Sequence record: PP047755
Reading direction: 5' to 3' (one strand)
Length of the DNA stretch: 64,000 nucleotides
DNA from: Escherichia phage KEP1
In this document: positions 1 to 64,000 of the stretch, piece after piece
How the letters are laid out: each line of letters opens with the position of its first letter
How positions within the stretch are numbered: position 1 is the first letter of the stretch
Program-made: the position numbers and the translations under genes
Notes under the pieces: model-generated
Seen by the model: the letters and a program-made list of their open reading frames with translations, nothing else
The model's database searches: none
What the model was told of the DNA's origin: nothing

Positions 1-1032
1 CTGAAGGATGCTATTAAGCCACCAGCAATTACTCAGCAACCGACAAACCAAACAGTTAATGAGGGTGGCACGCTTACCCTAAGCGTTATCGCAACTAACG
101 CCACTGGATATCAGTGGAAGAAGGGTGGTGAGGACATCTCCAGTGCCACTTCTGCAACTTATACAAAACAATCTGTAGTGCCTTCTGACGCTGGTTCATA
201 CACTTGTGTTGTATCTGGAGAGGCAGGGACAAGTGTTACATCAGATGCGGCAACAGTTACTGTTAATGCGCTACCCGTGATTACACAGCAACCTTCTAGT
301 CAGACCATCAATGAGGGTGGAAATATCAACTTGGAGGTTACTGCAACTGGTGCAACAGGTTACCAATGGAAGAAAGATGGCTCTGACATCCCTTCAGCTA
401 CAGAAGCCACCTATAGCAAGTCTGGCGCACTGCCAGCAGATGCAGGCTCATACACTTGCGTTGTAACGGGTGCGGGTGGTTCTGTTACTTCTAGCCCTGC
501 GACTGTTGTAGTAAACGCTCTACCAGTGATTACCAAGCAGCCAACCAGCCAGGCAGTCAATGAAGGTAGTAGTTTGACGCTGAGTGTTGAGGCTACGGGT
601 GCAACAGGTTACCAATGGAAGAAAGACAATGTGAACATCCCTAGCGCAACTGGTGCAACTTACACGAAAGCTAAAGCAGCCCCTGCTGATGCTGGTTCAT
701 ATACCTGTGTAGTAACTGGTGCAGGTGGTTCAGTCACATCCAATGCAGCGACAGTTACTGTGAATGCTCTTCCTGTAATCACTCAACAGCCAACCAATCA
801 AGAAATCACTGAAGGTGAGACCTTAACGCTGAATATTGTGGCAACAGGTGCAACAGGCTATCAGTGGAAGAAGGGTGAGGAAAACATCCCAGACGCAACT
901 ACTGCAACTTACACCAAAGAAGGTGCAACCGCTGCTGATGCAGGAAGCTACACTTGTGTAGTAACTGGCGCAGGTGGTTCGGTAACATCTAATGCGGCAA
1001 CAGTTACAGTTAATCCAGCAGGAGGTGAATAA
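1..1032 (+). CDS. Ig-like domain repeat structural protein, 5'-truncated by the window edge (likely capsid decoration or fibre protein)
   Basis: Open frame runs from position 1 with no stop; four or more tandem ~88-aa repeats (PVITQQPT..ATGYQWKK..AGSYTCVVTGAGGSVTS..ATVTVNAL) resembling Ig I-set domains. Confidence 0.8.
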   Translation: MKDAIKPPAITQQPTNQTVNEGGTLTLSVIATNATGYQWKKGGEDISSATSATYTKQSVVPSDAGSYTCVVSGEAGTSVTSDAATVTVNALPVITQQPSSQTINEGGNINLEVTATGATGYQWKKDGSDIPSATEATYSKSGALPADAGSYTCVVTGAGGSVTSSPATVVVNALPVITKQPTSQAVNEGSSLTLSVEATGATGYQWKKDNVNIPSATGATYTKAKAAPADAGSYTCVVTGAGGSVTSNAATVTVNALPVITQQPTNQEITEGETLTLNIVATGATGYQWKKGEENIPDATTATYTKEGATAADAGSYTCVVTGAGGSVTSNAATVTVNPAGGE

Positions 1033-1496
1033 TGCAACTCTCAAGAAAAGGTTTAGAAGCCATTAAGTTCTTTGAAGGTCTTAAGTTAGAGGCTTACGAA
1101 GACTCTGCCGGAATCCCAACAATCGGGTATGGTACAATCCGTATTGACGGGAAACCTGTTAATATGGGTATGAAAATCACGGCTGAACAAGCTGAGCAGT
1201 ATCTTCTCGCAGATGTTGAAAAGTTTGTTGCAGCAGTGAACAAAGCTATCAAGGTTCCAACTTCTCAGAATGAGTTCGATGCACTTGTAAGTGAAACATA
1301 CAACATCGGTATCACAGCTATGCAGGACTCTACATTTATCAAGCGCCACAATGCTGGTAATAAGGTAGGTTGTGCAGAAGCTATGCAGTGGTGGAACAAG
1401 ATTACAGTCAAAGGTAAGAAGGTCACTTCAAACGGCTTGAAAAACAGACGTAGAATGGAAGCTGACATTTATCTTGACAGTGTATATCCAAAGTAA
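1032..1496 (+). CDS. endolysin, GH24 phage lysozyme
   Basis: Catalytic-region motifs FEGLKLEAYEDSAGIPTIGYG (Glu/Asp/Thr triad of T4/lambda-type lysozymes); no signal peptide; ATGA start overlaps upstream stop. Confidence 0.9.
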   Translation: MQLSRKGLEAIKFFEGLKLEAYEDSAGIPTIGYGTIRIDGKPVNMGMKITAEQAEQYLLADVEKFVAAVNKAIKVPTSQNEFDALVSETYNIGITAMQDSTFIKRHNAGNKVGCAEAMQWWNKITVKGKKVTSNGLKNRRRMEADIYLDSVYPK

Positions 1497-1505
1497 TATC
1501 TTCAT

Positions 1506-1530
1506 AGGCTCCTTCGGGAGCCTTTTTTAT
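1506..1530 (+). terminator. rho-independent terminator
   Basis: Hairpin AGGCTCC-TTCG-GGAGCCT followed by TTTTTTATTTT. Confidence 0.8.
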
Positions 1531-1547
1531 TTTCTAAGGGGAAAACT

Positions 1548-1946
1548 ATGAAGCTTTGGGCTAGTGACTTTGGGACTTTTAAATACACTCGTAATGGTTC
1601 GCTTGTACGCATCATTGGAAACAATGTAGTTTCAAGAGGCGACAAGGTGTATACACGGTTTACTGTAGAGCTTGTTGAACTGTCACCTATTGAGTCTGTG
1701 AACAATGGTATGTTCAAGTTTGAGACTTACAATGTCAATGAGCATGGACAATTCAATCCTCTTGGTGAAAGTGGACTTGATATTATTTCAGAGCACCCAT
1801 TGACAAAAGAGCAACTTGCAGGTTACTATAAAACTGTTCTGGAAAGGCAGTTAGCAACACATGAACAAGAAGCTAACTACCATTTACAGCATTGCGAAAC
1901 TTTAAGAGCAAAAATCGAACAAGCAGAGAGAGGTTTTTATGAATAA
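1548..1946 (+). CDS. hypothetical protein (132 aa)
   Basis: ORF follows terminator, GGGGAAAACTATG ribosome-binding site; no recognised motif. Confidence 0.6.
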   Translation: MKLWASDFGTFKYTRNGSLVRIIGNNVVSRGDKVYTRFTVELVELSPIESVNNGMFKFETYNVNEHGQFNPLGESGLDIISEHPLTKEQLAGYYKTVLERQLATHEQEANYHLQHCETLRAKIEQAERGFYE

Positions 1947-2334
1947 TAACAGTCATATCCACGTTAAAGTTGATGTCAGTCGTTACAGCGAAAATAAGGA
2001 ACTAGACCTGCGAGATGCTCTTCTATTTGAGAAGAATGGCAATCTTCATTTGCATTTTGAAGGTACAAATACGTACCTCCACAGATGCCGAGATGATGCA
2101 GACGGTTGTCCTGTTTTTGCTTGGTATAATTTAGAGTTTCCTCTTTATGCCATCCACTATCCAGATGGTGGAGAAGACTGGACTACCCAATCAATCTTTG
2201 ATGAGCTTAACGGTATTCCAGTTGAGCAAGAAGAGCAAGAACCTGTTGAACTCACCTTTACTTTCATCAAAGAAGAGAAAGTTGGTGATTTGTCTGTAAC
2301 TGAAGCAATTCAAGTTTCACAGGTTATTCGTTAA
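1939..2334 (+). CDS. hypothetical protein (131 aa)
   Basis: ORF with start overlapping upstream stop (translational coupling). Confidence 0.6.
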   Translation: MNNNSHIHVKVDVSRYSENKELDLRDALLFEKNGNLHLHFEGTNTYLHRCRDDADGCPVFAWYNLEFPLYAIHYPDGGEDWTTQSIFDELNGIPVEQEEQEPVELTFTFIKEEKVGDLSVTEAIQVSQVIR

Positions 2335-2627
2335 TGAGCAAAGTACAGGTTATCTTCCCTATTTGTGACTTCTCACTAGAGCGTGAACTTGACCTGTACG
2401 AAGAAATTACTGACGAAATTATCTGGTCTGTTGTAGAAGAGGCTATCAAGAAGCTGTATGGTGGCCTCTTAAACCCATCAAGTAAAAAGCTCAATACTAA
2501 ACAAGTAGCTGATACGTACACTTCATACGATGCCTACAACAAACCTTTTGAGAATACCTGCTTTAACCTTATGGTAGGTAATAACAAAGTCAACTATTTC
2601 TTCGTCAGAGAGTTTAACGATGAGTAA
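2334..2627 (+). CDS. hypothetical protein (97 aa)
   Basis: ATGA overlap with upstream gene. Confidence 0.6.
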   Translation: MSKVQVIFPICDFSLERELDLYEEITDEIIWSVVEEAIKKLYGGLLNPSSKKLNTKQVADTYTSYDAYNKPFENTCFNLMVGNNKVNYFFVREFNDE

Positions 2628-2964
2628 GCTCCATGTCACAGTGTACAAAAACTTCTCAGATATCAAAGAGTCTTTAACAAACAAGCTCGACATGCAACGG
2701 AAAAGACTCTTTTTGATGTATGACATTGACAACTACAACCATCCTAAAGAGTTTAACTACAAAGATGGTACAAAGGTTGTTGAATTTGAAGATTCTGTAA
2801 CAGTGTACGTCAAACATGACTTACCGGCAAAGTACATAGGGATGTTAGAGTACTATATATTCAAACATACAGGTATGCGTGGTGAGTCTGTCAAGATATC
2901 TTCTATAGAAGTTTTTGAGAAACCTAACACACAACTTAAAAAGTATTTAATGAGGAAACTATAA
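2620..2964 (+). CDS. hypothetical protein (114 aa)
   Basis: Overlapping start/stop in operon. Confidence 0.6.
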   Translation: MSKLHVTVYKNFSDIKESLTNKLDMQRKRLFLMYDIDNYNHPKEFNYKDGTKVVEFEDSVTVYVKHDLPAKYIGMLEYYIFKHTGMRGESVKISSIEVFEKPNTQLKKYLMRKL

Positions 2965-3545
2965 TGTCAGAAGAGCATGAACACATTCAACCAGAAGTTA
3001 CATTAGTCAAGCATTTCGGGAATGTAGAAGGCTGTGTAGCACTTTTTCAGACCAACATCAACTCTCCAGTCAAACTGTGCAAATTGACGATAAACACCAA
3101 CAACATCAGCGTATGTGTGAATGAAGAAGTCCAATACTTCAAATTCAATGATAAAGAGGTTGATGCTGCACTATTAAAATACAGAGCAAATCTTGAAAAA
3201 GATATTGACCATAAAGAGGTGGTGAGTCTCTTTGCAGACCTTCATAAGCTTCTTGACAAGGTTGAAAAAAGAACATACTACATGAATAATGGTTCTATCA
3301 TTACTACCATGATTTCACCATGTATCTCCGAGCCAATCTTCACAGATGACGGTGCTTATTACATTGTAGCTTCAGCGGTATCTGATTGGTGGTTAAAGAA
3401 CAACGCCCTGAAAACAGTGATTGATGCTATCAGAGAGCACATCCCTACATTCAGCCCGTGGAAAGGGAAAGGTGATGAGTTTATCGCACTATTGAGTGAA
3501 GAGAGTAACAAGCGCAGTGCATTACTGCCTAAAAAATACTCTTGA
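2964..3545 (+). CDS. hypothetical protein (193 aa)
   Basis: ATGTCAG start overlaps upstream stop; no recognised motif. Confidence 0.6.
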   Translation: MSEEHEHIQPEVTLVKHFGNVEGCVALFQTNINSPVKLCKLTINTNNISVCVNEEVQYFKFNDKEVDAALLKYRANLEKDIDHKEVVSLFADLHKLLDKVEKRTYYMNNGSIITTMISPCISEPIFTDDGAYYIVASAVSDWWLKNNALKTVIDAIREHIPTFSPWKGKGDEFIALLSEESNKRSALLPKKYS

Positions 3546-3628
3546 CCGAATATACAACATTAACTATGATGGGAGCTATCGAGAGGTAGTTCCCTTTTTA
3601 GTTTCTTGAGAAGATACGTGGTGAAAGA

Positions 3629-3847
3629 ATGAAAAAACTAACTACAGTTGAAGATTACTACAAACTGTCCCTCTTAGAGCAGTATCGTAGGAGTCAGAAC
3701 ATCAGAAAATGCTACGGTAAACACGCTGAAGGTGACTTTTACCATTGCTATGATGCAGATTTAAAAGGTGTAACACCTAGAGGTAAAGTACTACAAAGAC
3801 TTGTTGACCTTGAGTGGAACAAAAGATTGAGAGGGATTGAAAAATGA
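3629..3847 (+). CDS. hypothetical protein (72 aa)
   Basis: ORF in operon context. Confidence 0.5.
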   Translation: MKKLTTVEDYYKLSLLEQYRRSQNIRKCYGKHAEGDFYHCYDADLKGVTPRGKVLQRLVDLEWNKRLRGIEK

Positions 3848-4347
3848 TTTACGAAGAAAGATACAAAATAGACTACCAGAAGACTGGTCATCATACTTCC
3901 CTGAGAGTAACCAAACCAAATGGGGATACTGGTATCATAGCACATTTCGGTGGTGATTATTGGTACGGTACAGGTTGCTTTGAAGGCTACAGTCAAGAAT
4001 ACTTGAAAGCTTTCTACAGAGACTTTACAAATGACTACAACAGGGTTGTTGAAGAGAAGAATAAGTGCATTAAGCATGAATACCATGCCAGAGGTTGTCT
4101 GAATATTGTTATGATACTGGTTTTCTTCTTAGTAACATTACTAGCCGTCTCAGCAATCAGCTACATAGCTCAAGACTTGACCATTACACAGATTACTGCA
4201 AAGGTATATGATGTTTGGTACTTGTATGTTGTCCCTTTAGTTGGTATCATCATCTCACTAATAAGATTCGGAGTTCATAAGAAACGACTTAAGGATTCTG
4301 AGGTTAAACTTGAAGAGGTAAGTAAAGAATGCAACCTACAATTATAG
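3844..4347 (+). CDS. hypothetical membrane protein (167 aa, two C-terminal hydrophobic helices)
   Basis: Hydrophobic segments IVMILVFFLVTLLAVSAISYIA and VVPLVGIIISLI; ATGA overlap with upstream gene. Confidence 0.6.
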   Translation: MIYEERYKIDYQKTGHHTSLRVTKPNGDTGIIAHFGGDYWYGTGCFEGYSQEYLKAFYRDFTNDYNRVVEEKNKCIKHEYHARGCLNIVMILVFFLVTLLAVSAISYIAQDLTITQITAKVYDVWYLYVVPLVGIIISLIRFGVHKKRLKDSEVKLEEVSKECNLQL

Positions 4348-4423
4348 CTGTATGTGTTCGTTTTGCAATCGCTGAAATGATTAACAAGGCAATCTTGAAA
4401 GATGCCTATGGAGAGACTAAGTA

Positions 4424-4648
4424 ATGATTAAGACACCTGTACCAATTTTTGGATTTCCTTCTATAGAAGAGTTCAAAGTTTATCTTGACAAAAACTTCTA
4501 CAATGAGCAGCCTGTTACTTTGCTGAAGAGTGACTTATCAGAGCTTCTTGATATGGTTATCAAGGCAACTTCTGAAAAGGAACCTGAGCAGAAAGCTGAG
4601 AAGAAGACTAGTAAGAAATCCGATAAGAAGGCTGAAAAGTCTGAGTAG
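4424..4648 (+). CDS. hypothetical protein (74 aa, Lys/Glu-rich C-terminus)
   Basis: ORF followed by hairpin AGGGGTTA..TAACCCCT at 4654-4680. Confidence 0.5.
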   Translation: MIKTPVPIFGFPSIEEFKVYLDKNFYNEQPVTLLKSDLSELLDMVIKATSEKEPEQKAEKKTSKKSDKKAEKSE

Positions 4649-4702
4649 TAACTTGAGGGGTTACTTGATAACCCCTTTATAGAAACTTAGAAGGTAGCGA
4701 AT

Positions 4703-5131
4703 ATGCAAATCATTGCTGGTCAAGAACTTGACATCGTAGATGCAAAAACACAGAAGTATATCGCAACAGTGAAGGCTATAGGAGTCAGGGATTGGAATAC
4801 TGAATACCCCATTCAATGCCTTGTGCTGGAAAAGTTTAAAGCTAATGGTGTACACTTTTATCATGGTGACTACATCAGCTTTAACAAAGACGGTTATTGG
4901 CAAGGTAAGAACCATCCTCAAGCAAATGAGTTTGATATGCGTCTAGTGATACCACAAAAAGGTAAATCACAAAATGTAAAAGATATCCTTGTAGAAGCCT
5001 ATGAAGAAGGTATAATAGATGTTGTGCATGATGTTGAAGAAGCTTTAAAACTTATTATGCCACATTTAGAATCTGGAAAGCTGACTTTAGATATGCTTAA
5101 TAGGGTTATTCGGAGAGCTTATGAAAGTTAA
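4703..5131 (+). CDS. hypothetical protein (142 aa)
   Basis: ORF with GAAGGTAGCGAATATG ribosome-binding site. Confidence 0.6.
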   Translation: MQIIAGQELDIVDAKTQKYIATVKAIGVRDWNTEYPIQCLVLEKFKANGVHFYHGDYISFNKDGYWQGKNHPQANEFDMRLVIPQKGKSQNVKDILVEAYEEGIIDVVHDVEEALKLIMPHLESGKLTLDMLNRVIRRAYES

Positions 5132-5585
5132 AGTAGTAGTTCAAAAAGCAATGCTTAACAATTCAACTAAAGATAAAATGTACAAAGAGATTTGTGATAA
5201 GCTGAGTTGTTCAAGACATGCTGCTAAGGCTCTTGTGCATTGCTTTATCTTGGAATGCTCAGAAGCTTATATGAAACATATAGCTTTTGAAAGTTCTAAC
5301 TTACTAGGTGATGTAGAAGTTGGTGAGAAGCTAAAAGAACCTGAGATGAAAACAGTCCCCAAAGTTGGTAATGTATACCACCTTAAAGACTTCAAGACTG
5401 GGAAGATTGTTGCAAAAGGTGTAGTAGAATCTGTTTATCATGATGGTAAATACTTATTTAAAATATTTGAGTATGATAGCCACTACACACACTTATGTGG
5501 GATTACATTCTTAGTAACAGAAGAAGACCTCATTAAGGACAACGGCAACAAGTTTGCAGTTCCAGCTTACCAAGTTTTACGATAA
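5121..5585 (+). CDS. hypothetical protein (154 aa)
   Basis: Overlaps upstream gene end. Confidence 0.6.
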   Translation: MKVKVVVQKAMLNNSTKDKMYKEICDKLSCSRHAAKALVHCFILECSEAYMKHIAFESSNLLGDVEVGEKLKEPEMKTVPKVGNVYHLKDFKTGKIVAKGVVESVYHDGKYLFKIFEYDSHYTHLCGITFLVTEEDLIKDNGNKFAVPAYQVLR

Positions 5586-6147
5586 TGGTGTGATAGATAT
5601 GGAAAAAGATAACTTAAAAGAAGTTGAAGGTAACTACCTAGTCCTTGACTGGAATGATATTCGTGGAGCACTTTACGAAGAAAGCCTTAATAGGTTAGAA
5701 CAAATTATCTTTGCAGTACGGGGTTACAGAGAGGTTCAAAATGGTAAAGAGCCACTTGAAGGAATCTTTGTAGAGAAGTCGTATCCGTTCTATGAAGACA
5801 CTTTGCAGAAAGTTAAGATGCACTTTAAACAGAAGAATCGTAAAGTGGTCACTATGGTATCTCTTGGTGGACAGAGTATGTCTGTGATGGAAGATATCAA
5901 CCCTAAGAGACCGAGTAAAGGTGTTTGTATAAAAATCACAGGTCATGAAGAGTATATCTCGGTGGATGACTTTAGCTTATTCTGTAATGGTTCTTGTGTC
6001 TTTAATGGTTTTCACTATGATATCCGAGTGTACCCAATCAAGGGAGATGATATCATGATGCAGGTATTCGATAATAACAACGGATTTACTCATTTTTATC
6101 AGACAACCAAGTCATCATTGAAAACAGTTCTGGAAACACTGATTTAA
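5554..6147 (+). CDS. hypothetical protein (197 aa; true start may be the internal ATG at 5599)
   Basis: ORF; 32-nt overlap with upstream gene suggests a later start. Confidence 0.6.
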   Translation: MQFQLTKFYDNGVIDMEKDNLKEVEGNYLVLDWNDIRGALYEESLNRLEQIIFAVRGYREVQNGKEPLEGIFVEKSYPFYEDTLQKVKMHFKQKNRKVVTMVSLGGQSMSVMEDINPKRPSKGVCIKITGHEEYISVDDFSLFCNGSCVFNGFHYDIRVYPIKGDDIMMQVFDNNNGFTHFYQTTKSSLKTVLETLI

Positions 6148-6158
6148 AATATCTTAAG

Positions 6159-6186
6159 AGCCTCCTTAATCGGGGGCTTTTTAATT
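6159..6186 (+). terminator. rho-independent terminator ending the plus-strand operon
   Basis: GAGCCTCC-TTAATC-GGGGGCTT hairpin followed by TTTTTAATTTTTAT. Confidence 0.7.
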
Positions 6187-6189
6187 TTT

Positions 6190-7730
6190 ATAAAATTTTA
6201 TCGGTTGTCCCAACCTCTGGGTCACCATCATATGTGAATAAAATATCTACCCTTCTTAACATCCTTCTTAATCTTACTCTCTATATATAGTTATATAGTA
6301 CTATATAGTATCTTAGTAACTATCTAGTGGTCTTAATAGCCCCTCTGTATAGCCCTTCTAAACACTCTTCTAACAAGCCTTCTTAACAACCTATACAATC
6401 ACCTTAACCATACCTTTACACCCTCTTAGAAGCTCCTATACACCTCTTAATCTCTAGGTTAGCTATGTTACCCTCTATAGGTGTTCACTAGGAAATACTA
6501 AGCCTCTATATAGACTGTTTTAACAAACTTAACAGGAATATCTTTACAGACCTTATCTCACAAGGTCTAACACGGTACTAACAAGGTATCTTATAAGCCT
6601 GTTTATGCCTGTATTTTTAAAAGACTGTCTAGGTAATTATTCAGAATTTTAAAATTTTTATAAAATAGGACTATCAAGTCATTTTTTAGGGTCTTTGAAG
6701 GAACTGAAAAATATCTGTCTAGGATGTATATCTGCTTGGTAGCCCTTAACAGCTCCCTTACCATCCCTTTGCAAAATTTTAAAATATCCTTAACAATCTC
6801 TTAACAGCTACTACATCCTCTTAACATCTCTTCAGAGGTCTTAACAGATTCTTAACAGAACTAACAAGGGTGTAACAGTTTCTTAACAGTTGATACATAG
6901 GCTTTACAGAGTCTTAACAGATGACTAACAAGAGCTAAGTAGTTAAATGTTAAGAGTTATTTTGTTAAGATAATTAACAAGTTCCTAACAAGTGTTTAAT
7001 CTTTTTAACAAGCTATTAACATGGTCACTATCTCTTTTCTTATCGTTCCCTCTCTTTCTTAGTGATTCTCTTAACATGCCTCTTAAAAGCTCTCTATAGC
7101 CCCTTATAAGCTCTTTTAAGCCTCTTCCTAGTAGTTACACCCCAACTATACAAACACCTCTTTATAGAGCTTTACAGGAGCTTTTAAGACTATGTCAAAG
7201 ACTCTTACAAGGCTTTTACGTGGTCTTAACAGAGATTTAACAAGGGGCTAACAAGCATAACTATGTAGGGATTGTTAAGAAATTGTTAAGAAAATGTTAA
7301 GGGGGCTAGCATTTACGTAACTTTATAGCCTCTTTTACGTAACTTCAAAGTAACTTAACAGCCCCTATAACATACTTTTTAGAGACTATCAAGGGCTATT
7401 GAGTTATTCACAAGATAGCTAACGAGATGATAAAGCTTACACCCTTATAAGATTCTTTTGAGGCTATAGGAAGCTTTATAAAGGGCTTTTTAGAGTGGGT
7501 TAATGCAATCCCTTAAGTTAGGTTGATAAGGCTGTTATAGAGCTTTATAGAGCGTTTAAATGTGCCATCCCCTTTCTGGGGTTATTGGCTTTTATTTAAG
7601 TTGATTTGATAAGGGGCTATAGAGTAAGCTATAGAGTTATTGCTTTTAAGGTACGAGATAGATTCTGTCGAATTAGTGGGATAGATTCTGGAAAGGGAAG
7701 GAAAGGGATTGTATAGAGATTTGATAAGAC
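6190..7730. repeat. 1.5 kb non-coding region dense in short dispersed repeats (CTTAACA / TGTTAAG, CTATAGAG, ATATAGT)
   Basis: No ORF of 60 aa or more on either strand; about 18 CTTAACA-like copies including 7 within 6790-6900 and an inverted cluster GTTAAGAAATTGTTAAGAAAATGTTAAGG at 7270-7300. Confidence 0.75.
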
Positions 7731-7732
7731 GT

Positions 7733-7758
7733 AAAAAAGCCCCTATGAGAAAGGGGCT
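7733..7758 (-). terminator. rho-independent terminator ending the minus-strand cassette array
   Basis: On minus strand AGCCCC-TTTCTCATA-GGGGCT followed by TTTTTT; a second hairpin GGGGCTAAATAGCCCC at 7771-7786. Confidence 0.7.
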
Positions 7759-7796
7759 GTAAAGGTATCTGGGGCTATTTAGCCCCGCTGCGTCGA

Positions 7797-8045
7797 TTAG
7801 TTGTACCCTTGTTTGCTGTAGTACAGGGAGACAATCAAATCACCCCAATAATGGTAATGATGTTCATCGTTTAACGCCTCTTTTACTGCATCTTTCCAGA
7901 AGTCATCAGTAGGGTTATAATCTGGGATAACTTGCTTGATAACTGTCTTCACTAATGAAAAGCATTCATCAGTTCCACCAATATCAAATTTAACGTCCAG
8001 AGTGTAGCAGCCATAAGCATTAACAGTAGCGCGGATAGTAGCCAT
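7797..8045 (-). CDS. hypothetical protein (82 aa), cassette gene
   Basis: ORF preceded by conserved GGAGATTCAAAA-ATG 5'UTR element. Confidence 0.65.
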   Translation of the reverse strand: MATIRATVNAYGCYTLDVKFDIGGTDECFSLVKTVIKQVIPDYNPTDDFWKDAVKEALNDEHHYHYWGDLIVSLYYSKQGYN

Positions 8046-8110
8046 TTTTGAATCTCCTAGTTTAAGGTATTTATCTAGTGGGAGGTTATTACCTCCCGTT
8101 GATTAGTAAT
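8046..8110 (-). promoter_or_regulatory. cassette element A1: hairpin GGGAGGT-AATA-ACCTCCC plus conserved 5'UTR and ribosome-binding site
   Basis: Minus strand reads ATCAACGG-hairpin-CACTAGATAAATACCTTAAACTAGGAGATTCAAAA-ATG; one of 13 related copies. Confidence 0.7.
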
Positions 8111-8136
8111 TTACTGCATGTTGGCGTAGGTTGCAA
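8108..8136 (-). promoter_or_regulatory. sigma70-like promoter TTGCAA-17-TAAATT for the 7797-8045 cassette gene
   Basis: -35 at 8131-8136, -10 at 8108-8113, 17-bp spacer; the -10 contains the stop codon of the upstream gene. Confidence 0.55.
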
Positions 8137-8374
8137 GTCTTTTTTCGTTGTATTTTGTCAGAATCTCACAAGATAATACATCGTACTTTGTAATAGCGTT
8201 GCCTTTGTCGAGGTCAAAGAATCCGAATGCTTTACCGTCTTTGAATCCGACAACTTCGTAAGATTCTTTAATGATTTCACCATTGAACAAATCACTTTCG
8301 ATACGGTGGAATAGCGCTACATCCTCTTTGTCGGTTGCAATTTGTAAAAGTGTGGTCAGTTCGACGTGTTCCAT
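8111..8374 (-). CDS. hypothetical protein (87 aa), cassette gene
   Basis: ORF preceded by conserved 5'UTR element. Confidence 0.65.
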   Translation of the reverse strand: MEHVELTTLLQIATDKEDVALFHRIESDLFNGEIIKESYEVVGFKDGKAFGFFDLDKGNAITKYDVLSCEILTKYNEKRLATYANMQ

Positions 8375-8435
8375 TTTGAATCTCCAGTTTAGGATTTTAT
8401 TTAGTGGGGGAGGTCATCCCCCGTTGATTGACAAT
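8375..8435 (-). promoter_or_regulatory. cassette element A2: hairpin GGGGGA..TCCCCC plus conserved 5'UTR and ribosome-binding site
   Basis: TTGAATCTCCAGTTTAGGATTTTATTTAGTGGGGGAGGTCATCCCCCGTTGATTG on plus strand. Confidence 0.7.
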
Positions 8436-8461
8436 TTACAGACTTTTGATTGTCTCGTCAA
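8433..8461 (-). promoter_or_regulatory. sigma70-like promoter TTGACG-17-TAAATT for the 8111-8374 cassette gene
   Basis: -35 at 8456-8461, -10 at 8433-8438; the -10 overlaps the stop codon of the upstream gene. Confidence 0.55.
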
Positions 8462-8966
8462 TATCTTTTTCAATTTCTCTTAAAGTTTTTTCTAAGTTCT
8501 TGATATTCAGCATTAACCCCTCTCCCAGTGTCTTAGCGTAACCATTTGGGCGATGGTCATAAAGCTCGATTTCTTCCACTTCGTAAAGGCTGACATTGAA
8601 GCCCCCTACCCCGTAGGCTGTGGATGAAGTGCCTTCCGGTGCTTTGTAGTATTTATTGAGATTCTTTAAAGAGCGCTCGTAAGCCATACGATAACCGTTT
8701 AACACTGTTTTGGTGCAATCACGTACACTTTCACACTGTGCCGCATACTTTTCTAAGAACAGCGGGAGGAGTTCCGCTACCGCTTGCATGAAGTGACGAA
8801 CAACGAAAGTAGACATATTACGGCGGTGAATGTAGAAAACACCCGTATCAGATTTAGTGATAGTTGCGAAATGTTCACCATTGCAACGGAATTCATAGGT
8901 ATCTTTTACAGGCTTGGACATTACACGATTTGAACGAATGTAATTGATTGCTTGAAACTTGTTCAT
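8436..8966 (-). CDS. hypothetical protein (176 aa), cassette gene
   Basis: ORF preceded by conserved 5'UTR element. Confidence 0.65.
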   Translation of the reverse strand: MNKFQAINYIRSNRVMSKPVKDTYEFRCNGEHFATITKSDTGVFYIHRRNMSTFVVRHFMQAVAELLPLFLEKYAAQCESVRDCTKTVLNGYRMAYERSLKNLNKYYKAPEGTSSTAYGVGGFNVSLYEVEEIELYDHRPNGYAKTLGEGLMLNIKNLEKTLREIEKDIDETIKSL

Positions 8967-9035
8967 TTTGAATCTCCAGTTTAGGATTTTATTTAGTGGG
9001 GGAGGTCATCCCCCGTTGATTAGTAATTTACTTGT
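8967..9035 (-). promoter_or_regulatory. cassette element A3
   Basis: Near-identical to A2; upstream TTGCAA-17-TAAATT promoter-like motif. Confidence 0.7.
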
Positions 9036-9182
9036 TTTAATTTGTCTTTGCAAGCAATTTTTTAAGTTTATCTATAAAGAATCTTTTAAGTGAATCCCTT
9101 TTAGATAAACCCCCTCGAACAAATGTACTATTGTCAAGGGGTATCGTCAAGTAATTTTTTAAAGTTTTTTATAAGTTATTGA

Positions 9183-9524
9183 TTAACTGATGAATATTTT
9201 TTCAGGTTTTACATAACTGATACGCTGGCTTTTTAGCAAGTCATCCCAGATTAGCGCGGCAATGTGAGAATAGCCGGATTCACGTAAAAGCTTCATTGTT
9301 TTACTTCTCGTTTCAAAACGGCTTGCGTAGTATTCACTGTTCAAGGTCGTTTTGTTCCCTTCGTTATCTGTATGGATGATTTGCATCACTTGAAAGGGGC
9401 TTACATCCTCGCCTTTGTTCCACTGCTCAAAGTATTTTAGGCACTGCATAGGTGACATCTTATCACTAACCTGAGTTGACCAAGATGAATTCTCTTTATC
9501 GGTAATTACAGTTACATAAGCCAT
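9183..9524 (-). CDS. hypothetical protein (113 aa), cassette gene
   Basis: ORF preceded by conserved 5'UTR element. Confidence 0.65.
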   Translation of the reverse strand: MAYVTVITDKENSSWSTQVSDKMSPMQCLKYFEQWNKGEDVSPFQVMQIIHTDNEGNKTTLNSEYYASRFETRSKTMKLLRESGYSHIAALIWDDLLKSQRISYVKPEKIFIS

Positions 9525-9613
9525 TTTGAATCTCCTAGTTTAAGGATTTTACTTAGTAGGGAGGTTGTTGCCTCCCCGTTGATTGACACTCTACAAGCTT
9601 TTATCAGGCTTGT
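9525..9613 (-). promoter_or_regulatory. cassette element A4
   Basis: TTGAATCTCCTAGTTTAAGG..GGGAGGTTGTTGCCTCCCCGTTGATTG on plus strand. Confidence 0.7.
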
Positions 9614-9847
9614 CTAGTCTTTTTCAATGATAATTTCATATTGACCATCAACACTATCAAAATAAATGCCGTCTTCATCTTCTGTCTTAAAGTAGCATTG
9701 TATGTCATCACTGGCGGGATAGTCTTGTCTTGCTATCTGACAAACTTGAATGGCATTTTCTTTACTTCCTGTGAACTCCTCAAGCCCTTTAAAATCGCAT
9801 GAATGGCCGTTACAAATGGAAAGGATGAGATAAATGGTTGTAAGCAT
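9614..9847 (-). CDS. hypothetical small protein with N-terminal hydrophobic/signal-like segment (77 aa)
   Basis: MLTTIYLILSICNGHSC N-terminus; lacks the conserved cassette 5'UTR. Confidence 0.55.
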   Translation of the reverse strand: MLTTIYLILSICNGHSCDFKGLEEFTGSKENAIQVCQIARQDYPASDDIQCYFKTEDEDGIYFDSVDGQYEIIIEKD

Positions 9848-9913
9848 GATTTAAGCCCTCTAAAAGCCCCTACAAGGGGCTGATTAGTGTTTATAAGGTG
9901 ATTGCATAGGTTT

Positions 9914-10456
9914 TTAGAAAAAGCTCTTTAAATCCTCTTCTGCAATGTTTCCTGTCAGTGTATCCATGATGTCACAAAAAACCTGAATACTGTCTGAATG
10001 TTGAACACTTTTAGCGAGAAGCTCCAGAGACTCATTAAGATAGTTTAAATTTGGGTTATCCAATGAAGGAAGACAAAAAGGTGAATACATAGCGTTAAAC
10101 TCTGTTGTATAGACCTTTTTAATCCAATTTACATCAAAGTACTCTGTAAAACTTGCTACACTCGACATATTATCACAAGAATAATCATCATTTAGCTCAT
10201 CCTCTGGAATATCTAGTTCTAAGATAACAATATTTTGGGTTTTCATCTGGAAAGCTGCGGTGATAGTGGCATTTCCTAGAGCTTGTTGGATACCTTCTGA
10301 TGCTATTTCTTCCTCATCGTCGCCATAGATTTTATTTTCTGGATACACGTAAAAATTGCCGTCCATATCCGAACAATTCCATGCGCCTGATGGTTTATCA
10401 CCGTTATTAATCAGGTTGATGAAGTTTTCTTGAGTAGTACCGTGAAAGCATTTCAT
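9914..10456 (-). CDS. hypothetical acidic protein (180 aa), cassette gene
   Basis: ORF preceded by type B cassette element; terminator-like hairpin AGCCCCT-ACA-AGGGGCT downstream at 9865-9881. Confidence 0.65.
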   Translation of the reverse strand: MKCFHGTTQENFINLINNGDKPSGAWNCSDMDGNFYVYPENKIYGDDEEEIASEGIQQALGNATITAAFQMKTQNIVILELDIPEDELNDDYSCDNMSSVASFTEYFDVNWIKKVYTTEFNAMYSPFCLPSLDNPNLNYLNESLELLAKSVQHSDSIQVFCDIMDTLTGNIAEEDLKSFF

Positions 10457-10548
10457 TTTTGAATCTCCAGTTTAGGATTTAGTGGTAAAGCTCTTTATCT
10501 GGGGCTTACTTTATCGAACTATAAGCCCCCTGTAAAGTACTTTATCAG
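10457..10548 (-). promoter_or_regulatory. cassette element B1: long hairpin GGGGCTTA..TAAGCCCC preceded by TTTACA, plus conserved 5'UTR and ribosome-binding site
   Basis: Minus strand TTTACA-GGGGGCTTATAGTTCGATAAAGTAAGCCCC-AGATAAAGAGCTTTACCACTAAATCCTAAACTGGAGATTCAAAA-ATG. Confidence 0.7.
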
Positions 10549-10746
10549 TTAATTTTTGACAACTTTTAAAACTGCAAGATAACCTAAGCAATAAGAATCA
10601 CCGAAGAGAGTTCTACCCATGAAAGAATCCTCTTTAATATCCTTTGCAGTAACAGTTTTCTCTACGCCGTGGGAAAGGACTACATCACCAACTTTGATGT
10701 CTTTGATGTGTGTTGTTTCAATGTTTAAGCCGTTAATAATAGCCAT
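10549..10746 (-). CDS. hypothetical protein (65 aa), cassette gene
   Basis: ORF preceded by conserved 5'UTR element. Confidence 0.6.
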   Translation of the reverse strand: MAIINGLNIETTHIKDIKVGDVVLSHGVEKTVTAKDIKEDSFMGRTLFGDSYCLGYLAVLKVVKN

Positions 10747-10850
10747 TTTTGAATCTCCTAGTTTAAGGACTTTACTTAGTGGGGAAGGTCATTCCCTCCC
10801 CCGTTGATGAGTAATTTACTTGTTTTAAAAACCAAAATCAAGAGGAATTT
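10747..10850 (-). promoter_or_regulatory. cassette element A5 with TTGATT-17-TAAATT promoter-like motif
   Basis: Conserved 5'UTR, GGGGAAGG..CCCTCCCC imperfect inverted repeat. Confidence 0.65.
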
Positions 10851-11255
10851 TTATAGTTCTGCGTAAATTGCGTCACAGATATCACGGAAATCATGATTTG
10901 TTAAATTACGTTGCAACCATGTTGCAAAAAAGTCAGCGATTGCAAAATTTGCGTCATACTCGACAGATAGCCACACTTTCACGGCAAAACGAAACATCTT
11001 TAAATCAAGCTCTTTATTCATTATCTTTGATTTGCCTAACATGTCAGCCATTTCATATTGTGCACCGTCTAGCGTGATACCTGCTGCAACGTCAGCCAAT
11101 GAGTTTTTTACACTTTCAACGTCTAAGATAACACTTTGAATCTTCCCGATAATATTGTGCAATGTCTCATCAGGTGCTGATGATGTAATAACATTAATCC
11201 GGTTAACGGTTAAACGTGCTTTTAAGATTGATAACTCACGGTTATTAATAGTCAT
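10851..11255 (-). CDS. hypothetical protein (134 aa), cassette gene
   Basis: ORF preceded by type B element. Confidence 0.65.
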   Translation of the reverse strand: MTINNRELSILKARLTVNRINVITSSAPDETLHNIIGKIQSVILDVESVKNSLADVAAGITLDGAQYEMADMLGKSKIMNKELDLKMFRFAVKVWLSVEYDANFAIADFFATWLQRNLTNHDFRDICDAIYAEL

Positions 11256-11340
11256 TTTAGAATCTCCAATTTAGGATTTAGTGGTAAAGCTCTTTATCTG
11301 GGGCTTACTTTATCGAACTATAAGCCCCTTGTAAAGTACT
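11256..11340 (-). promoter_or_regulatory. cassette element B2
   Basis: Near-identical to B1. Confidence 0.7.
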
Positions 11341-11613
11341 TTATACTAAATGCAGCTTTTTACCTTTTACTATGATGTAACTTGATGCGCTATTGCCGCA
11401 CACATCTTGATAAATTCTGCGCAAACGGCCTTCGTAGTGGACTTTCCAGCTAGTTGGAATCTTTTTCCCGTATCCGGTAGCAGTTTTTTGGAGTCCTGCT
11501 ACTTGCCAATCTAAGATATGTTGCTCAGCTTGTAAATCCTCAAAGTGCATCACACCATCAACATAGTGACGTAGAGTGACATTTAAAGTACGACCGTTGT
11601 TAGTAGTATACAT
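11341..11613 (-). CDS. hypothetical protein (90 aa), cassette gene
   Basis: ORF preceded by truncated A-type element at 11614-11640. Confidence 0.65.
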   Translation of the reverse strand: MYTTNNGRTLNVTLRHYVDGVMHFEDLQAEQHILDWQVAGLQKTATGYGKKIPTSWKVHYEGRLRRIYQDVCGNSASSYIIVKGKKLHLV

Positions 11614-11640
11614 TTTTGAATCTCCTAGTTTAAGGCTTAT
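11614..11640 (-). promoter_or_regulatory. truncated cassette element (ribosome-binding site/5'UTR part only)
   Basis: TTTTTGAATCTCCTAGTTTAAGG without the hairpin. Confidence 0.55.
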
Positions 11641-11796
11641 TTTGACAGTTCACTAATTAAGACATCAAAGATTATATCATTATCTGCTACAGTTGCAACA
11701 CCAGTGATATAATCAATTTCTAAGATAACAACAACTTTCGTACATAAACCGTCATCTATATCATTCCAGACAACTTTATCACCTGCACAAAACATT
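11641..11796 (-). pseudogene. possible gene remnant: full cassette 5'UTR and ATG at 11794 but only a 12-codon frame
   Basis: ATG preceded by conserved GGAGACTCAAAAAA context; frame MFCAGDKVVWNV then stop. Confidence 0.35.
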
Positions 11797-11885
11797 TTTT
11801 GAGTCTCCTAGTTTAAGGACTTTATTTAGTAGGGAGGTTATTGCCTCCCCGTTGATGTGTAATTTAATCTATCTAAAAATCAGTG
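11797..11885 (-). promoter_or_regulatory. cassette element A6
   Basis: TTTTTTGAGTCTCCTAGTTTAAGG..GGGAGGTTATTGCCTCCCCGTTGATG. Confidence 0.65.
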
Positions 11886-12218
11886 TCAACAGTTTTGTTT
11901 TCGTTTGCTCAATTCTTGAACAATTACAGCGTAGTAGTCTTTTAAGTCACTGATATTTAAAGCATTTATCAGAGAATTATAATCATTGACTAACTGGAAA
12001 TCATCCTTGAAGATGTCACTTATCTGATAGGTTTTCGCTTTGAATCTGAAGCTCATCTCTAGCCGCTTTATTTGCTCATCACTGAGACGCCCTAGAAAGC
12101 TCTCTACAAGGTTATTGCTAACCTGCTGTGTGATTGCCTTATTTGCTAGATTATAGGCTTTATATGCCTTATATAGCGCGAAAATGGCAATAATTGCAGT
12201 GATACCAGTCATTAACAT
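11886..12218 (-). CDS. hypothetical protein with N-terminal transmembrane helix (110 aa)
   Basis: MLMTGITAIIAIFALYKAY hydrophobic N-terminus. Confidence 0.6.
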   Translation of the reverse strand: MLMTGITAIIAIFALYKAYKAYNLANKAITQQVSNNLVESFLGRLSDEQIKRLEMSFRFKAKTYQISDIFKDDFQLVNDYNSLINALNISDLKDYYAVIVQELSKRKQNC

Positions 12219-12508
12219 GGTGTTTCCTCTTTACGTGATACTTTGCCATTTACAGTTATCTCATAAGATTCTAATAAATCGCTTTTAGACTTTACAGGGC
12301 TTTTAAAAGTATCATCACAAACATTGACTTGCAATACAGGTTTTTTATACTCCCTGCAACTATTCCATAAGCAAATCACTACACGACGGCCTTTGATTTT
12401 TCCGTGTAACCATTCCATAACATCATGACTATTCCTTGATGTTTCAATAAAATCAATTTTGTTGAGTAACTTGCTTAGATTTTCACGGATTTTATTTGAT
12501 AATTTCAT
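12212..12508 (-). CDS. hypothetical protein (98 aa), cassette gene
   Basis: ORF preceded by type B element. Confidence 0.6.
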   Translation of the reverse strand: MKLSNKIRENLSKLLNKIDFIETSRNSHDVMEWLHGKIKGRRVVICLWNSCREYKKPVLQVNVCDDTFKSPVKSKSDLLESYEITVNGKVSRKEETPC

Positions 12509-12596
12509 TTTTGAATCTCCAGTTTAGGATTTAGTGGTAAAGCTCTTTATCTGGGGCTATCTTAACAGCTTGATAACCCCATGTAAAGAAATCTAT
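12509..12596 (-). promoter_or_regulatory. cassette element B3 (stem changed on both strands: GGGGTTATC..GATAGCCCC)
   Basis: Same flanks as B1 but stem sequence co-varies, loop differs. Confidence 0.7.
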
Positions 12597-13109
12597 TTAG
12601 TCCTTAAAGATATTCATCACTGAATCTTTTAATGCTTCCAAGCGTTCTAATACTTCAGATTCTGCGTCTGAATTGTTCACTTCCTCTTTTAGTCTGCTAT
12701 CTAAATCATCGCCGTCACTGTAGCACCAATCGAAAGCATAACCAATATAAAAACTGTCTAAAACCGTGCTACCGTTTGCATCTACAACTTTCGCGGCAAT
12801 GTTGTACTCTGAAGCCTCTAAATCTCTTTCTAATTCTTTCTGTAAACTGATGTAAGCCTCTTTTGATGGATTTTCCCGGCCTTGTTTTGCATAGTCACTC
12901 GAAAGCTGTTTAAGGCTGTAATGTAAAGGGATTGCATATTTAAATTCATTATGCTGGCAGTTAGGATTTTTAACAGTCACACCGCCTTGATGGTCATCTG
13001 TAAATTCCCAATTATCAAGATTATGGCTTGCTTCAAAGCAATTAACAGCTTCATAGATAATGGTGAATTTTTCTTTTACAACTTCAAAGGTAGCGTCTAC
13101 AGTTTTCAT
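12597..13109 (-). CDS. hypothetical acidic protein (170 aa), cassette gene
   Basis: ORF preceded by type B element. Confidence 0.65.
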   Translation of the reverse strand: MKTVDATFEVVKEKFTIIYEAVNCFEASHNLDNWEFTDDHQGGVTVKNPNCQHNEFKYAIPLHYSLKQLSSDYAKQGRENPSKEAYISLQKELERDLEASEYNIAAKVVDANGSTVLDSFYIGYAFDWCYSDGDDLDSRLKEEVNNSDAESEVLERLEALKDSVMNIFKD

Positions 13110-13197
13110 TTTTGAATCTCCAGTTTAGGATTTAGTGGTAAAGCTCTTTATCTGGGGCTTAAGATACCAACTTTTAAGCCCCCTGTAAAGTACTTTA
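13110..13197 (-). promoter_or_regulatory. cassette element B4 (stem GGGGCTTAA..TTAAGCCCC, different loop)
   Basis: Conserved flanks, variable loop. Confidence 0.7.
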
Positions 13198-13503
13198 TCA
13201 GTTAATTTCCAGTTTTGCATAGCCTCTCATTGTACGAATGGGGGATGTTAAGGCTACGCGTCTAATATATGCCTTTTTCGTGTATACATTTGTCTTCCCG
13301 ATAGTGTTTACACATGTAAAAAGGTTTATTGGTGAATTTTTTAACTTCAACTGTTTATCAGTCTTCACGCCCCATCTTACAGCAGATTGTTTTCCGTTGT
13401 CAACCACTTTCCCACCTAACTTTTTCGCCATAATGCGAGCGTCATCACGAGTTTTTGCAGGAATTACAACGTTTTTGATAGTAGCCATTTTTAAGTTCTC
13501 CAA
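13198..13503 (-). CDS. hypothetical basic protein (101 aa), cassette gene
   Basis: ORF preceded by type B element. Confidence 0.65.
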   Translation of the reverse strand: MENLKMATIKNVVIPAKTRDDARIMAKKLGGKVVDNGKQSAVRWGVKTDKQLKLKNSPINLFTCVNTIGKTNVYTKKAYIRRVALTSPIRTMRGYAKLEIN

Positions 13504-13576
13504 TTTAGGATTTAGTGGTAAAGCTCTTTATCTGGGGCTTACTTTATCGAACTATAAGCCCCTTGTAAAGTACTTT
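13504..13576 (-). promoter_or_regulatory. cassette element B5
   Basis: Near-identical to B1/B2. Confidence 0.7.
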
Positions 13577-13957
13577 TTATTTAATTTTGAAGATTGTCAC
13601 GTAGCCATCACTGCCGATGATTTGTGATACCCCAGCTTTTTCTACTTGATAGCCCATATTTTCCAGATGATAGATAGCATCGTCATAACCATATGCACCG
13701 CCCTGATAACGTCGCTTATCACATCTTACTAAAACCTTTCCACGTCCTGCCAGTGCATTTAGTACAGCTTTTTCACTTGATAGCATACCATCTATCATGG
13801 TTGCCGTGTAATGGTTGATTTTATTCCCGTTGATATCATACTTGAAATTGAACGAGTGAACAACGATAACGTTACCTTTAAAATTCTCATCAAGTGACTT
13901 CTCCAGTGCGTTGCGAAAGTTGTCTTTATTGATGAATTTAGGTGCACGGTATGCCAT
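13577..13957 (-). CDS. hypothetical protein (126 aa), first cassette gene
   Basis: ORF preceded by A-type element and a strong promoter. Confidence 0.65.
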   Translation of the reverse strand: MAYRAPKFINKDNFRNALEKSLDENFKGNVIVVHSFNFKYDINGNKINHYTATMIDGMLSSEKAVLNALAGRGKVLVRCDKRRYQGGAYGYDDAIYHLENMGYQVEKAGVSQIIGSDGYVTIFKIK

Positions 13958-14023
13958 TTTAGAATCTCCTAGTTTAAGGTTAGTTATTTAGTGGGGAAGG
14001 TTATTCCCTCTCCGTTGATGCAA
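13958..14023 (-). promoter_or_regulatory. cassette element A7 (hairpin plus conserved 5'UTR)
   Basis: TTTTAGAATCTCCTAGTTTAAGG..GGGGAAGGTTATTCCCTCTCCGTTGATG. Confidence 0.65.
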
Positions 14024-14052
14024 ATATTAGATAACCATAGCCAAAGAGTCAA
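14024..14052 (-). promoter_or_regulatory. near-consensus sigma70 promoter TTGACT-17-TAATAT heading the cassette array
   Basis: -35 at 14047-14052 and -10 at 14024-14029 (minus strand), 17-bp spacer, followed by the conserved hairpin/5'UTR. Confidence 0.6.
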
Positions 14053-14219
14053 GAAAAATTTTAAAAATATTTTTGAAAAAAAAAAAACTGTAATGGAACG
14101 GGCGCACGCGACTACCACAAAACAGAACTACAATCAAGAATTATTTTTCAATCCGCTACAAATTTTTCTCTTGACTTTTGGGGAGAGGGGGAGTAAGAGG
14201 GAAAGAGGGGCTTGGCTGG

Positions 14220-14410
14220 CTATCTATAAAAACCTACCTGCACAATTCTAAAATGATTTTTCTTGCCCGACCTGAGCGGGGTCTGCACGTTTTGAAAATG
14301 AAAAAGCTCTTTGGAGATTACCTGCACAATTTGAAAATGAATTTTCTCTTTGGAGTTCAAAATTCTCTCTACAGATTTCTCTACAGAACTCTACCTGCAC
14401 AATCCTAAAA
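14220..14410. repeat. three direct repeats of TACCTGCACAAT-NN-TAAAATGA, plus one degenerate copy, in a 530-bp intergenic region
   Basis: Copies at about 14226, 14318 and 14388; related GCACGTTTTGAAAATGAAAAAGC at about 14285. Confidence 0.6.
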
Positions 14411-14486
14411 TGAAAAAGCCCTCCTTACCTGAAAAATTTAACAGATAAGAAAGGCTTAGCCTATTGTGAATATTCTACAGAGTTTC

Positions 14487-15272
14487 TTAGTTCTTTGCGT
14501 CTAAGAAGGTAGCTTCTTGTGATGAGAAAATTTCCTCGATATCCTCATCAGTTCTTGCATAGATATAAGTATCTGCATCACTGCCAAATGTTACTGCAAT
14601 CCTGTGATTGCTCTTCGACAGGTGGGTAACTAGAGCGTTACTTAGAGACATCTTTTCAACCGGAGGGTTACTTTGATGTATCTTACCTTTTCTTCGTCTG
14701 AAGAGGGTAACTGTATTGTCTGTGAACGTTACTACACCTGCAAAGTATTCCGGTTCACAGTAGTTCTTCCAACCTGAGAGTAACTTGTGGTACATCTCTC
14801 CTTCGTAGACATACAGATAGACATCTGCACTCTTCATCACCTGATTAATGATAACGGTGACGGCTTGAGGGTCTAGTCCACCGATACCTGCACCAATCAT
14901 AGGTAACCCAACTTTCTTCAACTGATTAACTTCACAGTACCTGTTAAGCTGTTTCAAAGATGATTCTAAAGCACTGTATCGGGCATCTTTGCCAGTCTTA
15001 AGCTGAGTGTAAAGGTTAGCTATACGGCCTTGTTTTAAACGTGCTACAGAGAAATTACCTAGTAAGTTCTCACAGGGCTTGTGGCCTATGCCACCTGCAT
15101 ACAGATAAACTTCTGTATCAGTCTCATATGCTTTTGGGTAAAGTTTAGAAATCTTGTCAGCGATACCTGCACCCATTAAATTCATACAGTTGCAACCGTG
15201 ACCAATGACGTCAAACTTACCTTTATCAAATGCGGCAAAGATATCACCATTGATGATTTTTACAATACCCAT
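14487..15272 (-). CDS. macro domain protein, TARG1/OARD1-like (putative ADP-ribosyl hydrolase) with C-terminal domain of unknown function
   Basis: GDIFAAFDKGKFDVIGHGCNCMNLMGAGIA and LPMIGAGIGGLD match the TARG1 signature (GDLF..HCISEDCRMGAGIA, MPRIGCGLD). Confidence 0.7.
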   Translation of the reverse strand: MGIVKIINGDIFAAFDKGKFDVIGHGCNCMNLMGAGIADKISKLYPKAYETDTEVYLYAGGIGHKPCENLLGNFSVARLKQGRIANLYTQLKTGKDARYSALESSLKQLNRYCEVNQLKKVGLPMIGAGIGGLDPQAVTVIINQVMKSADVYLYVYEGEMYHKLLSGWKNYCEPEYFAGVVTFTDNTVTLFRRRKGKIHQSNPPVEKMSLSNALVTHLSKSNHRIAVTFGSDADTYIYARTDEDIEEIFSSQEATFLDAKN

Positions 15273-15473
15273 TTAACATCTCTCCCAAGATTCTTTATCT
15301 TCTGAAGGTTTTACACGTTGTCCTTCATGGTCTACCCAGATACATCCACAACCTTCACAGATTACTGGCATTGCATAGCCAGCTTTAAAGTCATCTTCAG
15401 TGATAAGACCTTTTAAGTCACCTGTATCACGTCCGAACATTTCGATAGCACAATCTTTGCAGAAGTCAGCCAT
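15273..15473 (-). CDS. small Cys-rich protein (66 aa from the MADFCKDC start)
   Basis: CxxC...CEGCGC motifs; ATG overlaps upstream stop (ATGGCTGA). Confidence 0.5.
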   Translation of the reverse strand: MADFCKDCAIEMFGRDTGDLKGLITEDDFKAGYAMPVICEGCGCIWVDHEGQRVKPSEDKESWERC

Positions 15474-15699
15474 GAATAATTGCCTCTTGAATGATGATAC
15501 CTTTACCACAACGATTTTTAAAGTCTTCCAATGGTTCAGAGAAGAAGTCACGGAAATGGTTACTGCACTCACGTTTCATCACCTTCTTGTAAGTTAACAC
15601 ATCTTCTCCTGTAAACGGGACGACTTCATGTCTCCCTTTGAATACTGCTGAACTTACAATCTTACGTGTCTTTTTATCTCTGGCTAGTATTACTTTCAT
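15466..15699 (-). CDS. hypothetical protein (77 aa)
   Basis: ORF in operon. Confidence 0.55.
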   Translation of the reverse strand: MKVILARDKKTRKIVSSAVFKGRHEVVPFTGEDVLTYKKVMKRECSNHFRDFFSEPLEDFKNRCGKGIIIQEAIIHG

Positions 15700-16039
15700 A
15701 GTTTACCTTCTCAGTTAGCTCATATAAATCAACATGCTCAATACTATCAATGTTGATACCAATCTTTTTGAAGCGTTCTATCACTTCGTTGTCAGTCATC
15801 CATATCAGACACCAATGATTGTGGATGGATTCTTCAAGAAGGTCAACACAATCTTTAAAAGTTTTTGTATCACTTCTTGTTCCGACTACTGCGATTGTCC
15901 CATACAACCACTTACCATTACCATAAGATACTTGTGCTACGCCAACTTCTTTATCTTTCTCGTAGTAAACGGCTACAAAGTCTCTTCCATTAATCTGCAT
16001 TTGTAAGTTCCTCTGTTGGTAATTCACCATTTTCAGCAA
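15674..16039 (-). CDS. hypothetical protein (121 aa)
   Basis: ORF in operon. Confidence 0.55.
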   Translation of the reverse strand: MLKMVNYQQRNLQMQINGRDFVAVYYEKDKEVGVAQVSYGNGKWLYGTIAVVGTRSDTKTFKDCVDLLEESIHNHWCLIWMTDNEVIERFKKIGINIDSIEHVDLYELTEKVNYESNTSQR

Positions 16040-16304
16040 AGTACTGAAGGTATGGCAATAACTCTTTCACCTGTTCTTGGTTGAGTTTCATTCTTTGGTT
16101 ACCTACAAAATCTTTGCCTACTAATGCTGGGATATCAAGTGTTTTCCAGCCACCATCTAGGTACTGAACAGAGACCTCTTTAGCACCTAACCAAATACAT
16201 GGTTCATATGATGAACTCTCTTGTAAAGTACAAATTTCCCCTTTAGCATCTTTAAATTCTGCATAAGAAAATCCACGATTTGTTGGCTGGAATTGCATAA
16301 TCAT
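15990..16304 (-). CDS. hypothetical protein (104 aa)
   Basis: ORF in operon. Confidence 0.55.
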   Translation of the reverse strand: MIMQFQPTNRGFSYAEFKDAKGEICTLQESSSYEPCIWLGAKEVSVQYLDGGWKTLDIPALVGKDFVGNQRMKLNQEQVKELLPYLQYFAENGELPTEELTNAD

Positions 16305-16570
16305 TTCCTCGTTTTGAGAACTGCTAAGATTTCTTTAGAGTCTGGTAAGAACCATGTGTAGTGATTCTCTTTGATTTCTGGATGAGTGTCAACCTTTATT
16401 TTGCACTCTTTACCAACGTGCTTAAGCTGTGCTGTGACACCTTGCATAAAGATATGACACATCACATTATCCATAATGGTTGGTAAGAAGTCAATTCGCA
16501 TATAAGTTTCTTTTGGTCGTGGTAACAGTAAGTAACCCTCTACGTAAAAAGTATCTTCATTCTCTGTCAT
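16301..16570 (-). CDS. hypothetical protein (89 aa)
   Basis: ORF, ATGA overlaps. Confidence 0.55.
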   Translation of the reverse strand: MTENEDTFYVEGYLLLPRPKETYMRIDFLPTIMDNVMCHIFMQGVTAQLKHVGKECKIKVDTHPEIKENHYTWFLPDSKEILAVLKTRK

Positions 16571-16836
16571 TGCTGTTTATTTCCTAATAAAATCATATCA
16601 ATAAGGTTATTAGCTTTGATTGTGCACTGGTAAAAACCATCACGATAAAACTCAAGGGCTGCTGCCACATCACTACCAGTATTACCTTTGACAGTGAATC
16701 TTGACTCTTCTTGAGTGTACTTGTCACTCTCACTTACTTGGGAGTTTTTGAATGTACTGTTCACTTTGTTCGTTGAACACCCTGATATAATTATCAGTAA
16801 CACAAACATTATAAAACTCTGGCTTAGTTTTTTCAT
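16567..16836 (-). CDS. putative o-spanin-like outer-membrane lipoprotein
   Basis: Signal peptide with lipobox LIIISGC; start lies inside the upstream TM/coiled-coil gene in another frame (overlapped architecture). Confidence 0.45.
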   Translation of the reverse strand: MKKLSQSFIMFVLLIIISGCSTNKVNSTFKNSQVSESDKYTQEESRFTVKGNTGSDVAAALEFYRDGFYQCTIKANNLIDMILLGNKQQ

Positions 16837-17077
16837 ATGTTAGTACCTCTTTTGTATGCTTATTCTTAGCAAGCACATCTTTCAAATCATTTTTGTAATT
16901 GGTGCTCAGTGTGGCTAAACCTTCCTGATAAGCGTCTTTAGCAACACTTATTAGTTTCTCATTGCTTAACTCAGCTTCAGCAACTTGGTAGTCTCTGTAA
17001 GAGTATCCTCCCCAGACACCTGCCCCAACTAAGAAAACAATTATGAAAGTAGCTTGACAGAACTCTTTAAATGTCAT
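16730..17077 (-). CDS. putative i-spanin-like protein (N-terminal TM helix plus coiled-coil)
   Basis: FIIVFLVGAGVWGGY hydrophobic helix then charged helical region; overlaps the lipoprotein gene. Confidence 0.45.
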   Translation of the reverse strand: MTFKEFCQATFIIVFLVGAGVWGGYSYRDYQVAEAELSNEKLISVAKDAYQEGLATLSTNYKNDLKDVLAKNKHTKEVLTYEKTKPEFYNVCVTDNYIRVFNEQSEQYIQKLPSK

Positions 17078-17090
17078 TTAACAATCTCCT

Positions 17091-17118
17091 GAAATGAAAA
17101 AGGCTCCCGAAGGAGCCT
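17091..17118 (-). terminator. rho-independent terminator
   Basis: Minus strand AGGCTCC-TTCG-GGAGCCT followed by TTTTTCATTT. Confidence 0.7.
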
Positions 17119-17129
17119 GTATCTTAACC

Positions 17130-17609
17130 TTAACCGAGGACTTTAGCAAGGATATTTGCAGCCATCGAAGAAGCTTTTGCAGCAGCAACTACGCCAGCTT
17201 TGACAGTGCTATCCTTAATAGCAGATACCGTTGCAGCATCAGTAAAGAGATAAGTGATTGTTTTAGAACCACTCGTAAAGGAAAGCATAAGAGTAGTTTC
17301 CAGATTGAAAGAGCGATACGGAGCACCTTCTTTAACGATACCTTCAGCACCTAACTCTGAAGCCTTACCCATATCATAGATAGTCATCAGGTTTTCTTTG
17401 TGTGCAGTCGTTGAACCAGCACCTTTTACGTGCTTTTTAACATTCAACAATGCACGGTATTCACGAATGCTGCCATCAGCTTTTACATTAACAGCACGGA
17501 AAATTTTACCTTCAAAGTTACCTTGAATCATTTTACGAACTACTTCAGATTTGTTTGCCGTATCGTCCAGTGCTACCGTAATGATATTGTTCATAAGTTT
17601 TTCTCTCAA
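17130..17609 (-). CDS. hypothetical protein (159 aa)
   Basis: ORF; no recognised motif. Confidence 0.6.
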   Translation of the reverse strand: MREKLMNNIITVALDDTANKSEVVRKMIQGNFEGKIFRAVNVKADGSIREYRALLNVKKHVKGAGSTTAHKENLMTIYDMGKASELGAEGIVKEGAPYRSFNLETTLMLSFTSGSKTITYLFTDAATVSAIKDSTVKAGVVAAAKASSMAANILAKVLG

Positions 17610-18301
17610 TGTTTAACTAACATGGTTTTAATGTGCGGAAGGATTCTGTTAACCTTCTGAACATTCTTCTCTGTATCTTCTATAAAGCATACTATATTAA
17701 AATAAGGCAGAATGCAAGACTGAATCATCCTCACTTTCAAACTTTCTGCACTTATAGAGTTAGTTCCAAAACCACGCATAAAAAGCATGTAATCATGCTC
17801 TATGTAATGCCTTAAAAACATCTCAGTAGGTACTCTCTGAGATTCACCCCTCGCTGTCAAGAGTCCAATGGTAGCATGATTAGAGATTGCATCAATAATA
17901 TTGAAAACATATGTTGGTTTTGCACTTACAGAGTCAAGCAAATTAGTGTACTGTGAAAATGACCCATCAATCAGTTCCGTTGAGCAATCTTCGTGATTAA
18001 AATTTGTAAGAACACCATCAATATCTGCTAAGATGAGGTTACCTTTTTCTACAAGGTCTTTATTAACTATGACTAAACTGTCACGTCTTACACCTATAGA
18101 TTGCCCTGTCTCTTTATCCACAACGTTCACAATTGGTTGTGATGTGTGGAACTCTTCAAGTGAACATACAACTTCTCTTGCAGTGTCTTCAAAATCCCTG
18201 CACTGTTCTGAAGTCCATACACAGGAATCAAGACCTAACTCATGAGGGTGCAAGTCATAAGCATGGCACAATACTTCATCAGACTTTCTTAATTTTTTCA
18301 T
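17606..18301 (-). CDS. HAD-superfamily hydrolase-like protein (putative phosphatase/nucleotidase)
   Basis: LADIDGVLTN (DxDGV motif I), LLTARGES (motif II-like). Confidence 0.45.
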   Translation of the reverse strand: MKKLRKSDEVLCHAYDLHPHELGLDSCVWTSEQCRDFEDTAREVVCSLEEFHTSQPIVNVVDKETGQSIGVRRDSLVIVNKDLVEKGNLILADIDGVLTNFNHEDCSTELIDGSFSQYTNLLDSVSAKPTYVFNIIDAISNHATIGLLTARGESQRVPTEMFLRHYIEHDYMLFMRGFGTNSISAESLKVRMIQSCILPYFNIVCFIEDTEKNVQKVNRILPHIKTMLVKH

Positions 18302-18827
18302 GGTTTACCTTAGAAATGTTTGTTGCAAATTCACATTGAGCGATGACTTTCATATTGTTGTAGACATCTTGAGAGTATTTCTTAGCTTTAGGGATTTTGT
18401 ACGAATACCCAGCATTATATGATGCTAAAACTTTTTGTAAAGTCTTCTTTGATTTTGGCTGACCATGTACCTTTGTCCAAAACTCAAGCTCTTTATGTGT
18501 TTCTTTTGCGGCATAATCAAAATCTTTTAAGAGTTTCTTTTTAGCCACATTAGGACTAATTTTGTTACGCTTTACAACAGTCTTCAAGTGATTCTGGAAA
18601 ATACCATAGTCGTGGGTCTTTTTATTCTCTACCTTCAGACCTAACTCTGACTCTTGTAAGGCTATAGCTGCTAGAGTAATACCCCAGCCTTTCCCCATAT
18701 TATTCTCACCATACTGGTAAGCTTTTAACATGTTTACTTTTTGGCTAATTGTTAGCTCTGGGCAGTCAACTGCATAAGATAAGTGTGCTGTAAACATTAA
18801 GCACAAGCCTAGAATCAATTTCTTCAT
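18279..18827 (-). CDS. secreted lytic transglycosylase-like protein
   Basis: Signal peptide MKKLILGLCLMFTAHLSYA; SLT-like LAAIALQESELG...HDYGIFQ motif. Confidence 0.5.
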   Translation of the reverse strand: MKKLILGLCLMFTAHLSYAVDCPELTISQKVNMLKAYQYGENNMGKGWGITLAAIALQESELGLKVENKKTHDYGIFQNHLKTVVKRNKISPNVAKKKLLKDFDYAAKETHKELEFWTKVHGQPKSKKTLQKVLASYNAGYSYKIPKAKKYSQDVYNNMKVIAQCEFATNISKVNHEKIKKV

Positions 18828-18927
18828 TGGTTCTCCTGTTTAGTTTATCGTGACAACAATTATACAGCACTCTGCACAAAATACAAATAAAAAAGGCCGC
18901 CGAAGCAGCCTTTTAAGAAATTACTTA

Positions 18928-20037
18928 TTAGATTTCACGTTTACGTTGAGAGATAAGTTCACCAGCAGTACCAACGATGACATGCAAAGCTTCAGTCTTA
19001 CCATCCCATGCTTTCAGCACTTTACGTTGATTATCAACGATTGCTGCAACTTCATAACGAGAGGAACGCATCTTCATATCGTTGTAATCAGTTGGAACAG
19101 ATACAACATCTCGTGGATGGACACGAACCTTCAGGATGGTATCACCTGAGAAGCAACGAACATAATCCCAAGCACCAACATGAAGACCTTGAGAGCAAGT
19201 TACGTTACGGTTGTTATCAACCATCCAACGTGGCATCTCTACAATGTTACCCAAATCATTAGGCACTTTGTAGGTGTGAGAGTCAACCAGCTTGCCTTCA
19301 CGAGTAGAGACTTTCTTCCAACCAATGATGTAGCCTTCTTCATCAATTTCAACATCAAGGTGTGATACAAATCCCCAAAGTTGTTCTACAGAATCTTTAG
19401 ATGGGTTTTCCATCAGTTTTTCGAAGAACATTACAAGTCGTTCAAAACCTTTATCACCAGTTTTCATCATATGAAGAATACGGTCAACCAGAGTAGAACG
19501 CATCTCAACAGCACCGTAGAAGAGCTTATCGCCTTTGATTGTGATAGCACCCTGAGTGAAGTTTTCGATAGACTTACGAATGTTCATTAGTTCAAATGCT
19601 TTCTTGAACTCACCTTTCACAACATGAACTACAATTTCTTGATAGTTCGGATGAGTAGACTCAACAATTTCAGATTCTGAACCGTAAGTCATAATTACAG
19701 AGTCACCAGTAATCATGTACTCAATCTTGTCATCTTTCTGCATAGCTTCATGCAGTTTATTTACTGGAGCTTTCTGTACAGCATCTTTAACGGCCTTTTC
19801 AACTGGTTTGCCAGCTTTCTTTTTAACTGACTTAGCAACTTGCTTCAAAGTCTTCGTAGCTGGTGTAGAAGCTGCCTTTTTCTTTCCTTTTAAGGTTGCT
19901 TCATGACGCTCTACAGCACGACCAACTGAACGGGTTGAAGTATTGAACTTCTGTGCAATAGCTGTTTTAGTCAGCTTACCTTCTTTAACCAGTTCGTAAA
20001 TTTCTGCGTCAATCTGTGCTTTAGTTTTAGTAGTCAT
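18928..20037 (-). CDS. rIIB: rIIB-like protein
   Basis: C-terminal region (LFYGAVEMRSTLVDRIL ... VRVHPRDVVSVPTDYNDMKMRSSRYEV) resembles T4 rIIB as recalled; sits directly downstream of an rIIA-like gene. Confidence 0.65.
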   Translation of the reverse strand: MTTKTKAQIDAEIYELVKEGKLTKTAIAQKFNTSTRSVGRAVERHEATLKGKKKAASTPATKTLKQVAKSVKKKAGKPVEKAVKDAVQKAPVNKLHEAMQKDDKIEYMITGDSVIMTYGSESEIVESTHPNYQEIVVHVVKGEFKKAFELMNIRKSIENFTQGAITIKGDKLFYGAVEMRSTLVDRILHMMKTGDKGFERLVMFFEKLMENPSKDSVEQLWGFVSHLDVEIDEEGYIIGWKKVSTREGKLVDSHTYKVPNDLGNIVEMPRWMVDNNRNVTCSQGLHVGAWDYVRCFSGDTILKVRVHPRDVVSVPTDYNDMKMRSSRYEVAAIVDNQRKVLKAWDGKTEALHVIVGTAGELISQRKREI

Positions 20038-20081
20038 CTTATTACTCTCTCTTGTTAGTTAATAAATCATTTTGTAAGGCT

Positions 20082-20111
20082 ATTCTAAGGGGCTTTGAAG
20101 CCCCTTGTCAA
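20082..20111 (-). promoter_or_regulatory. sigma70-like promoter TTGACA-18-TAGAAT with hairpin in the spacer
   Basis: -35 at 20106-20111, -10 at 20082-20087; spacer contains the inverted repeat AAGGGGCTT-TGA-AAGCCCCTT. Confidence 0.5.
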
Positions 20112-20116
20112 ACACT

Positions 20117-22483
20117 TTAATCGTAAATTGTAGTCCCTTCTGGAACACACTTCACATCAAAGCCTAAGAACTTACTCACTTCGATGGGTGACACTTTATT
20201 CCAATCTAAATGAGAAAGCAAGAAGTTTTCTTGTTTTCTTTTTGAAAGGTAGTTTGTCACCTTAATGACCATGCGGTCACCAGCTTTCTTAATTTTCTTG
20301 TACAGCTTTGTATCATTGTCAAGGCAGTCTTTCAAAGTTTGCAACCTACTAATAGTGTAAGTATATGCAAACGGTGCAGCAACGTATTGGATTTTACCAA
20401 ACATTGCCTCTACAGCATCTTCATTACCTTCTAAGAAGATAGTTTTGTTTGTATCCCGTGAATAACAATAGCCACGAGAAATCTTCCTGTTATTGAACGT
20501 AAAGTTTCTGGCAATAATCCAACTGCTTGTAAGGTCGAGGACACCATTCATATAGATACGTGTCATATACCTGTTATGATTAATCCAATGAACATCAGTT
20601 AAGCTGTCGTTCAAGAGTTTCTCATCTACTTCAATCCAGTCTTCTGGTATCTTTTTCCAATTTGCTTTTCGGAAAACATAGACTGTCTTACCTGTAACAT
20701 TAGCAACTGACTTAGCTACATCTTCTGGAGATGAGCAAAAACATTCACCATCAACTGTGTCACCGACTGCCTTAATGTAAAGCTGAGGTTCTTCAATTGT
20801 ATCAAAGTCCTCTGAAACCTCTTTATAGGAAGCTACACCTTCTGCTGGAACAGCTTTCCAAAGTTTTACAACGCCTCTTACAGCTTCTTTACGCTGATAA
20901 TGGTGTTCCTTATCAGACATCTTCACAATCTTTAACAAGCTTTTATCAAGTTTGTGCAGATTGATTAAGTCGTCTAGCTCTTTCTCTGTAGAGAATACAA
21001 AGACAATACCATTGTATCTGTGAAACAGACTTGACTCACTGGCATAGTCTCGACATGCACCACGCAAGATTTGGTTGCGTCCTACAGTCTTCTCAGTACC
21101 ATTTTTATTTCGACGGTCATTTATAACAAACAAAAACTGTTCAATTTGGCTTTTACGCATTGCGCCAAAGATATTGAACATACTTGCCTCTTGAGTGTAG
21201 GAAAGCGATGTTGCACGAATCTTACTCTCTAAAGAGTTGAACTTGACGTAAGCAACTGGGTCATAAAGATAATCTACTTTAGGGATATTGTTCCCGTTCC
21301 TATCAACCTTAATATTGCCTTTGCCGTCACGTTCGTAAATGACTGAGCCGTCTTCTGCGTAAATAATTCCACGACGAATGTTTAGTAATTCTTCTTCCAG
21401 AGAATCAAGCTTAACACCGCCCCACTCTAGCTTTGGACACACAGCATTAAACATCTCTCGTGAGTTCAAACGTAACTCAGCATAAGCCTGTGCAGCATCC
21501 ATGAGTGTAGGTTGGCTATTAACTTTCTTGATAACATCCTTTGTAATTGCTTCAGTTATCTTTTTAGTAGCCTCAATGATAACATTTTTTGTCGTGTCAT
21601 TCATCTGCAATGCTTCACGAGAAGCTGCAATAGCAACTGAACCAATAGGCATGTAGATGTTTACAAGGTCTACGCTCCTACGGAAAAATTCTGGCAATAC
21701 TTTGAAGAAATCATCACCAAGTAATGCTTCCATATTAACAGGGTAGGCAATGTTACCCATCACCACATTAAACTCTGTCCTGTTACCACTAGAACGCCAG
21801 CTTTGCTTATGAATCATGGCATCATAAACACCTTCTTCACGGGCAATGACGTTCATATCTGCTAATACATCGTCATACTCAATATTACTTTCTGGTTTTA
21901 CAGCAAAGTATGAGTATACATTACCAGCCTCTTCAAAGAACTTTGAAATACGGTGGTCAGCAACTGCTACACGTACAGCTAAGCCATTAGGTTCATTCGT
22001 TGGGTTGGTAGTTAGCTTAGTTACTTGAGGGATACCATTCTCAAGGTAAACAGAGTACTTATTAACAACACCATCAACATAGCTAGACACTGTGAATGAC
22101 TGAGCAATTGCAAATGGTGATTTTGAGCCGATACCCATTGCACCAATGTAGTCATTAGAGTCATTCTTCGTAGAAGCTCCATAGTTTAGGTACAAACTCA
22201 TAACTTTATCATGAGTCAACCCAGTTCCAAAATCACGAACTTCAAAGTAAGGCTCAAAACGAGTAGGTAAATGCACATGGAACGGGATGTTCTCTTTTCC
22301 AGCTTCTTTCTGAGCATCTACTGCGTTACATGACAGTTCACGAATCACTGCCCTTTCTTTAAAGGTATATACACCAGAACTCAAAAGGCTGAACATTTCA
22401 GGTGTCATTGTAATCTGTGCTTGAGACGTCTCTAAAGAAGTTGAACTCTTAATCACTTCTGCGTGGTCGTTTACCATGCGCAT
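20117..22483 (-). CDS. rIIA: rIIA-like protein with N-terminal GHKL-type ATPase fold
   Basis: GHKL motifs NAVDA, RDFGTGL, GAMGIGSKS; size 788 aa; precedes rIIB-like gene. Confidence 0.65.
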   Translation of the reverse strand: MRMVNDHAEVIKSSTSLETSQAQITMTPEMFSLLSSGVYTFKERAVIRELSCNAVDAQKEAGKENIPFHVHLPTRFEPYFEVRDFGTGLTHDKVMSLYLNYGASTKNDSNDYIGAMGIGSKSPFAIAQSFTVSSYVDGVVNKYSVYLENGIPQVTKLTTNPTNEPNGLAVRVAVADHRISKFFEEAGNVYSYFAVKPESNIEYDDVLADMNVIAREEGVYDAMIHKQSWRSSGNRTEFNVVMGNIAYPVNMEALLGDDFFKVLPEFFRRSVDLVNIYMPIGSVAIAASREALQMNDTTKNVIIEATKKITEAITKDVIKKVNSQPTLMDAAQAYAELRLNSREMFNAVCPKLEWGGVKLDSLEEELLNIRRGIIYAEDGSVIYERDGKGNIKVDRNGNNIPKVDYLYDPVAYVKFNSLESKIRATSLSYTQEASMFNIFGAMRKSQIEQFLFVINDRRNKNGTEKTVGRNQILRGACRDYASESSLFHRYNGIVFVFSTEKELDDLINLHKLDKSLLKIVKMSDKEHHYQRKEAVRGVVKLWKAVPAEGVASYKEVSEDFDTIEEPQLYIKAVGDTVDGECFCSSPEDVAKSVANVTGKTVYVFRKANWKKIPEDWIEVDEKLLNDSLTDVHWINHNRYMTRIYMNGVLDLTSSWIIARNFTFNNRKISRGYCYSRDTNKTIFLEGNEDAVEAMFGKIQYVAAPFAYTYTISRLQTLKDCLDNDTKLYKKIKKAGDRMVIKVTNYLSKRKQENFLLSHLDWNKVSPIEVSKFLGFDVKCVPEGTTIYD

Positions 22484-22511
22484 AATACTTTCCTCTTAGT
22501 TTACTGTTAAA

Positions 22512-22688
22512 TTACTTATTAAACATTTTACCAGAACCGCCACACATAGGGCAACAACCTGCTCTTGTATAGCCTTCTCCATTACAGCAGTCACATTTTT
22601 TGTGCTCTGCATAGTACTTGCAAAGAAGGTAAACAAATACTGCTACACTACCAAGTGACAGCAAAATTTCTATCCAATATGCTTGCAT
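22512..22688 (-). CDS. small membrane-anchored zinc-finger protein (58 aa), not in the ORF track
   Basis: ATG with GAGAGGTGA ribosome-binding site; hydrophobic helix IEILLSLGSVAVFVYLL then CDCCNGEGY..CCPMCGGSGK (DnaJ-like CxxCxGxG). Confidence 0.45.
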   Translation of the reverse strand: MQAYWIEILLSLGSVAVFVYLLCKYYAEHKKCDCCNGEGYTRAGCCPMCGGSGKMFNK

Positions 22689-23005
22689 GACTCACCTCTC
22701 ATATTCTTGTAAAGGATAAAGCTTCTGTCATGGACGATACTTGTAGATACTGCAAAGTTACTTTCAAGCATCTGTTTGTTTGGATTGTAGAAGCTTTCTT
22801 TAAACTCGTCAAGTGCAAATTGGTGATTATCTGGAAGACCTTTTACACACACCTTTATTGTGATTGCTGCTGCAATCTTGCCAGTCAGTTCTTCTTTAGC
22901 TGCTACTAAGATTTTATTGAGGAACTTATGACCATTTTCAGGCTTCTTGATGTTCTCCCAACGCTCTTCTAAGACAATGTTGATGTTCATCTCTTTGATT
23001 TTCAT
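22670..23005 (-). CDS. hypothetical protein (111 aa)
   Basis: ORF following terminator. Confidence 0.6.
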   Translation of the reverse strand: MKIKEMNINIVLEERWENIKKPENGHKFLNKILVAAKEELTGKIAAAITIKVCVKGLPDNHQFALDEFKESFYNPNKQMLESNFAVSTSIVHDRSFILYKNMRGESCKHIG

Positions 23006-23030
23006 AATCTTCTCCAGAAATTAAAAAGGC

Positions 23031-23054
23031 TCCCGTAGGAGCCTCTTATCATAT
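23031..23054 (-). terminator. rho-independent terminator
   Basis: Minus strand AGGCTCC-TACG-GGAGCCT followed by TTTTTAATTT. Confidence 0.7.
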
Positions 23055-23058
23055 ACTT

Positions 23059-24840
23059 TTAAAGCTGCTTGTCAATATTATTTCGAATATCACCAAGAGT
23101 TGTGTAGCCGAACTGCTCAGAGTCGCTAAAGACTAAACGTAAAGCACAAGCTGGATGCTCAAGTACATCTGCAAAACTCTGGAATCCATAGCCATCTACA
23201 GCTTTCAGGTTCTCACCATCCCACATAGGGGCTACACCACCAAAAGCAGACTTCTTAATACCACTATCTGTTTTAGGGTCTTTTGCAAGCATAATCTCTT
23301 TACCACCAATGCTTGCAAGAGTTGCTTTGACAGCAAATGCAAAGGTGTCACGAGTCATGTACTGGTAAGTGTAAGAACCTACACCAAACACTACGTTAGA
23401 ACTTGCAAAACCCATTTCATACAAACGCTTCAGGATTTCGTTTGCACGTTCCAACGTGATAGAGTCACCATAGATAAGGCCAATGTGCTCATCCAGTACC
23501 TTAAACCCTTTAGAGTTGATAGTTCCTCCAAAGATGTTATACAGGGTCTTAATGGCCCCATCAATCTCTGCTACAGGACGTGTTACAACGTTTGCAGAAC
23601 CAACCATATAAGCGTTTTTCAACATCACTGTATCAGCAACTTCAAAGTCTTCTCTGTCAACAACCATTTCGTAACCTTCTGACAGTAGCCATCCAGCAAT
23701 ACCATAATTGATGTTTTCAAGCTTCATGTTCAGAACAGCATTCAGCATTGTGTCGCTGGCTTCCAGCTTACTTAGGTGTTCGTAATAAGCCTTTTTAGCA
23801 CACTCTAAATGGATTGCTTTGTATCCTGTGACAATATGTACAGGGTCTCCAGAATCAGGACGAATTACCAGTTTGCCATCACGTTCCATAATCTCTTTAC
23901 GGAGTTCTGGCAATATGACTGATACAGTTCTCCAGAAGTTATAAGTATCTGAAACAACACTTGCAATACCAGTTGGGTAAGTTTTTGTTAAGAAACGACG
24001 GAAGGTTTGTAACTCACCTTTAAAGCGTCTTTCTTCTTCAATCAACTCGTTACCACCTTCCCAAGCAATGTTTGCACACATTACAGAATGTTCAGTGGCT
24101 GGTACAGAGCTACCAATATCAGAGATTGGGTAGGACTGTCCATAGATGCGTTTAGCTGTATACACAGCAGGGAAGCTATCAGTCCCTTTAAAGCTGGTTA
24201 AGTGGCCTACAGCGTTAAATGCGTCATCAGTAAAGCCGGACATACCACGCATAGCAAAGTCATGGCACTGATAAGGTAAATGCAAGTCGTTGTCACAAGT
24301 AAGGTCAGCCCACTTCTTACAGATACGTTTGTAGTGCAATGCAATAGTTGCAATGGTACAAGCCTTCCAAATCTCAGCAGAGAAAGCATCTTCCAGATAC
24401 CCCGCTACCCAATGGAAACCTGAAACAGTGTTCTGGAAGACAATCATCGGTACACGCATAGGGACAACTGTACCTTCTTCTACAGCGTAGACTTCGACTG
24501 GTAGATAACCTAAGTCGTGGAGTGCTTCCCAATGTTCTCGACCAATAGCATCTTTACCCAGAACACCGTTCATGACTTCTAAGATTTCGTCAATTGCTTC
24601 TTTTTTGTCACGTTCGAAGAATGTGGCGTTCCAGTGGTCTATCAGGTAATCTTTAACAAAACGTTGAATACCAAAAGCGACTACACCATCAATTGCTAAG
24701 GGGCTGTTAAACCACTTATCACTACGTGGTGTCAGATTGAACATCAAGTATTCTGTTGCACTAGGGTACTGGTAAATGTGACCAGATTTGTAAGCATCTG
24801 CGTTTAAACCTGCTGGTACTGCATAAAGTGATTTAGTCAT
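23059..24840 (-). CDS. nicotinamide phosphoribosyltransferase family protein (NAMPT/NadV-like; alternatively a Namat-type enzyme)
   Basis: VVSDTYNFW, IRPDSGDP, IYGDSI, VFGVGSYTY, KDPKTDSGIKKSAFGG match the NAMPT family (VVSDSYD, IRPDSGNP, IQGDGV, AFGSGGG). Confidence 0.75.
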   Translation of the reverse strand: MTKSLYAVPAGLNADAYKSGHIYQYPSATEYLMFNLTPRSDKWFNSPLAIDGVVAFGIQRFVKDYLIDHWNATFFERDKKEAIDEILEVMNGVLGKDAIGREHWEALHDLGYLPVEVYAVEEGTVVPMRVPMIVFQNTVSGFHWVAGYLEDAFSAEIWKACTIATIALHYKRICKKWADLTCDNDLHLPYQCHDFAMRGMSGFTDDAFNAVGHLTSFKGTDSFPAVYTAKRIYGQSYPISDIGSSVPATEHSVMCANIAWEGGNELIEEERRFKGELQTFRRFLTKTYPTGIASVVSDTYNFWRTVSVILPELRKEIMERDGKLVIRPDSGDPVHIVTGYKAIHLECAKKAYYEHLSKLEASDTMLNAVLNMKLENINYGIAGWLLSEGYEMVVDREDFEVADTVMLKNAYMVGSANVVTRPVAEIDGAIKTLYNIFGGTINSKGFKVLDEHIGLIYGDSITLERANEILKRLYEMGFASSNVVFGVGSYTYQYMTRDTFAFAVKATLASIGGKEIMLAKDPKTDSGIKKSAFGGVAPMWDGENLKAVDGYGFQSFADVLEHPACALRLVFSDSEQFGYTTLGDIRNNIDKQL

Positions 24841-24885
24841 CTTTTAATCTCTCTCAAAATGGGGCTTTGAAGCCCCTATAAACTT

Positions 24886-25767
24886 TCAATCAAGGTTTGC
24901 TACAGTAACTTGACTGTAATGTGTTAAGCCACGGTCTTTAGCTTCGCCTAAAGAGTTTGTAGTGTAAATATGGTCGATACCATTGTCAAGAAGGTTTTCA
25001 ACATCTTTAGAGAAGATACCATGTGTTACATAAAGTTCCACACGTTTTGCACCTGCTTCACGAAGATGTTTCGCTGCTTCTATGAAGGTTCGACCACCAT
25101 CACAGATATCATCCAGAATCATAACGGTTTTATCTGTCAAATCAACATCATCAAGGATTCGCATACCAGTAATTTCACCAGTCTTAAGGTTACGCACTTT
25201 AGACATTGTGATGTATGGTTTATCCACCTCTTTAGCAGTCTCTGCAACCTTCTTAGCAGCACCTGCATCTGGGGCTACTAAGTAATCAACCAGTGGGTCA
25301 TTTGCATAGTGGACTGCAATTTCCTTTTGAGGAATACTCTGGAAGCAGTTAAACAGGTTATCTGGTACATAGCTGTGAGGGTCAACTGCACAGACTGCAC
25401 CAAATCCCATTGCATTTACCTGTTTAGCAAAAACCTTTAAAGCTGCTGCGTCGCCTTTAAACATGTGACGGTCATATCGTGCATTTGGTAAGTAGTAAAA
25501 GATGACAGTCTTTAAAGCATAATCATGAGGAATTAAATCATCAATTGCTTCTTTAGCAAGTGCCACAGCAAACAATGTGTCTTTATCATAACCTTTTACA
25601 ATCATAATCACATTGTTAATGGATGATGCTGCATAAGCAGTAAAATCAACAAACTCTGGCGAAAAGTGTCCACCAATCTCACCAGAAGGGAATTGGATGA
25701 TGTTAAACTCTTCTTCATGAGTTCCTTTAGTTGGTGAATGAACTGTAACACGGATAGATGTTTTCAT
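24886..25767 (-). CDS. ribose-phosphate pyrophosphokinase (Prs) family protein; alternatively an ADPR-pyrophosphate synthetase-like enzyme
   Basis: Prs-family motifs: FPSGEIGG, YLPNARYDR, VDPH, VAPDAGAAKK, ILDDICDGGRTF, YVTHGIFS. Confidence 0.7.
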   Translation of the reverse strand: MKTSIRVTVHSPTKGTHEEEFNIIQFPSGEIGGHFSPEFVDFTAYAASSINNVIMIVKGYDKDTLFAVALAKEAIDDLIPHDYALKTVIFYYLPNARYDRHMFKGDAAALKVFAKQVNAMGFGAVCAVDPHSYVPDNLFNCFQSIPQKEIAVHYANDPLVDYLVAPDAGAAKKVAETAKEVDKPYITMSKVRNLKTGEITGMRILDDVDLTDKTVMILDDICDGGRTFIEAAKHLREAGAKRVELYVTHGIFSKDVENLLDNGIDHIYTTNSLGEAKDRGLTHYSQVTVANLD

Positions 25768-25779
25768 AGTTTTTCTCTC

Positions 25780-26058
25780 TCAATCAAAAGTTACGTTTGT
25801 TACTGCCATTGCAGATTTGCATTTTGCAGGGTCTACAACGTGATAAAGTACACTACAGTTACCTGTGCTGTCTGGTACAGGTTTAACCCATTGTTGCTTG
25901 ACAGTTGGTTCGCCTAAGTCTTTGTAAGAACCATCTGTAAAATTATTTATCATCTCAAGTGCAATTGGTTCTGGAATATGACCTCGTATCATGTACATCT
26001 CACAACCATTACCACCTTCACTAACTAATGGTAAAATCTCCCACTTTTCTTTAGCCAT
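25780..26058 (-). CDS. hypothetical protein (92 aa)
   Basis: ORF. Confidence 0.55.
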   Translation of the reverse strand: MAKEKWEILPLVSEGGNGCEMYMIRGHIPEPIALEMINNFTDGSYKDLGEPTVKQQWVKPVPDSTGNCSVLYHVVDPAKCKSAMAVTNVTFD

Positions 26059-26566
26059 TGTAAGTTGCCCTATAAACTGTCTCGAACTTCAACAGGAGAG
26101 ATATTGCCAAATCTGTATAGTTGTTGTCAAGCACATCTGGCATATTATTTTTGATATACCTCTCTTGCTCTTCATAGGTCATCTTAGGGATACTCAGGAG
26201 GCTATCTCCTTGCTTCTGGTTATCAGCTTTAGTTTGGATAAACCAGTTCGCACAGTGATGTTCGCCACCTTTTGTAACAGGTTTGTGGTGGCCTAGTGTA
26301 AATGTTTGCTTACCCGTATACCTGCAAAGATTGTTCAGTGTTGCAATGGTGTTCTTCACAACACACCATTCATACAGGTTATCTATTGTGTAGTGTGGGT
26401 AATAACGAACAAGTGCTCTTTCACGGAAGTTATCACGATTCCAAAGAACCATGTGATTAGAATTTGAAGGGTCATATTTGTGGGAGTCTATAAATTCTTG
26501 ACGCTCATCAAAGCTGAGTCTTAGAACTGACATTGCAACCGAACGTTTCAAGTTTGACAGATACAT
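26051..26566 (-). CDS. HNH endonuclease (free-standing homing-endonuclease-like)
   Basis: HNH motif GHHKPVTKGGEHHCANWFIQTKADNQKQG. Confidence 0.6.
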   Translation of the reverse strand: MYLSNLKRSVAMSVLRLSFDERQEFIDSHKYDPSNSNHMVLWNRDNFRERALVRYYPHYTIDNLYEWCVVKNTIATLNNLCRYTGKQTFTLGHHKPVTKGGEHHCANWFIQTKADNQKQGDSLLSIPKMTYEEQERYIKNNMPDVLDNNYTDLAISLLLKFETVYRATYNG

Positions 26567-26573
26567 TTTACCT

Positions 26574-26605
26574 CCAAAATAAAAAGGGAACCTTTACAGT
26601 TCCCC
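26574..26605 (-). terminator. rho-independent terminator
   Basis: Minus strand GGGGAAC-TGTAAAG-GTTCCCT followed by TTTTTATTTT. Confidence 0.65.
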
Positions 26606-26617
26606 TATAGTATCTGT

Positions 26618-26938
26618 TTACTGAGCTACTTTCAAGAGGCTTGTGAATGAAATCTCACTCTCATCCATAAGCTCTTTTGCTTTTCCAGTAACTTTTACAA
26701 AGTTATCTAGGCAGATAATCTTCTTATCTTTCTTGCTGTAGGTCAGTTTCACCTTTTCAATATCTTTCTTATAGCTTTCCTCTTCATTAAAGAGCTTCAC
26801 AGCTTCTTTGAATGGGAGGTATGAGCCATCATCATCACTAATAAAACCTGTACCACAATAGTAGAAGTTGTATTCTTTAGCCATAAACTGGCACAGTACG
26901 AAAATCTGTAATTTGCGAGTGTTATAAACTTTGCTCAT
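26618..26938 (-). CDS. hypothetical protein (106 aa)
   Basis: ORF. Confidence 0.55.
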   Translation of the reverse strand: MSKVYNTRKLQIFVLCQFMAKEYNFYYCGTGFISDDDGSYLPFKEAVKLFNEEESYKKDIEKVKLTYSKKDKKIICLDNFVKVTGKAKELMDESEISFTSLLKVAQ

Positions 26939-26940
26939 GA

Positions 26941-27198
26941 TTATTTAGCCTTCTTATTACGTTTACGGTTACGAGCTTTCTTAGCTGCTCGTTTAATAGC
27001 TGCTGCACCAGACGGGCGATGGGCTTGTTTCTTACCACCTTTGCCACGGCCTACATAGATACTTTCCATAATCTCATTAGCCAGCCGCTCATCCATCTTA
27101 AAGTTCTGCATAAGATGAGTTACATCAACCCCAGTGAGCATACCTAATGAAGCTAGTGCTGCTTTTACTTTTGATTTAAAGCTATTCCAGATTCCCAT
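26941..27198 (-). CDS. hypothetical protein with highly basic C-terminal tail (85 aa)
   Basis: C-terminus AAIKRAAKKARNRKRNKKAK. Confidence 0.55.
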   Translation of the reverse strand: MGIWNSFKSKVKAALASLGMLTGVDVTHLMQNFKMDERLANEIMESIYVGRGKGGKKQAHRPSGAAAIKRAAKKARNRKRNKKAK

Positions 27199-27321
27199 TT
27201 CGTGTCTCTCTCAGTCTTTTCAAAAATGTTTTAAGTTCTTCTTCAGTGACACCAACGGTTAAGTTTGTTCTGTAGAACATTGTAAAGTGGCCTTTACCGA
27301 TAACCTACTTTACGACGAGAC

Positions 27322-27807
27322 TTACTCGGCTCTCCACTGACAATCGCCTTGCCACCCATACTCTTTTCTCCAGAGGTTTTGGTTATCAGAACCACGATAT
27401 GGTTTAACTGTTGGTTTAGATGAATCATACTTACCATCAATCACCACGTCAACATATTTCATCACATCTAAGTGAATTTTTTCGTGTAACTGAAAACCTG
27501 TCCAGAGCCAGATAGATTTTTCTGGGTAAACAGTTTTAATACGTTTACAAATGTTGGTGACCTCTTGAATATTTCTATCATCCAGAGGCTCTCCACCGAG
27601 TATTGACAACCCACTGATGGCCTCATCATCCATTAACTTAATGATGCCGTAGAGGTTTGCATAAGTAAACACTTTACCAGCATTAAACTTCCAAGACTCC
27701 CTATTAAAGCAGCCTTCACAGTGATGTTTACAGCCAGCTACGAATAGGCTTACACGAACCCCTTCACCATTAGCTGTGTCAAATGGTCTAATCTCCATGT
27801 AATTCAT
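27322..27807 (-). CDS. nrdG: anaerobic ribonucleotide reductase activating protein (radical SAM)
   Basis: CxxxCxxC cluster GCKHHCEGC near N-terminus; follows nrdD. Confidence 0.8.
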   Translation of the reverse strand: MNYMEIRPFDTANGEGVRVSLFVAGCKHHCEGCFNRESWKFNAGKVFTYANLYGIIKLMDDEAISGLSILGGEPLDDRNIQEVTNICKRIKTVYPEKSIWLWTGFQLHEKIHLDVMKYVDVVIDGKYDSSKPTVKPYRGSDNQNLWRKEYGWQGDCQWRAE

Positions 27808-27842
27808 CTAGTTACCTCACCAATATTATTTAATTGTTTTAC

Positions 27843-28238
27843 TCATTCAAACACCGCCTGACAAGGAACCTGTTTAGTAATAAACTCTTCACAGTGTTCT
27901 TTAATGAAGTTTTGTAATGGCACACAGTCTTGTGCACAAGTCATTAACATAATGTACTCTGGATTCATAATGTTTTCAAGACTGTAGAAGACAACATCGT
28001 TAGATAATTCATGACCGTCTTCTTCAGACCAAGTTCCAGTGACTACAGCTAATTTGTCAAGCAATTCATTAGGTAATGCTACATCATCTTCTACGGAGTC
28101 ACTTAGAACGTTGTCGCTGATGTACAATGTGAATACCGTGTGGAATGTTGAGTATCTTACATGATTCTTTTCGCAAGAGCCACACTCTGAGGCATAATCT
28201 TTAATCCACTCTAACTGTTTTTGGTTCAACTTAATCAT
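27843..28238 (-). CDS. hypothetical protein (131 aa)
   Basis: ORF. Confidence 0.55.
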   Translation of the reverse strand: MIKLNQKQLEWIKDYASECGSCEKNHVRYSTFHTVFTLYISDNVLSDSVEDDVALPNELLDKLAVVTGTWSEEDGHELSNDVVFYSLENIMNPEYIMLMTCAQDCVPLQNFIKEHCEEFITKQVPCQAVFE

Positions 28239-28435
28239 AATTTCACCTTAGTTGGTAATGTACTGAATGCTATGGCTAACCCTAAAAATGGTTTGAAGCA
28301 TGACCATAAATCCATCTGACCATGATATGAGAAACTCCATTGTGGGTCTGAAAAGCCCCATACCATAACGCTAACCCCAAAGAAGAAGATTAGAATGTGG
28401 AGTATGTATATCATCGCTTTTGATATTTTAAACAT
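28235..28435 (-). CDS. small membrane protein (66 aa, two hydrophobic helices)
   Basis: MIYILHILIFFFGVSVMVWGF and FLGLAIAFSTL segments. Confidence 0.5.
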   Translation of the reverse strand: MFKISKAMIYILHILIFFFGVSVMVWGFSDPQWSFSYHGQMDLWSCFKPFLGLAIAFSTLPTKVKL

Positions 28436-28589
28436 TTTAACTTACCTCTCAACTCACAATAAGAGAGTCCTAAAAAGAACCCTAGTAAGACAGAACCTAT
28501 GAACAACCCAATAATACTCTCTGCCATATCTAACATCCAATAAAAAAGGTGATGTAAGCCTATCAAGACCCACATCACCTTGTCAAGTT

Positions 28590-30734
28590 TTACATAGAGA
28601 CTCTATCACGAATCTCAGCGATTTTTGCATCGTTCATTCGGGATTCGCCTTTAATCTTAGTCCACCCAAGATACCCACACACCCTGTTAATCACAGAGAT
28701 ATCATGTGAATGGCAAATCTCACATTCTTCGACATCAGCCTTTGGTCTGTTACCACAATGCTCACAGATTGCTAAGTCAAAGTTAAGTCCCTGATAAAAA
28801 CCTTTCAACATGCCTCTTGTAATACAGCTTTTAAGTGCTGTTAAGTTTTCTGGGTTAGCTACTCTGACATACTGGATTCTACCACCTCTACAGATATGGA
28901 AGAATGGCTCTTCTAAGTCCTGCTTCTCAAATGGTGAGATGTCTGCTGCAACATTCATATGGAAACTGTTTGTAAAGTATTCCTTGTCAGAAACACCTTT
29001 GATAACACCAAACATTTCTCTGAACTGTTTTAGCTGAGTTCCACAAAGTGATTCTGCTGGAGTACCATAGACAGCATATAAGAAGCCATCTTCATTTTTA
29101 AACTCTTCAGTTTTCATGTTGATGTATGCCAGAACATCGTATGCAAAACTAGAGCTTCCAACTTCATGAAGTCGTTTACCTTCAGCAAGAACAGATAACT
29201 CATCCAGTGCGGTAACCCCAAAAGAAGCTGTGAAGGACTTCACGATATCCCAGCCAACCTTGTCAGTAGATTTCTTAGTCCCTTTGTACAGACCACCTTG
29301 TGTGAATGCAAGAGGGTTAGAACTTGCTGGCATATTAGCAATCATTTCGTAGCGTTTCTTGTGGAAGCTACGAATCATCTCTAGGTACTTATCAAGCTCT
29401 TTCCAGAAATCTAAGTCATTCCCTTTAGAATACTGGTAAATCATTGGCAAGTTCAAAGACACAGCACCAATGTTAGCACGACCAACGTAGAACTCTTCCC
29501 CATCATCATTAAGATATGGAGACAAGAAAGCTCTGCAACCCATCGGTGAAATTACCTTACCAGAACGCTCAAAAGCCTCTGCTACAGCACCGTGACCAGA
29601 TACACTTAAGAAATCTGGATACATTGCTTTAGAGCAACACTCGATAGCTTTACTGTACAGGTGACCTTGACAGATATTTTCATCATGTCTCTTCTGGTCA
29701 TAGATATAAACCAGTTTAGGGAATACAACAGGTTTTTTGCTCTTACCTTGTCCATTCATACGAACATCTAGGAGAGTACTTGCAATCATGTATTGTAGTC
29801 GGTTGTCTTCATTAGACATATCTGAGTCAAGTAGCCCAAATGTTAAAGTTGTGAATGCAAAATCACCACGGCTGCAAGGTACGGTATTTAGTTTCATCTC
29901 TAGTGACTGGAAGCCTTGAGTTAATTCAATCTGTAGCTGCTCCATGACATAGTTATGGTAATGTTCTTTAGGAATACCGTAAGATGCTGCTTTCTCAGCA
30001 TGATAGCGTAGAGACTTCTTAGCATACGGTACAAGCACCTTATCAATCTCTGCTAAAGTAAAGCCACCAAATTGCTGTGCAGTTGCTGAAAGAACTACAT
30101 CACCAATAACCTGTAAGGCTGACAGTACAGACTTCGGTTCACAGTATTCGATGCCAGACATTTCAAAGCCACCTTTCAGTACTTTACCAATGTCAAACAA
30201 GCAGCAGTTAATACCACCAAAAATTAAGTCTCTTAAGTCATGGATGTAGATAAACCCTTTTTCAATGGCTTCAAGTTCCTCTGGTGTTAAATGGTATTGT
30301 TTAAAGATTTCTTTAGTCAGATAACCACGAATAATTGAACCTTTTGTAGAAATTAAACTGCTGTCAAAGTTGGCATTTTCACGGTCACCTAAGAAGAGTG
30401 TGTCTCTAGTCTTTTGGTAAAGCTCATCCCAATTTTGAGCAACCTCTTTACGGTAATTTCTATATGTTGAGTAAGACTCGTAAATCTCGTGATTGACTTC
30501 TGCCAAAGCACCCTCAACAATACTGTGAATGTCATTTACCGAGATGAGCAAATTATTCTGCTTAGTGGACTTCACCAGAATCCTCATAAATGCTGACTCA
30601 AGAGCTTGGGTAACATCTGGTGGGAGTTCTTTATACCCAACCCTGTTAGCTGACTTAGTTACTGCTGCTAAAACTTTTTTGATATCCGGTTCTTCAAGTG
30701 AGCCATTCTTTTTAATAATCTGTACTTTGTTCAT
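28590..30734 (-). CDS. nrdD: anaerobic ribonucleoside-triphosphate reductase
   Basis: C-terminal glycyl-radical motif RVCGYLG and zinc ribbon CEHCGN..CEICH; ~714 aa. Confidence 0.9.
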   Translation of the reverse strand: MNKVQIIKKNGSLEEPDIKKVLAAVTKSANRVGYKELPPDVTQALESAFMRILVKSTKQNNLLISVNDIHSIVEGALAEVNHEIYESYSTYRNYRKEVAQNWDELYQKTRDTLFLGDRENANFDSSLISTKGSIIRGYLTKEIFKQYHLTPEELEAIEKGFIYIHDLRDLIFGGINCCLFDIGKVLKGGFEMSGIEYCEPKSVLSALQVIGDVVLSATAQQFGGFTLAEIDKVLVPYAKKSLRYHAEKAASYGIPKEHYHNYVMEQLQIELTQGFQSLEMKLNTVPCSRGDFAFTTLTFGLLDSDMSNEDNRLQYMIASTLLDVRMNGQGKSKKPVVFPKLVYIYDQKRHDENICQGHLYSKAIECCSKAMYPDFLSVSGHGAVAEAFERSGKVISPMGCRAFLSPYLNDDGEEFYVGRANIGAVSLNLPMIYQYSKGNDLDFWKELDKYLEMIRSFHKKRYEMIANMPASSNPLAFTQGGLYKGTKKSTDKVGWDIVKSFTASFGVTALDELSVLAEGKRLHEVGSSSFAYDVLAYINMKTEEFKNEDGFLYAVYGTPAESLCGTQLKQFREMFGVIKGVSDKEYFTNSFHMNVAADISPFEKQDLEEPFFHICRGGRIQYVRVANPENLTALKSCITRGMLKGFYQGLNFDLAICEHCGNRPKADVEECEICHSHDISVINRVCGYLGWTKIKGESRMNDAKIAEIRDRVSM

Positions 30735-30751
30735 TATTGCCCCTTTACATG

Positions 30752-30776
30752 CTAAAAAGGTCTCCGAAGAGACCCT
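30752..30776 (-). terminator. hairpin/terminator
   Basis: Minus strand GGTCTC-TTCG-GAGACC followed by TTTTTAGCA. Confidence 0.55.
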
Positions 30777-30782
30777 TTCATT

Positions 30783-30989
30783 TTAAATCTTTTTAGAAAA
30801 CTTTGAAACGAGTTTTCTTAGTTTTTCAGTGATGCCTAGCTGTATCTCTAATATTTCAAAGATAACCCATAATAGCATGGCTCCAAACAATGAACCTTGT
30901 TCAAAATCAGTAAATAGGTTAACAACAAGCATACCAATCACAATGGCTGGTGCATCAACAACCAAACCTTCCCAAAGGCGTTTAAGCAT
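30783..30989 (-). CDS. small membrane protein (68 aa)
   Basis: Hydrophobic segments AIVIGMLVVNLF and FGAMLLWVIFEIL. Confidence 0.5.
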   Translation of the reverse strand: MLKRLWEGLVVDAPAIVIGMLVVNLFTDFEQGSLFGAMLLWVIFEILEIQLGITEKLRKLVSKFSKKI

Positions 30990-31224
30990 TATTCACCTCT
31001 GCCATAAAATTCTGTAGTGTCCCAACAGGTTTTAGATTTTGACCATCAGTCTTCATGATGAATGGCATCTGACGAACTGGCATCTGTGCAATATCCATCA
31101 GGTCTGACAGTTCATAATCCTGCCCTAACATTCTCACAACATGGTCAATACCACGAGCTTTTGCAAAATTCTTTGCAGTCTCACACTGAGGGCATCCAGT
31201 TTTGGAGTAAATTACATAAGTCAT
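30982..31224 (-). CDS. glutaredoxin/NrdH-like redoxin
   Basis: Active-site CPQC in SKTGCPQCETAK; adjacent to nrdB. Confidence 0.8.
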   Translation of the reverse strand: MTYVIYSKTGCPQCETAKNFAKARGIDHVVRMLGQDYELSDLMDIAQMPVRQMPFIMKTDGQNLKPVGTLQNFMAEVNNA

Positions 31225-32297
31225 TAAGGAACCTCTAAAAATCCACTATTCAAATCATCTACAACAGTATTCAATAAGTACGCACCGTTCTGTTGCTCCT
31301 GATTAGCATTCTGCTCTTTATCAATTTCCATCTTCTTAATCATATACTTCAAAGGTGGTTCTTTAGGAGCTACAAAATCTCTAGGAATGCCAAACATATC
31401 ATACAGTGGGGCAGCATTATAGTAAACCCACTCATGGAGAAGCTTTGTATTTAAACCAACTACAGCACGTCCTTCGGAGAAGATATAATACGACCATTTT
31501 TCTTCGCTTTCAACTACTTCATCTAAGATTACTTTAATCTCTGGAAGAATTTGTTGGAAAGCTTTTTGCCACTCATCGTCTCTTAAAGTTTCTTTTAAAA
31601 CTTCAATATCAATTTTAGTGTGAAGGATTTCATCAAGCATAATTTTCTGAACAGCTTGAGCAATACCCTGAAATTTATCTTGAGCATCAAGTGCAAAAGT
31701 ACATGCAAAGGATGCCATAAAAGATATACCTTCCAGTGCAGTCACTGCAAATAGACCTTTCAGAATCACTTTATGGAAGTGTAAAGGGTCTTTGTCCAGA
31801 AGTGAGTCACGGACATAACTCAGTCGATAGTTTATACCTTCATCCAGTAATTCTTCAAGAACACGATTCACAGTTTTTAATCGGTCTTGTACAGCAATGT
31901 TCTGGTTAATCTCATCTAAGATTGTTTCAGGATTTTTAATACATTGTCTTACAATCTCTGAGTAAGTGAGGGCATGTAAGTTTTCAATCTCAGACTGCTT
32001 CATAATTGCAGTTGCATAAATGTCATCAGAGATGAATGGTGCAAAAGCAAACGCTAAACTCTTAGCAACTTGGGTATCTGCTTCCCACTGCCACTTAAGA
32101 ATCTCAAGCATTACACCTGACATTGATGCTGGCACACTTTCAAAATCAAGACGTGATTGTTCAAAAGGGAACTCATCTTCTGACCAGTCTTGCGCTTTTT
32201 GTTGTTTATATAGCTCAAAGATTTTTGGGTAGTGCTTGTTAAGTGAGTCAAATGTCTTTCTCTCACCACCTAAAAAGATTGGGTGTTGGTTAATCAT
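31224..32297 (-). CDS. nrdB: ribonucleotide reductase small (beta) subunit
   Basis: Adjacent to nrdA, size consistent with class Ia beta subunit; the ORF extends to 32357 but the MINQHPIF start at 32297 avoids overlap. Confidence 0.8.
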   Translation of the reverse strand: MINQHPIFLGGERKTFDSLNKHYPKIFELYKQQKAQDWSEDEFPFEQSRLDFESVPASMSGVMLEILKWQWEADTQVAKSLAFAFAPFISDDIYATAIMKQSEIENLHALTYSEIVRQCIKNPETILDEINQNIAVQDRLKTVNRVLEELLDEGINYRLSYVRDSLLDKDPLHFHKVILKGLFAVTALEGISFMASFACTFALDAQDKFQGIAQAVQKIMLDEILHTKIDIEVLKETLRDDEWQKAFQQILPEIKVILDEVVESEEKWSYYIFSEGRAVVGLNTKLLHEWVYYNAAPLYDMFGIPRDFVAPKEPPLKYMIKKMEIDKEQNANQEQQNGAYLLNTVVDDLNSGFLEVP

Positions 32298-32551
32298 AAT
32301 GTGATTTCTCCTTTCTTTATCATCTCTAAGGCTTGTTTTCTGTCTAAAACTTCCCAATTTTCTTTATTAAACATGTCATAAGGTCTTGCATAGATTTTAC
32401 CATCTGCTGTAGAGATGTAAGAGACGCCATCGACCCATGAGTCATCATTTTGTTTTATCATCATGTCTGTGCTACTCACATAGTACAGCGTTTTTCGAGG
32501 TTTGTGGAGCAAGTATATAGGCCATTCATGGTTTGCTATTAAATCTTTCAT
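32294..32551 (-). CDS. hypothetical protein between nrdA and nrdB (about 85 aa from internal Met)
   Basis: ORF 32294-32635; the internal start MKDLIANHEW at 32551 avoids overlap with nrdA. Confidence 0.45.
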   Translation of the reverse strand: MKDLIANHEWPIYLLHKPRKTLYYVSSTDMMIKQNDDSWVDGVSYISTADGKIYARPYDMFNKENWEVLDRKQALEMIKKGEITL

Positions 32552-32606
32552 AGTCTCTCCAAAGTTAATTTTAGAGGGTCTTTTACGACCCTCATAGTTG
32601 TTAAAA

Positions 32607-34841
32607 CTAAACACCACAACCCTCGCAATAAGCATCTTGCAGTGCAGATTTACCTACACCAATGCGACTGTTAAGGTAGTACATGGTTTTCATACCTACT
32701 GAGTTGGCATAAATCATGTACTTCAAAGCTTGAGCCAATGATACCTTTTTAGACTTTGCATAGTCAACATAGAAATCTGAAGAGATAGCTTGACCAGTGA
32801 ACTTTTGAACAATTGCATAACAATCAATCAGGTCAAAGGTGTCGATATCCCAAGCAATTTCATAGACATACTTCAATTCTTCATAATCTGGAACAATAAA
32901 CAGTACGTTACCAGTTGCAGACTTTTTAGTTAAAATAAAGTCACGAATTGGATACAAGCCATTTGTCGTATTAGTTGCCAGTGAAGAACTCTCATTAGGC
33001 ATGTAAGCTTCTAATACAGAGTTACGGATTCCACCATTCTCTTTAATACGTTGTGCTAAGTCATCCCAATCATAACGAAGTTTTGCATCATGCTTCTCAT
33101 CAATCCTCCTGTTAGCTGTCTTCGGAGGAACCCAACCTTCAGGATACTTAGTGAACTGTATATACTCAGGTACACCGCGTTCTTTAGCAAGTCTTAAAGA
33201 GGCTTCGTGTAAGTAGTAAGAGTGCATTTCAGCAAGCTCATGAAGCTTCGTCTTACCTGCTCTTGAAGAGTAGTTCACGTAGTTTTTTGCAAGGTAATGA
33301 GCCACATTTGTAAGGCCAATACCAACAGAACGACGCTTCTGAACATGGTTGCGCATCGACGGATACGGATAATCCATAAGGTCAATAACGGAGTCAACCA
33401 TTGCAAGAGCATAATAAGCAACATCAGCGTATTCATCTTCTGAAATTCTCCCTGCAACCAAACTAGCTAGGAAGCAAAGAGCTACCTCACCATCCTCTTT
33501 CACAGCATCGTCTCTGTAAAGGTCTGTCTCTTTCTCAAAGCCGTACACTGGCAACACAATTTCCATACAAAGATTTGACATCTTCAAAGGTTCTTTAAAT
33601 GGTGTATGTGTGTTTGCATTATTCGTAAAGAATGGGTACACACGGCCTGTTGCATAACGCTGCTGGATAAACAGTTTAGCAATTTCACGAGCCTTTACTC
33701 GTCTGTGCTTAACACCTGAATGGACTGCGTGACCAACTGCCATAGCAAACTCATCAGCAGATGCTGTGTAGAACATGTCATAGAGCTTTGGTGCATCCTT
33801 GTAAGAGAATAGCAACCAGTCTGTATCATATTGAACACACTGCCAGAAATAATCATTTGTACCGAATGAGTAGTCCATCTCGTTAATACGTTTCGAAGGA
33901 ACCGTTGTAGGGTGCTTCAAACGCAGTAAATCTTCAATCTGCGGGTCTAGAGCAGTGTAGAAGTTGTTAGCTGAACCACCACGGCTCTTCTGTTTGTTTG
34001 CCTCTACAGATGAACGTACAAGCTTGTAATAAGGCAGTTTACCCATGTGCTCAATAGTATTTTGACGGATACCATCACCAATAGTGCGAGTCTCCATCAG
34101 CATCCCAATACCAGCTTGCTTTGTAGTCATATCATAAGCAACCTTTGCAGCAATACCAAGCGATTCAGCGGTATCATTCGCCTTAATCAAACAGCATGAC
34201 GCATAACCTGATTTAGTAGCTCTTAAACCGTTTAAATAAGGTGTAGGAGCGTTAATCTTCAGGTCAGATAGGTAAGTGTACAGCTTGATAACATCTTGCA
34301 GTCTACGGTGCTTTGGTTGCTTCTCAAAGGCTTTCATAGCCATACCCATAAACATAAATTGTGGTGACTCAAAAAGTCTTCCCGTTTTAATATCACGGAT
34401 ACCATACTTGTCTCTGAACTGTTTCAATACTGCATAACCGTAAGAGATATCTTTTGAGTGCACGATGTAACCTTGCAGGTATTCAAGCTCTTCCTGTGAA
34501 TAATCCATCTTCTCCCAAAGTCCTGCTCTCTCCATATTCTTAACGAAGGTAATCAGCGTAGGAACCTTAGTAAAGCCTCCAAAGGCTTCTTTGTAGATAA
34601 TACCCAGAAGTAGTCGTCCAGCCATGTCTGAGTACTCTTGAGTTTGTTTATCAACACAAACATCAATCATGGCTTGGTGCATCTCTTTTGTAGTGCAACC
34701 CTCATAGACACGTTTCATGGCTTCCATAGTGACTTCTGACCAGATGATTCCACGCTTATCTGCCCATGATGCCCACTTATTCAGTCTTTCTGGGTCAAAG
34801 CTTACTACTGTACCGTTTGATTTTTTAATTGTCTTAATCAT
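32607..34841 (-). CDS. nrdA: ribonucleotide reductase large (alpha) subunit
   Basis: 744 aa; C-terminal CEGCGV cysteine pair; radical-site region NLCMEI. Confidence 0.9.
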   Translation of the reverse strand: MIKTIKKSNGTVVSFDPERLNKWASWADKRGIIWSEVTMEAMKRVYEGCTTKEMHQAMIDVCVDKQTQEYSDMAGRLLLGIIYKEAFGGFTKVPTLITFVKNMERAGLWEKMDYSQEELEYLQGYIVHSKDISYGYAVLKQFRDKYGIRDIKTGRLFESPQFMFMGMAMKAFEKQPKHRRLQDVIKLYTYLSDLKINAPTPYLNGLRATKSGYASCCLIKANDTAESLGIAAKVAYDMTTKQAGIGMLMETRTIGDGIRQNTIEHMGKLPYYKLVRSSVEANKQKSRGGSANNFYTALDPQIEDLLRLKHPTTVPSKRINEMDYSFGTNDYFWQCVQYDTDWLLFSYKDAPKLYDMFYTASADEFAMAVGHAVHSGVKHRRVKAREIAKLFIQQRYATGRVYPFFTNNANTHTPFKEPLKMSNLCMEIVLPVYGFEKETDLYRDDAVKEDGEVALCFLASLVAGRISEDEYADVAYYALAMVDSVIDLMDYPYPSMRNHVQKRRSVGIGLTNVAHYLAKNYVNYSSRAGKTKLHELAEMHSYYLHEASLRLAKERGVPEYIQFTKYPEGWVPPKTANRRIDEKHDAKLRYDWDDLAQRIKENGGIRNSVLEAYMPNESSSLATNTTNGLYPIRDFILTKKSATGNVLFIVPDYEELKYVYEIAWDIDTFDLIDCYAIVQKFTGQAISSDFYVDYAKSKKVSLAQALKYMIYANSVGMKTMYYLNSRIGVGKSALQDAYCEGCGV

Positions 34842-34858
34842 TTTTGAATCCTACAGAT

Positions 34859-34881
34859 GAAAAGAGCCTCCGAAGAGGCTC
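34859..34881 (-). terminator. hairpin/terminator upstream of nrdA
   Basis: Minus strand GAGCCTC-TTCG-GAGGCTC followed by TTTTCATC. Confidence 0.55.
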
Positions 34882-34887
34882 CCTAGT

Positions 34888-35262
34888 TTAAATCTTGAAA
34901 ATTTGCTCATTCTGCCACATATCGTAAAACTTATCACTTACTTTTGTGACTGAAGAAGTGTGCATACAATTCAGGGAGAACCATGATGATGTATTATCAT
35001 CCATAAGTGTTTCAAGTTTTTGTGTAACGTTCACATCCATGTCTGCAACAACGTAATTACCTCGCATCTTGCAAACAATTCTTCCAAACAAGATTGCACT
35101 TCTCCCTCTTCGGTCATCACAGTACATAACTGTATCTCCGTGCTTAACGTCTTGTCCGATACTGTCAACACCTAACTTAGCACCTGAGATAATGTCATCA
35201 TAAGATAACTTTTTTTGCTTTAGACACGGTATTTCTCCAAGTTTCTTTTTAGATATAACCAA
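34888..35262 (-). CDS. hypothetical protein (124 aa)
   Basis: ORF. Confidence 0.55.
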   Translation of the reverse strand: MVISKKKLGEIPCLKQKKLSYDDIISGAKLGVDSIGQDVKHGDTVMYCDDRRGRSAILFGRIVCKMRGNYVVADMDVNVTQKLETLMDDNTSSWFSLNCMHTSSVTKVSDKFYDMWQNEQIFKI

Positions 35263-35552
35263 CCATAGTCTGTTCTTTCTACACCCATGAAGAGTGGAGC
35301 CATCACAACTTTACCAAAAGTATTTCTGTGTTGGCAGATTTCAAAGGAATACTCTTTTTCAATATCAATCCCATATTTGTACAGGACTGCTTTTAAAACT
35401 TGTTCATTATCCAGAAGTGTATCTGGAGTCTCACCATACTTCTCAAGTAACGGGTCATACATAAACACCGTCATAGAAATATTATAGTTTGAGAAGTGGC
35501 TCTTCTGAGCCACACCTTCTTTATTAATGTTCTGTGAATCCATTATAACCAA
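35220..35552 (-). CDS. hypothetical protein (110 aa)
   Basis: ORF. Confidence 0.55.
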   Translation of the reverse strand: MVIMDSQNINKEGVAQKSHFSNYNISMTVFMYDPLLEKYGETPDTLLDNEQVLKAVLYKYGIDIEKEYSFEICQHRNTFGKVVMAPLFMGVERTDYGWLYLKRNLEKYRV

Positions 35553-36279
35553 CCCCTTTTAACCAGCACTTCAGGTTATTAGCATCATAATTCAGTTTCG
35601 GGTATGAGGTTACATGGAACTGCTCACCATCATAGTAGACAATATCTGCAATCCATAGTCCATTCTCTTTACAGAAATCTTTATCTGCTTTAGAGGTAAT
35701 TGGATTAACTTCTACAAAACCATCTACACCCAAATCCTTTAAGCTACCTACAATACCTTTGCAGATAACGCATGTCTCAGATACTACCACAAAAAGTTCT
35801 TGGCTTTCAAGCTCTACAATGTATTCACCAAGCTGTACTTTAGGGAGATTTGATTGCTTCATAATCTTCCCATCTGCTGCACGGACAATCGCATACCACT
35901 CTTTACCATCAACTACTGACATTCTGATGATACACTCTTGACCAGTACGCTTCTCAATATCTGCAAGACGTTTTAAAGCTTCTTCATAGTCATCTGTGTA
36001 CTTCAGGTCATTATTATGACAAACAGCTTCCATAGCACCGTTATGGTCATGTTGTGACAGATAAATCAGACCATCAAGAACATATTGCAAATCTGCCTGA
36101 GCATCCAGTGTCTCAATGGGGTCTTTCTCTTCAATTGCTTTTACAAGCTCTTTTGCTTCTTCAAGCATACACAGAGACTGGGATTTTAAAGATTCCCAAT
36201 ACTCATCACTGTAAGGTTGCTTTTGGGTGTTTCCACAACGAAGATTCCAGTTTTTTACTGCTTCTCTTGAGTTAAACAT
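35524..36279 (-). CDS. hypothetical protein (251 aa); N-terminal region weakly MazG-like
   Basis: LEEAKELVKAIEEKD..DLQYVLDGLIYLS resembles all-alpha NTP pyrophosphohydrolase helices (weak). Confidence 0.5.
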   Translation of the reverse strand: MFNSREAVKNWNLRCGNTQKQPYSDEYWESLKSQSLCMLEEAKELVKAIEEKDPIETLDAQADLQYVLDGLIYLSQHDHNGAMEAVCHNNDLKYTDDYEEALKRLADIEKRTGQECIIRMSVVDGKEWYAIVRAADGKIMKQSNLPKVQLGEYIVELESQELFVVVSETCVICKGIVGSLKDLGVDGFVEVNPITSKADKDFCKENGLWIADIVYYDGEQFHVTSYPKLNYDANNLKCWLKGVGYNGFTEH

Positions 36280-36517
36280 TCGGACTCCTTAAAAATCTGT
36301 TAACTTTTAGCTCTCGTGTTTCAATATATTCCAGATGCTCACGTAACTCTTGACGTTTAAGCATTAGGTGCTGCATTTGAGATTCAACAGCTTCAACTTC
36401 TTTAATTATTGACTCTCTGGCATTTGCAAGAGTGCGCTCAAGTTCTTCAATCTTGCTGTCAACCTTTGCTACATGACTCACAGCTTTACTTTTGTTAAAC
36501 ATTTTATTCTCTCTCAA
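36272..36517 (-). CDS. hypothetical coiled-coil protein (81 aa)
   Basis: Heptad-like charged helix. Confidence 0.5.
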   Translation of the reverse strand: MRENKMFNKSKAVSHVAKVDSKIEELERTLANARESIIKEVEAVESQMQHLMLKRQELREHLEYIETRELKVNRFLRSPNV

Positions 36518-36523
36518 TAGTTA

Positions 36524-37024
36524 TCAAGCACAATTTGCTTTCATTACCTTATGGATTCTTTTTTCAGCATCTTCATAAGTTTCTTTAGTAATAAACTTAA
36601 TTGCTGCAATATTGGCATTGTAGAAGAGTCTGAGCTTAGAGTCAATCCTTTTTGTCATTACATCGAATTTATGTTGGAGGTTTGCTTCACCATAAACTAG
36701 GCCACCTTTCGTGTAGTAGGTTTGGATAATGTAAAAGTCAAAAAATTCTTTTCCAAAGCTCTCAATATCTTTTTTAACATACTCAGAAGAAGTCTCATAA
36801 GTCATCCAATCACTCTCCTTAGTGACTACCTTCTTCCGAGTCTTACCAGCAACTTTTCTTTTAGTCACACTATTAAGCTGTTTCTTACCCAAATAGTACT
36901 GTCCAGTCTTTTTGCAGTACACTAGGTAGACAAAACCAAAGTGCTTTGCTGGGTCAACTTCACCACATAGTGAAATCCAATGTCCATAAGTTGGACAACT
37001 CCCAAAACCTTTAACTTTAATCAT
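36524..37024 (-). CDS. GIY-YIG homing endonuclease-like protein
   Basis: FGFVYLVYCKKTGQYYLGKK matches the GIY-(10)-YIG signature. Confidence 0.6.
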   Translation of the reverse strand: MIKVKGFGSCPTYGHWISLCGEVDPAKHFGFVYLVYCKKTGQYYLGKKQLNSVTKRKVAGKTRKKVVTKESDWMTYETSSEYVKKDIESFGKEFFDFYIIQTYYTKGGLVYGEANLQHKFDVMTKRIDSKLRLFYNANIAAIKFITKETYEDAEKRIHKVMKANCA

Positions 37025-37521
37025 TCATAAGCTTCTCCGTGATTTGTAAACTCTTTATGGAGTTCTTCTCTTTTCTTTTTGACAACTAATTCAGCCTCAG
37101 CGATAGAGTCAAATAAACCTAGATGATAGCAAACTTTATTATGCTTGACTTGTGCAGCCCATCTACCTCTTTGCTTATGGTAATATACACCCTTCACACC
37201 AGATTTATTATCTCTTCTTTTGGCTGCATTACAGTTATTGTCTGACCTACTACACTCTCTCAAATTGTCGAACCAGTTGTCGTGCCTGATACCATTCTTA
37301 TGGTCAACAAATTTTGGTAGGTATCCTTTCATATACAAGAATGCCAGTCTGTGTGCTGCATATCTTTTCCCGAAGAGTTTTATGTAGATATAACCACTAT
37401 GATGTTTAAGACCCGCTACTGAGCCAGCTTTGGCCTTACCTTTTCTATTAACTAACCAAGTAAAGACCCCTGTTTCGGGGTCATAGTGCAGGTATTCTTT
37501 AAGAGTTTGTTGGGTTAACAT
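37021..37521 (-). CDS. HNH homing endonuclease-like protein with AP2-type DNA-binding domain
   Basis: LHYDPETGVFTWL, HRLAFLYMKG, VDHKNGIRHDN, GVKGVYYHKQRGRWAAQ; paralogue of 47385-47918; start taken at MLTQQ (ORF extends to 37545). Confidence 0.7.
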   Translation of the reverse strand: MLTQQTLKEYLHYDPETGVFTWLVNRKGKAKAGSVAGLKHHSGYIYIKLFGKRYAAHRLAFLYMKGYLPKFVDHKNGIRHDNWFDNLRECSRSDNNCNAAKRRDNKSGVKGVYYHKQRGRWAAQVKHNKVCYHLGLFDSIAEAELVVKKKREELHKEFTNHGEAYE

Positions 37522-38545
37522 TTGGTGTCCATCCATACTTATCAAAAGTGAAATCGTCTTTCTTATTTCTTTCCTGATAAGCTAAGAAAAAGTGTTGCTG
37601 CATTAACTCTAAAGGTGTTCTGGTAATTGTTTGACCATCCCACGAGACATAAGTGTATGACTCTTTCTTAGCATAAAGCTCATAAATTGCATCAAGACAC
37701 TCTTTGTAAGTGGTTTTACCTTCAAGGGCTTTCATTATAGTAACCTTACCAACACCCTTTAAACCGAAATAATTATCCGCATTATCACCAGCCACGGCTT
37801 GATAGCAAAGAAATTTAAAACCTACCCCAACTGTCTTCTTAGCTTTGGGTGTCGATTTTATTGGGCAATCCCAAATTTCACCAACGTTGTTATCAGCAAT
37901 GAAAATCAAAGGTGACTTTTCATAGGTCATATCAATGCAGTAAGTCCCTTCAGCTTGGCGAAGGTCTTTATCAATACTCATCAAGGCGGCCTTTTTACCC
38001 ATCTTTTCAGCTTTAGCAATAACGATAGAGTCGGCTTCAAATCCATCAAGAATTAGTTTGAACTCTGGTCTTGACAGAAGATATTCACGGCAAGCAACTA
38101 AGTGTGTTGGTGTGACAGCATCTTTACGGTTACCTTGATATTGGTGCTCAAGACCTTTAATGTCTTTATGTTTGTGTACACCTTTCTCTGTTAAGTAACC
38201 TACCCAAGTTCTTTCTTTACCAACAACCTTAAGCCATTCCTGAAGAACCTGTTGAGTAGCCATGATAGCTTCTTTTTCACTCTTAGCTTCTTTCCAAGTC
38301 TGTCTTTCCCATTCATCTTCATCAAATGCTAGGCCAAGCTCTTCTACAAGGATTCTCTGGTCTGCTAACCATCTTGCGGCATCTTTTGCATTATCAAATG
38401 GTTCAGATTCTTCTGCTGTGAGTTTATTGACATATTTATATTTTGCTTTCTCAACTACACAAGCACCTTTATAGGCAATACTATCAGAGTCAATAAAGAC
38501 ATGTGTAACTGAATCGGGAAGTTTTGTTAGTGTATACTTCTCCAT
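37499..38545 (-). CDS. flap endonuclease / 5'-3' exonuclease (RNase H-like)
   Basis: N-terminal HVFIDSDSIAY and GFEADSIVIAKA...LMSIDKDL acidic clusters typical of FEN/T4 RNase H. Confidence 0.7.
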   Translation of the reverse strand: MEKYTLTKLPDSVTHVFIDSDSIAYKGACVVEKAKYKYVNKLTAEESEPFDNAKDAARWLADQRILVEELGLAFDEDEWERQTWKEAKSEKEAIMATQQVLQEWLKVVGKERTWVGYLTEKGVHKHKDIKGLEHQYQGNRKDAVTPTHLVACREYLLSRPEFKLILDGFEADSIVIAKAEKMGKKAALMSIDKDLRQAEGTYCIDMTYEKSPLIFIADNNVGEIWDCPIKSTPKAKKTVGVGFKFLCYQAVAGDNADNYFGLKGVGKVTIMKALEGKTTYKECLDAIYELYAKKESYTYVSWDGQTITRTPLELMQQHFFLAYQERNKKDDFTFDKYGWTPNVNPTNS

Positions 38546-38607
38546 TGTGGCTCTCCATATGAAAAAGCCCCATACTAAGTACAGGGCTTTAAAGTAACTT
38601 TTAGAGA

Positions 38608-39465
38608 TTAATCTTCTGTATCGAAGTCTTCATCTTCTTCGTCATCTGGGTCTGGCAAGTCTTCATCGTCACCATCATCAGAATCATTAGAAGGTTTGTG
38701 GTCTTTTGCGTCTTCTTCAGTGATTTCACCGTTATCTTCAACACCATCAAGACCAAGCATAGCCAGTTCGTCTTCATCCAGTTCAGGTTCACCGTTAGCA
38801 CCGTTACCACCATTGTAAGGTACAAGAGTATCAATGATAAACTGCTCCTGAATAGGTTTTGTCAGAACATTGTTCTCAAAAGTGTAGAAGTGAGTAGAAA
38901 GAATCACACTACCAAAAGAACCGTTACCAACTGCAATGTCTGGATGAATTACATCATAGTTCTTGTCATCTTCGTGTTTGTCAGATGCTTGAGCTTTGAT
39001 TTTCTTCATCGGCTGTTTAACAGCTACACGCTTACCATTTACTTCTTCAATCAGCATTACAGGGAATGACTGTTTAGCTGTCCACACAGCACCATCTTTA
39101 TAAGCTGCTGCACGACTTACTTTCAAGATGTGGTAAGTGTCTGCTTCAAATGGTGGTTTGCAACCAAACTTCTCTTCGAAGTCATCTGCATCAACTGCTT
39201 CAGTAGTAACTTTATCCCAACCTTCTGGGTTTTTCTTAGACTTAGTAAACTCTTTAAACAGTTTGTTACCATCTTCTGCCAGAATTGAAACACTATAGTT
39301 GCAGTCTTTTCCTGGGAATTTCTTATCAATGGACTTGCCTTTTCCCGGACGTGGTGAAGTGTTCAGGTAATAAAACCAGACATCTTTCAGCAGGTAACGC
39401 AGAGTTTGACGTTCAGTACCGTTGTACTTCTCTACCGGAGCTTTCATTTTAACAACTTTAGACAT
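38608..39465 (-). CDS. putative single-stranded DNA-binding protein with acidic C-terminal tail
   Basis: C-terminus DDGDDEDLPDPDDEEDEDFDTED; located among replication genes. Confidence 0.5.
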   Translation of the reverse strand: MSKVVKMKAPVEKYNGTERQTLRYLLKDVWFYYLNTSPRPGKGKSIDKKFPGKDCNYSVSILAEDGNKLFKEFTKSKKNPEGWDKVTTEAVDADDFEEKFGCKPPFEADTYHILKVSRAAAYKDGAVWTAKQSFPVMLIEEVNGKRVAVKQPMKKIKAQASDKHEDDKNYDVIHPDIAVGNGSFGSVILSTHFYTFENNVLTKPIQEQFIIDTLVPYNGGNGANGEPELDEDELAMLGLDGVEDNGEITEEDAKDHKPSNDSDDGDDEDLPDPDDEEDEDFDTED

Positions 39466-39537
39466 TATTTAAACCTCTATCTCAATTTATGAAGAGTACC
39501 AATTCTAATTTGTTGATACTCTATTGTCAAACATTAA

Positions 39538-39687
39538 TTACTGGAAGTTGTGCTTATCTTTAGAAGCTGCTTTACGTGCAGTTTTTCCAGTTCTTACACG
39601 TTTTTCTTCATAGTATTTTGCTGGTTTTCCAGCAGTGGCTTTTAAGGAATCCCCAAAAACTTTTTCAAATGCTTTAGAGTGTTTCAT
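39538..39687 (-). CDS. small basic protein (49 aa), not in the ORF track
   Basis: ATG with GGAGAATATC ribosome-binding site; MKHSKAFEKVFGDSLKATAGKPAKYYEEKRVRTGKTARKAASKDKHNFQ. Confidence 0.4.
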   Translation of the reverse strand: MKHSKAFEKVFGDSLKATAGKPAKYYEEKRVRTGKTARKAASKDKHNFQ

Positions 39688-39977
39688 GATATTCTCCGAT
39701 ATACTTGATATTCAAACACATTTTCTTTCATTATAAACAGCCAACCAATATTATGCTGAGGCAGTGTAATGATGACTGTAATCATACTTTGATGGAACTG
39801 TTGTTCTATTTCAACTTCTCCATCGCATTTCATGTGGAGCATTCTATAGAACCTATCAATCTTTGTCAAACACTCTTCATGAAATTTATTTAAACTTTTT
39901 TCTTCAAAGAAGGGTGTGAACCCCTCTCTTTTATAGCTATCACTCAGTTTCGAACGGGCAGTCATCTGCATCCTCAC
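39684..39977 (-). CDS. hypothetical protein (97 aa)
   Basis: ORF. Confidence 0.5.
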   Translation of the reverse strand: MRMQMTARSKLSDSYKREGFTPFFEEKSLNKFHEECLTKIDRFYRMLHMKCDGEVEIEQQFHQSMITVIITLPQHNIGWLFIMKENVFEYQVYRRIS

Positions 39978-41931
39978 TTAATACAGGTGGAATCGTTGAG
40001 CTTTGACGCTGCTCTTCAGTATAGACTTCACCAGTCTCACGGTCAAACACTTCATCCTCATAATGTGGCAAAGAGTCATCGTAATGGTCTTCAGCTTCAC
40101 CAATACCAAACTGTTGGCGAATATTTTCTGCTGCACCATCAATGTCAACACCACATCCAGAAGCTTTGATGAGACGTCCTGTGTCTGGATTGTACCAAGT
40201 GTGTCCAGCAATACCTGTTGATTTACCATGACGACGACACTTAGTTAACTTGATTTTTGTCAAGTTTTTCTTAACAGGGTCTGGGTCAACCTTGTTACGC
40301 ATTAACAGAATGTTGTTCATAGAAATCTGGAAGTATGCACCAGAACCCTTAATATCCTCTTCAGAGATATCTCCACCTTCAGAGTTAGCTTTCTGACCAC
40401 CTGCACTCTTACGAACGTGACATACGTTTACCTGTGCATACTGGTAGCGTTTGCAACGACGCAATAGCTCAGACAAGACTTCCTCTTCATCCGTATCAGA
40501 ACGTGACAGAGCCAACGTAATAGGGTCAAGAATGATAATCTTGCAATCTAAGCTGTTAACAAGATAGTCAACAAACTCCAGCAAATTATCTTGGTCAATT
40601 GCCCCTTGATGGTCAACGATATGGATACGACGACCTTTAGATAGTTCTGCGTGTGCTCCCTTTAGTTCATCCCAATCCCGTTCATCATAAGGAATCTCAG
40701 AAATCTGTTTGCTCAGGTGAATTGCACAGAGCATCTCCATCAACTCTTCATAGGTATCTTCTACAGGAATTACACCGATATTATAATCAGTTTCTTTCCA
40801 AGCTGAATAAATCATCTCACGAGTGTAAGCTGACTTACCTACTGAAGATGGTGCTGCAATAGTTGTAATCTCACCTAAACCGTAACCACCATAAGTCAGT
40901 CTGTTCAAATCCCCGAAAGATTCTGGGAAAGGAATCAATGGAATCTGACCACGGTTCTTCATTGCCTCAAAACCATCTGCAAAGTTCTTGATACCAGCAG
41001 GGCAATAACGAGGTGCGTTGTAGATACGCTGCTTAAATCCTTCCAGAACTGTGTCTTTCTCTTTATAGAACTTTGTCCACCATTCGTTAAGGTCTTTTAC
41101 ACCCTCTGGATACTGGAATAAACGAACTTTCTCAATAGGTAAGATACCAGCAGCCTCTTTGGTAGCTTTAGCACCTGCTTCATCGTTATCAAAGCACAAG
41201 TAAATTTCATCAAATGATGTGATGTACTGATAGTTATCTTTGATAGACTTGATGTTTGCACCTGACGGAACAGATACATGACAGTAATTCTTACGACGAG
41301 ATTTGTCCTTAATCGCAAGAGAAGTCATATAGATTGCTGTCGCACATTCCATCTCACCTTCCCAGATGAATAAACGGTTACCACCTTCTGGAGCAATCCA
41401 TGAACCGAACATTGCCAGTTCACCTTTAATATCTCCAACACCACCTGAAAAGTCTTTTAGCTTACCACGTAGGTGTTCTTTTGGATGGTCTTCTGGGTAA
41501 CGGTGACGGACACGGTAGCCAACATGTTCTAACTTGCCATCTTCATTACGTTTGTAAGTTGGATAGAAATGTGCATCAATTTCACCATCACTATCAATGT
41601 CAACCTTGATACCTAAACGTTCAAGGACTTTTGCAGGAATCTTCCTGTCTTTCAAGTCCATTGCTTCTAGGTTTTCTTTTACATCATCTAAATCCATTCC
41701 ACGGAAAGTACGGTTTTTATTATCTGAACCAGTAGAATAAGTGCTCACGATTTGTCCTTTATCAAAATCCCACTCTGGGAAACCTTTGTTACAACTAAAG
41801 CAAGTCATCGAATAAGAATCATCGTCATGATGGTAGATTGAACCAGCATCTGATGAACCACAACGTGGACATGCACAATGACCAATAAACTGACCAGCTT
41901 CTTTTAATTTACGACCTTTAGACATTAGCAC
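39940..41931 (-). CDS. bifunctional DNA primase/helicase (T7 gp4-like)
   Basis: N-terminal zinc ribbon CACPRCG..CFSCNKG, TOPRIM region, helicase Walker A APSSVGKSAYT. Confidence 0.85.
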   Translation of the reverse strand: MLMSKGRKLKEAGQFIGHCACPRCGSSDAGSIYHHDDDSYSMTCFSCNKGFPEWDFDKGQIVSTYSTGSDNKNRTFRGMDLDDVKENLEAMDLKDRKIPAKVLERLGIKVDIDSDGEIDAHFYPTYKRNEDGKLEHVGYRVRHRYPEDHPKEHLRGKLKDFSGGVGDIKGELAMFGSWIAPEGGNRLFIWEGEMECATAIYMTSLAIKDKSRRKNYCHVSVPSGANIKSIKDNYQYITSFDEIYLCFDNDEAGAKATKEAAGILPIEKVRLFQYPEGVKDLNEWWTKFYKEKDTVLEGFKQRIYNAPRYCPAGIKNFADGFEAMKNRGQIPLIPFPESFGDLNRLTYGGYGLGEITTIAAPSSVGKSAYTREMIYSAWKETDYNIGVIPVEDTYEELMEMLCAIHLSKQISEIPYDERDWDELKGAHAELSKGRRIHIVDHQGAIDQDNLLEFVDYLVNSLDCKIIILDPITLALSRSDTDEEEVLSELLRRCKRYQYAQVNVCHVRKSAGGQKANSEGGDISEEDIKGSGAYFQISMNNILLMRNKVDPDPVKKNLTKIKLTKCRRHGKSTGIAGHTWYNPDTGRLIKASGCGVDIDGAAENIRQQFGIGEAEDHYDDSLPHYEDEVFDRETGEVYTEEQRQSSTIPPVLSEDADDCPFETE

Positions 41932-42118
41932 CTCTTCGTTGCAGTTCTGCCTTCAATCCGTTTTCAATCTTGTCCAGTTCATGAATTTCATCTGCAATCT
42001 CTTTCCTTCGTGATTCAACTCTCTTAAGACGTTCAATCATTACCTCATTGGAAAGAGATGAGAGTTCCACTAAACGATGGTCAATAACTTTGAAATTATC
42101 TTTTACTCTCATCTTCAT
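41918..42118 (-). CDS. hypothetical coiled-coil protein (66 aa)
   Basis: ORF. Confidence 0.5.
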   Translation of the reverse strand: MKMRVKDNFKVIDHRLVELSSLSNEVMIERLKRVESRRKEIADEIHELDKIENGLKAELQRRGANV

Positions 42119-42126
42119 TCTCTCTT

Positions 42127-42870
42127 TTAAATTTTCAGGATAGCTCTTAGCTTGCTTTCAAGGTCTTCAAGAGTACCATTATTATGGATAATGTCACGCG
42201 CATATTTGGTAGAAATTCCATTTTCTGAAACATGTGATGAAACCTTGTCCACATTGTCTCTTTTTACTTCAATAATTTGGTGTGCAAATCTGCTCAGCCA
42301 CTCAGCTTCAGAGTCAAATCTTAAGTCACTGATTAAAACAACACCTTCTTGATTCCTAAGTGAGCAAACATCAAAGAAATTTACCATTCGTTTTTCTAGG
42401 TCTTTAGCCCAGAACTTGTCACCCATAACTTTACGGATAACTTCAGTACCCCAAATCTGTTGAATTTGCCTTGATGAGAATTTATACTTTTTACTAAACC
42501 CCAGACGTGTCAATAGAGTTGGCTTAGCAACCCTCTTAAGTTCCATGATTAATCGTCCGGTTAACTCAGACATAAGCTTAAAGTCCATATGGTAACGTTC
42601 ATCTCTGAAGGTGAACTCCATAGCTTCCGTAACTTTACTCATAAGTTCAGGGTATGATAAATCAAAAACCTGTGGAGTCTCTTTAGTTTCTCCGTAAAGG
42701 TCATTCCATGTCAAGTCAAATATCTTTGATGCAGATAGCTTAAGGTTGTCGGCATAGGCCATTACTGCAACATTGTAGCCATACTCATCCTCTAAGATGT
42801 TCTTCACAATAGAACATGAGGTGTCTTTTCCAGAACGTGCCTTTCCAGTAAATGCAATAATATTACTCAT
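42127..42870 (-). CDS. deoxynucleoside monophosphate kinase
   Basis: N-terminus IIAFTGKARSGKDT resembles T4 gp1 dNMP kinase P-loop (LSGVKRSGKDT). Confidence 0.7.
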   Translation of the reverse strand: MSNIIAFTGKARSGKDTSCSIVKNILEDEYGYNVAVMAYADNLKLSASKIFDLTWNDLYGETKETPQVFDLSYPELMSKVTEAMEFTFRDERYHMDFKLMSELTGRLIMELKRVAKPTLLTRLGFSKKYKFSSRQIQQIWGTEVIRKVMGDKFWAKDLEKRMVNFFDVCSLRNQEGVVLISDLRFDSEAEWLSRFAHQIIEVKRDNVDKVSSHVSENGISTKYARDIIHNNGTLEDLESKLRAILKI

Positions 42871-42886
42871 TTTATCTCCCTTAATT

Positions 42887-42913
42887 ACTAAAAAGCCCCC
42901 AACTAAGGAGGCT
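42887..42913 (-). terminator. hairpin/terminator
   Basis: Minus strand AGCCTCC-TTAGTT-GGGGGCT (one G-U pair) followed by TTTTAG. Confidence 0.5.
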
Positions 42914-42931
42914 TGTAAGATTTATAAAGAC

Positions 42932-43732
42932 TTAGTGCAGTTGGTCAGCATACTCTTTTTCAGCCATAGCTGAGACTTGCTTCACAAAATCGTCACCAAA
43001 GTTAATACGAAGCTTCTCTTCAATGATTGAAGCGCCAATGTTTACCAAAACATCATTGATTGCTTGCATACTGACACCACCGGTCATCTCCTCAACGAAC
43101 TCAATGGTTACACCCAACATCTGAGAAAGTTGGATTAGTGCAACGATATTCATCATTGTAGAGATAGCAGGAATCATCAGAGCAACCTTAACCTGTAGTG
43201 GTTCTACATCAGCTACAGAATCATCTTTCACAGCTTCTGCTAAAGAGTCTTTAGTTTGCTGGATAATCTCTTTGATTCGTGGGTTTAACTCTTCTACACC
43301 CCAATCAAGTTTTTCATATCGTGACAGCTTCTCTTCCATTCGCTTCTCAAGAGCAGCCATAACAGCACTCGTTGACGAAATTAACAGGTCAACTAGCTCA
43401 TCATAACCTAAGAGCAGTAGCGAGTCTTTTTCTTCAGAGGTCATGGCAATATAGTCATTTTTCTGCATCTCATAGAAAATGAACTCTGCAAGAGCATCAA
43501 CACCTACAACAATAGATGCTAAGGCAAGCTTTTTGTCACACAGCATCATATTAACCTGTTCTGCAAAAGCACCGTTATCAGACTTGTCTTTAGGCAAGTT
43601 ATAGCTTGCAGGCATAAACTGTTCTGTGTAGTTGTTACCACGAAGAATCATAGCCATGCTTTCTACGGCATTGATTAAGAATGCTTCGTCAATACCTTTT
43701 TCTTTAAGCATCTGGTCTACAGTAGTGTTCAT
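42932..43732 (-). CDS. hypothetical protein (266 aa)
   Basis: ORF. Confidence 0.6.
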   Translation of the reverse strand: MNTTVDQMLKEKGIDEAFLINAVESMAMILRGNNYTEQFMPASYNLPKDKSDNGAFAEQVNMMLCDKKLALASIVVGVDALAEFIFYEMQKNDYIAMTSEEKDSLLLLGYDELVDLLISSTSAVMAALEKRMEEKLSRYEKLDWGVEELNPRIKEIIQQTKDSLAEAVKDDSVADVEPLQVKVALMIPAISTMMNIVALIQLSQMLGVTIEFVEEMTGGVSMQAINDVLVNIGASIIEEKLRINFGDDFVKQVSAMAEKEYADQLH

Positions 43733-43733
43733 A

Positions 43734-44156
43734 TTATTTCTCTCTCAGTTGGTTAAGTTTCTTTCTAGAACATTTTAAGTTTTCTGATGAAGAAAAGTCA
43801 AGTGTCTTTTCAGAACGTGGATAGTAATGCCTATCCCAAGAAGTTTCAACATCGTTAATCAGTGACGCTAGATTACACAGGTCTGTACCACTTTGCAACC
43901 TCTTTTTAAGAGAATCTAGTAAAGCAACTGTGTCTTTGGCTTTACGTCTAGCTGTAGCAACATCTTTCATATGCTCAAATACAGAGCATTTTAAGTCATC
44001 TTCATAGTTTTCAGACAACTCTATTTCATGTTGTATATCAACCATTCTCCTGTGATGGTGAGCATATTCCCGTTGAGCAGCAATGTCAAGTTCTTCCAAC
44101 TTCTGCAAAGCTCTAACAAAGTCAGCTATGTCTGGGTGAACAAACATTTTCTGCAT
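43734..44156 (-). CDS. hypothetical protein (140 aa)
   Basis: ORF; first gene of the minus-strand block, next to the divergent intergenic region. Confidence 0.6.
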   Translation of the reverse strand: MQKMFVHPDIADFVRALQKLEELDIAAQREYAHHHRRMVDIQHEIELSENYEDDLKCSVFEHMKDVATARRKAKDTVALLDSLKKRLQSGTDLCNLASLINDVETSWDRHYYPRSEKTLDFSSSENLKCSRKKLNQLREK

Positions 44157-44413
44157 GTAAGCCTCTTTTAAGTAACTATTAAGTTTTAATCTTTTATCTT
44201 AACGTATTCTATACGTTATACTTTAAAGCTTTTTAAAAGCTATTAAATAATCTTTTAAGAGTTTTAAAGTATCTGTATAGTTAAACTGTTAAGTAACCTT
44301 TTAAGTAAAAACCCACTTCGCAAAGATTAACACCTTGTCAAGTGCATTGTCAACTTGCTTTTTATAATTTTTTGCAGTAATGTATGTGGTTAATGATTTT
44401 AGAGGGAGTAAAA

Positions 44414-46556
44414 ATGGAAAACGTAGATTTTAAAAACTTACATTTAGTTGGTGATACAGAAACTGATGGTTTACTCCTTGAGTTCACTAAAGTGCACGTA
44501 ATGGCTTTCGCAGACTATAAATCTGACGATGAAGAGCCACCTGTATGGGTCTTTACAGATGAGCCTATCCTCGGTCACAAGTATACCAAGTACATTAAGG
44601 GTGGTTTGCGTGAAGGTGTTGAGTTTGCGTTAAAGGCGAAACGTCTTTGCATCCATAATGGTCTCGGTTATGACTGGTGGGTTTTCAATCACATTGCACC
44701 TGATTTATGGAACTTTGATAATCCAAAGTGTAAACCGTGGAGTAATTTCTTTCAGGATTCTCTTATCCAGTCTCGTGTTCAGTGGATGGATAGGCCAACT
44801 CCAAAGGGTTATAAAGGTGCTCATGGCTTGGCTGCATGGGGTGCTCGTGTTGGTGTTCGTAAACCAGAGATTGAGCATTGGGGTGTATGGAATGCAGAAA
44901 TCTTCACTCGTGTTGTAGAAGATATTCGTATTAACGCCAAAACTAAACGGGCACTTGATAATGAGTATCTCAAGCTTAAGAAGTGTGGCATAGACACTTA
45001 TGAAACCTATATGCGAGCTAAAGAAACATCTTTCTGGATGAGTCAACAAGCTATCAATGGTTGGAAAGCTGATAAAGAGCTTATGGAGTTTCATGTAAAG
45101 GAGCTTGACAAGTTGACTAATGAGCTTGCTTCAGAGGTTGAACCACATCTACCTCCAACTATTAAGACCAAAGGTAAAGTCACTGGAGAAGAATTTGCAA
45201 AAGCTTGGAATGAGTATGTTGAAACATTTGGTCATGCAGATGGACTGAAAAGAATTACCAAGTATCCTAAGACAAAGTATCGTCAACAGGTGCGTAACGG
45301 TGAGATGCAGACATACGAAATCAAGCCATTTGGTAAGCCAACTACAAAGATTTTTAACATTGAAAAGAGAAATTGCTATACACCAACCAACTCTGTAACT
45401 GGTGAAGAGTACAAGGAAGGTTTTGTAGCAATGAAGGATGCTCGTGCAATTTGCAATGAGTTGAATGCAAAGATTGGTAAGAAGTGCAAAGACTGGAAGC
45501 CAGTAAAAACAGTTAAAACTGTGAAGTACTATAACAGCCATGTCGTTAACCACTTTGAGCTTGAGTCAAGTCGCTACACAGGTTTGATTGATGCACCATA
45601 TACACCAATTGAGTTCGAAGTTTCTCGTATGACTCAGGTAGCAGTTGTTAAAGACTACTTGAAATCAGTTGGTTGGATTCCAGATGACTGGAACTATAAG
45701 AAAGACTCAGATGGCCGTCCTGTTAAGGTTTGTCGTTTCAAAGACAACAAAAAGAGGATTACTAAGCACCCTAAATGGGATGAGATGGTTGAACGGTGTG
45801 GTTTGAGTTATGTTGAACATGAAGGTGTACAGTACATAGAGCATAACTGGTCTGTTAAGAAATACACAGATTTGCTTGAACCTTGCTTAATCCGTACTTC
45901 ACCAAAACTTACTGAATCATCTTATGATACGATTGAAGGTGAGCTTGGACAGAAGATTGCTAAGTACTATACTTTGATGCACAGACGTAGAACTATTGAG
46001 AACTCAAAGGATGATGAAAAAGGTTGGTTGAACCAGATTCGTCCTGATGGTCGCCTTAGTGCTGGCGCAATGGTGTTTGGTACTTCAACTGGACGTATGA
46101 CACAATATGGTATTGTAAACGTACCGTCTGGTGCTGCTGTCTATGGAGCACCTATGAGGGAGGTGTGGATTTGCGAGGAGGGGACTAATATCGTTTCAGT
46201 TGACCAGAACTCTGCACAGCTAGTTCTTCTTTGTAACTTTATGGGTGACAAAGACTTCACTAAAGCGGTAACTGAGGGTAAAGAGTCAGTAGAGTTCACT
46301 AAGCAAGATGACGGTAGATACTATTGCAAGCATCTCGATAAGTATCTTAATCCAGAAACTGACAAGTATCTTCGTTATGATGCTGAGAACGACCTCTACG
46401 AAGTCTACACAGGGACTGATGCGCATACACTGAACAGTATTTACTTTGGTCTGAACAAGGAAGAAGACATTGTTCGTTGTAGGGAGACACAGGATGAGGA
46501 ACTTCTCCACGAGATTACAAAAGGTCGTAAGAAAGCCAAAAATGGCATTTATGCGT
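44414..46556 (+). CDS. family A DNA polymerase, exon 1 (3'-5' exonuclease domain through start of motif B)
   Basis: GGGAG ribosome-binding site before ATG 44414; DnaQ-like exo motif LVGDTETDGL; motif A VDQNSAQLVLL (cf. DYSQIELR); frame ends in RKKAKNGIY, the start of motif B. Confidence 0.8.
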
Positions 46557-46824
46557 CAGTGGCGCATGTAAAACGTTGTGAATTGCTGGAAGCCTAAGTC
46601 TGTAAAGATATGGTAATCAGCAGCGAAGCCTCTTAAGAGGAACGTTCAGAGACTATCGAAAAGCATACTTAACGTATGAACTGAGTAGAGTAGGGTGGTA
46701 AGCTAATGACCATTCCCAAGTGCAACGGTAGTATTACTACTACGTGATATAGTCCGACACTCCGTAGAAATGCGGAGAAGTTCATAAGAGAACTGGTACA
46801 CCTTGCGAGTGTATTGACCAGATG
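46557..46824 (+). ncRNA. group I self-splicing intron (268 nt) interrupting polymerase motif B
   Basis: Classical P/Q/R/S core elements: AATTGCTGGAAG (46581-46592), AATCAGCAGC (46615-46624), GTTCAGAGACTA (46644-46655), GATATAGTCC (46746-46755); P1 pairs exon ATGCGT with GCGCAT (46562-46567) with U-G at the splice site; terminal G at 46824. Confidence 0.75.
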
Positions 46825-47381
46825 TATTGTTCGGTGCAGGTGATGAGAAGTTTGCAAAAACTATCAAGGCATCATCTACGGAAGAAGGTGCATTGACTAA
46901 ACAAACTTACTATATGCGTCTGCCAAAGATTAAGAAGTTACTTGATAGCTTAGAAGCCGATTTTAAGGCGTCTAAAAAGGCTCTGGAAGAGGTTTTTGGG
47001 AAGAATTCTTCAATTGCTAAAGGTGGTTATATCAGGGTCGCTGGAGCATGGATATGGTGCAAATCTCCACATAAACTACTGAACTACCTCCTGATGAGTT
47101 CGGAAGCACAGATTCAGAATGAGGCCATCAACCTAGCAGCAAGAAAAGCCTGTGAAGATGGCCTGACAAAACTGAATGCTCGAAAACCAGCTATCGGAGC
47201 AAGGTTACTTCTGGCATATCACGATGAAAATAGTTGGGAATGTCCAGAGGGTATGACACATGATATGAAAGCAATTGCTGACTGGATGTATGGACAAGCT
47301 TCAAAAAACTTAGGTTTGAGGAAAGAAACACTTGTAACTGGTACAGCAAAGGTTGGTAAGAGCTGGTATGAGGTACATTGA
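46825..47381 (+). CDS. family A DNA polymerase, exon 2 (rest of motif B and motif C)
   Basis: Spliced junction reads IYALLFGAGDEKFAK, same length as T7 IYGFLYGAGDEK; motif C LLAYHDENSWE. Confidence 0.75.
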
Positions 47382-47384
47382 TTA

Positions 47385-47918
47385 ATGGATTTAATTTTAC
47401 AAAAACGTTTAAAGGAGCTGCTGCACTATGACCCCGAAACAGGGGTCTTTACTTGGCTTCGTAGAGAAGGTAAATCAAGAGCTGTTAGTGTTTTTAACAG
47501 TAATTATGCAGGAAAGGTGGCAGGTAATATCCAGACTGATTCAAGTGGTCATAAACAGATTAGTATCTATTTTGACAAGAAAGCACATAAAGCACACAGA
47601 CTCGCATGGCTTTACGTGTATGGCAAGATGCCAAAAGGTATCATTGACCATATCAACGGAGACTCACTTGACAACAGGATTGTAAACTTAAGGGAAGCAG
47701 ATGACTTTCAAAGTGCTTGGAATAAAGGTAAGCTAGTCACCAATAAATCTGGGTACAAGGGTGTAAGTCTTAAGAAGAAGTCTGGTAAGTGGGTCGCACA
47801 GATAAGTTATAGAGGTAAGAAGATGTTTTTAGGTTATCATGACACACCTGAAGAAGCCCATAAAGCTTACTGTAAAGCTGCTGTGAAACTCCACGGAGAG
47901 TTTGCAAAACTAAGTTGA
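47385..47918 (+). CDS. HNH homing endonuclease-like protein with AP2-type domain, directly downstream of the intron-containing polymerase
   Basis: LHYDPETGVFTWL, HRLAWLYVYG, IDHINGDSLDNR, GYKGVSLKKKSGKWVAQ; paralogue of 37021-37521. Confidence 0.7.
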   Translation: MDLILQKRLKELLHYDPETGVFTWLRREGKSRAVSVFNSNYAGKVAGNIQTDSSGHKQISIYFDKKAHKAHRLAWLYVYGKMPKGIIDHINGDSLDNRIVNLREADDFQSAWNKGKLVTNKSGYKGVSLKKKSGKWVAQISYRGKKMFLGYHDTPEEAHKAYCKAAVKLHGEFAKLS

Positions 47919-47969
47919 CAAGGTGCTCATGGAAGAGTACCTTATACAATATCTTATATAGGAGGGCTT

Positions 47970-48179
47970 ATGAGCCACCGTGGAAGAACCCATGCAGCAA
48001 TGATGAAAGGTGCTTCAAAGGAAACTATCAAGAATCGTAAGCAGAAGTTGTTTGAGAGAATAAACAGGTTGATTGACAATTCATCTCTTTCAGGTTCTGA
48101 GAAGGTTTTCTTGAAAGGTAATCTGAAAAGCATTGCACAAGAACTTGTAGATATTGAATATTGGAGACATCAAAAATGA
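47970..48179 (+). CDS. hypothetical protein (69 aa)
   Basis: ORF with GGAGGG ribosome-binding site. Confidence 0.55.
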   Translation: MSHRGRTHAAMMKGASKETIKNRKQKLFERINRLIDNSSLSGSEKVFLKGNLKSIAQELVDIEYWRHQK

Positions 48180-48394
48180 CACTTGCAGACGTTATTCAGC
48201 AACTTCATGATAACTGCTACACTCCAGAGTTAATTCAGGAGATGTCCATTGTAGTCATGCCTAGCAAGTTCGTAAAAACCTTTAACAACGACGCTTTAAG
48301 GTCTACACACATCCTTATCGTTGACGGTAAGATTGCAAAAGACCGTACTGGAGTACTTAAAGGTGAACGTATTGATATTCTGGAGTTGCTATGA
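48161..48394 (+). CDS. hypothetical protein (77 aa)
   Basis: ORF overlapping upstream stop. Confidence 0.55.
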   Translation: METSKMTLADVIQQLHDNCYTPELIQEMSIVVMPSKFVKTFNNDALRSTHILIVDGKIAKDRTGVLKGERIDILELL

Positions 48395-48531
48395 AGAAAA
48401 TGTACAGTCTCTGGGGAAGGGTTGGTAAAGGTTTTGACTGGACACTTCTTCGTTCAAACGTTAAACGTAGTGAATTACCAGAACTCATTACTCACTATTT
48501 AAAAACATACAGAGAGGTAGACTATCGTGAA
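48391..48531 (+). CDS. small hypothetical protein (46 aa), not in the ORF track
   Basis: ATGA overlap with upstream stop; MKKMYSLWGRVGKGFDW. Confidence 0.35.
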
Positions 48532-48784
48532 CAATAAGGTTAAGAGTTGTGTGAAAGCAATGGTTGCACTTGGAGTAATTTTTCTATCTGGCTGCAACCC
48601 CTCTTACGAGGACAAAAACGCTTCTTATAGCCTCCCACCAGAGATGCAAGACTGCAAAGTCTATAAGTTACATGGTGATGCCATAAGCAGAGATATTGTT
48701 GTTGTCAGATGTCCAAACTCTCAAACAACAACATCTTATAGTTATGGGAAAAATGGTCAATCACACACTACGGTTATTGAGTGA
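48527..48784 (+). CDS. putative lipoprotein (85 aa)
   Basis: Signal peptide with lipobox VIFLSGC. Confidence 0.55.
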   Translation: MNNKVKSCVKAMVALGVIFLSGCNPSYEDKNASYSLPPEMQDCKVYKLHGDAISRDIVVVRCPNSQTTTSYSYGKNGQSHTTVIE

Positions 48785-48791
48785 GGTTTTC

Positions 48792-49001
48792 ACGATGGAA
48801 GTCCTAGTAAACTATATCTATTGTTATGATGTTGTTCACTCCACTACAACCGTAGCTCAACGTAACCCAATCGTCCCACGAGAAGGTGAGTTGGTTCGCA
48901 TCGAGGGTTGGACTTACACTGTGGAAAGCATCATCCATAAGTTTGATGTTGCTGGTGATGTTCAAGTTATCGACGTAGAGATTGGTGGTAAGAGAAAATG
49001 A
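48792..49001 (+). CDS. hypothetical protein (69 aa from MEVLVNY)
   Basis: GAGG ribosome-binding site before ATG 48792; the longer ORF 48696-49001 overlaps the lipoprotein gene. Confidence 0.5.
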   Translation, partial: TMEVLVNYIYCYDVVHSTTTVAQRNPIVPREGELVRIEGWTYTVESIIHKFDVAGDVQVIDVEIGGKRK

Positions 49002-49153
49002 AACCTAAGCAAACAATGACAGATGCAACCTTCACAGTGCGCAGTTTCGAAAGGTTGCACATCAAAGATGCAAAAAATACACCAAAATGCGTTGTGCATT
49101 TCATTAAAAGGCGTAGTAACATGTCATATATGAAATCTGACAAAGGCAAGAGA
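48998..49153 (+). CDS. small basic protein (51 aa), not in the ORF track
   Basis: ATGA overlap with upstream stop; GAGAAA ribosome-binding site. Confidence 0.35.
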
Positions 49154-49157
49154 TAAA

Positions 49158-49349
49158 ATGAACAAAGAAGATAAGCATAAAAATGCTGTACGAACTCCTG
49201 ATGGAAAGGTTCAATCCTTCATCCTTACAGTTGATGGAAAGCCATTTCGTTGCCACTGCGGAGCAAACTGTTTTCATAAACCAGATAAAAATGACTTAGA
49301 GCTTTACGCATGTAATGCTTGCAATACTTGGTATCACTCAGAGGAATAA
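49158..49349 (+). CDS. small zinc-ribbon protein (63 aa)
   Basis: CHCGANC...CNACNTWYH cysteine pairs. Confidence 0.55.
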   Translation: MNKEDKHKNAVRTPDGKVQSFILTVDGKPFRCHCGANCFHKPDKNDLELYACNACNTWYHSEE

Positions 49350-49350
49350 A

Positions 49351-50454
49351 ATGACAACTCTATACAAACAAAATAAAGATGGCTCTTTTAACGTCTGGTC
49401 ATGTGTCGCTGTAGGTGACAAAGTTATTACAACCTACGGTAAAGAAAATGGCAAGATGATGTTTGAAGAGTATACAGCAGAACCTAAAAACATCGGTAAA
49501 AAGAACGAGCGTAACGCTGAACAGCAAGCTCTCTTTGAAGTTGCTGCTAAGTATAAAAAACAAGTTGACCGCAAAGGTTATGCTTACACAAAAGAGTCTG
49601 CACAGAATACTGAGAAGGTAGGTGTACAGCTTGCTCATGATGCTGCAAAGGTTAGTCATGCAAAGTATCTGAAGTTCCCTGCTGATGCTCAACCGAAACT
49701 TGATGGTGTCCGTTGTAGGATTTCAAGGCACTTAAGTATTGGCAGTGTATTCACAGCATATTCTCGTGAAAATACTGTTTACAAAATCCCTACTGAACTA
49801 ATACCTGACATTATGGCAATGTTAAGGCTCCACAAAGATGTTGATGAATTTGATGGAGAGATTTATGCTCATGGGTGGGACTTAGAAGATATCGTCTCTA
49901 TGATTAAAAATGAAGACAATCCTGACAGACACCTGCTCAAGTTTTACTGGTATGATATTTGTGACAGCACTAAGACGTGGCCTGAGCGTAGAGATATTAT
50001 TGAGACTTCACCATTGAATGACTTTAGAGACGGCTGTAGAGTTGTCCCTGTTAAGTCTCGTCGTGTAAATTCTTGGGAAGAGTTTGATGAAGCTCATGAT
50101 AAGTGGGTTGAAGCTAAGTTTGAAGGTGCAATGTACCGTTCAATCTCTGAAGACTCCTTCTATGAGTGTTGTCACCGTTCATACTTCTTGATTAAGCACA
50201 AGAAGATGCACACTGAAGAGTTTAAAGTGACTGGTGTAAAGACTGATAAGCGTGGTCATGGCAAGTTCGTTGTAGAGACTCTTCCTAACGTCTTTGTAGA
50301 TGTCTCATGGAAGACTACTCATGAGAAGAAACAGTATCTTGCTGAGCATCCTGAAGAGTTTATCGGGAAGCCTCTAACGGTTCAGTTCCAGAAGATGACT
50401 CGTAAGGGTTCTTTACAGTTCCCTGTCGGGCTAGTTATTAGGGATTATGAATAA
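49351..50454 (+). CDS. ATP-dependent DNA ligase
   Basis: Adenylation motif I PKLDGVRC (KxDGxR); GAGGA ribosome-binding site before ATG 49351 (ORF track start 49315 is probably too early). Confidence 0.85.
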   Translation: MTTLYKQNKDGSFNVWSCVAVGDKVITTYGKENGKMMFEEYTAEPKNIGKKNERNAEQQALFEVAAKYKKQVDRKGYAYTKESAQNTEKVGVQLAHDAAKVSHAKYLKFPADAQPKLDGVRCRISRHLSIGSVFTAYSRENTVYKIPTELIPDIMAMLRLHKDVDEFDGEIYAHGWDLEDIVSMIKNEDNPDRHLLKFYWYDICDSTKTWPERRDIIETSPLNDFRDGCRVVPVKSRRVNSWEEFDEAHDKWVEAKFEGAMYRSISEDSFYECCHRSYFLIKHKKMHTEEFKVTGVKTDKRGHGKFVVETLPNVFVDVSWKTTHEKKQYLAEHPEEFIGKPLTVQFQKMTRKGSLQFPVGLVIRDYE

Positions 50455-50457
50455 ACT

Positions 50458-50604
50458 ATGTTCAGTACAGTCATTCTGTTTATACTGGTTGTCTTTGTAT
50501 TGTCATACGTTGCAAGTAAGCTTTTGGACACATCTTTTGCAATGGGTGTCTTGTTTACAATCTTTTGTTTCGTGACACATATAGCTATCAGGACTTTTAT
50601 ATAA
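50458..50604 (+). CDS. small hydrophobic membrane peptide (48 aa), not in the ORF track
   Basis: ATG three nt after the ligase stop; MFSTVILFILVVFVLSYVAS...VLFTIFCFV. Confidence 0.4.
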   Translation: MFSTVILFILVVFVLSYVASKLLDTSFAMGVLFTIFCFVTHIAIRTFI

Positions 50605-50611
50605 AAAGCTG

Positions 50612-50639
50612 TTGACATAGAAAATTTGGTGAGTATACT
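50612..50639 (+). promoter_or_regulatory. near-consensus sigma70 promoter TTGACA-16-TATACT
   Basis: -35 at 50612-50617, -10 at 50634-50639. Confidence 0.6.
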
Positions 50640-50689
50640 GAGCAGCATAAACCAACAGGTACTCACCAGCATCACTTAAGAGTCTTTCT

Positions 50690-50940
50690 AAGAGGGTTTT
50701 TAAGTGATGTCCGGTCGGGTGAGGTAGGGTTAAGTATTGTCCGGTACGGTCGGGTAAAGTACGGTACGGTAAGGTAAAGTACGGTATGGTAAGGCAAGGC
50801 TAGGTCTGGTATGGGTAGTTAGTCTCAGCTACATTAAAATGAGACTTACCTTTTTAAAAGGTCTTTAAGAGGGTCTTTTAACAAGGCGGGGTGCGGCTCG
50901 GTCTGGTTGTGTGAGGTTCTGTTTGGCTAGGTAAGGTATG
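50690..50940. repeat. strand-biased G/T-rich degenerate tandem repeats (GGTAAGG / GTACGGT units)
   Basis: GTCCGGTACGGTCGGGTAAAGTACGGTACGGTAAGGTAAAGTACGGTATGGTAAGG...; no ORF. Confidence 0.65.
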
Positions 50941-51065
50941 GAAGGATGGCAGTAGCCTTATAAAAAATCTGCCAAATAAGCTATAAAATCTGTTGACAAG
51001 TCAGGTGTTATAGCTTATTTTTATACTCAATGTAATACAAAATTTAATATAACTTTGAGGTCATT

Positions 51066-51449
51066 ATGAAAAAGATTTTATTAGCTGCTGCAATGGTTAT
51101 GGCAATGAATTTACCAGTCAATGCAACAGAACTTCCAAATGTGGACTTATCAGGTGTTCCAGAAGACACTTGTCAGATTGTTAAAGGTGTTGCTCTAGCT
51201 AATGGCGAGCTACTTAAACCAATCTCTGAAGAGTCTTTAACAGAGATGACTGATAAGGTAACTGACTATCAGTATCGTGTTCTTGCAGAGTATTTCCTGC
51301 AATCTGCAAATATTAAAGAGAAGCACCCTGATGATATTGATGTACAGACTATGCTTAATCATCGTATCCAGTTTAAAGAGGATTTGATGCAAAAAGCCAT
51401 GTATGGTGTTGAGTATTTCTTAGAAAACAGAAGCTGCACAGGTATTTGA
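51066..51449 (+). CDS. secreted protein (127 aa)
   Basis: Signal peptide MKKILLAAAMVMAMNLPVNA; GAGG ribosome-binding site. Confidence 0.6.
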   Translation: MKKILLAAAMVMAMNLPVNATELPNVDLSGVPEDTCQIVKGVALANGELLKPISEESLTEMTDKVTDYQYRVLAEYFLQSANIKEKHPDDIDVQTMLNHRIQFKEDLMQKAMYGVEYFLENRSCTGI

Positions 51450-51450
51450 T

Positions 51451-51663
51451 ATGGCTCTTAAAAAGTTACATCCCAGAAGCGGTTATGGTAAGATAATTGA
51501 TGATACAGACGGCTTTACAGTCTTTACAGTTATCTGTCAAGATGATTCACAGATTGAAAAGATTCTTGACGATTATCTTAACGATGAACGTGAAAAGGTT
51601 AGGGCTACAAACATAGATTCATTGATTGACACTTCACGCAAACGGAAGAAGAAAGATGAATGA
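51451..51663 (+). CDS. hypothetical protein (70 aa)
   Basis: ORF. Confidence 0.55.
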   Translation: MALKKLHPRSGYGKIIDDTDGFTVFTVICQDDSQIEKILDDYLNDEREKVRATNIDSLIDTSRKRKKKDE

Positions 51664-51955
51664 GGTTTTTGACCCTTATGCTCCACAAGATGATTGGGAG
51701 GCTGACAGAGAGGCTGAAATGGAGAGTTATATTTGTCCAATGGATGTAGACGAAATGAGAGACTTCGTTGCACATCGTTTTAAGAGAGAGATTAAGTCCA
51801 GAGGTCTTTCTCAAGAGCAAGTTGCTAAAATTTGTGGTATCTCTCAGGCTCGTGTATCCAACATAATCCACCTCACTGGTAATGTCTCGCTTGAGTATAT
51901 GTTGGAAGTATGCGAAAAATTCGGTGTTAATTTTAATTTAAGGCTGGCAGATTAA
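51656..51955 (+). CDS. helix-turn-helix DNA-binding protein (XRE-like)
   Basis: LSQEQVAKICGISQARVSNI helix-turn-helix; start ATG 51656 overlaps upstream stop. Confidence 0.6.
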   Translation: MNEVFDPYAPQDDWEADREAEMESYICPMDVDEMRDFVAHRFKREIKSRGLSQEQVAKICGISQARVSNIIHLTGNVSLEYMLEVCEKFGVNFNLRLAD

Positions 51956-51956
51956 T

Positions 51957-52316
51957 ATGAAACGTGAAAACATTATCCACTCTGAAAACTTCGCATTAGG
52001 CTTTTATGGTGCACCTACTCACCTTGAAAAGTATTATGGCGTGAAGATTCTTTCCAATCTCATTATGGCTTACAAAGATGGTAAGATTAAGCATACTGAG
52101 AAGAAACGTGTCATGGGTTATATGGCTGTAGGTTCAGCAATCTCAAACATTAAGCTGGAGACAACCAGTAGCCAGATTGTGAAAGACCACTTCATCAAAG
52201 AACTTTACCACAATCTTGATGGTGTAGATGTTCAGGCTGTTTGGCTGGATGTTGATGGTCACAACTACACAAGCTTCGTTTTCAAAAACGATGACATCAA
52301 ATGTCTGTTCCCATAA
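51957..52316 (+). CDS. hypothetical protein (119 aa)
   Basis: ORF. Confidence 0.55.
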   Translation: MKRENIIHSENFALGFYGAPTHLEKYYGVKILSNLIMAYKDGKIKHTEKKRVMGYMAVGSAISNIKLETTSSQIVKDHFIKELYHNLDGVDVQAVWLDVDGHNYTSFVFKNDDIKCLFP

Positions 52317-52329
52317 TAGGTGATGAATT

Positions 52330-52845
52330 ATGATTGATATATACTTACAAGATGCTCATGCAGATTTCCTTAAAGTGATGCTTAAAAAGTTTATGGCTTC
52401 ACAGGGTGATAATGAAGCATCTTTTAAAATAGTTACATGTGGCGATGAAGCTGGTTTTGTTGAGATTGAACATGAAGGTACTGGAAAGATTGTTTGCAAG
52501 CTACCTGATAGCATGTTCTCTAGCACATTCTTAGCAAAGACTAGCATAAATGTTAAGCTTGTGCCTCAGATTGAAACATACTCTGGTACAGATTACCCTA
52601 AAGGTTTTAAGTCACTGATGAAGTACTTCTTAGATGACTTTGTGAGTAATCTTCTGAGAGAGGTAAAAGAAAGCCGTACAGTGTTGACTATAGAGAATAT
52701 GGGAGGCACTATTAGGGTTACTTCTGACTGTTTTGTTATGAGCCTCTTCGACTTCGTTCCTAAGAACTTTGATGGTATTCTGGATGAAGAAGATGACTGT
52801 GTAGACTTTATATTGGTTCTTGAACCAGTTTTTGAGGTTAAATAG
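52330..52845 (+). CDS. hypothetical protein (171 aa)
   Basis: ORF. Confidence 0.55.
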   Translation: MIDIYLQDAHADFLKVMLKKFMASQGDNEASFKIVTCGDEAGFVEIEHEGTGKIVCKLPDSMFSSTFLAKTSINVKLVPQIETYSGTDYPKGFKSLMKYFLDDFVSNLLREVKESRTVLTIENMGGTIRVTSDCFVMSLFDFVPKNFDGILDEEDDCVDFILVLEPVFEVK

Positions 52846-53106
52846 ATGAAAATTGAACACTGCTATGAGTCTGACGGAGCACCTATCCGTTGTCCACATT
52901 GTGGATGTACAGACTTACAAGGTGAGGTAAGTGAAATAGTCAACGGTCATATTGCTGAAGAGAGTACAAGGTGTACAGGGTGTAGTGAAATCATTGCTTT
53001 CTGGGCTTACGGTTCATACCAACCTACACCACACTTAATCTACCATAGCAATAAAGCTGTGAAGAATGTTATCAACTGGTTCATTAAGAAAGGGTTTACA
53101 AAATGA
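52846..53106 (+). CDS. small zinc-ribbon protein (86 aa)
   Basis: CPHCGC...CTGCSE cysteine pairs. Confidence 0.55.
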   Translation: MKIEHCYESDGAPIRCPHCGCTDLQGEVSEIVNGHIAEESTRCTGCSEIIAFWAYGSYQPTPHLIYHSNKAVKNVINWFIKKGFTK

Positions 53107-53648
53107 TTAAATTAATCTTTGCAAGTGGTGAAAATGGTGAGTTTGGCACTCCAACTGGTATGCCGTGGCCTCGACATAAACAGGATATGCAAGAGTTTAA
53201 GAGACTCACTAAAAACAACTTAGTAGTTATGGGTAACGAGACTTTCAAGACTCTGGGTAGTAAACCTTTACCAGAACGTGCAAACCTCATCTTAACAAAT
53301 TCTGTACCATACTTAGGCATAGACTTTGGCAAAGATGAGGTAATGTATGCTAAGGCCAGCAAAGAATCCTTTGGAGCATTTTTGAAGTATCTCGATAGCT
53401 CTATTGATGAAGATGTCTTTGTAATTGGTGGTGCAGGTGTCCTTGTCAATGCTTTACCATATGCTGGTGTAGTTTTCCATACAGTTTTCCATAAAGTTAC
53501 TGAAGAGGCCACTGTGTATTTACCTTTTGAAAACTTCTTTGAGAAGCTGTATGATAACCGTGTATTTACAAAGGTACAGTCAAAACCATCAGAGGATGGT
53601 AAAGCAACCTTTGAAATTTATGTTCCACAAGTAAAAGGACACTTTTGA
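53103..53648 (+). CDS. frd: dihydrofolate reductase
   Basis: N-terminal GTPTGMPWP and VVMGNETFKTLG...LPERANLILT match DHFR motifs. Confidence 0.85.
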   Translation: MIKLIFASGENGEFGTPTGMPWPRHKQDMQEFKRLTKNNLVVMGNETFKTLGSKPLPERANLILTNSVPYLGIDFGKDEVMYAKASKESFGAFLKYLDSSIDEDVFVIGGAGVLVNALPYAGVVFHTVFHKVTEEATVYLPFENFFEKLYDNRVFTKVQSKPSEDGKATFEIYVPQVKGHF

Positions 53649-53649
53649 T

Positions 53650-54549
53650 ATGTCGCAAGCAGATACAAGTTACAAAAATATCCTGAACCATGTTTTATCA
53701 GTCGGTGAACTGCGTACTACACGAACTGGAGATGTTATCTCTGCATTCGCTCCACCTCAGTTTCGTTTTGATATGCGAACTGGTTTCCCGCTCTTAACAT
53801 CTAAACAGGTGTTTACAAGACAAGTTATCGGGGAAGCTTTATGGTTCCTGAATGGTGAGAATAAGCTTGGTGAACTTCGTTACCGTACTTGGGATGAAAA
53901 TGACGGAGAACGCTGGACTATCTGGTCAGATGATTTTAAACGCTGGTTAAGCTCTAATTATTCTTCTGAACAAGATTGGTTAGATGATGCAGGTGGAAGG
54001 ATTTATGGGGTTCAGTGGAGAAACTTTGAAGGTCATAATGGTTGTGTTGTAGACCAACTAGAGACCTTAGTAACGAAGATGAAGGGTGATATCACAGACC
54101 GTTACATGCTTGTTAATGCTTGGAATGCAGCAGATATTGCAGCAAACTCAATGGCTTTAGCACCTTGTCATGTTCTGTTTCAGATTTATATCACTAACGA
54201 GGGTGAAGTTGACTTACAATGGTATCAGCGTTCAGTAGACACCTTTTTAGGACTTCCGTTTAATATTGCATCTTACGGTTTTATTCTGGAAGTTCTTTGT
54301 AAGATGACTGGATACACTCCACGGTACTTGATAGGTGTCTTTGGAGATACTCAGATTTATCAGAACCACATGAAACAGGTTTATGAACTACTGAACAACG
54401 AAGAGTTCCATGCACCAACTTTTGAGATTGGTATACCACTTAACACTTTAAGTGACTTAAAACATCTTACAGCAAGTGATTTTATTGGTGGGATTAATAA
54501 CTACCAACATGCAGGTAAGATTGAAGCACCTCTGTCAGTAGGCAAGTAA
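53650..54549 (+). CDS. thyA: thymidylate synthase
   Basis: Active-site region LAPCHVLFQIY and SVDTFLGLPFNIASY match ThyA (ALAPCH, DVFLGLPFNIASY). Confidence 0.9.
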   Translation: MSQADTSYKNILNHVLSVGELRTTRTGDVISAFAPPQFRFDMRTGFPLLTSKQVFTRQVIGEALWFLNGENKLGELRYRTWDENDGERWTIWSDDFKRWLSSNYSSEQDWLDDAGGRIYGVQWRNFEGHNGCVVDQLETLVTKMKGDITDRYMLVNAWNAADIAANSMALAPCHVLFQIYITNEGEVDLQWYQRSVDTFLGLPFNIASYGFILEVLCKMTGYTPRYLIGVFGDTQIYQNHMKQVYELLNNEEFHAPTFEIGIPLNTLSDLKHLTASDFIGGINNYQHAGKIEAPLSVGK

Positions 54550-54595
54550 AACAAAAAAGGCTCCCGTAAAAAGGAGCCTTAAATTTTATTTTTCA
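54550..54595. terminator. bidirectional rho-independent terminator between convergent genes
   Basis: AGGCTCC-CGTAAAAA-GGAGCCT flanked by AAAACAAAAAA upstream and TAAATTTTATTTTT downstream. Confidence 0.75.
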
Positions 54596-54957
54596 GTATT
54601 CTTTGTGTTCTTTTCAGTAATAGCTTGCAAGGCTGATACTGATTGAGCCAGATTGTTCACACTGTCAGAGAATTTATCAAGAGTCTTAGTAAGTTTTGCA
54701 TTCTCACCCTTAACATTCTCTAACTGAACTTTCTGGTTCTCCATCCCTAGCTGAATCAGTCTCATGTCAGACTGTAAATCACGAATAGCTGAGTAATTAG
54801 ATTTGCTATAATTATCTAGCTGCTGTAACTTTGTTGTGACAGACACTTCTTGCTTACCATCCGAGACTTGCATGGTGGTATACATCCCAATAACACTAAA
54901 AATACCAACTACAATTGCACCAATATTATTTTTAAAAGCTTCCTCTAGCCACTTCAT
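54586..54957 (-). CDS. membrane-anchored coiled-coil protein (123 aa)
   Basis: IGAIVVGIFSVIGMYTT helix followed by Gln/Leu-rich coiled coil. Confidence 0.55.
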   Translation of the reverse strand: MKWLEEAFKNNIGAIVVGIFSVIGMYTTMQVSDGKQEVSVTTKLQQLDNYSKSNYSAIRDLQSDMRLIQLGMENQKVQLENVKGENAKLTKTLDKFSDSVNNLAQSVSALQAITEKNTKNTEK

Positions 54958-55151
54958 TTATTCTCCCCCTTAAAAGCTTTTTCTAAGTTATCTACGAACT
55001 CATCATCAATAGGTGTGTCTGTCTTACTCGCAAGATATCTTGCAAGCTTAAAGAACACTTTCTCAATCATGTATTCACTTAGAAGGGATAAAATGAGTTT
55101 CCAGAAGAAGCTACCTAGATTTTTTAGAAGAATTGCTAGGATTGTAGGCAT
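54954..55151 (-). CDS. small membrane protein (65 aa; holin-like candidate)
   Basis: PTILAILLKNLGSFFWKLILSLL hydrophobic segment, charged C-terminus. Confidence 0.45.
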   Translation of the reverse strand: MPTILAILLKNLGSFFWKLILSLLSEYMIEKVFFKLARYLASKTDTPIDDEFVDNLEKAFKGENK

Positions 55152-55230
55152 TTAATCACCTCATCAGCCAAGATGGTGAGAATATCCATAAAGAATATTA
55201 ACACCATCTTAACAATCAGTCAACAAGTGA

Positions 55231-57777
55231 TTAAGCAGTTCTCACCCAAGCCATTAACTTGTAGAACTGGTTAGTAACACTAAATGCTGAACCAGAACCA
55301 GTACCACCTGTGTTACCGCTAACTGTGTGGCTGTGAGCACCAATACCAACAGTGTGGCTGTGGTTACCTGTTGTATTTGTTACACCAGACCAAGTTTTTG
55401 ACGCATTAAAGTTAGCAGGGATACCATAAGTGAAGTTAGAGCCAGTAAAACCCTTAGAAGCAGTTGAGCTACCAAGTGTAAATGCACCACTTGCTGTGTA
55501 GAAGCTGCTAGAGTCACTTCTAAAGTAACCTACTGTACCAGTAATCTCCATAGTCCCTCTGTTATGGTTATGGTTACCAGTTGTGCTGGAAGTCTTAGTG
55601 CCATAATCAAATGATGAAGTGGTAGCAGAGAAGCTATGCGTGTGTGAAGGTAAGTTGCCAACAGATAACGTTACAGAGTCTGAACCACCAGTTGTAGCAA
55701 CATCTGAACCGTTTGCTGCTGCAATTCTAATAGTTCTGCCAACACCATTGTTCAGGTACGTCCAAGTTAGACCAGGAAGTGCTGTATTAGGGTTAACATT
55801 ACTGTTAAACCATGTCACAATACCCACTGGATAGATTTTATTCAGGTCTGTAGAGTCACTAATCGCCTCTGCAATCTTCTGGTCAGTCTCTGCTTTAGTG
55901 TATGCACCAATATCTGAAGGGGTTGGTTTTTGCAAACTTGTGTAGTATTTTGCAATTGTACCCTTCACAATACCTTGTGGAGCATCATCAAATGTCTGTG
56001 GGACTTCAAACAACTGTACACTTGCATTACTAGAAGACTGAACCCTTGTCGTTGTGCTGTTTTGATACGTACCAGCAAGATAGTAAATATCATAGGTGTC
56101 TCCAGAAGTATTCACATAACCAATATCCCTGACAATGGTGTTATCTGATGTTCTCCAAGCAACAACATTTAAGCCCTTTGGATTGTTATTTGAAGTTCGC
56201 AGAACAATTTCACATTTACCTGCTTGTTGTGGTGTATTAATATTAAAACCTGACCCACCAAATACCTCAATAACAGCAGTGGATGCTGATTGTGGCATCA
56301 CAACAGTGGCAATTTTAGCCCACTTATCAGTGTTTCCCACATTGAAGCTAGTGCTTCTGATTCTTAGGTATCTGCTATCACTAGCACTTTGCGTAAAGTA
56401 TCTAGCATCTAAGTTAGAAAAATCTGAAGGTTGAACTTGTCCAGCAATAGTCAATGTTTTGTTAATGTATGATGTTGTATCCCCGAGAACCAATTGGGTT
56501 CCAGAATAACTGTTATTTAGGGTAACATCATTCGTATCAGCACCACCAACACCAATCCACCATCTTGATACATTAGCAGTGTCCACACCACGAATATATA
56601 ATGGTCTATTCTGAGTAGAGTTTTTAACAATCAGACCTTCATTATCCGTAACAACTGTCTGTACACCATTAAAAGTATTCCTTGCATTAGTTCTTGCAAT
56701 CGTACTTAATGTTGCTACCGGAATATATCTAGAGTCAATGTTAGCCCAATCTGAAGGTTGAACTTGTCCAGTGATTTGCACAGTTTTATTGATACCAATA
56801 GTAGTACCTAGTGAAACCTGTGAACCTGTAAGGTAGTTGTAAATGTTTAGACGTGTCTCATCAGAATCTGTACCAACATACCATTTATTTGTTCCATCAG
56901 ACTTCTTACCGAGAATGTAAAGTGCTGTACTTGCATCAGTATTCTGCAAAGTAATAGCATTAGCATTCTTCTTAGCAACAAGGTTAGTGAAAGTGTTAGC
57001 ACCTGTAAAAGTATTATTGCCAGCTAACTGTGCAAATCTCTGATTAGCAACTGTCTGAGTAAAATATCTAGCATCTAAGTTAGAGAAGTCTGAAGGTTGA
57101 ACTTGACCAGTGATTCTAAGTGACTTGTTAAATGCTGCTGTTGCATCAAGGGTTAACATTGCACCAGTAGCATGATTGTACAAATAAACATTAGTACTGT
57201 TTGCATTTCCCTGTCCAACATACCAAGTTTGCTGGTTATTAGCATCTCTACCTTGAATATATGAAGCACCTGCATTGGTTGCCTTCTTAAGAGTTAACTG
57301 CTCACCATCAGTTACAATTGCTTGCCTAATACTGAAGTTATTTGTAACAGCAAGCCTTGCATATCTTGCATCATTCTCTTCATTAGTTCTCATACCAAGT
57401 TCATTAGGGCTTGGTTTATTCAAAGTATGATAAACAGTTGCCGACCTTGTGGCATCTGCAATAGTGAGTTTAAGACCATTTGAGTTAATTTTAAAAGTCT
57501 TTAAAATATCCCCAATAGTAATCTCAGAAGAGCCTGTTGGGTCAAATACTGCCTTACCACCGTAAAGTAACTTGACAATACCTAAATCCCCAACCATAGT
57601 ACTCCCAGCAATCTGAACAAACCTTTCTAGTTTGAAGGAAGCTAAGAAGTCTTGATAGGTCATTCTACGGTCTTCGTCACCCAACATTTCAGGTCTTTTC
57701 TTAACTCTGATGTGCAATAGGTCTTCTGAACGAATTGTGTCGATTGAGTTTAATTGACTCAATTTGTAATCTGCCAT
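55231..57777 (-). CDS. tail fibre protein with internal shaft repeats and His-x-His C-terminal tip
   Basis: Three ~110-aa repeats (ITGQVQPSDFSNLDARYFTQ); C-terminal HTHSF, GNHNHN, GNHSHTVGIGAHSHTV; ends MAWVRTA. Confidence 0.8.
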   Translation of the reverse strand: MADYKLSQLNSIDTIRSEDLLHIRVKKRPEMLGDEDRRMTYQDFLASFKLERFVQIAGSTMVGDLGIVKLLYGGKAVFDPTGSSEITIGDILKTFKINSNGLKLTIADATRSATVYHTLNKPSPNELGMRTNEENDARYARLAVTNNFSIRQAIVTDGEQLTLKKATNAGASYIQGRDANNQQTWYVGQGNANSTNVYLYNHATGAMLTLDATAAFNKSLRITGQVQPSDFSNLDARYFTQTVANQRFAQLAGNNTFTGANTFTNLVAKKNANAITLQNTDASTALYILGKKSDGTNKWYVGTDSDETRLNIYNYLTGSQVSLGTTIGINKTVQITGQVQPSDWANIDSRYIPVATLSTIARTNARNTFNGVQTVVTDNEGLIVKNSTQNRPLYIRGVDTANVSRWWIGVGGADTNDVTLNNSYSGTQLVLGDTTSYINKTLTIAGQVQPSDFSNLDARYFTQSASDSRYLRIRSTSFNVGNTDKWAKIATVVMPQSASTAVIEVFGGSGFNINTPQQAGKCEIVLRTSNNNPKGLNVVAWRTSDNTIVRDIGYVNTSGDTYDIYYLAGTYQNSTTTRVQSSSNASVQLFEVPQTFDDAPQGIVKGTIAKYYTSLQKPTPSDIGAYTKAETDQKIAEAISDSTDLNKIYPVGIVTWFNSNVNPNTALPGLTWTYLNNGVGRTIRIAAANGSDVATTGGSDSVTLSVGNLPSHTHSFSATTSSFDYGTKTSSTTGNHNHNRGTMEITGTVGYFRSDSSSFYTASGAFTLGSSTASKGFTGSNFTYGIPANFNASKTWSGVTNTTGNHSHTVGIGAHSHTVSGNTGGTGSGSAFSVTNQFYKLMAWVRTA

Positions 57778-57823
57778 TATAAATTTTCCTCTTAAAAGGG
57801 GCTACAAAGCCCCTGTAAAGAAA

Positions 57824-58999
57824 TTAAGCTGTTCTCTGCCACACATATACTACAAAAGATGGTTGCTCAACACTGAAAGCTTGACCACCACCAACAGAAC
57901 CAGATGTCCCTGAGTGTGTATGCTCAGAGCTAGAAACAGTAACAGTGCCCGTATGACTGTGTGAACCAATATTAACAGTGTGGCTGTGAGCACCAATTGC
58001 AACAGTATGGCTATGAGCACCAGATGATGCAGTTGTGCCTGAGAAGCTATGGGTGTGAGCACCAGCTAAATCAGTATACATAGCATTACCAACACCAGCA
58101 TCAGCAGATGCAGTAATAGCATTTGTACCGCCCCTATCATTACCCCTCATAGGTACTCTGTGGTTGTGGTTACCAGCATTACTTGTTGTACCACTAAACG
58201 TGTGAGTATGAGCACCAGCACTATTAGTCGTTTTTGTACCGTAGTCAAAAGTTGATGTACTCTTTGAACCATAATCAAAACTAGAGATAGATACACTTGC
58301 AGAGTGTGTATGACCACCACCTGTTAGATAGATAGAGTGTGTGTGTGCTGGTAAATTATTATTCGTTAATGCTACAGTCTGAGAACCAAACATTGAACCA
58401 ACAGGTCTAGAATCTGTATCATAACCAACTAGTGCTCTACCTTTAGAAACTAACTCCCAAGTACCTCCACAAAGCAAGTAAGTTGATGGGTTAGCAGAGT
58501 TAACAGATAGATGAATAGTTCCTACTGGATATGATGCTTGGATAGCTTTGTATAAATTATTCACCGCTCTCGCGGTAGCGTACTTATCAGCATCTTCATT
58601 GTACAGATTAGATGTTGTCCAGTTCTGAACATTACTTAAACCGACCTGTGCTTTCGTTGTATTGTGTGGGTTACTTTTGTCGTCAATATGTTGCTGAATT
58701 AAGTTATTCACTTCTTCTGACGACATAATTTGTAGATTTGCTCTTGCCTCAGCAACATTCACAATGTCTGACAAGTTATTGGCTGCAACTAATTGGAGAG
58801 AGTTAATAACATTATCAAGACCCACTTGCGATTTGGTTACACCATGAGGATTATTCCTCAGAGATGCGTGAGGTGCTAACAACTGTTCAAGCGTACATCT
58901 TTTATCCTCAACACCTTGCTTAAGGTGGAAGATATCACTTAAATCAACTGGTAAGGCCGCTTGTGGCAAGGCACTAATTTGAATTTCACCTACTGCCAT
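57824..58999 (-). CDS. second tail fibre protein with His-x-His repeat tip
   Basis: GAHTHT, GNHNHR, GAHSHTVAIGAHSHTVNIGSHSHTG; C-terminus VYVWQRTA parallels the larger fibre. Confidence 0.8.
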   Translation of the reverse strand: MAVGEIQISALPQAALPVDLSDIFHLKQGVEDKRCTLEQLLAPHASLRNNPHGVTKSQVGLDNVINSLQLVAANNLSDIVNVAEARANLQIMSSEEVNNLIQQHIDDKSNPHNTTKAQVGLSNVQNWTTSNLYNEDADKYATARAVNNLYKAIQASYPVGTIHLSVNSANPSTYLLCGGTWELVSKGRALVGYDTDSRPVGSMFGSQTVALTNNNLPAHTHSIYLTGGGHTHSASVSISSFDYGSKSTSTFDYGTKTTNSAGAHTHTFSGTTSNAGNHNHRVPMRGNDRGGTNAITASADAGVGNAMYTDLAGAHTHSFSGTTASSGAHSHTVAIGAHSHTVNIGSHSHTGTVTVSSSEHTHSGTSGSVGGGQAFSVEQPSFVVYVWQRTA

Positions 59000-59001
59000 T
59001 A

Positions 59002-59304
59002 TTAAGCTCCTACATATTCATATGTGTAAAGGTTTCCTGTACTTGTTGATGCAGTCCCTGTCTCAGATTTAATCAGATTCCAGCCATTAGCCACTAAATC
59101 TGGTTGCTCAGTTGCATATGAGCGAACTTCACCAACAGTGCCGTTTACTTTATTAAGCAGGTAGTTGATAATATAGTTGAACCACTGCCTACCCATAGGT
59201 TCACCCTTTAAAAGACCTGTCTCTTGAACTTCCGGTGGTGGTAAAACTTTTAACTGGTTACCATCAGTATCTACTTCATTTGTAGACCAATTTAAAACTG
59301 CCAT
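59002..59304 (-). CDS. hypothetical structural protein (100 aa)
   Basis: ATGA-coupled within baseplate/fibre operon. Confidence 0.55.
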
Positions 59305-60158
59305 TAAGAATTTCCTTCTTGTTGTGATTTATCTTTTCTGCCTTTGACAATTTGTGCAACCTCAGCCATGATTCCATATGCACCACCTGCAATAGCTTCT
59401 TTACCAACGATGAAATAGCCACTATTATTGGACCTATCTACAGTCATATAATCATCACTCTGTGAGTTTGCTGTTCTGTCAACCCTAAAGTAACCATCAA
59501 TAACACCAGCATCTGCAAGGCTACCTACTAAGTTGGATTCCAGAGAGCCACCAGTGTTATTTGTGACAAGACCTCTGTTAGCATCAGTTACAAACCAGTT
59601 CTCTTTATCATCAACAATAGCAAGTGATGAATCAGCAACCTCTACAGGTGTCCAAGCAGTTCCATTTAAAGTAACATCTCTTAAGATAACAGCAGAACCA
59701 GTAGTTGTTGCAGAAATCTTTGACAGTGTATATGCAGCATCTAGAACGCTTTTTCTAGTGTTGATACGGATAACGATACCACCAGTCTTAGGAGTAATAT
59801 GCTCAAAAATCTGAGAGAAAGTTGCACCATATAGTGTCATAATTGCTTTTTGCAAGAATGTTGGAGTAGTGTCAGAGCGTCTTAGGAAGATTTGGATATA
59901 AAGCATAGCTCTATATGTTTCATCATCTGCGCCTAAAGGTCTAGGAACTTTAATCAGTGAGCCAATATTATCAAGTTGTTGGCCTACTGACGTCCTGATA
60001 TTTCTCTCTGTGTGCATCTGCCAGCAAACATCCTCTAGAGTTTGTAATTCATCAGTGATTGCTTTCAAGATACTTGTATAGATAAATTTATCTTTAAACT
60101 GTGTTACAGTCCTTTCATCAAGTGTTTTGTAATAAACACTATCAATCTTCTCAAACAT
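59304..60158 (-). CDS. putative baseplate protein (P2 gpI-like by position)
   Basis: Position between J-like gene and fibres; overlapping starts. Confidence 0.5.
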
Positions 60159-60160
60159 TA

Positions 60161-61629
60161 TTACTCCTTAGTGATGGTATACTGGCTGCTTTCCCAAACA
60201 GTATATTGGTCACCATCAACAGTAATTCTTGCTGTAGTATACTGCCCGTCACTAGGTGGGACTGATTGGCTGTTTGATAAGGCTACTTTAACCTCATTAA
60301 TCTCAATACCTTTAATTACGTCATAGATATATCCATAGATTCTGTTAGGGATAACATCATTACCAACCTTAAGAGTTCTCCCATAAGCATTAATACCTTG
60401 TACAATGCTGTCTCTGATATCCTCTTCAGGGATTGTCAAGCTTTCTTCATCATATAAAGAGTAAGATACTTTAACAAATGCGTATTTTGGTGTTGGTCTG
60501 CTAAAATAAATATTATGTGCCAAACCACCTAAATCATGGGCTGTACCAAAAATTGAGCCATAAGCCCTAATACCAGCAGGTTTTGTATCCCAGATTGCTT
60601 GAGCAACATTATCATTTTGACCACCAACTACAACAATCTTAAAAGATTTTGGTGGAAGACCTTCTGAGCTTGTCTCTTCAGTATCATTCTCAACACCTGA
60701 AGCATCTGAGACACCTTGAACTCTTTTAACAGCAGCTACAATTGCATCCAAAGTCCCTACACCAGTAACTGCTAAAGATTCTAAATATCTCTGTCTAAGT
60801 TCTGTGTCAGTTTCTTCGTTTCTACCAGTTGTTAAGTCATACCTGTTATAAATACTGTCAAGACCATCAACAGTTGTCTCAATCTCAATAAGCGTACCAG
60901 CCAAAGCAGGGGTAGCACCAACCTCTTCAGCTACTACATCTGAAATAGTTGTAATTTTTGTAAAGGTCAGAAACGTTGTTGCAGTGACAACCATAGGGTT
61001 TGTTCTTGCAATGATATCACCCTCGTCTTTATAGACTCTTAATGCGGCTCCATCATTAATAACTTCTGCTTTTGCTACAATACCACCATTAATAGCTTCT
61101 GCCAATTTTGTTAGCAGCGTGGTGATTGTGTCTAATGAGGTTGGTTTATATGAGAAAATGACGTTATCAATAATAATAACATAATCTGCATCAGTTCGTA
61201 AAGAGTTAACTTCAAGGATAGCTTCAACACAATATGATGGAGTAAGGGTAATGTTATTAACTGGATAAAAGATGTTTCCGGCAGTACTTCTTAATCTTGT
61301 TGTTGAAGGAATGGTAGCACCAGTCGTTCCAGTAAACTCAACTTGACCTCTTGTTGCCTGAGCAACATATCTGTATACCGCATTTAAAGCTGTAATATCA
61401 TCAAGGTTAAAGCCTTCAGCCTTATCAATTGTACCTCCATCGTAGATTTCTGATAGAATCTCATGAGTATCTGCTAAAGACCTTGCAATTGAAGCTAGGA
61501 AGAGTCCTAATTGACTATCTTCAGAAACGTCAAGGTTGGGTGAAATATCTCTAAGAAGTCTTGATTTGATATTATCAAAAATTTCCTGATATCTTAGAGT
61601 TTGTAATCCGGTTGTAGTTAATCCTGCCA

Positions 61630-61630
<1 letters not shown>
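60161..61630 (-). CDS. putative baseplate J-like protein
   Basis: 489 aa, gene order V-W-J-I-fibre typical of contractile-tail baseplate modules. Confidence 0.5.
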
Positions 61631-63999
<2,369 letters not shown>

Positions 64000-64000
64000 C

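Follow-up and report, generated by a model that had tools for sequence, protein, structure and literature searches.

Phages of the Felix O1 group are widely used in Salmonella typing and in phage therapy work, and a genome terminus with a direct terminal repeat (DTR) is an already known feature of the genus Felixounavirus. The DTR of UAB_Phi87 was mapped to 608 bp by Bal31 digestion and sequencing run-off (PMC4837284), that of Ro111lw (MH571750) was called as a 613-bp repeat from sequencing reads by PhageTerm (PMC6454146), that of Pr103Blw is given as 581 bp (PMC8303462), and a 'DTR' of 618 bp is annotated in Salmonella phage UAB_69. The Felix O1 genome paper divides the genome into four transcription units, of which 'genes 97-131/1-23' and 'genes 40-24' meet at the gene-free gap described here, and it reports a large terminase subunit (TerL) only; the gap itself is not treated in that paper, in the Bas63 PhageMaP paper or in the Danish wastewater paper. 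In the searchable literature, the published DTR descriptions give repeat length only, and the phased TTAACA array, the mirrored edges and the flank motifs that we describe below are absent from them; these are a modest new detail of a known feature.

To our knowledge, the recognition and duplication of short terminal repeats are understood in outline only for T7-like phages, and we know of no small terminase in the Felix O1 group. The classical scheme proposed for T7 combines staggered nicks with strand displacement. In T7, the motif CCTAAAG recurs at 13-bp intervals over 175-341, immediately interior to the 160-bp repeat, which itself contains three further copies; the T7 ends bear promoters, and its small terminase subunit is known (gene 18). 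The R sites of lambda cosB, the hexamers of P1 pac and the pacL/pacR sites of SPP1 are likewise short repeats by a cleavage position, thought to assemble a multimeric recognition protein; they comprise 3-7 elements over 100-200 bp and are served by a known small subunit. Iteron arrays of plasmid and phage origins and the 11-bp centromere repeats of R1 parC likewise consist of same-strand repeats separated by about one turn of the helix, a spacing that implies cooperative binding to a single DNA face.

Against this background, we analysed a window of 64,000 nucleotides (the whole stretch of DNA examined) from Escherichia phage KEP1, a Felixounavirus (Felix O1-like myovirus, ~87 kb) that is 94% identical to Escherichia phage KEP3 over window positions 5500-8500. 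The locus of interest is a 1.5-kb non-coding gap whose sequence is matched in 255 phage records. It contains a segment homologous to the Felixounavirus DTRs (UAB_Phi87, Ro111lw, Pr103Blw and UAB_69), with the same invariant edges and in the same position between two converging gene arrays. The features of the gap are as follows, in window coordinates.

6156..6190, plus strand: intrinsic terminator ending the plus-strand gene array (last gene ends 6147), with a hairpin of 10 pairs at 6156-6181 and then a T run.
6191..6737, no strand assigned: left unique non-coding flank, without a conserved ORF; C-rich plus strand, GC skew ~-0.45.
6723..6751, plus strand: left boundary of the DTR homologue, G(A/G)TGTATATCTGCTT followed across the edge by GGTAGCCCTTAACA; invariant except at 6724 (A/G) in ten sequences from three genera.
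6738..7306, no strand assigned: homologue of the DTR, 569 bp, by homology to the mapped or annotated repeats of relatives.
6789..6930, plus strand: densest part of the array, with 11 same-strand TAACA cores at spacings of 11, 20, 20, 11, 9, 11, 11, 31 and 11 bp.
6963..6981, no strand assigned: head-to-head pair of cores, TGTTAAGATAATTAACAAG, invariant in 10/10 aligned sequences.
7227..7256, plus strand: three cores 11 bp apart (CTTAACAG, TTTAACAAG, CTAACAAG), from the alignment and the core list.
7271..7306, minus strand: three cores exactly 11 bp apart, leading into the right boundary of the DTR homologue.
7307..7737, no strand assigned: right unique non-coding flank, without a conserved ORF; G-rich plus strand.
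7738..7758, minus strand: intrinsic terminator ending the minus-strand gene array (last gene 7797-8045), a terminator-like hairpin with a T run.

The initial annotation had described an ORF-free region between convergent terminators, and both parts of that description hold. No ORF of at least 60 aa overlaps 6190-7730 on either strand, the longest being 53 aa, and none of the five ORFs of 30-53 aa in this interval stays open across nine relatives, in which starts are lost and stop codons and frameshifts appear. The small 'hypothetical proteins' annotated within the gap in some records are spurious. The two bordering hairpins (6156-6181 on the plus strand and 7758-7738 on the minus strand) occupy positions at which terminators are annotated in related GenBank records, for the plus-strand and the minus-strand array alike. 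We found no tRNA in 6190-7730, in keeping with the earlier reading, and no Rfam match. The ten genes that flank the gap all lack a Pfam family and fall only into PHROGs of unknown function; the 82-aa gene beside the right flank shows no similarity to the 83-aa gene in the same position of Erwinia phage phiEa104.

The ends of deposited relatives coincide with positions inside the gap. Several records begin exactly there, and we compared both ends of five of them. In MH571750 (Ro111lw) and OR863361 (SeKF_63), the two record ends are exact 613-bp repeats of each other, and all copies map to window 7306..6738; both records start at 7306, and their repeats end at 6738. PP952733 (H12) also starts at 7306 and OQ743992 (pEP20) at 6738, while NC_031939 (BPS15Q2) starts at 7320, 14 bp further right, and has no repeat between its two ends. 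In UAB_69, the edges of the annotated repeat lie 2 nt outside 6738/7306 on each side, and the published edge sets accordingly disagree by 2 nt. The deposited UAB_Phi87 record starts away from the terminus and its record ends are not directly usable, but the segment between the same boundary sequences measures 614 bp; the boundary-sequence rule gives a repeat of 579-580 bp in AYO145A and Mushroom. The DTR-homologous segment thus spans 569-614 bp among relatives, and the 569 bp found here fall within their range once indels of 11- or 22-bp units are allowed for, the differences in DTR length between phages being insertions of 11 or 22 bp in the alignment. A more distant member of the same subfamily, Erwinia phage vEam_PM_27, repeats 418 bp at both record ends, and its record opens with TCCGATCT, the reverse complement of the start of an Illumina adapter, joined to the homologue of window 7306. 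The adapter remnant is a footprint of a physical DNA end.

Because 6738-7306 is homologous to mapped and annotated DTRs, the gap is very likely the terminus and DTR region of this Felix O1-like phage, a concatemer junction (right-end flank, DTR, left-end flank) at which the linear virion chromosome starts and ends. The terminators on either side insulate this junction against transcription from the two converging gene arrays. Among the candidates offered by the initial annotation, a packaging or genome-terminus region is the one borne out by the homology to the mapped Felixounavirus DTR (PMC6454146, PMC4837284). The segment would then be this phage's own DTR, whose two copies the assembly would have merged; the window contains it a single time, as expected if assembly collapses the repeat. 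Packaged DNA would carry the DTR at both ends, and the true genome ends would lie at ~6738 and ~7306 in window coordinates, flanking a collapsed repeat of ~570 bp. Some of the Felixounavirus ends were measured directly, whereas those of this phage are placed by homology.

Both edges of the segment are shared with relatives. The left edge, GTATATCTGCTT followed by GGTAGCCCTTAACA, is invariant in 10/10 aligned sequences. It is recognisable in Erwinia phages, its counterpart in phiEa104 being TGTATATCTGCTTAGTGGCC. The right edge, TGTTAAGGGGGC followed by TAGC (TAGCATTTACGTA), is nearly invariant, with single substitutions in Sf13, and both edges can be recognised in Kolesnikvirus. The two edges mirror each other: TAGCCC(CC)TTAACA stands at both ends of the DTR, reading inward, and cores sit 6-8 nt from each edge.

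The flanks on either side continue this symmetry. By homology to the mapped termini, the left flank (6191..6737) would lie in the virion just inside the right-end repeat copy, and the right flank (7307..7737) just inside the left-end copy. The left flank is ~75% identical in three other genera and holds 8 TAACA cores and, on the plus strand, three copies of CTCTATA; its invariant blocks include 6560-6602 and AAAATTTTTATAAAATAG at 6651-6668. The tandem ATATAGT units that had been pointed out earlier correspond to tandem TATATAG units at 6282-6311 in this flank. The right flank contains a tandem TTTACGTAACTT pair at 7312-7350, a hairpin at 7563-7590 and five of the six regional plus-strand copies of TATAGAG, the sixth lying at 7163 inside the DTR homologue. 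As a whole, the gap consists of two arms of opposite polarity, with CTCTATA confined on the plus strand to positions left of 7100 and TATAGAG to those right of 7160, TAGCCC on the left arm and GGGCTA on the right, and a GC skew that runs from ~-0.45 to +0.46 and changes sign near 7200. CTCTATA/TATAGAG is 74-fold enriched in the gap relative to the rest of the window. Erwinia phage phiEa104 is organised alike: its converging genes leave a gene-free gap of 1.43 kb with TCTTAACA arrays, and its left-end flank carries TTAGAAG repeats in place of the TATAGAG-type motifs of the window; this gap architecture is kept in Erwinia phages at ~70% identity.

The most conspicuous content of the repeat is an array of short cores. 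Positions 6150-7780 hold 35 TAACA cores, of which 24 lie inside the DTR homologue (19 plus-strand, 5 minus-strand), where their consensus is tcTTAACA(A/G)g. Of the 46 copies of the hepta-nucleotide CTTAACA in the whole window (dinucleotide-preserving shuffles give 16.9 +/- 4.3), 19 fall in 6255-7360; the gap is enriched over the rest of the window 28-fold for CTTAACA, 67-fold for TCTTAACA and 162-fold for CTAACAAG. The saturation with this motif that had caught attention initially is confirmed. The figure of seven copies within 110 bp needs adjusting, as the exact count is 6 in 100 bp (6789-6888) or 7 in 131 bp, rising to 8 in 100 bp when the variants CTAACA and GTAACA are included. The triple inverted cluster is as described, with GTTAAG at 7273, 7284 and 7295 and an exact 11-bp spacing. 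A full-text literature search on the motif gave nothing relevant.

The cores are spaced with helical regularity. Exactly 11 bp separates neighbouring plus-strand cores of the DTR homologue in 9 of 18 cases, and most of the other spacings are 20 or 31 bp. Together, these cores follow a period of 10.4 bp with a resultant length of R = 0.75, compared with a null of 0.48 +/- 0.06 (maximum over all periods, random placements), in which 0 of 5000 placements reach this value. This places the sites on a single face of the double helix. A period of 10.4-10.5 bp is also seen in Felix O1, UAB_Phi87, Moogle, Sf13 and a Suspvirus, whose repeats differ by at most 45 bp, and the core phase is the same across three genera despite indels. 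At 7227..7256, insertions of 11 or 22 bp in relatives extend the array by whole CTAACAAG units. In the Erwinia genus, global phasing is weak, with a best period of 11.5 bp (p ~0.06).

The cores are also conserved beyond their surroundings. Across 6789..6930 the alignment shows conserved cores separated by variable spacers. In three other genera, identity to the window is 92% at core positions of the DTR homologue and 74% at its non-core positions (random 5-mer sets, 0.776 +/- 0.042; permutation p ~1e-4). TAACA cores in the flanks are conserved no better than what surrounds them. Since over-conservation is confined to cores inside the repeat, the target of selection is specifically the part of the array that the repeat contains.

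Helically phased direct repeats of this kind (10.4 bp) are typical of iteron origins, and a replication origin with iterons had been among the initial candidates. On that account an initiator would bind the repeats and melt adjacent AT-rich DNA, and the array would serve an origin instead of, or besides, a terminus. A conserved AT-rich block at ~6600-6700, with the invariant AAAATTTTTATAAAATAG, does stand just left of the DTR homologue (GC ~0.30 at 6500-6800), and two of the four perfect DnaA-box matches (TTATTCACA) of the window sit in the flanks, at 6233 on the minus strand and 7404 on the plus strand. However, these 9-mers are conserved only in part, the DnaA-box-like sites having 1-2 mismatches or indels in most relatives, and the change of sign of the local GC skew near 7200, which might also be read as an origin signature, is accounted for by the motif arms of opposite polarity. 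The array coincides with the mapped terminal repeat and does not stand beside a replication gene, none of the ten flanking genes (no Pfam family, PHROGs of unknown function) is initiator-like, and transcription converges on the locus, while the replication genes and the divergent early region are ~37 kb away. We regard this explanation as unlikely. The comparison with iterons and R1 parC extends to the style of spacing, but here the array lacks an adjacent initiator or partition gene and coincides with a terminal repeat.

A terminus array invites comparison with T7 instead. The likeness lies in a short exact terminal repeat made from concatemers, a non-coding junction and many copies of a motif of ~7 bp, and it is one of layout only, with no sequence similarity. 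The T7 array lies mainly outside the repeat at a 13-bp spacing, whereas here the array fills the repeat and follows the helical period; in T7, promoters stand at the ends and the small subunit is known, whereas here terminators insulate the junction and no small subunit is known. Relative to lambda cosB, P1 pac and SPP1, the present locus has 24 elements over 570 bp and two cut sites, and no binder is identified. As in pac- and cosB-type sites, repeated elements lie beside the cleavage positions, but a phage-encoded small subunit was not found.

The array is nevertheless a candidate set of protein-binding sites, because its helical phasing and the selective conservation of its cores fit such a role. 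From these two properties we infer that it is probably a binding platform for a phage protein. Its most likely role is to serve the machinery by which the ends are recognised and cut during packaging, and we put the chances of this more specific function at about even. That the region might be a cluster of sites for a DNA-binding protein of the phage had been suggested at the outset; phasing and core conservation agree with that suggestion.

In the packaging model, a protein occupying the TTAACA cores cooperatively along one helical face would flag the repeat to the packaging enzyme. At the edges, the mirrored TAGCCC(CC)TTAACA sites would position one nick per strand, ~570 bp apart, in each case cutting the strand whose 5'-to-3' direction leads into the repeat. 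The two 3' ends would then prime strand-displacement synthesis, leaving both neighbouring chromosomes with a full repeat. As a model, the mirrored edges are geometrically consistent with the staggered-nick scheme. More tentatively, a protein polymerising along the ~24 phased sites might measure the repeat and direct a nick at each mirrored edge, such that the whole repeat would be the packaging signal in place of a compact pac site, and the genus-specific flank motif (TATAGAG in Felixounavirus, TTAGAAG in Erwinia phages) might provide specificity; we consider this extended version less likely than not.

The large terminase gene lies outside the window and, in the relative PP952733, ~16.5 kb from the end. 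No small terminase subunit is annotated or detectable beside it in PP952733, and neither the ten genes flanking the gap nor the ORFs beside the terminase of that phage include a candidate DNA-binding protein able to read the array. Of the ORFs adjoining the large terminase gene, the 66-aa one upstream has an acidic product and belongs to phrog_4397, of unknown function, and another belongs to DUF7217; neither gave a DNA-binding or small-terminase signal. A divergent small subunit or equivalent protein may have escaped recognition. The phased, conserved array and the mirrored cut sites offer concrete, mutable targets for the mechanism of end formation, and the DNA of the gap is best left intact by phage engineers.

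Instead of packaging, or besides it, a protein bound to the array might have another job, such as shielding the incoming linear ends from host exonucleases, pairing repeats for concatemer recombination, or silencing the ends via a host nucleoid protein. After injection, the array would be present at both physical ends with its outermost cores pointing inward, no Chi site is found near the ends, and the related phage Bas63 is without a RecBCD inhibitor (PhageMaP paper). Yet there is no candidate protein for such binding either, and the invariant mirrored sequences located precisely where the cuts fall point to a role in producing the ends and not just in covering them. We consider these functions improbable, slightly more so than an origin.

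The gap is also a long conserved non-coding stretch, as would be seen if it encoded one or more non-coding RNAs, and at 7563-7595 the plus strand has a hairpin followed by a T run (fold z = -2.8) whose outer stem varies between phages by paired changes. Against this, there is no Rfam or tRNA match, promoter-like sites show no excess (9 in the gap against 7.0 +/- 2.8 in shuffles), conservation tracks short DNA motifs and their spacing and not helices, and terminators insulate the gap on both sides; an RNA function is thus very improbable. That the gap is functionless spacer or low-complexity DNA, its motif excess arising from base composition or slippage, is effectively excluded, for although the gap is AT-rich with small tandem duplications, motif enrichment stands far above dinucleotide-preserving shuffles, the cores are selectively conserved across genera and the architecture persists in Erwinia phages at ~70% identity.

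Returning to the terminal array, a connection that the initial annotation drew between its motifs and the region upstream of the polymerase (44160-44410) finds no support: with one CTTAACA and three hexamers of the TTAACA/CTAACA type per 300 bp, that region stands at background, level with six other stretches. A second possible link, CTTTTAAG, is shared between the gap and the 44.2-kb region and is four-fold over-represented window-wide, but most copies are located within genes, opposite in strand to transcription, and share no common context, and therefore look like coding-sequence bias.

The non-coding region between the convergent terminators carries several discrete elements on either side of the terminal repeat, located in the window as follows:

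6184-6200, near-palindromic ATTTTTATAAAAT, copy 1, directly after the left terminator
6233-6241, minus strand, match to the DnaA-box consensus TTATNCACA, left flank
6650-6668, near-palindromic ATTTTTATAAAAT, copy 2, about 70 bp ahead of the terminal repeat
7404-7412, plus strand, match to the DnaA-box consensus TTATNCACA, right flank
7563-7595, plus strand, two-tier hairpin followed by TTTTATTT, within the non-coding right flank
7659-7690, palindromic unit of the GATTCGATAGAATC or ATAGATTCT type

Both copies of ATTTTTATAAAAT are invariant in three genera; possible roles for this element are in DNA unwinding, as a binding site or as the -10-like part of a promoter. Of the four sites in the window that match the DnaA-box consensus perfectly, two fall in the flanks of the gap and are inverted relative to each other; at these two positions, the relatives show zero to two mismatches or an indel. 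The right-flank hairpin (GCCA..CCCC-TTTCT-GGGG..TGGC) has a predicted folding energy of −14 kcal/mol (z = −2.8), and its outer stem is GCCC...GGGC in most relatives, a paired change with respect to the GCCA/TGGC of the window. The hairpin looks like a plus-strand terminator, and upstream of it there is neither a gene nor an evident promoter.

Short palindromic units of the GATTCGATAGAATC or ATAGATTCT type form insertions of 24-45 bp, found also in Moogle (about 1100-1125), in UAB_Phi87 (about 1900-1930) and in EP1, near the left terminator of that phage. Because these insertions occupy different sites in the gap from phage to phage, they suggest a small mobile or slippage-prone element.

TTAGAAG is found at least 12 times in the left-end flank (2100-2480) of Erwinia phage phiEa104, frequently as part of CTTAGAAGG or TTTAGAAGA, whereas the Felixounavirus phages have a TATAGAG-type motif at the equivalent position, a difference between genera that could track a specificity protein. 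Across the whole window, CTTTTAAG is present 22 times against 5.4 expected (for example at 9083, 11219, 13171, 44165, 44252, 44298 and 54969), mostly within genes and nearly always on the strand opposite to local transcription; this excess is probably not a signal but a by-product of codon or dipeptide bias.

Several GenBank records of relatives annotate small 'hypothetical protein' genes within the terminal repeat region (CDS0001 and CDS0002 in PP952733, CDS0001-0003 in OR863361, Phi87_32-34 in NC_027360, and gp027 and gp028 in OL656108). The corresponding reading frames are not conserved, and these annotations are therefore probably false gene calls. Positions 1-8 of the Erwinia phage vEam_PM_27 record (PP079184.1) read TCCGATCT, which in reverse complement is how the Illumina adapter begins; this is an uncleaned adapter remnant, and it incidentally flags a true physical end of the DNA.

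Follow-up and report, generated by a model that had tools for sequence, protein, structure and literature searches.

The window analysed here, 64,000 nucleotides of Escherichia phage KEP1 (PP047755), comes from a Felix O1-like phage (Felixounavirus). Positions 7797-14060 of its minus strand held 15 small open reading frames (ORFs; 52-180 aa), none with a known function, punctuated by 13 copies of a repeated cassette: seven of type A, five of type B and one ribosome-binding (Shine-Dalgarno, SD) module alone (Table 1). A sequence-only reading of the same DNA had located these elements and counted all 13 of them correctly. It had also recognized the small minus-strand gene array, although not as the 14 ORFs of 65-180 aa that it listed, having overlooked the 52-aa w7; w3 truly starts at ATG 13488. 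Its claim that every ORF is preceded by a cassette held for 13 of the 15, the exceptions being w6, which overlaps w5 by 7 nt at a cassette-free boundary, and w12, which follows a terminator-like hairpin.

Table 1. Positions in the window of the ORFs, cassettes and terminators of the array and its borders.
Feature	Position	Strand	Details
Intrinsic terminator	14413..14455	-	ends the unit of the upstream Macro-domain gene; Felix O1 equivalent: t13
Type A, array head, upstream of w2	13955..14052	-	-35 TTGACT 14052-14047; -10 TAATAT 14029-14024; ATCAAC 14019-14014; hairpin 14013-13993; SD 13969-13958; ATG 13957
ORF w2	13577..13957	-	126 aa; phrog_4495
Type B, upstream of w3	13486..13578	-	-35 TTTACA 13569-13564; -10 TAAAGT 13546-13541 inside hairpin 13562-13534; 3' flank AGATAAAGAGCTTTA 13533-13519; SD 13501-13489; ATG 13488
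ORF w3	13198..13488	-	96 aa
Type B, upstream of w4	13107..13198	-	-35 13189-13184; -10 TATCTT 13166-13161 inside hairpin 13182-13154; 3' flank 13153-13139; SD 13121-13110
ORF w4	12597..13109	-	170 aa
Type B, upstream of w5	12506..12596	-	-35 12587-12582; -10 TAAGAT 12564-12559; hairpin 12580-12553; 3' flank 12552-12538; SD 12520-12509
ORF w5	12212-12508	-	98 aa
ORF w6	11886-12218	-	110 aa
Type A, upstream of w7	11793..11889	-	-35 TTGACA 11889-11884; -10 TAAATT 11866-11861; hairpin 11850-11831; SD 11808-11796
ORF w7	11637..11795	-	52 aa; no family
SD module alone, upstream of w8	11611..11639	-	TAAGCCTTAAACTAGGAGATTCAAAAATG
ORF w8	11341..11613	-	90 aa
Type B, upstream of w9	11253..11344	-	-35 11335-11330; -10 TAAAGT 11312-11307; hairpin 11328-11300; 3' flank 11299-11285; SD 11267-11256
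ORF w9	10851..11255	-	134 aa
Type A, upstream of w10	10744..10841	-	-35 TTGATT 10841-10836; -10 TAAATT 10818-10813; hairpin 10802-10781; SD 10758-10747
ORF w10	10549..10746	-	65 aa
Type B, upstream of w11	10454..10545	-	-35 10536-10531; -10 TAAAGT 10513-10508; hairpin 10529-10501; 3' flank 10500-10486; SD 10468-10457
ORF w11	9914..10456	-	180 aa
Terminator-like hairpin + T run	9862..9882	-	between w11 and w12; no cassette at boundary
ORF w12	9614..9847	-	77 aa
Type A, upstream of w13	9522..9616	-	-35 TAGACA 9616-9611; -10 TAGAGT 9593-9588; hairpin 9577-9558; SD 9535-9525
ORF w13	9183..9524	-	113 aa
Long intergenic region upstream of w14	8964..9182	-	extra promoter-like TTGACG-17-TACATT (9150-9122), then type A cassette
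Type A, upstream of w14		-	-35 TTGCAA 9053-9048; -10 TAAATT 9030-9025; hairpin 9014-8998; SD 8977-8967
ORF w14	8436..8966	-	176 aa
Type A, upstream of w15	8372..8461	-	-35 TTGACG 8461-8456; -10 TAAATT 8438-8433; hairpin 8422-8406; SD 8385-8375
ORF w15	8111..8374	-	87 aa
Type A, upstream of w16	8043..8136	-	-35 TTGCAA 8136-8131; -10 TAAATT 8113-8108; hairpin 8097-8080; SD 8057-8046
ORF w16	7797..8045	-	82 aa
Remnant type-B-like hairpin	7786-7771	-	GGGGCTAAATAGCCCC+AGATA; array end
Intrinsic terminator	7758-7733	-	AGCCCCTTTCTCATAGGGGC+T6; array end; equivalent to Felix O1 t23

The motif GGAGATTCWAAA occurred 12 times in the window, always within the array (1.07 expected), and ATCAACGG nine times (0.86 expected); seven of the latter were cassette copies, and the other two lay at 13827-13834, inside w2, and at 47652. 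Covariance models, one per cassette type, matched the window only within 8043-14031, and neither found a match in the remainder of the closest relative's genome. A terminator scan recovered only the true terminators, at 7758-7738 and 9881-9865. Since the terminator at 14413..14455 closes the unit upstream, the array would constitute a separate transcription unit. Homologues of w11 were found only in named Ounavirinae phages or on contigs the size of an Ounavirinae genome. This was the sole ORF modelled; its moderate-confidence structure, whose best fold matches were ADP-ribosyltransferases, gives weak to moderate support for an ADP-ribosyltransferase-like fold, which fits a host-takeover or anti-defence role without proving it.

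Each cassette appears to run from the stop codon of the preceding gene as far as the start codon (ATG) of the small ORF that follows. It would supply a host sigma-70 promoter with its A/T-rich tract, together with a G/C stem-loop and a standard leader whose Shine-Dalgarno sequence is strong. Over the 20 nt preceding the -35, A/T averaged 77.5% vs. 62.9% for the array, a value reached by 0 of 2000 random sets, and the head cassette had 95% A/T over 20 nt upstream. The promoter reported at the head of the array (14052-14024) was confirmed as TTGACT-17-TAATAT and is itself a type A copy. For type A in general, TTGACN-17-TAAATT had been proposed. The spacing stood, but the -35 was variable (TTGACA/G/T, TTGCAA, TTGATT and TAGACA) and a TAAATT -10 was present in five of seven copies. 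Across 12 genomes, TTGnnn or TAGACA stood exactly 17 nt from TAnnnT in each of the 58 unique type A copies. The -10 was also said to hold the upstream stop codon, which was true of two of the seven copies (8113-8108, the w15 stop; 8438-8433, the w14 stop) and false for the rest; two copies had the stop codon within the -35, namely the TAG of w12 (TAGACA, 9616) and the TGA of w6 (TTGACA, 11889). The w15 cassette has its -35 within the w14 coding sequence and shares an identical hairpin with the w14 cassette. RNA folding placed the start of the type A hairpin about 3 nt past the predicted 5' end and left the SD open. At this position, the hairpin would cap its own mRNA, where it may shield the message from 5'-end-dependent decay and dampen upstream read-through.

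Type B had been described as TTTACA followed by a longer hairpin, which was correct but incomplete, as every copy also contained a TAnnnT hexamer within the hairpin, exactly 17 nt downstream of TTTACA. This TTTACA-17-TAnnnT arrangement was found in 49 of 49 unique copies from the 12 genomes, with nine different -10 hexamers in which only T1, A2 and T6 were invariant. Type B is thus predicted to be a complete sigma-70-type promoter with its -10 within the hairpin. Because the hairpin spans the spacer and the -10, it would be missing from the RNA that the cassette itself initiates, whose start is expected near AGAUAAAG. It would occur only in read-through RNA of the preceding gene, where it would top a long two-part hairpin and could attenuate transcription, stabilise the RNA 3' end or serve as a processing site. 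Folding of this RNA from stop codon to ATG (four window copies) gave -24 to -26 kcal/mol, with z of -2.8 to -4.5. The full element had a lower helix of 11 positions (5 + 4-6 bp, interrupted by one mismatch), a 3x3 internal loop and a 9-bp upper stem with a loop of ~11 nt; the w5-slot cassette carried a third stem allele, GGGGTTATC/GATAGCCCC.

Compensatory changes on both strands of the stems, as suggested previously for type B, were confirmed by alignment, strongly for type B and more weakly for type A. The fraction of cells paired, counted in alignments fitted to the models and so biased toward structure, was 99.0% for the type B upper stem, 98.6% for its lower helix (46 distinct copies; one covarying pair, G-C 37, U-A 4) and 95.7% for the type A stem. 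Both sides had changed in five of the nine type B upper-stem pairs (GGTG/CACC in phiEa104 and REP10), yielding 36 compensatory cells vs. 8.4 ± 2.1 in shuffles (0/500 as good) and a covariation score of 0.331 vs. ≤0.057 in slid registers. The type A stem had 10 compensatory cells vs. 2.4 ± 1.2 (0/500), a modest signal given that a register shifted by 1 still paired 90.6% of cells. G.U was the most frequent state at one type A pair, and of 33 type A hairpins, 24 were more stable on the sense strand. Comparison of the copies thus shows selection on the stems.

Such hairpins might be ordinary Rho-independent terminators, in which case the array would be a series of monocistronic units, each with a terminator of its own. 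The stems lie between genes, are rich in G/C and have 6-9 bp, and the stem-loops of promoter-early stem-loop (PeSL) cassettes, defined in PMC2839356, were reported in that work to terminate transcription in reporter assays. We nevertheless consider this highly improbable. No cassette hairpin is followed by the T run of a canonical intrinsic terminator (ACTAAATAAA follows type A and AGATAAAG type B); the terminator scan returned only the two sites given above, and the type A hairpin lies downstream of the promoter that it would need to insulate.

Type B could instead be mainly an RNase III-type processing site, as between T7 early genes, with secondary or coincidental promoter-like hexamers. 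The host enzyme would cut polycistronic RNA in the internal loop, leaving a protective 3' hairpin on the upstream message and starting the downstream message at roughly the AGAUAAAG position that de novo initiation would use. All four folded copies formed the two-part hairpin, which we take to resemble T7 R1.1-type sites in overall shape, and the lower helix is nearly always paired, with one covarying pair. U.G wobble was commonest at another lower-helix pair, which implies pairing on the sense strand only. The 5' flank of the w5 slot is not self-palindromic and is still complementary to its own 3' flank, and, unlike the SD module, the 3' flank AGATAAAGAGCTTTA shows no variation all the way from Felixounavirus to Kolesnikvirus. 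However, six of nine lower-helix pairs never vary, five of which are the -35 region CTTTA and are accounted for by promoter function, and without a promoter it is difficult to see why TAnnnT should stay exactly 17 nt away in all nine variants. We regard processing as the main function as possible but lean against it; it is compatible with the PeSL explanation rather than exclusive of it.

The palindromes flanking the type B hairpin were also considered as operators of a phage repressor that would silence type B promoters once the early phase is over. ATAAAG-TA-CTTTA overlaps the -35 and ATAAAG-AG-CTTTA spans roughly +2 to +15; operators classically sit over the -35 and the start site. A 5+2+5 palindrome is unable to form an RNA hairpin alone, and the window encodes a candidate repressor, a Cro/C1-type HTH_3 protein at 51626-51955 (PF01381, E = 6e-10). 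Exact copies of ATAAAGAGCTTTA numbered five in the window, all in type B cassettes, and allowing ≤2 mismatches gave 24 matches vs. 4.2 expected. Still, the w5-slot upstream copy, ATAGATTTCTTTA, is non-palindromic yet complementary to the downstream flank, which a stem fits better than two operators, and type A cassettes carry no such palindrome, making operators quite unlikely.

Related genomes were compared for the plasticity of the array. It was covered ≥80% in one place in 9 of 256 related records, vs. 255/262 and 253/257 (~98%) for core-region controls of 6.7 and 6.2 kb, and by this measure the array is hyperplastic. Gene order was not shared: gene maps showed ORFs gained, lost or replaced at many slots, with breakpoints in cassettes, so that this comparison did not refute the earlier interpretation. 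Specifically, w7 was missing in five of ten Felixounavirus genomes compared; w15 was missing in NBEco004, Felix O1, SP3 and CECAV041 and replaced by another ORF in REP10; an unrelated 70-aa ORF replaced w4 in phages DE17 and HY02; and w16 was kept in all genomes compared. The same cassette architecture was present in Mooglevirus and Kolesnikvirus. BLAST homology breakpoints fell ≤10 nt from a cassette in 34 of 35 cases, and 19 of the 35 were strictly intergenic vs. 20% expected (p = 8e-6). As nearly every gene boundary in the array is a cassette, position alone does not separate cassette-driven from selection-filtered breakpoints, and selection removing gene-disrupting indels could also produce them.

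Individual events were more specific. Two SD modules, 183 nt apart, flank the w7 ORF, whose loss in HY02 matches the ORF boundaries, with homology ending at 11635 and 11796; SD modules also bound the replacement of w4 by x7. Promoter types and SD alleles were seen in all four possible pairings, and private hairpin alleles were common to different slots within one genome in REP10, CECAV041, SP3 and WIN/DE17. Hairpins were identical between paralogous slots of one genome in 9.5% (A) and 22.7% (B) of cases and between orthologous slots in 6.2% and 23.9%, both ~2x the backgrounds of 4.0% and 10.7%. By sequence comparison, the chimeric cassettes and within-genome private alleles indicate recombination between cassettes. 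Conversely, the cassettes could be conserved early promoters or attenuators left by old tandem gene-plus-promoter duplications, with no active role in recombination and with variable gene content due to random indels surviving only between genes. Cassette type is indeed tied to the downstream ORF family (w3, w4, w5, w9 and w11 always type B across genomes; w7/w8, w10 and w13-w16 always type A), as vertical promoter-plus-ORF inheritance would yield, and selection against disruptive indels would alone place breakpoints at gene boundaries. This account is unlikely, given that direct repeats of cassette modules flank indels that remove whole units such as w7, that genome-private alleles recur at ≥2 non-orthologous slots, that paralogous identity is as frequent as orthologous, and that the four module combinations exist.

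We therefore favor recombining cassettes. Modules of 60-100 nt recurring every few hundred bases would offer portable homology to phage and host recombination machinery, by which ORFs and cassettes could be deleted, inserted, swapped or gene-converted. Such exchange would account for differing gene content among otherwise near-identical phages. Promoter activity would presumably be early; crude RT-PCR in Felix O1 placed homologues of w4, w9, w13 and w14 at a 5-min maximum and those of w5, w8 and w16 at 25 min (PMC3185647), with no relation between timing and cassette type. The literature searched yielded no mapped transcript ends (5' or 3') for these phages, nor any reporter assays or recombination intermediates.

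Taken together, the array is probably a hyperplastic early region of self-contained, PeSL-kind expression cassettes that recombine as portable homology. The likeness to T4-type PeSL cassettes proposed earlier held on every feature testable by sequence: a sigma-70-type -35/-10 with a fixed 17-nt spacing in all copies, an A/T-rich tract upstream of the -35, G-run/C-run stem-loops with compensatory changes, a 5' boundary at the upstream stop codon, a 3' boundary formed by SD and ATG, and association with ORFans. Most often, T4 PeSL cassettes have the -10 inside the hairpin, as in type B. PeSL-like mobile cassettes would be new for Ounavirinae, where earlier papers gave them only as direct repeats, and this layout of promoter, hairpin and ribosome site was previously known only from T4-type phages.

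The array (Table) encodes 15 ORFs of 52–180 aa, w2–w16 in transcription order, and 13 of these are preceded by a conserved element ending in CTAAAYT(A)GGAGATTCWAAA-ATG. All 12 copies of GGAGATTCWAAA in the 64 kb lie in the array (1.07 expected), where GGAGATTCWAAA-ATG, at the cassette 3' end, provides the following gene with its SD and start codon. The motif ATCAACGG was found nine times (0.86 expected). The 13 copies counted in the sequence-only reading were resolved into seven type A cassettes (promoter first, hairpin after the predicted start), five type B cassettes (hairpin spanning the spacer and −10), and one copy of the SD module alone, the standard leader and ribosome-binding part ending at ATG. 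That reading described the array correctly but missed one ORF, and the stop codon it placed in the type A −10 hexamer was found there in only two of seven copies. The cassette-free ORFs were w6, which overlaps w5, and w12, behind a terminator-like hairpin. An intrinsic terminator forms the 3' border, and a further terminator with ~360 nt of non-coding DNA sets the array apart from the upstream operon. Covariance models of both types matched inside the array only among all positions of the window, and had no match in the rest of the DE17 genome (~28 kb).

Megablast of 7600–14300 against 50,697 phage records matched 256, nearly all Felixounavirus, whose hosts were Escherichia, Salmonella, Shigella, and Citrobacter. 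The top matches were HMD-P10 (88.9% over 99%) and DE17 (96.9% over the first 74%). Gene order around the array agreed with published Felix O1-like maps: rIIA, rIIB, pseT, and a 261-aa Macro-domain gene lie upstream on the same strand, and Felix O1 ORFs 15–23 are the counterpart of the array. None of the 15 ORFs had a Pfam match; PHROGs placed 14 of them in families without assigned function and w7 in none. PDB-sequence searches (phmmer and profile) with w11, w4, and w14 gave no significant match, and a BFVD fold search was uninformative. A tRNA scan of the window found none, and an Rfam 15 scan of 6000–16000 (E ≤ 1) returned a single spurious match, RF02621, at 25.8 bits versus a gathering score of 114.

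Several features adjoin the array. The Macro domain (ADP-ribose binding or hydrolysis; PF01661, E = 1e-7) belongs to the gene next upstream, annotated as a phosphatase in relatives; it lies ~4 kb upstream of w11, which has a possible ADP-ribosyltransferase fold, a notable pairing. Just ahead of the array-ending terminator is a type B hairpin remnant, also kept in Citrobacter phage Moogle; it is possibly a scar left by a cassette since lost, or a component of a double terminator. Beyond the array end, a 1.65-kb stretch in which no ORF is longer than 53 aa separates it from a converging plus-strand unit. This stretch holds 19 of the 46 exact CTTAACA copies of the window, often 11 or 31 nt apart, as well as inverted copies, and looks like replication-origin iterons or a packaging-related site. 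At the other end, four copies of TCATTTTNNNAWYGTGCAG (0.27 expected) occupy the non-coding DNA that runs from the upstream terminator to the head promoter. Three of them have a CTCCAAAGAG- or AAGGAGGG-like block ahead of them, and a polypyrimidine run comes next. This repeat family also occurs in Moogle and in Erwinia phage phiEa104, and is possibly a regulator-binding region ahead of the early array.

Coordinates of the array and of features in and around it (window positions unless a locus of another phage is named)
Feature	Position	Strand	Remark
Array, ORFs w2–w16	7797–14060	minus	
Range of covariance-model matches, both types	8043–14031		
Intrinsic terminator, 3' border of array	7758–7733		
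Terminator upstream of array	14455–14413		
Hairpin ahead of w12	9882–9862		terminator-like
Sites reported by terminator scan	7758–7738; 9881–9865	array strand	only two reported
Copy of SD module alone	11611–11639		
ORF w7	11637–11795		
Stretch missing from HY02	11636–11795		
Type A −10-to-start stretch (example)	8107–8102		ACTAAT
Type B −10-to-start stretch (example)	10507–10501		AAGCCCC
Intergenic region upstream of w14	8967–9182	minus	216 nt
Same region in Moogle	L010 9517–9714		
Extra promoter-like site ahead of w14 cassette	9150–9122		TTGACG-17-TACATT
Type B hairpin remnant	7771–7786	minus	GGGGCTAAATAGCCCC+AGATA, then CTTTACA
Same remnant in Moogle	L010 after 10878		
CTTAACA-rich stretch	6148–7796		
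Terminator of converging unit	6156–6181	plus-strand unit	
Inverted CTTAACA copies	7273–7301; 6948–6969		
Region with four TCATTTTNNNAWYGTGCAG copies	14238–14413	minus	
TCATTTTNNNAWYGTGCAG copy lacking the preceding block	14256–14238		
TCATTTTNNNAWYGTGCAG family in Moogle	L010 5112–5639		
TCATTTTNNNAWYGTGCAG family in phiEa104	L011 1696–2154		
Polypyrimidine run	14210–14180		
Macro-domain gene	14487–15272	minus	261 aa
Cro/C1-type HTH protein	51626–51955	plus	PF01381, E = 6e-10
Third cassette variant in phiEa104	L011 3794–3934, 6281–6576, 6685–6760		

From 5' to 3', type A cassettes consist of an A/T-rich tract, the −35 hexamer, 17 nt, the −10 hexamer, 4 nt, ATCAAC, a hairpin, ACTAARTAAA, and the SD module. 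The −35 hexamers were TTGACA/G/T, TTGCAA, TTGATT, and TAGACA, and the −10 was TAAATT in five of seven copies and otherwise TAGAGT or TAATAT. In every one of the 58 unique copies, drawn from 12 genomes, the best −35 stood at exactly 17 nt and the −10 read TAnnnT; a consensus promoter scan recovered four of the seven copies in the array, the head promoter included. With a start ~7 nt past the −10, the predicted transcript begins (A)ACGG. Just 3' of this start is the hairpin, a G-run/C-run stem of 6–8 bp directly followed by ACTAAATAAA, and in the predicted fold it sits ~3 nt from the 5' end and leaves the SD open. Between the −10 and the predicted start, type A is rich in A/T and type B in G/C, so the two types may be kinetically distinct early promoter classes; Felix O1 RT-PCR timing did not separate them. 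The intergenic region upstream of w14 is unusually long and is conserved in Moogle. Ahead of the regular type A cassette it carries an extra promoter-like site within a CCCC...GGGGG inverted repeat, and it could represent a small RNA gene or a second promoter-in-hairpin variant.

Type B cassettes run from a stop codon through ATAAAG-TA-C, TTTACA, 1 nt, a stem-loop, AGATAAAGAGCTTTA, and CCACTAAATCC to the SD module, and the hairpin has a 9-bp GGGG...CCCC stem with a 10–13-nt loop. The sequence-only reading had seen TTTACA followed by a hairpin, which held, but had not recognized a complete promoter. The consensus scan returned TTTACA-17-TAAAGT, TATCTT, or TAAGAT in five of five copies, and among 49 unique copies nine −10 forms occurred, all of them TAnnnT with a 17-nt spacer. 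In cassette alignment A1, the T, A, and T that define TAnnnT were exactly the invariant columns on the loop side. The −10 lies partly in the loop and partly in the 3' arm, and the hairpin therefore spans the promoter, which is the commonest arrangement described for the promoter-early stem-loop (PeSL) cassettes of T4-type phages (PMC2839356). Transcription is predicted to start at the A of AGATAAAG, directly after the hairpin; thus the cassette's own transcript would lack the hairpin and is predicted to be unstructured.

Type B sequence was present in 287 phage records, Mooglevirus phages of Citrobacter and Kolesnikvirus phages of Erwinia among them. PhiEa104 retains the promoter geometry, the GATAAAGAGCTTT flank, and a stem with compensatory changes, but has a different SD module. 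This phage also carries a third cassette variant, made up of TTGCAA or TTTACA, a GGGGTTA...TAACCCC hairpin across the spacer and a GACTAT −10, and then GTCGAAAC; two other copies have the ATCAAC block 3' of the hairpin, not 5'. The cassette family thus diversifies from genus to genus.

Substitution patterns bore out the earlier suggestion that the type B stem is kept by changes on both strands, and gave weaker support for the type A stem. For type B, the window and 11 loci supplied 53 copies, 46 of them distinct. With pair counts from alignments fitted to models, 99.0% of cells in the upper stem were paired, both sides had changed in five of nine pairs, and 36 compensatory cells were counted versus 8.4 ± 2.1 in shuffles (0/500). 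The covariation score was 0.331, and at most 0.057 in registers slid by 1–3 columns. Pair 5 occurred as C-G, U.G, and U-A, pairs 7 and 8 flipped between A-U and U-A, and pair 3 was U-A in phiEa104 and REP10. The MAFFT alignment A1 gaps the stem of one type B allele, and pair counts were taken from stem-anchored counts and from the model-fitted alignments A3 and A6. In 62 type A copies (57 distinct), 95.7% of cells were paired and 10 compensatory cells were found versus 2.4 ± 1.2 (0/500). The type A model search used a cut-off of E ≤ 1e-8, as two type B copies intrude at 1e-6 and distort the alignment. In the register shifted by −1, 90.6% of type A cells were still paired, as expected from the poly-G/poly-C arms. 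Support for selection on the type A stem is real, if weaker than that for type B.

The stems also carried information on strand. In one type A pair, G.U was the commonest state (35/57), and U.G wobbles were present in type B stems too. These wobbles pair on the sense strand only and so implicate RNA or the non-template strand. The sense strand was the more stable in 24 of 33 type A hairpins; type B stems showed no difference between sense and antisense stability (7/14), so wobble pairs are the sole basis for strand specificity in type B. A reading of the cassette hairpins as intrinsic terminators was rejected, since no U run follows them; ACTAAATAAA (type A) or AGATAAAG (type B) is found instead, and the terminator scan of the array strand reported only the two sites listed in the Table.

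The type B hairpin is extended by its flanks, ATAAAG-TA-CTTTA, which overlaps the −35, and ATAAAG-AG-CTTTA. As two copies of one short palindrome, they are also complementary to each other. In a read-through RNA, the predicted fold places the upper stem and its loop above a 3x3 internal loop and a lower helix (−24 to −26 kcal/mol, z −2.8 to −4.5). In the lower helix 98.6% of cells were paired, six of nine pairs were invariant, of which five are the −35 region, and one of nine covaried (G-C 37, U-A 4). The palindromes could alternatively be two separate operators. In the w5-slot allele (the cassette ahead of w5), however, the 5' flank is no longer palindromic and yet still pairs with the 3' flank, which favors a stem and leaves the two-operator reading with a low probability. 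A small Cro/C1-type HTH protein was the sole obvious transcription-regulator candidate seen in the window, and it might bind the palindromic flanks.

The extended hairpin could also be an RNase III site, as a rival to a promoter function or in addition to it. The early RNase III sites of phage T7 are intergenic hairpins of about two helical turns with an internal loop, among small early genes that the host RNA polymerase transcribes, and are not known to contain promoters. The read-through type B RNA is intergenic as well, and its predicted shape, about two helical turns with an internal loop, fits the ~20 bp of interrupted double-stranded RNA of T7-type sites. It differs in that the type B sequence contains a predicted promoter and that its lower helix covaries minimally, in one of nine pairs only. 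We consider doubtful a broader model in which one ~60-nt type B sequence acts as a sigma-70 promoter as DNA and as an RNase III-type hairpin as read-through RNA, with initiation and processing yielding the identical leader AGAUAAAG...SD. In combination with the leader/SD module, which recombines on its own, such a sequence would make up a recombinase-free, integron-like system shared by Felixounavirus, Mooglevirus, and Kolesnikvirus, evolved independently of T4 PeSLs and supplying the Felix O1 early program.

Gene content of the array was variable between relatives. The array (region HYPERPLASTIC?) was covered to at least 80% in one place in only 9 of 256 records, while core regions of similar length were covered in 255 of 262 (6.7 kb) and 253 of 257 (6.2 kb). 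The gene maps of 10 Felixounavirus genomes differed: w4 was swapped for an unrelated 70-aa ORF (x7) in DE17 and HY02, w15 was missing in four genomes and replaced in REP10, w7 was missing in five, four had an extra ORF at the array head, and Felix O1 was without seven of the array ORFs. Gain or loss bounded by cassettes, a check set out earlier, was observed: 34 of 35 BLAST homology ends inside the array fell within 10 nt of intergenic cassette sequence; the single exception was the w5/w6 junction. Strictly intergenic ends numbered 19 of 35 versus 20% expected (p = 8e-6), a uniform null that is generous, since indels within genes are also removed by selection. The w4 replacement and the gain or loss of w7 and w15 all occurred at cassette modules. 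A position of the array at a genome end, as in first-step-transfer regions, was rejected, since it lies ~16–22 kb from the left end of UAB_Phi87, a phage with experimentally determined ends.

There is also evidence for exchange that is independent of breakpoint positions. Promoter type and SD allele occurred in all four combinations (45, 14, 32, and 13 copies), and hairpin alleles private to one genome sat in at least two different slots of that genome. REP10 carried GGGGTTTA..TAAACCCC in slots w5 and w11, CECAV041 carried ..CTTACAG.. in w9 and w11, and SP3 had one allele in four slots; WIN and DE17 carried GGGGGATGACCTCCCCC in w14 and w15. Such chimeric cassettes, and private alleles common within a genome, are an indirect signature suggesting recombination between elements. 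At the bounds of the w4-to-x7 replacement are SD modules, w7 lies between two SD modules 183 nt apart, and the stretch missing from HY02 is approximately w7 itself. Exchange appears to proceed via general homologous recombination between 25–100-nt repeats. Cassette type otherwise stays with its downstream ORF, and the mobile unit therefore appears to be the cassette plus its ORF.

Felix O1-like phages are widely used in typing, biocontrol, and therapy for Salmonella and E. coli. The Felix O1 paper listed 57-bp and 39-bp direct repeats, corresponding to type B and to the type A promoter, respectively, without calling them promoters, and stated that temporal regulation was unexplained (PMC3185647); the sites are labelled DR_n in the wV8 GenBank record. 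Early regulation was still described as an unanswered question for VpaE1 (PMC4690856). Crude RT-PCR in Felix O1 placed homologues of w4, w9, w13, and w14 at a 5-min maximum and homologues of w5, w8, and w16 at 25 min (PMC3185647). Our literature search found no link of PeSLs to Felix O1-like phages and no transcriptomics for them. Twelve predicted host-type promoters in one array offer a testable model for early transcription here, and at least 256 sequenced relatives are available to study accessory-gene expression and shuffling. Cassettes mark the sites of variable genes, which are the most likely candidates for host-takeover or anti-defense functions, so mapping them aids therapeutic phage screening and effector mining, e.g., of w11. 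The compact promoter, 5' hairpin, and SD units are also ready-made parts for phage engineering.

Parallels to known systems were considered. The E. coli ompA leader has a 5'-terminal stem-loop that stabilizes the mRNA; type A resembles it in a hairpin within ~3 nt of the predicted 5' end and an unstructured SD downstream. Like integron gene cassettes, with which Arbiol et al. compared PeSLs (2010, PMC2839356), the units are small, mostly single-ORF, bounded by repeated hairpin-forming sequences, and gained, lost, and reordered in one array. An integron depends on one Pc, in contrast to the promoter supplied here with each cassette, and the repeats contain promoters, which attC sites are not known to do. 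No integrase or attC/attI was evident, and the published Felix O1-like annotations consulted list no integrase.

The closest parallel was to the PeSL cassettes of RB49/phi1, T4/PST, and KVP40/nt-1 (Arbiol et al. 2010, PMC2839356; Comeau et al. 2014, PMC4122927). All PeSL features open to sequence comparison were found: an A/T-rich tract, sigma-70-like −35 and −10 hexamers, a G-run/C-run stem-loop, an SD at the 3' end, concentration in one hyperplastic region of small ORFans, and indels and replacements between close relatives bounded by the elements. The 20 nt upstream of the −35 were 77.5% A/T versus 62.9% for the array, a value reached by 0 of 2000 random sets. In type B, the stem-loop spans the spacer and the −10, in line with PeSL stem-loops, which most often lie between the −35 and −10 or overlap the −10, other positions also occurring. 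A stop codon lies at the 5' edge of the cassette or inside its promoter in ten cassettes, and the head and w14 copies begin far downstream of the preceding stop. The PeSL-like interpretation of the array is thus supported, although the present cassettes are known from sequence, and for PeSLs experiments have demonstrated active promoters, attenuation or termination of upstream transcription by the stem-loop in reporter assays, and circular DNAs (mini-circles) arising by recombination between elements. KEP1 belongs to the Ounavirinae, a lineage other than that of T4, with genomes of ~87 kb and no known T4-like transcription factors, and sequence similarity to T4 cassettes is not expected. Promoter-hairpin cassettes would then be a recurrent solution for accessory-gene expression and shuffling in large virulent phages, rather than a T4-type peculiarity. 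Unlike PeSLs, all copies here are in one 6-kb array rather than several hyperplastic regions, and the type A hairpin is 3' of the predicted start site. The array consists of PeSL-like cassettes in a phage subfamily where none had been recognized, with features of its own: two fixed, highly conserved variants in place of a loose motif family, a standardized leader/SD module exchanged separately from the promoter module, and a type B hairpin extended by conserved complementary flanks.

Follow-up and report, generated by a model that had tools for sequence, protein, structure and literature searches.

The gap between the rIIA-to-macro-domain operon and the small-gene array of this phage carries a single-copy, non-coding array of direct repeats, and comparison with related phages indicates that this element is genuine, that the subfamily has conserved it, and that its sequence is under functional constraint. 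The explanation that we favor, while holding it to be somewhat short of probable, is that the repeats form a series of sites, comparable to iterons or operators, at which a sequence-specific DNA-binding protein would bind. We infer such binding because the array lies at a unique locus and consists of asymmetric direct repeats with conserved spacing, because selection acts on its primary sequence, and because neither a coding function nor an RNA fold accounts for it. A replication origin and a site of transcriptional control or insulation share this tentative standing roughly evenly.

The intergenic gap and its flanking elements

The window (the whole stretch of DNA that was analyzed, 64 kb in length) belongs to Felixounavirus, and its region 13500-15300 matches 239 phage records, nearly all of them Felixounavirus, the closest being Escherichia phages KEP3 and DE17 at 98% identity. 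The gap spans 529 bp (13958-14486) between the minus-strand genes 13577-13957 and 14487-15272, and all genes around it lie on the minus strand. The gene at 14487-15272 (-) encodes a macro-domain protein, annotated as a 'phosphatase' (PHROG 335; Pfam Macro), and closes a run that opens with rIIA and rIIB in related records. The original prediction had described a gap of about 530 bp holding only weak, artefactual open reading frames, and this description stands, as the frames are short, start poorly, and are not conserved between genera.

The rIIA-to-macro-domain operon ends in an intrinsic terminator hairpin at 14416-14457 (-), which forms a 15-pair stem in the minimum-free-energy fold and is followed by the T-run CTTTTTCATTTT, which extends into the first repeat unit (unit A, described below). 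The wV8, KhF2, and ASO1B records carry a rho-independent terminator annotation at this site, and the L023 homologue was recovered by the terminator scan. On the other side of the repeats, the first promoter of the small-gene array (14024-14099, -) consists of a -35 element TTGACT (14052-14047), a 17-bp spacer, and a -10 element TAATAT (14029-14024); its A/T-rich upstream element contains a T12 run (14076-14087). It is annotated as a promoter in ASO1B, and its sequence recurs along the small-gene array. The repeats lie 180-370 bp upstream of it, in keeping with the earlier claim that they stand upstream of the cassette-array promoter, which is confirmed here as a sigma-70-type TTGACT-17-TAATAT at 14052-14024 (-). 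The repeat motif bears no resemblance to this sequence, and the claim that it differs from the sigma70-like promoters of the array was likewise correct.

A strongly conserved non-coding block at 14100-14180, assigned to neither strand, separates this promoter from a second promoter element placed back to back with it; the block has a nucleotide diversity (pi) of 0.055, and Felixounavirus, Suspvirus, and Mooglevirus all retain it. The second element is a candidate divergent promoter directed into the repeats (14171-14199, +), with a -35 element TTGACT (14171-14176), a 17-bp spacer, and a poor -10 element TAAGAG (14194-14199), and its upstream half is an inverted copy of the corresponding half of the array promoter (TTTCTCTTGACTTTTGGG, 14165-14182). 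In 22 loci, both the -35 element and the 40 bp preceding it are conserved. An alternative allele found in about half of the Felixounavirus loci reads TTGACT-17-TGgTAGCCT, with an extended -10 element, and the corresponding + strand promoter-like element of Kolesnikvirus reads TTGACG-18-TATACT. Such elements point into the array on the + strand in every genus, so that a role as a promoter or at the RNA level is conceivable, and + strand transcription of the array is possible. Between the conserved block and the repeats lies a variable tract (14181-14223, +) that is G-rich on the + strand and C-rich on the minus strand, with a pi of 0.338 versus 0.066 in the array. A G4-type pattern, GGGG-N3-GGGGG-N7-GGG-N5-GGGG, overlaps it at 14180-14210 (+), and other Felixounavirus genomes carry a second, unrelated allele of the tract.

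Anatomy of the repeat units

The motif as first described, TACCTGCACAAT-NN-KAAAATGA, was searched for over the 64-kb window with up to 3 mismatches, and the expectation was taken from 100 shuffles. It occurs exactly three times, compared with 0.00 expected, at 14235-14256 (0 mismatches), 14319-14340 (1 mismatch; TTGAAAATGA), and 14392-14413 (0 mismatches), each time on the + strand. Successive copies start 84 and 73 bp apart, so the prediction of three copies 70-90 bp apart was accurate. A relaxed core, CTGCACRNTNNKAAAATGA, gives 4 matches versus 0.26 expected, a count that none of the shuffles reached, and picks up at 14283-14301 (GGTCTGCACGTTTTGAAAATGA from 14280) the degenerate fourth copy that had also been proposed. 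One motif look-alike with 2 mismatches lies at 18873-18890. Two points of the earlier description need revision. The 20-bp motif exists, but the repeating unit is longer, at about 37-45 bp; and the copies are found on the strand shown, but the natural reading of the motif is its minus-strand reverse complement, TCATTTTNNRATTGTGCAGGTA, because that is the strand of the surrounding genes. In this direction, the motif reads TCATTTT-NN-R-NN-TGTGCAGGTA, and its first copy begins within the terminator T-run.

The anatomy of the unit was derived from the comparison of 39 units from nine genomes. The core is TCATTTY-N6-GTGCA (18 bp), both ends of which are invariant across the 39 units while the middle is variable and A/T-rich, and its half-sites lie about 12 bp apart from center to center, a shape typical of sites read by DNA-binding proteins. 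A leader, ACTCCAAAGRG, stands in front of the core in Felixounavirus, Suspvirus, and Mooglevirus. Leader and core are separated by five T or five A residues, with T and A alternating from unit to unit in all genera, a conserved alternation for which a protein-binding array offers no explanation.

The window has four such units of 37-45 bp each, in direct orientation. The core of unit A (TCATTTTAGGATTGTGCA, 14396-14413, -), equivalent to the motif copy at 14392-14413, begins 74 nt past the macro-domain stop codon in the window and 75-79 nt past it in all related loci. Between units A and B is a decayed unit (14341-14395, -), visible as a 12-nt tandem repeat (TCTCTACAGATT / TCTCTACAGAAC on the + strand), which keeps the conserved ACTCCAAAGAG and an AAAAT leading into unit B; its position in Kolesnikvirus is occupied by a still recognizable unit, with spacings of 37/37/39. 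Unit B (TCATTTTCAAATTGTGCA, 14323-14340, -) corresponds to the motif copy at 14319-14340, unit C (TCATTTTCAAAACGTGCA, 14284-14301, -) to the degenerate fourth copy, and unit D (TCATTTTAGAATTGTGCA, 14239-14256, -) to the motif copy at 14235-14256. Copies A, B, and D are expected to lie on one face of the helix, because their spacings of 73 and 84 bp amount to 7.0 and 8.0 helical turns.

Conservation, selection, and distribution

About 30 relatives, representing four genera of Ounavirinae, have the units at fixed offsets. The core starts fall approximately 77/150/189/234 nt past the macro-domain stop codon, with shifts of a few bases at most, as determined from 27 IMG/VR loci of Felixounavirus, Suspvirus, and Mooglevirus retrieved via the macro-domain protein. 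The original prediction had made the standing of the motif depend in part on its presence in related genomes, and its retention in about 30 of them weighs in its favor. Kolesnikvirus phiEa21-4 has four units with a spacing of 37/37/39 bp. When the gap was used as a blastn query, 289 phage records matched, and Kolesnikvirus (Erwinia and Hafnia phages) matched only at 14239-14341, that is, at the repeat segment. Across the four genera, 41/72 columns are invariant in the cores versus 24/109 between the cores (Fisher p = 3e-6), and identity between the window and phiEa21-4 is 81% in the cores and 39% between them.

Nucleotide diversity among 16 Felixounavirus genomes is 0.034 in the motif cores, 0.085 in the rest of the array, and 0.066 in the array as a whole, compared with 0.140 at codon position 3 of the macro-domain gene and 0.030 and 0.021 at its codon positions 1 and 2. 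The cores thus evolve about four times slower than synonymous sites (0.034 vs 0.140), and these values imply purifying selection on the cores similar to that on positions that determine amino acids.

Within UAB_Phi87, whose complete genome has 87,061 bp of unique sequence, copies of the motif with at most 1 mismatch are confined to a single locus, and the genome-wide search that had been proposed as a check therefore returns one locus both there and in the window. A pattern of two motif copies was found in none of 185,579 bacterial and archaeal genomes; in IMG/VR it picked out six Ounavirinae contigs, and in metagenomes two Ounavirinae contigs and two unrelated tandem-repeat sequences. A host regulatory site was rejected on the absence of the two-copy pattern from those 185,579 genomes. 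Compared by eye, the motif also departs from the consensus sites of IHF, Fis, CRP, ArgR, PurR, Cra, LexA, Tus, sigma-54, RfaH-ops, and the marbox.

Promoter and RNA readings of the units

The original prediction had offered a phage-specific promoter class as an alternative to an operator. This suggestion finds no support, as the motif (at most 1 mismatch; window and UAB_Phi87) is present at one locus only, and a motif that precedes no other gene is not a promoter class. A narrower version, in which the units are weak or activator-dependent promoters arranged in tandem on the + strand, with KAAAAT as the -10 element, antisense to the macro-domain operon, and acting through convergent interference, as an insulator, or by supplying primer RNA, is possible but in our view doubtful. 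It is consistent with the fact that every core ends in (T/G)AAAAT on the + strand, which matches TATAAT at 4-5/6 positions, and with the presence in phiEa21-4 and L016 of TTGCCA exactly 17 bp upstream in two units, giving 9-10/12 matches; unit B of the window likewise has TTGGAG 16 bp upstream. However, a matching -35 element at the proper distance is confined to two Kolesnikvirus units; it is missing or misplaced in most units of three genera, and in all four window units the best one on the + strand matches at only 3/6 positions, with the -10-like KAAAAT present in each. An 8-bp insertion in window unit C relative to Kolesnikvirus lengthens the spacer to 25 bp with the core kept, and 8/39 units have a G at the essential position 2 of the hexamer (TGAAAT). 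From the mostly absent -35 element, this G, and the unit C insertion, it follows that the conserved feature is the two-part core rather than a promoter architecture. The invariant TGCAC would moreover fall at -22 to -18, in the spacer, which is unconserved in sigma-70 promoters, the + strand has no downstream gene, and the promoter scan detected no sigma-70-type site within 14224-14413 on either strand of the window array.

A role of the repeats as RNA appears unlikely. It could take the form of an unstructured sponge RNA transcribed on the + strand from the divergent promoter, with four protein- or RNA-binding motifs on the transcript, or of minus-strand read-through in which UCAUUUU(AGAAU) pairs with the translation-initiation region common to the array genes. 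The first form would be served by the + strand promoter-like element upstream of the array in all genera and by the predicted lack of structure of the + strand RNA, which folds no better than shuffles (z = 0.13), as is often the case for sponge RNAs. In the window, however, the -10 element of that promoter, TAAGAG, lacks the critical final T, and neither the scan nor folding found a terminator for a + strand RNA. The second form draws on GGAGATTCWAAAATG, common to thirteen array genes, of which unit D holds a 12-nt inverted copy; yet complementarity to the initiation region is limited to the TCATTTT half of the motif and shows no co-variation in Suspvirus, Mooglevirus, and Kolesnikvirus, and on these grounds an antisense to the translation-initiation region of the array genes was rejected. 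Units B-D are also poorly placed for minus-strand expression because they lie downstream of a strong terminator, and the invariant GTGCA half is left unaccounted for.

A structured RNA on either strand was rejected, there being no conserved fold, no meaningful covariation, and no credible Rfam match. The minus-strand fold has a z of -2.5, a signal that includes the 15-pair terminator stem, and the consensus folds of eight sequences from four genera reach -9.2 and -3.6 kcal/mol without meaningful covariation; matches to Rfam were at chance level only, and none was credible.

Position relative to the genome end

For UAB_Phi87 and UAB_69, published work using Bal31 digestion and run-off sequencing defines the terminal repeat, which is 608 bp long in UAB_Phi87 (PMC4837284, PMC11350853 supplements). 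The published sequences map to window positions 6736-7308, and the array is therefore 7.5-7.7 kb from the physical end. This position raises the prospect that the array is a DNA-entry checkpoint comparable to the injection stop signal (iss) of T5, halting transfer after the end-proximal immediate-early block, which we regard as highly unlikely. If it were so, genome transfer would pause after the end-proximal 7.5 kb, held by a protein on the four units, and two-step delivery would not be peculiar to T5-like siphoviruses but would also occur in a subfamily of myoviruses.

The array stands at about 8.6% of the approximately 87.7-kb virion DNA from the end versus 7.9% for the first-step-transfer DNA of T5 (10.1101/866236), and the stretch from end to array contains only small genes with one shared promoter-and-leader cassette. 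The T5 iss consists of untranslated repeats that are conserved more strongly than the adjoining genes, and DnaA boxes have been proposed as a feature of it (10.1101/866236). The array likewise consists of conserved untranslated repeats, its distance from a physical end being, as in T5, about 8% of the genome length; both regions bound an early-gene block, and both are conserved above the neighboring coding DNA. The two differ in that the T5 iss is 1.2-1.7 kb long, lies inside a 10-kb terminal repeat, and is composed of inverted repeats with 8 DnaA boxes (10.1101/866236), whereas the array here (190 bp) is outside a 0.6-kb repeat and has direct repeats, with a likeness to DnaA boxes in one genus only. 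Compared with the DnaA box TT(A/T)TNCACA, the Kolesnikvirus units read cTATGCACA or TTATGCACg, with 1 mismatch, a feature that would suit a checkpoint. However, boxes with 1 mismatch occur at a background of about 3 per kb anyway in this A/T-rich genome, and the window units read cCTGCACA or tCTGCACg, with 3 mismatches; a DnaA-box cluster, which fits Kolesnikvirus only, was accordingly rejected. Two-step transfer has never been reported in Felix-O1-type phages, and the positional resemblance may be a coincidence.

That the repeats instead mark a physical genome end or packaging site is hardly credible. The idea is suggested by records that stop or start in the gap (KhF1, EC106, TH10, and IMG/VR and metagenome contigs) and by a 377-bp terminal overlap in KhF1 that spans 14051-14429. 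The published terminal repeats of UAB_Phi87 and UAB_69 lie elsewhere, as set out above, and the SpeI end fragments of UAB_Phi87 give 4322 + 2819 - 608 = 6533 bp, 35 bp off the 6568-bp fragment of the circular map. The position of the terminal repeat implied by these fragments, about 15225-15868, agrees with its BLAST placement at 15150-15767 (UAB_Phi87). With the published repeat at 6736-7308 and a consistent SpeI fragment, a genome terminus or pac site at the array was rejected. The record ends in the gap are most likely assembly breaks at promoter sequence that recurs along the array, and records beginning or ending there should not be taken as markers of genome ends.

Relics, reading frames, and other repeats

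It is very improbable that the repeats are an artefact or a functionless, neutral relic of local duplications, such as decayed cassette boundaries. The array does adjoin a region of duplicated promoter and 5'-UTR cassettes, and most lineages retain only a decayed unit between A and B. Against this, the cores are kept in four genera even though the flanking DNA cannot be aligned, core diversity is a quarter of synonymous diversity, and positions are fixed within a few bases. Fixed positions, low core pi, and the conservation of cores relative to spacers largely refute neutrality.

Harder still to credit is the proposal that the repeats lie within a small protein gene, be it wV8 gp13, UAB_Phi87 orf49/50, or Michonne gp131. 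Short open reading frames are annotated here in several GenBank records, on either strand, and the 39- and 45-bp spacings hold three window copies in frame. However, the frame of the motif differs among the window, wV8, SUSP1, Michonne, and phiEa21-4, it switches inside SUSP1 (41-bp spacing), a 2-bp deletion breaks it in wV8, and the starts are GTG or TTG without a Shine-Dalgarno sequence. A conserved protein-coding gene over the repeats was rejected, as relatives share no open frame, and the annotated ones (wV8 gp13, UAB_Phi87 orf49/50, and Michonne gp131) are probably spurious.

Two further candidates were set aside: a cluster of back-up intrinsic terminators, as a hairpin precedes unit A only, with none before units B-D or before Kolesnikvirus unit A; and a CRISPR-like mini-array, as the cores are 18-22 nt and non-palindromic, the 'spacers' of 17-55 nt are themselves conserved, and the CRISPR repeat models gave no match to the array.

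A search of the literature for the motif sequence, for the origin or iterons of Felix O1, and for transcription start sites found no description of the element. The Felix O1 genome paper lists other direct repeats (PMC3185647), the repeats annotated in the wV8 record (DR_1 to DR_9) are different ones, with an open reading frame placed over the array there, and the Bas63 knockout screen reports no result for the gap.

A candidate nucleoprotein site and its likeness to known systems

In the protein-binding explanation, the element would be a cis-acting site, present once per genome, in which four direct-repeat units (five in the ancestor) of about 40 bp each carry a two-part 18-bp core. It would act as double-stranded DNA, as a cluster of candidate protein-binding sites, and the bound protein would build a nucleoprotein complex at the junction of the rIIA-to-macro-domain operon and the immediate-early array, adjoining the back-to-back pair of promoter elements. 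The operator-type binding site of the original prediction thus survives in qualified form: an asymmetric repeated core, selection on that core, a non-coding position, and the poor fit of any RNA fold all agree with it, and the units may be regarded as candidate sites. In kind, the element resembles the direct-repeat protein-binding arrays of phage control or origin regions, and a function of that sort is the candidate that its sequence suggests.

Iteron-array origins are exemplified by lambda ori (bound by the O protein), P1 oriR (RepA), and T4 oriE (RepEA/RepEB). With at least 3 direct repeats of a 17-22-bp site, in an intergenic position and at one locus per genome, the array shows the repeat arrangement of an iteron-type origin. 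It resembles these origins in the direct orientation of its repeats, in an asymmetric site of approximately 18-22 bp that occurs once per genome between genes, in its proximity to A/T-rich DNA and promoters, and in being conserved above its surroundings. It differs from classical iterons in spacing, 37-45 bp here versus about 22 bp, and from iteron origins in that no initiator gene lies beside it and in that the only nearby A/T-rich stretch, with its T12 run (14050-14090), is part of the promoter repeated along the small-gene array. The missing initiator gene and the affiliation of the A/T-rich stretch with a recurrent promoter both speak against the origin option, and GC skew shows no inflection at 14.2 kb, being dominated by gene orientation. 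The neighboring genes have no recognizable initiator or DNA-binding domain; they fall in PHROGs families of 'unknown function', with the Macro domain as the only Pfam match, and for this reason a binding protein encoded by these neighbors was rejected.

For the control option, the closest parallels are the operators or multi-site arrays of monomeric, two-headed regulators, such as the MarA/SoxS/Rob boxes or the T4 MotA boxes. The shared features are an asymmetric two-part motif, an A/T-rich spacer, and a location near promoters. The GCAC-to-AAA spacing is 6 here, in contrast to 7 in the marbox, and the MotA box is no fit either. Arrays of the MarA or MotA type also differ from the present one in that it lies 180-370 bp from a clear promoter, a distance that speaks against the operator option, and in that its motif is absent from the other promoters of the genome. 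A further parallel is T7 phi1.1A/1.1B, tandem early promoters that double as origin elements; the units here are similarly tandem, promoter-like, and intergenic beside A/T-rich DNA, but unlike those of T7, most of them lack a usable -35 element.

Felix-O1-type phages are widely used in Salmonella typing, biocontrol, and therapy. According to the Felix O1 genome paper, their temporal regulation is not understood (PMC3185647). Present once per genome throughout the subfamily, at the border of the immediate-early array and the next operon, this non-coding element offers a handle on the replication origin, temporal control, or host takeover of these phages, and its defined 190 bp can serve as a pull-down probe or be targeted for deletion.

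Record ends and genome ends

Several database records start or stop inside the gene-free gap (window 13958-14486) that holds the four repeat units A-D, among them GenBank KT184313 (KhF1), ON210138 (EC106), and MT446388 (TH10), as well as the IMG/VR contigs L025, L026, L034, and L041. KhF1 has a terminal overlap of 377 bp, and EC106 apparently lacks DNA equivalent to window ~13583-14188. Genome termini were considered as the cause of these record ends and rejected in favor of assembly breaks at the repeated promoter, which is how we read them. Judging from homology, the physical ends of the KEP1 genome should lie at window 6736-7308, because this region matches (85% identity over 618 bp) the direct terminal repeat of the Felixounavirus phages UAB_69 and UAB_Phi87, which was determined by experiment. 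Perfect DnaA boxes (TTATTCACA) flank the terminal-repeat homologue at window 6233 (minus strand) and 7404 (plus strand). The UAB_Phi87 record itself (JN225449) has a 542-bp terminal overlap close to a tRNA cluster, and the published terminal repeat maps elsewhere in that record, to 15150-15767.

Repeat units and adjoining sequences

The five bases that precede successive repeat cores (window 14224-14417) switch between T-runs and A-runs, with CTTTTT at unit A, GAAAAT at B, CTTTTT at C, and GAAAAA at D, and this alternation is preserved in all four genera compared. Every unit in Kolesnikvirus, the Erwinia-phage genus (phiEa21-4, L011 1147-1295; L016), contains a DnaA box with one mismatch, cTATGCACA in three cases and TTATGCACg in one, and two of these units are also good sigma-70-like promoters on the plus strand (TTGCCA-17-TAAAAT and TTGCCA-17-GAAAAT). 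Beside the KEP1 repeats, a plus-strand G-rich tract (window 14181-14223) overlaps a canonical G-quadruplex pattern at 14180-14210. Felixounavirus genomes have two alleles at this position that are unrelated to each other, and the G-rich tract is one of them; the other (e.g., L021, L023, and L054) places an extended -10, TGgTAGCCT, after the same TTGACT, the -35 of a candidate promoter pointing into the repeats.

Public annotations place short ORFs over the array, namely wV8 gene 13 (L001 3727-3891), Phi87_49/50 (L009 22010-22325), and Michonne131 (L014 1386-1574). Their strands and frames differ, and they are probably not real genes. An isolated minus-strand look-alike of the motif, TTATTTGTATTTTGTGCA, lies at window 18873-18890, immediately past the terminator downstream of rIIB; 9 bp beyond it is TATAAT, followed by the next gene, and the look-alike is found in UAB_Phi87 as well.

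Organization of the small-gene array

A near-identical translation-initiation region, TAAACTGGAGATTCWAAAATG, is common to 13 small genes on the minus strand (window 8057-13969), and repeated promoters are also present across this array. Unit D (14239-14256) carries a 12-nt inverted copy of the small-gene leader and start codon (ATTCTAAAATGA). The small-gene array is made up of a single promoter-and-leader cassette set before different genes.
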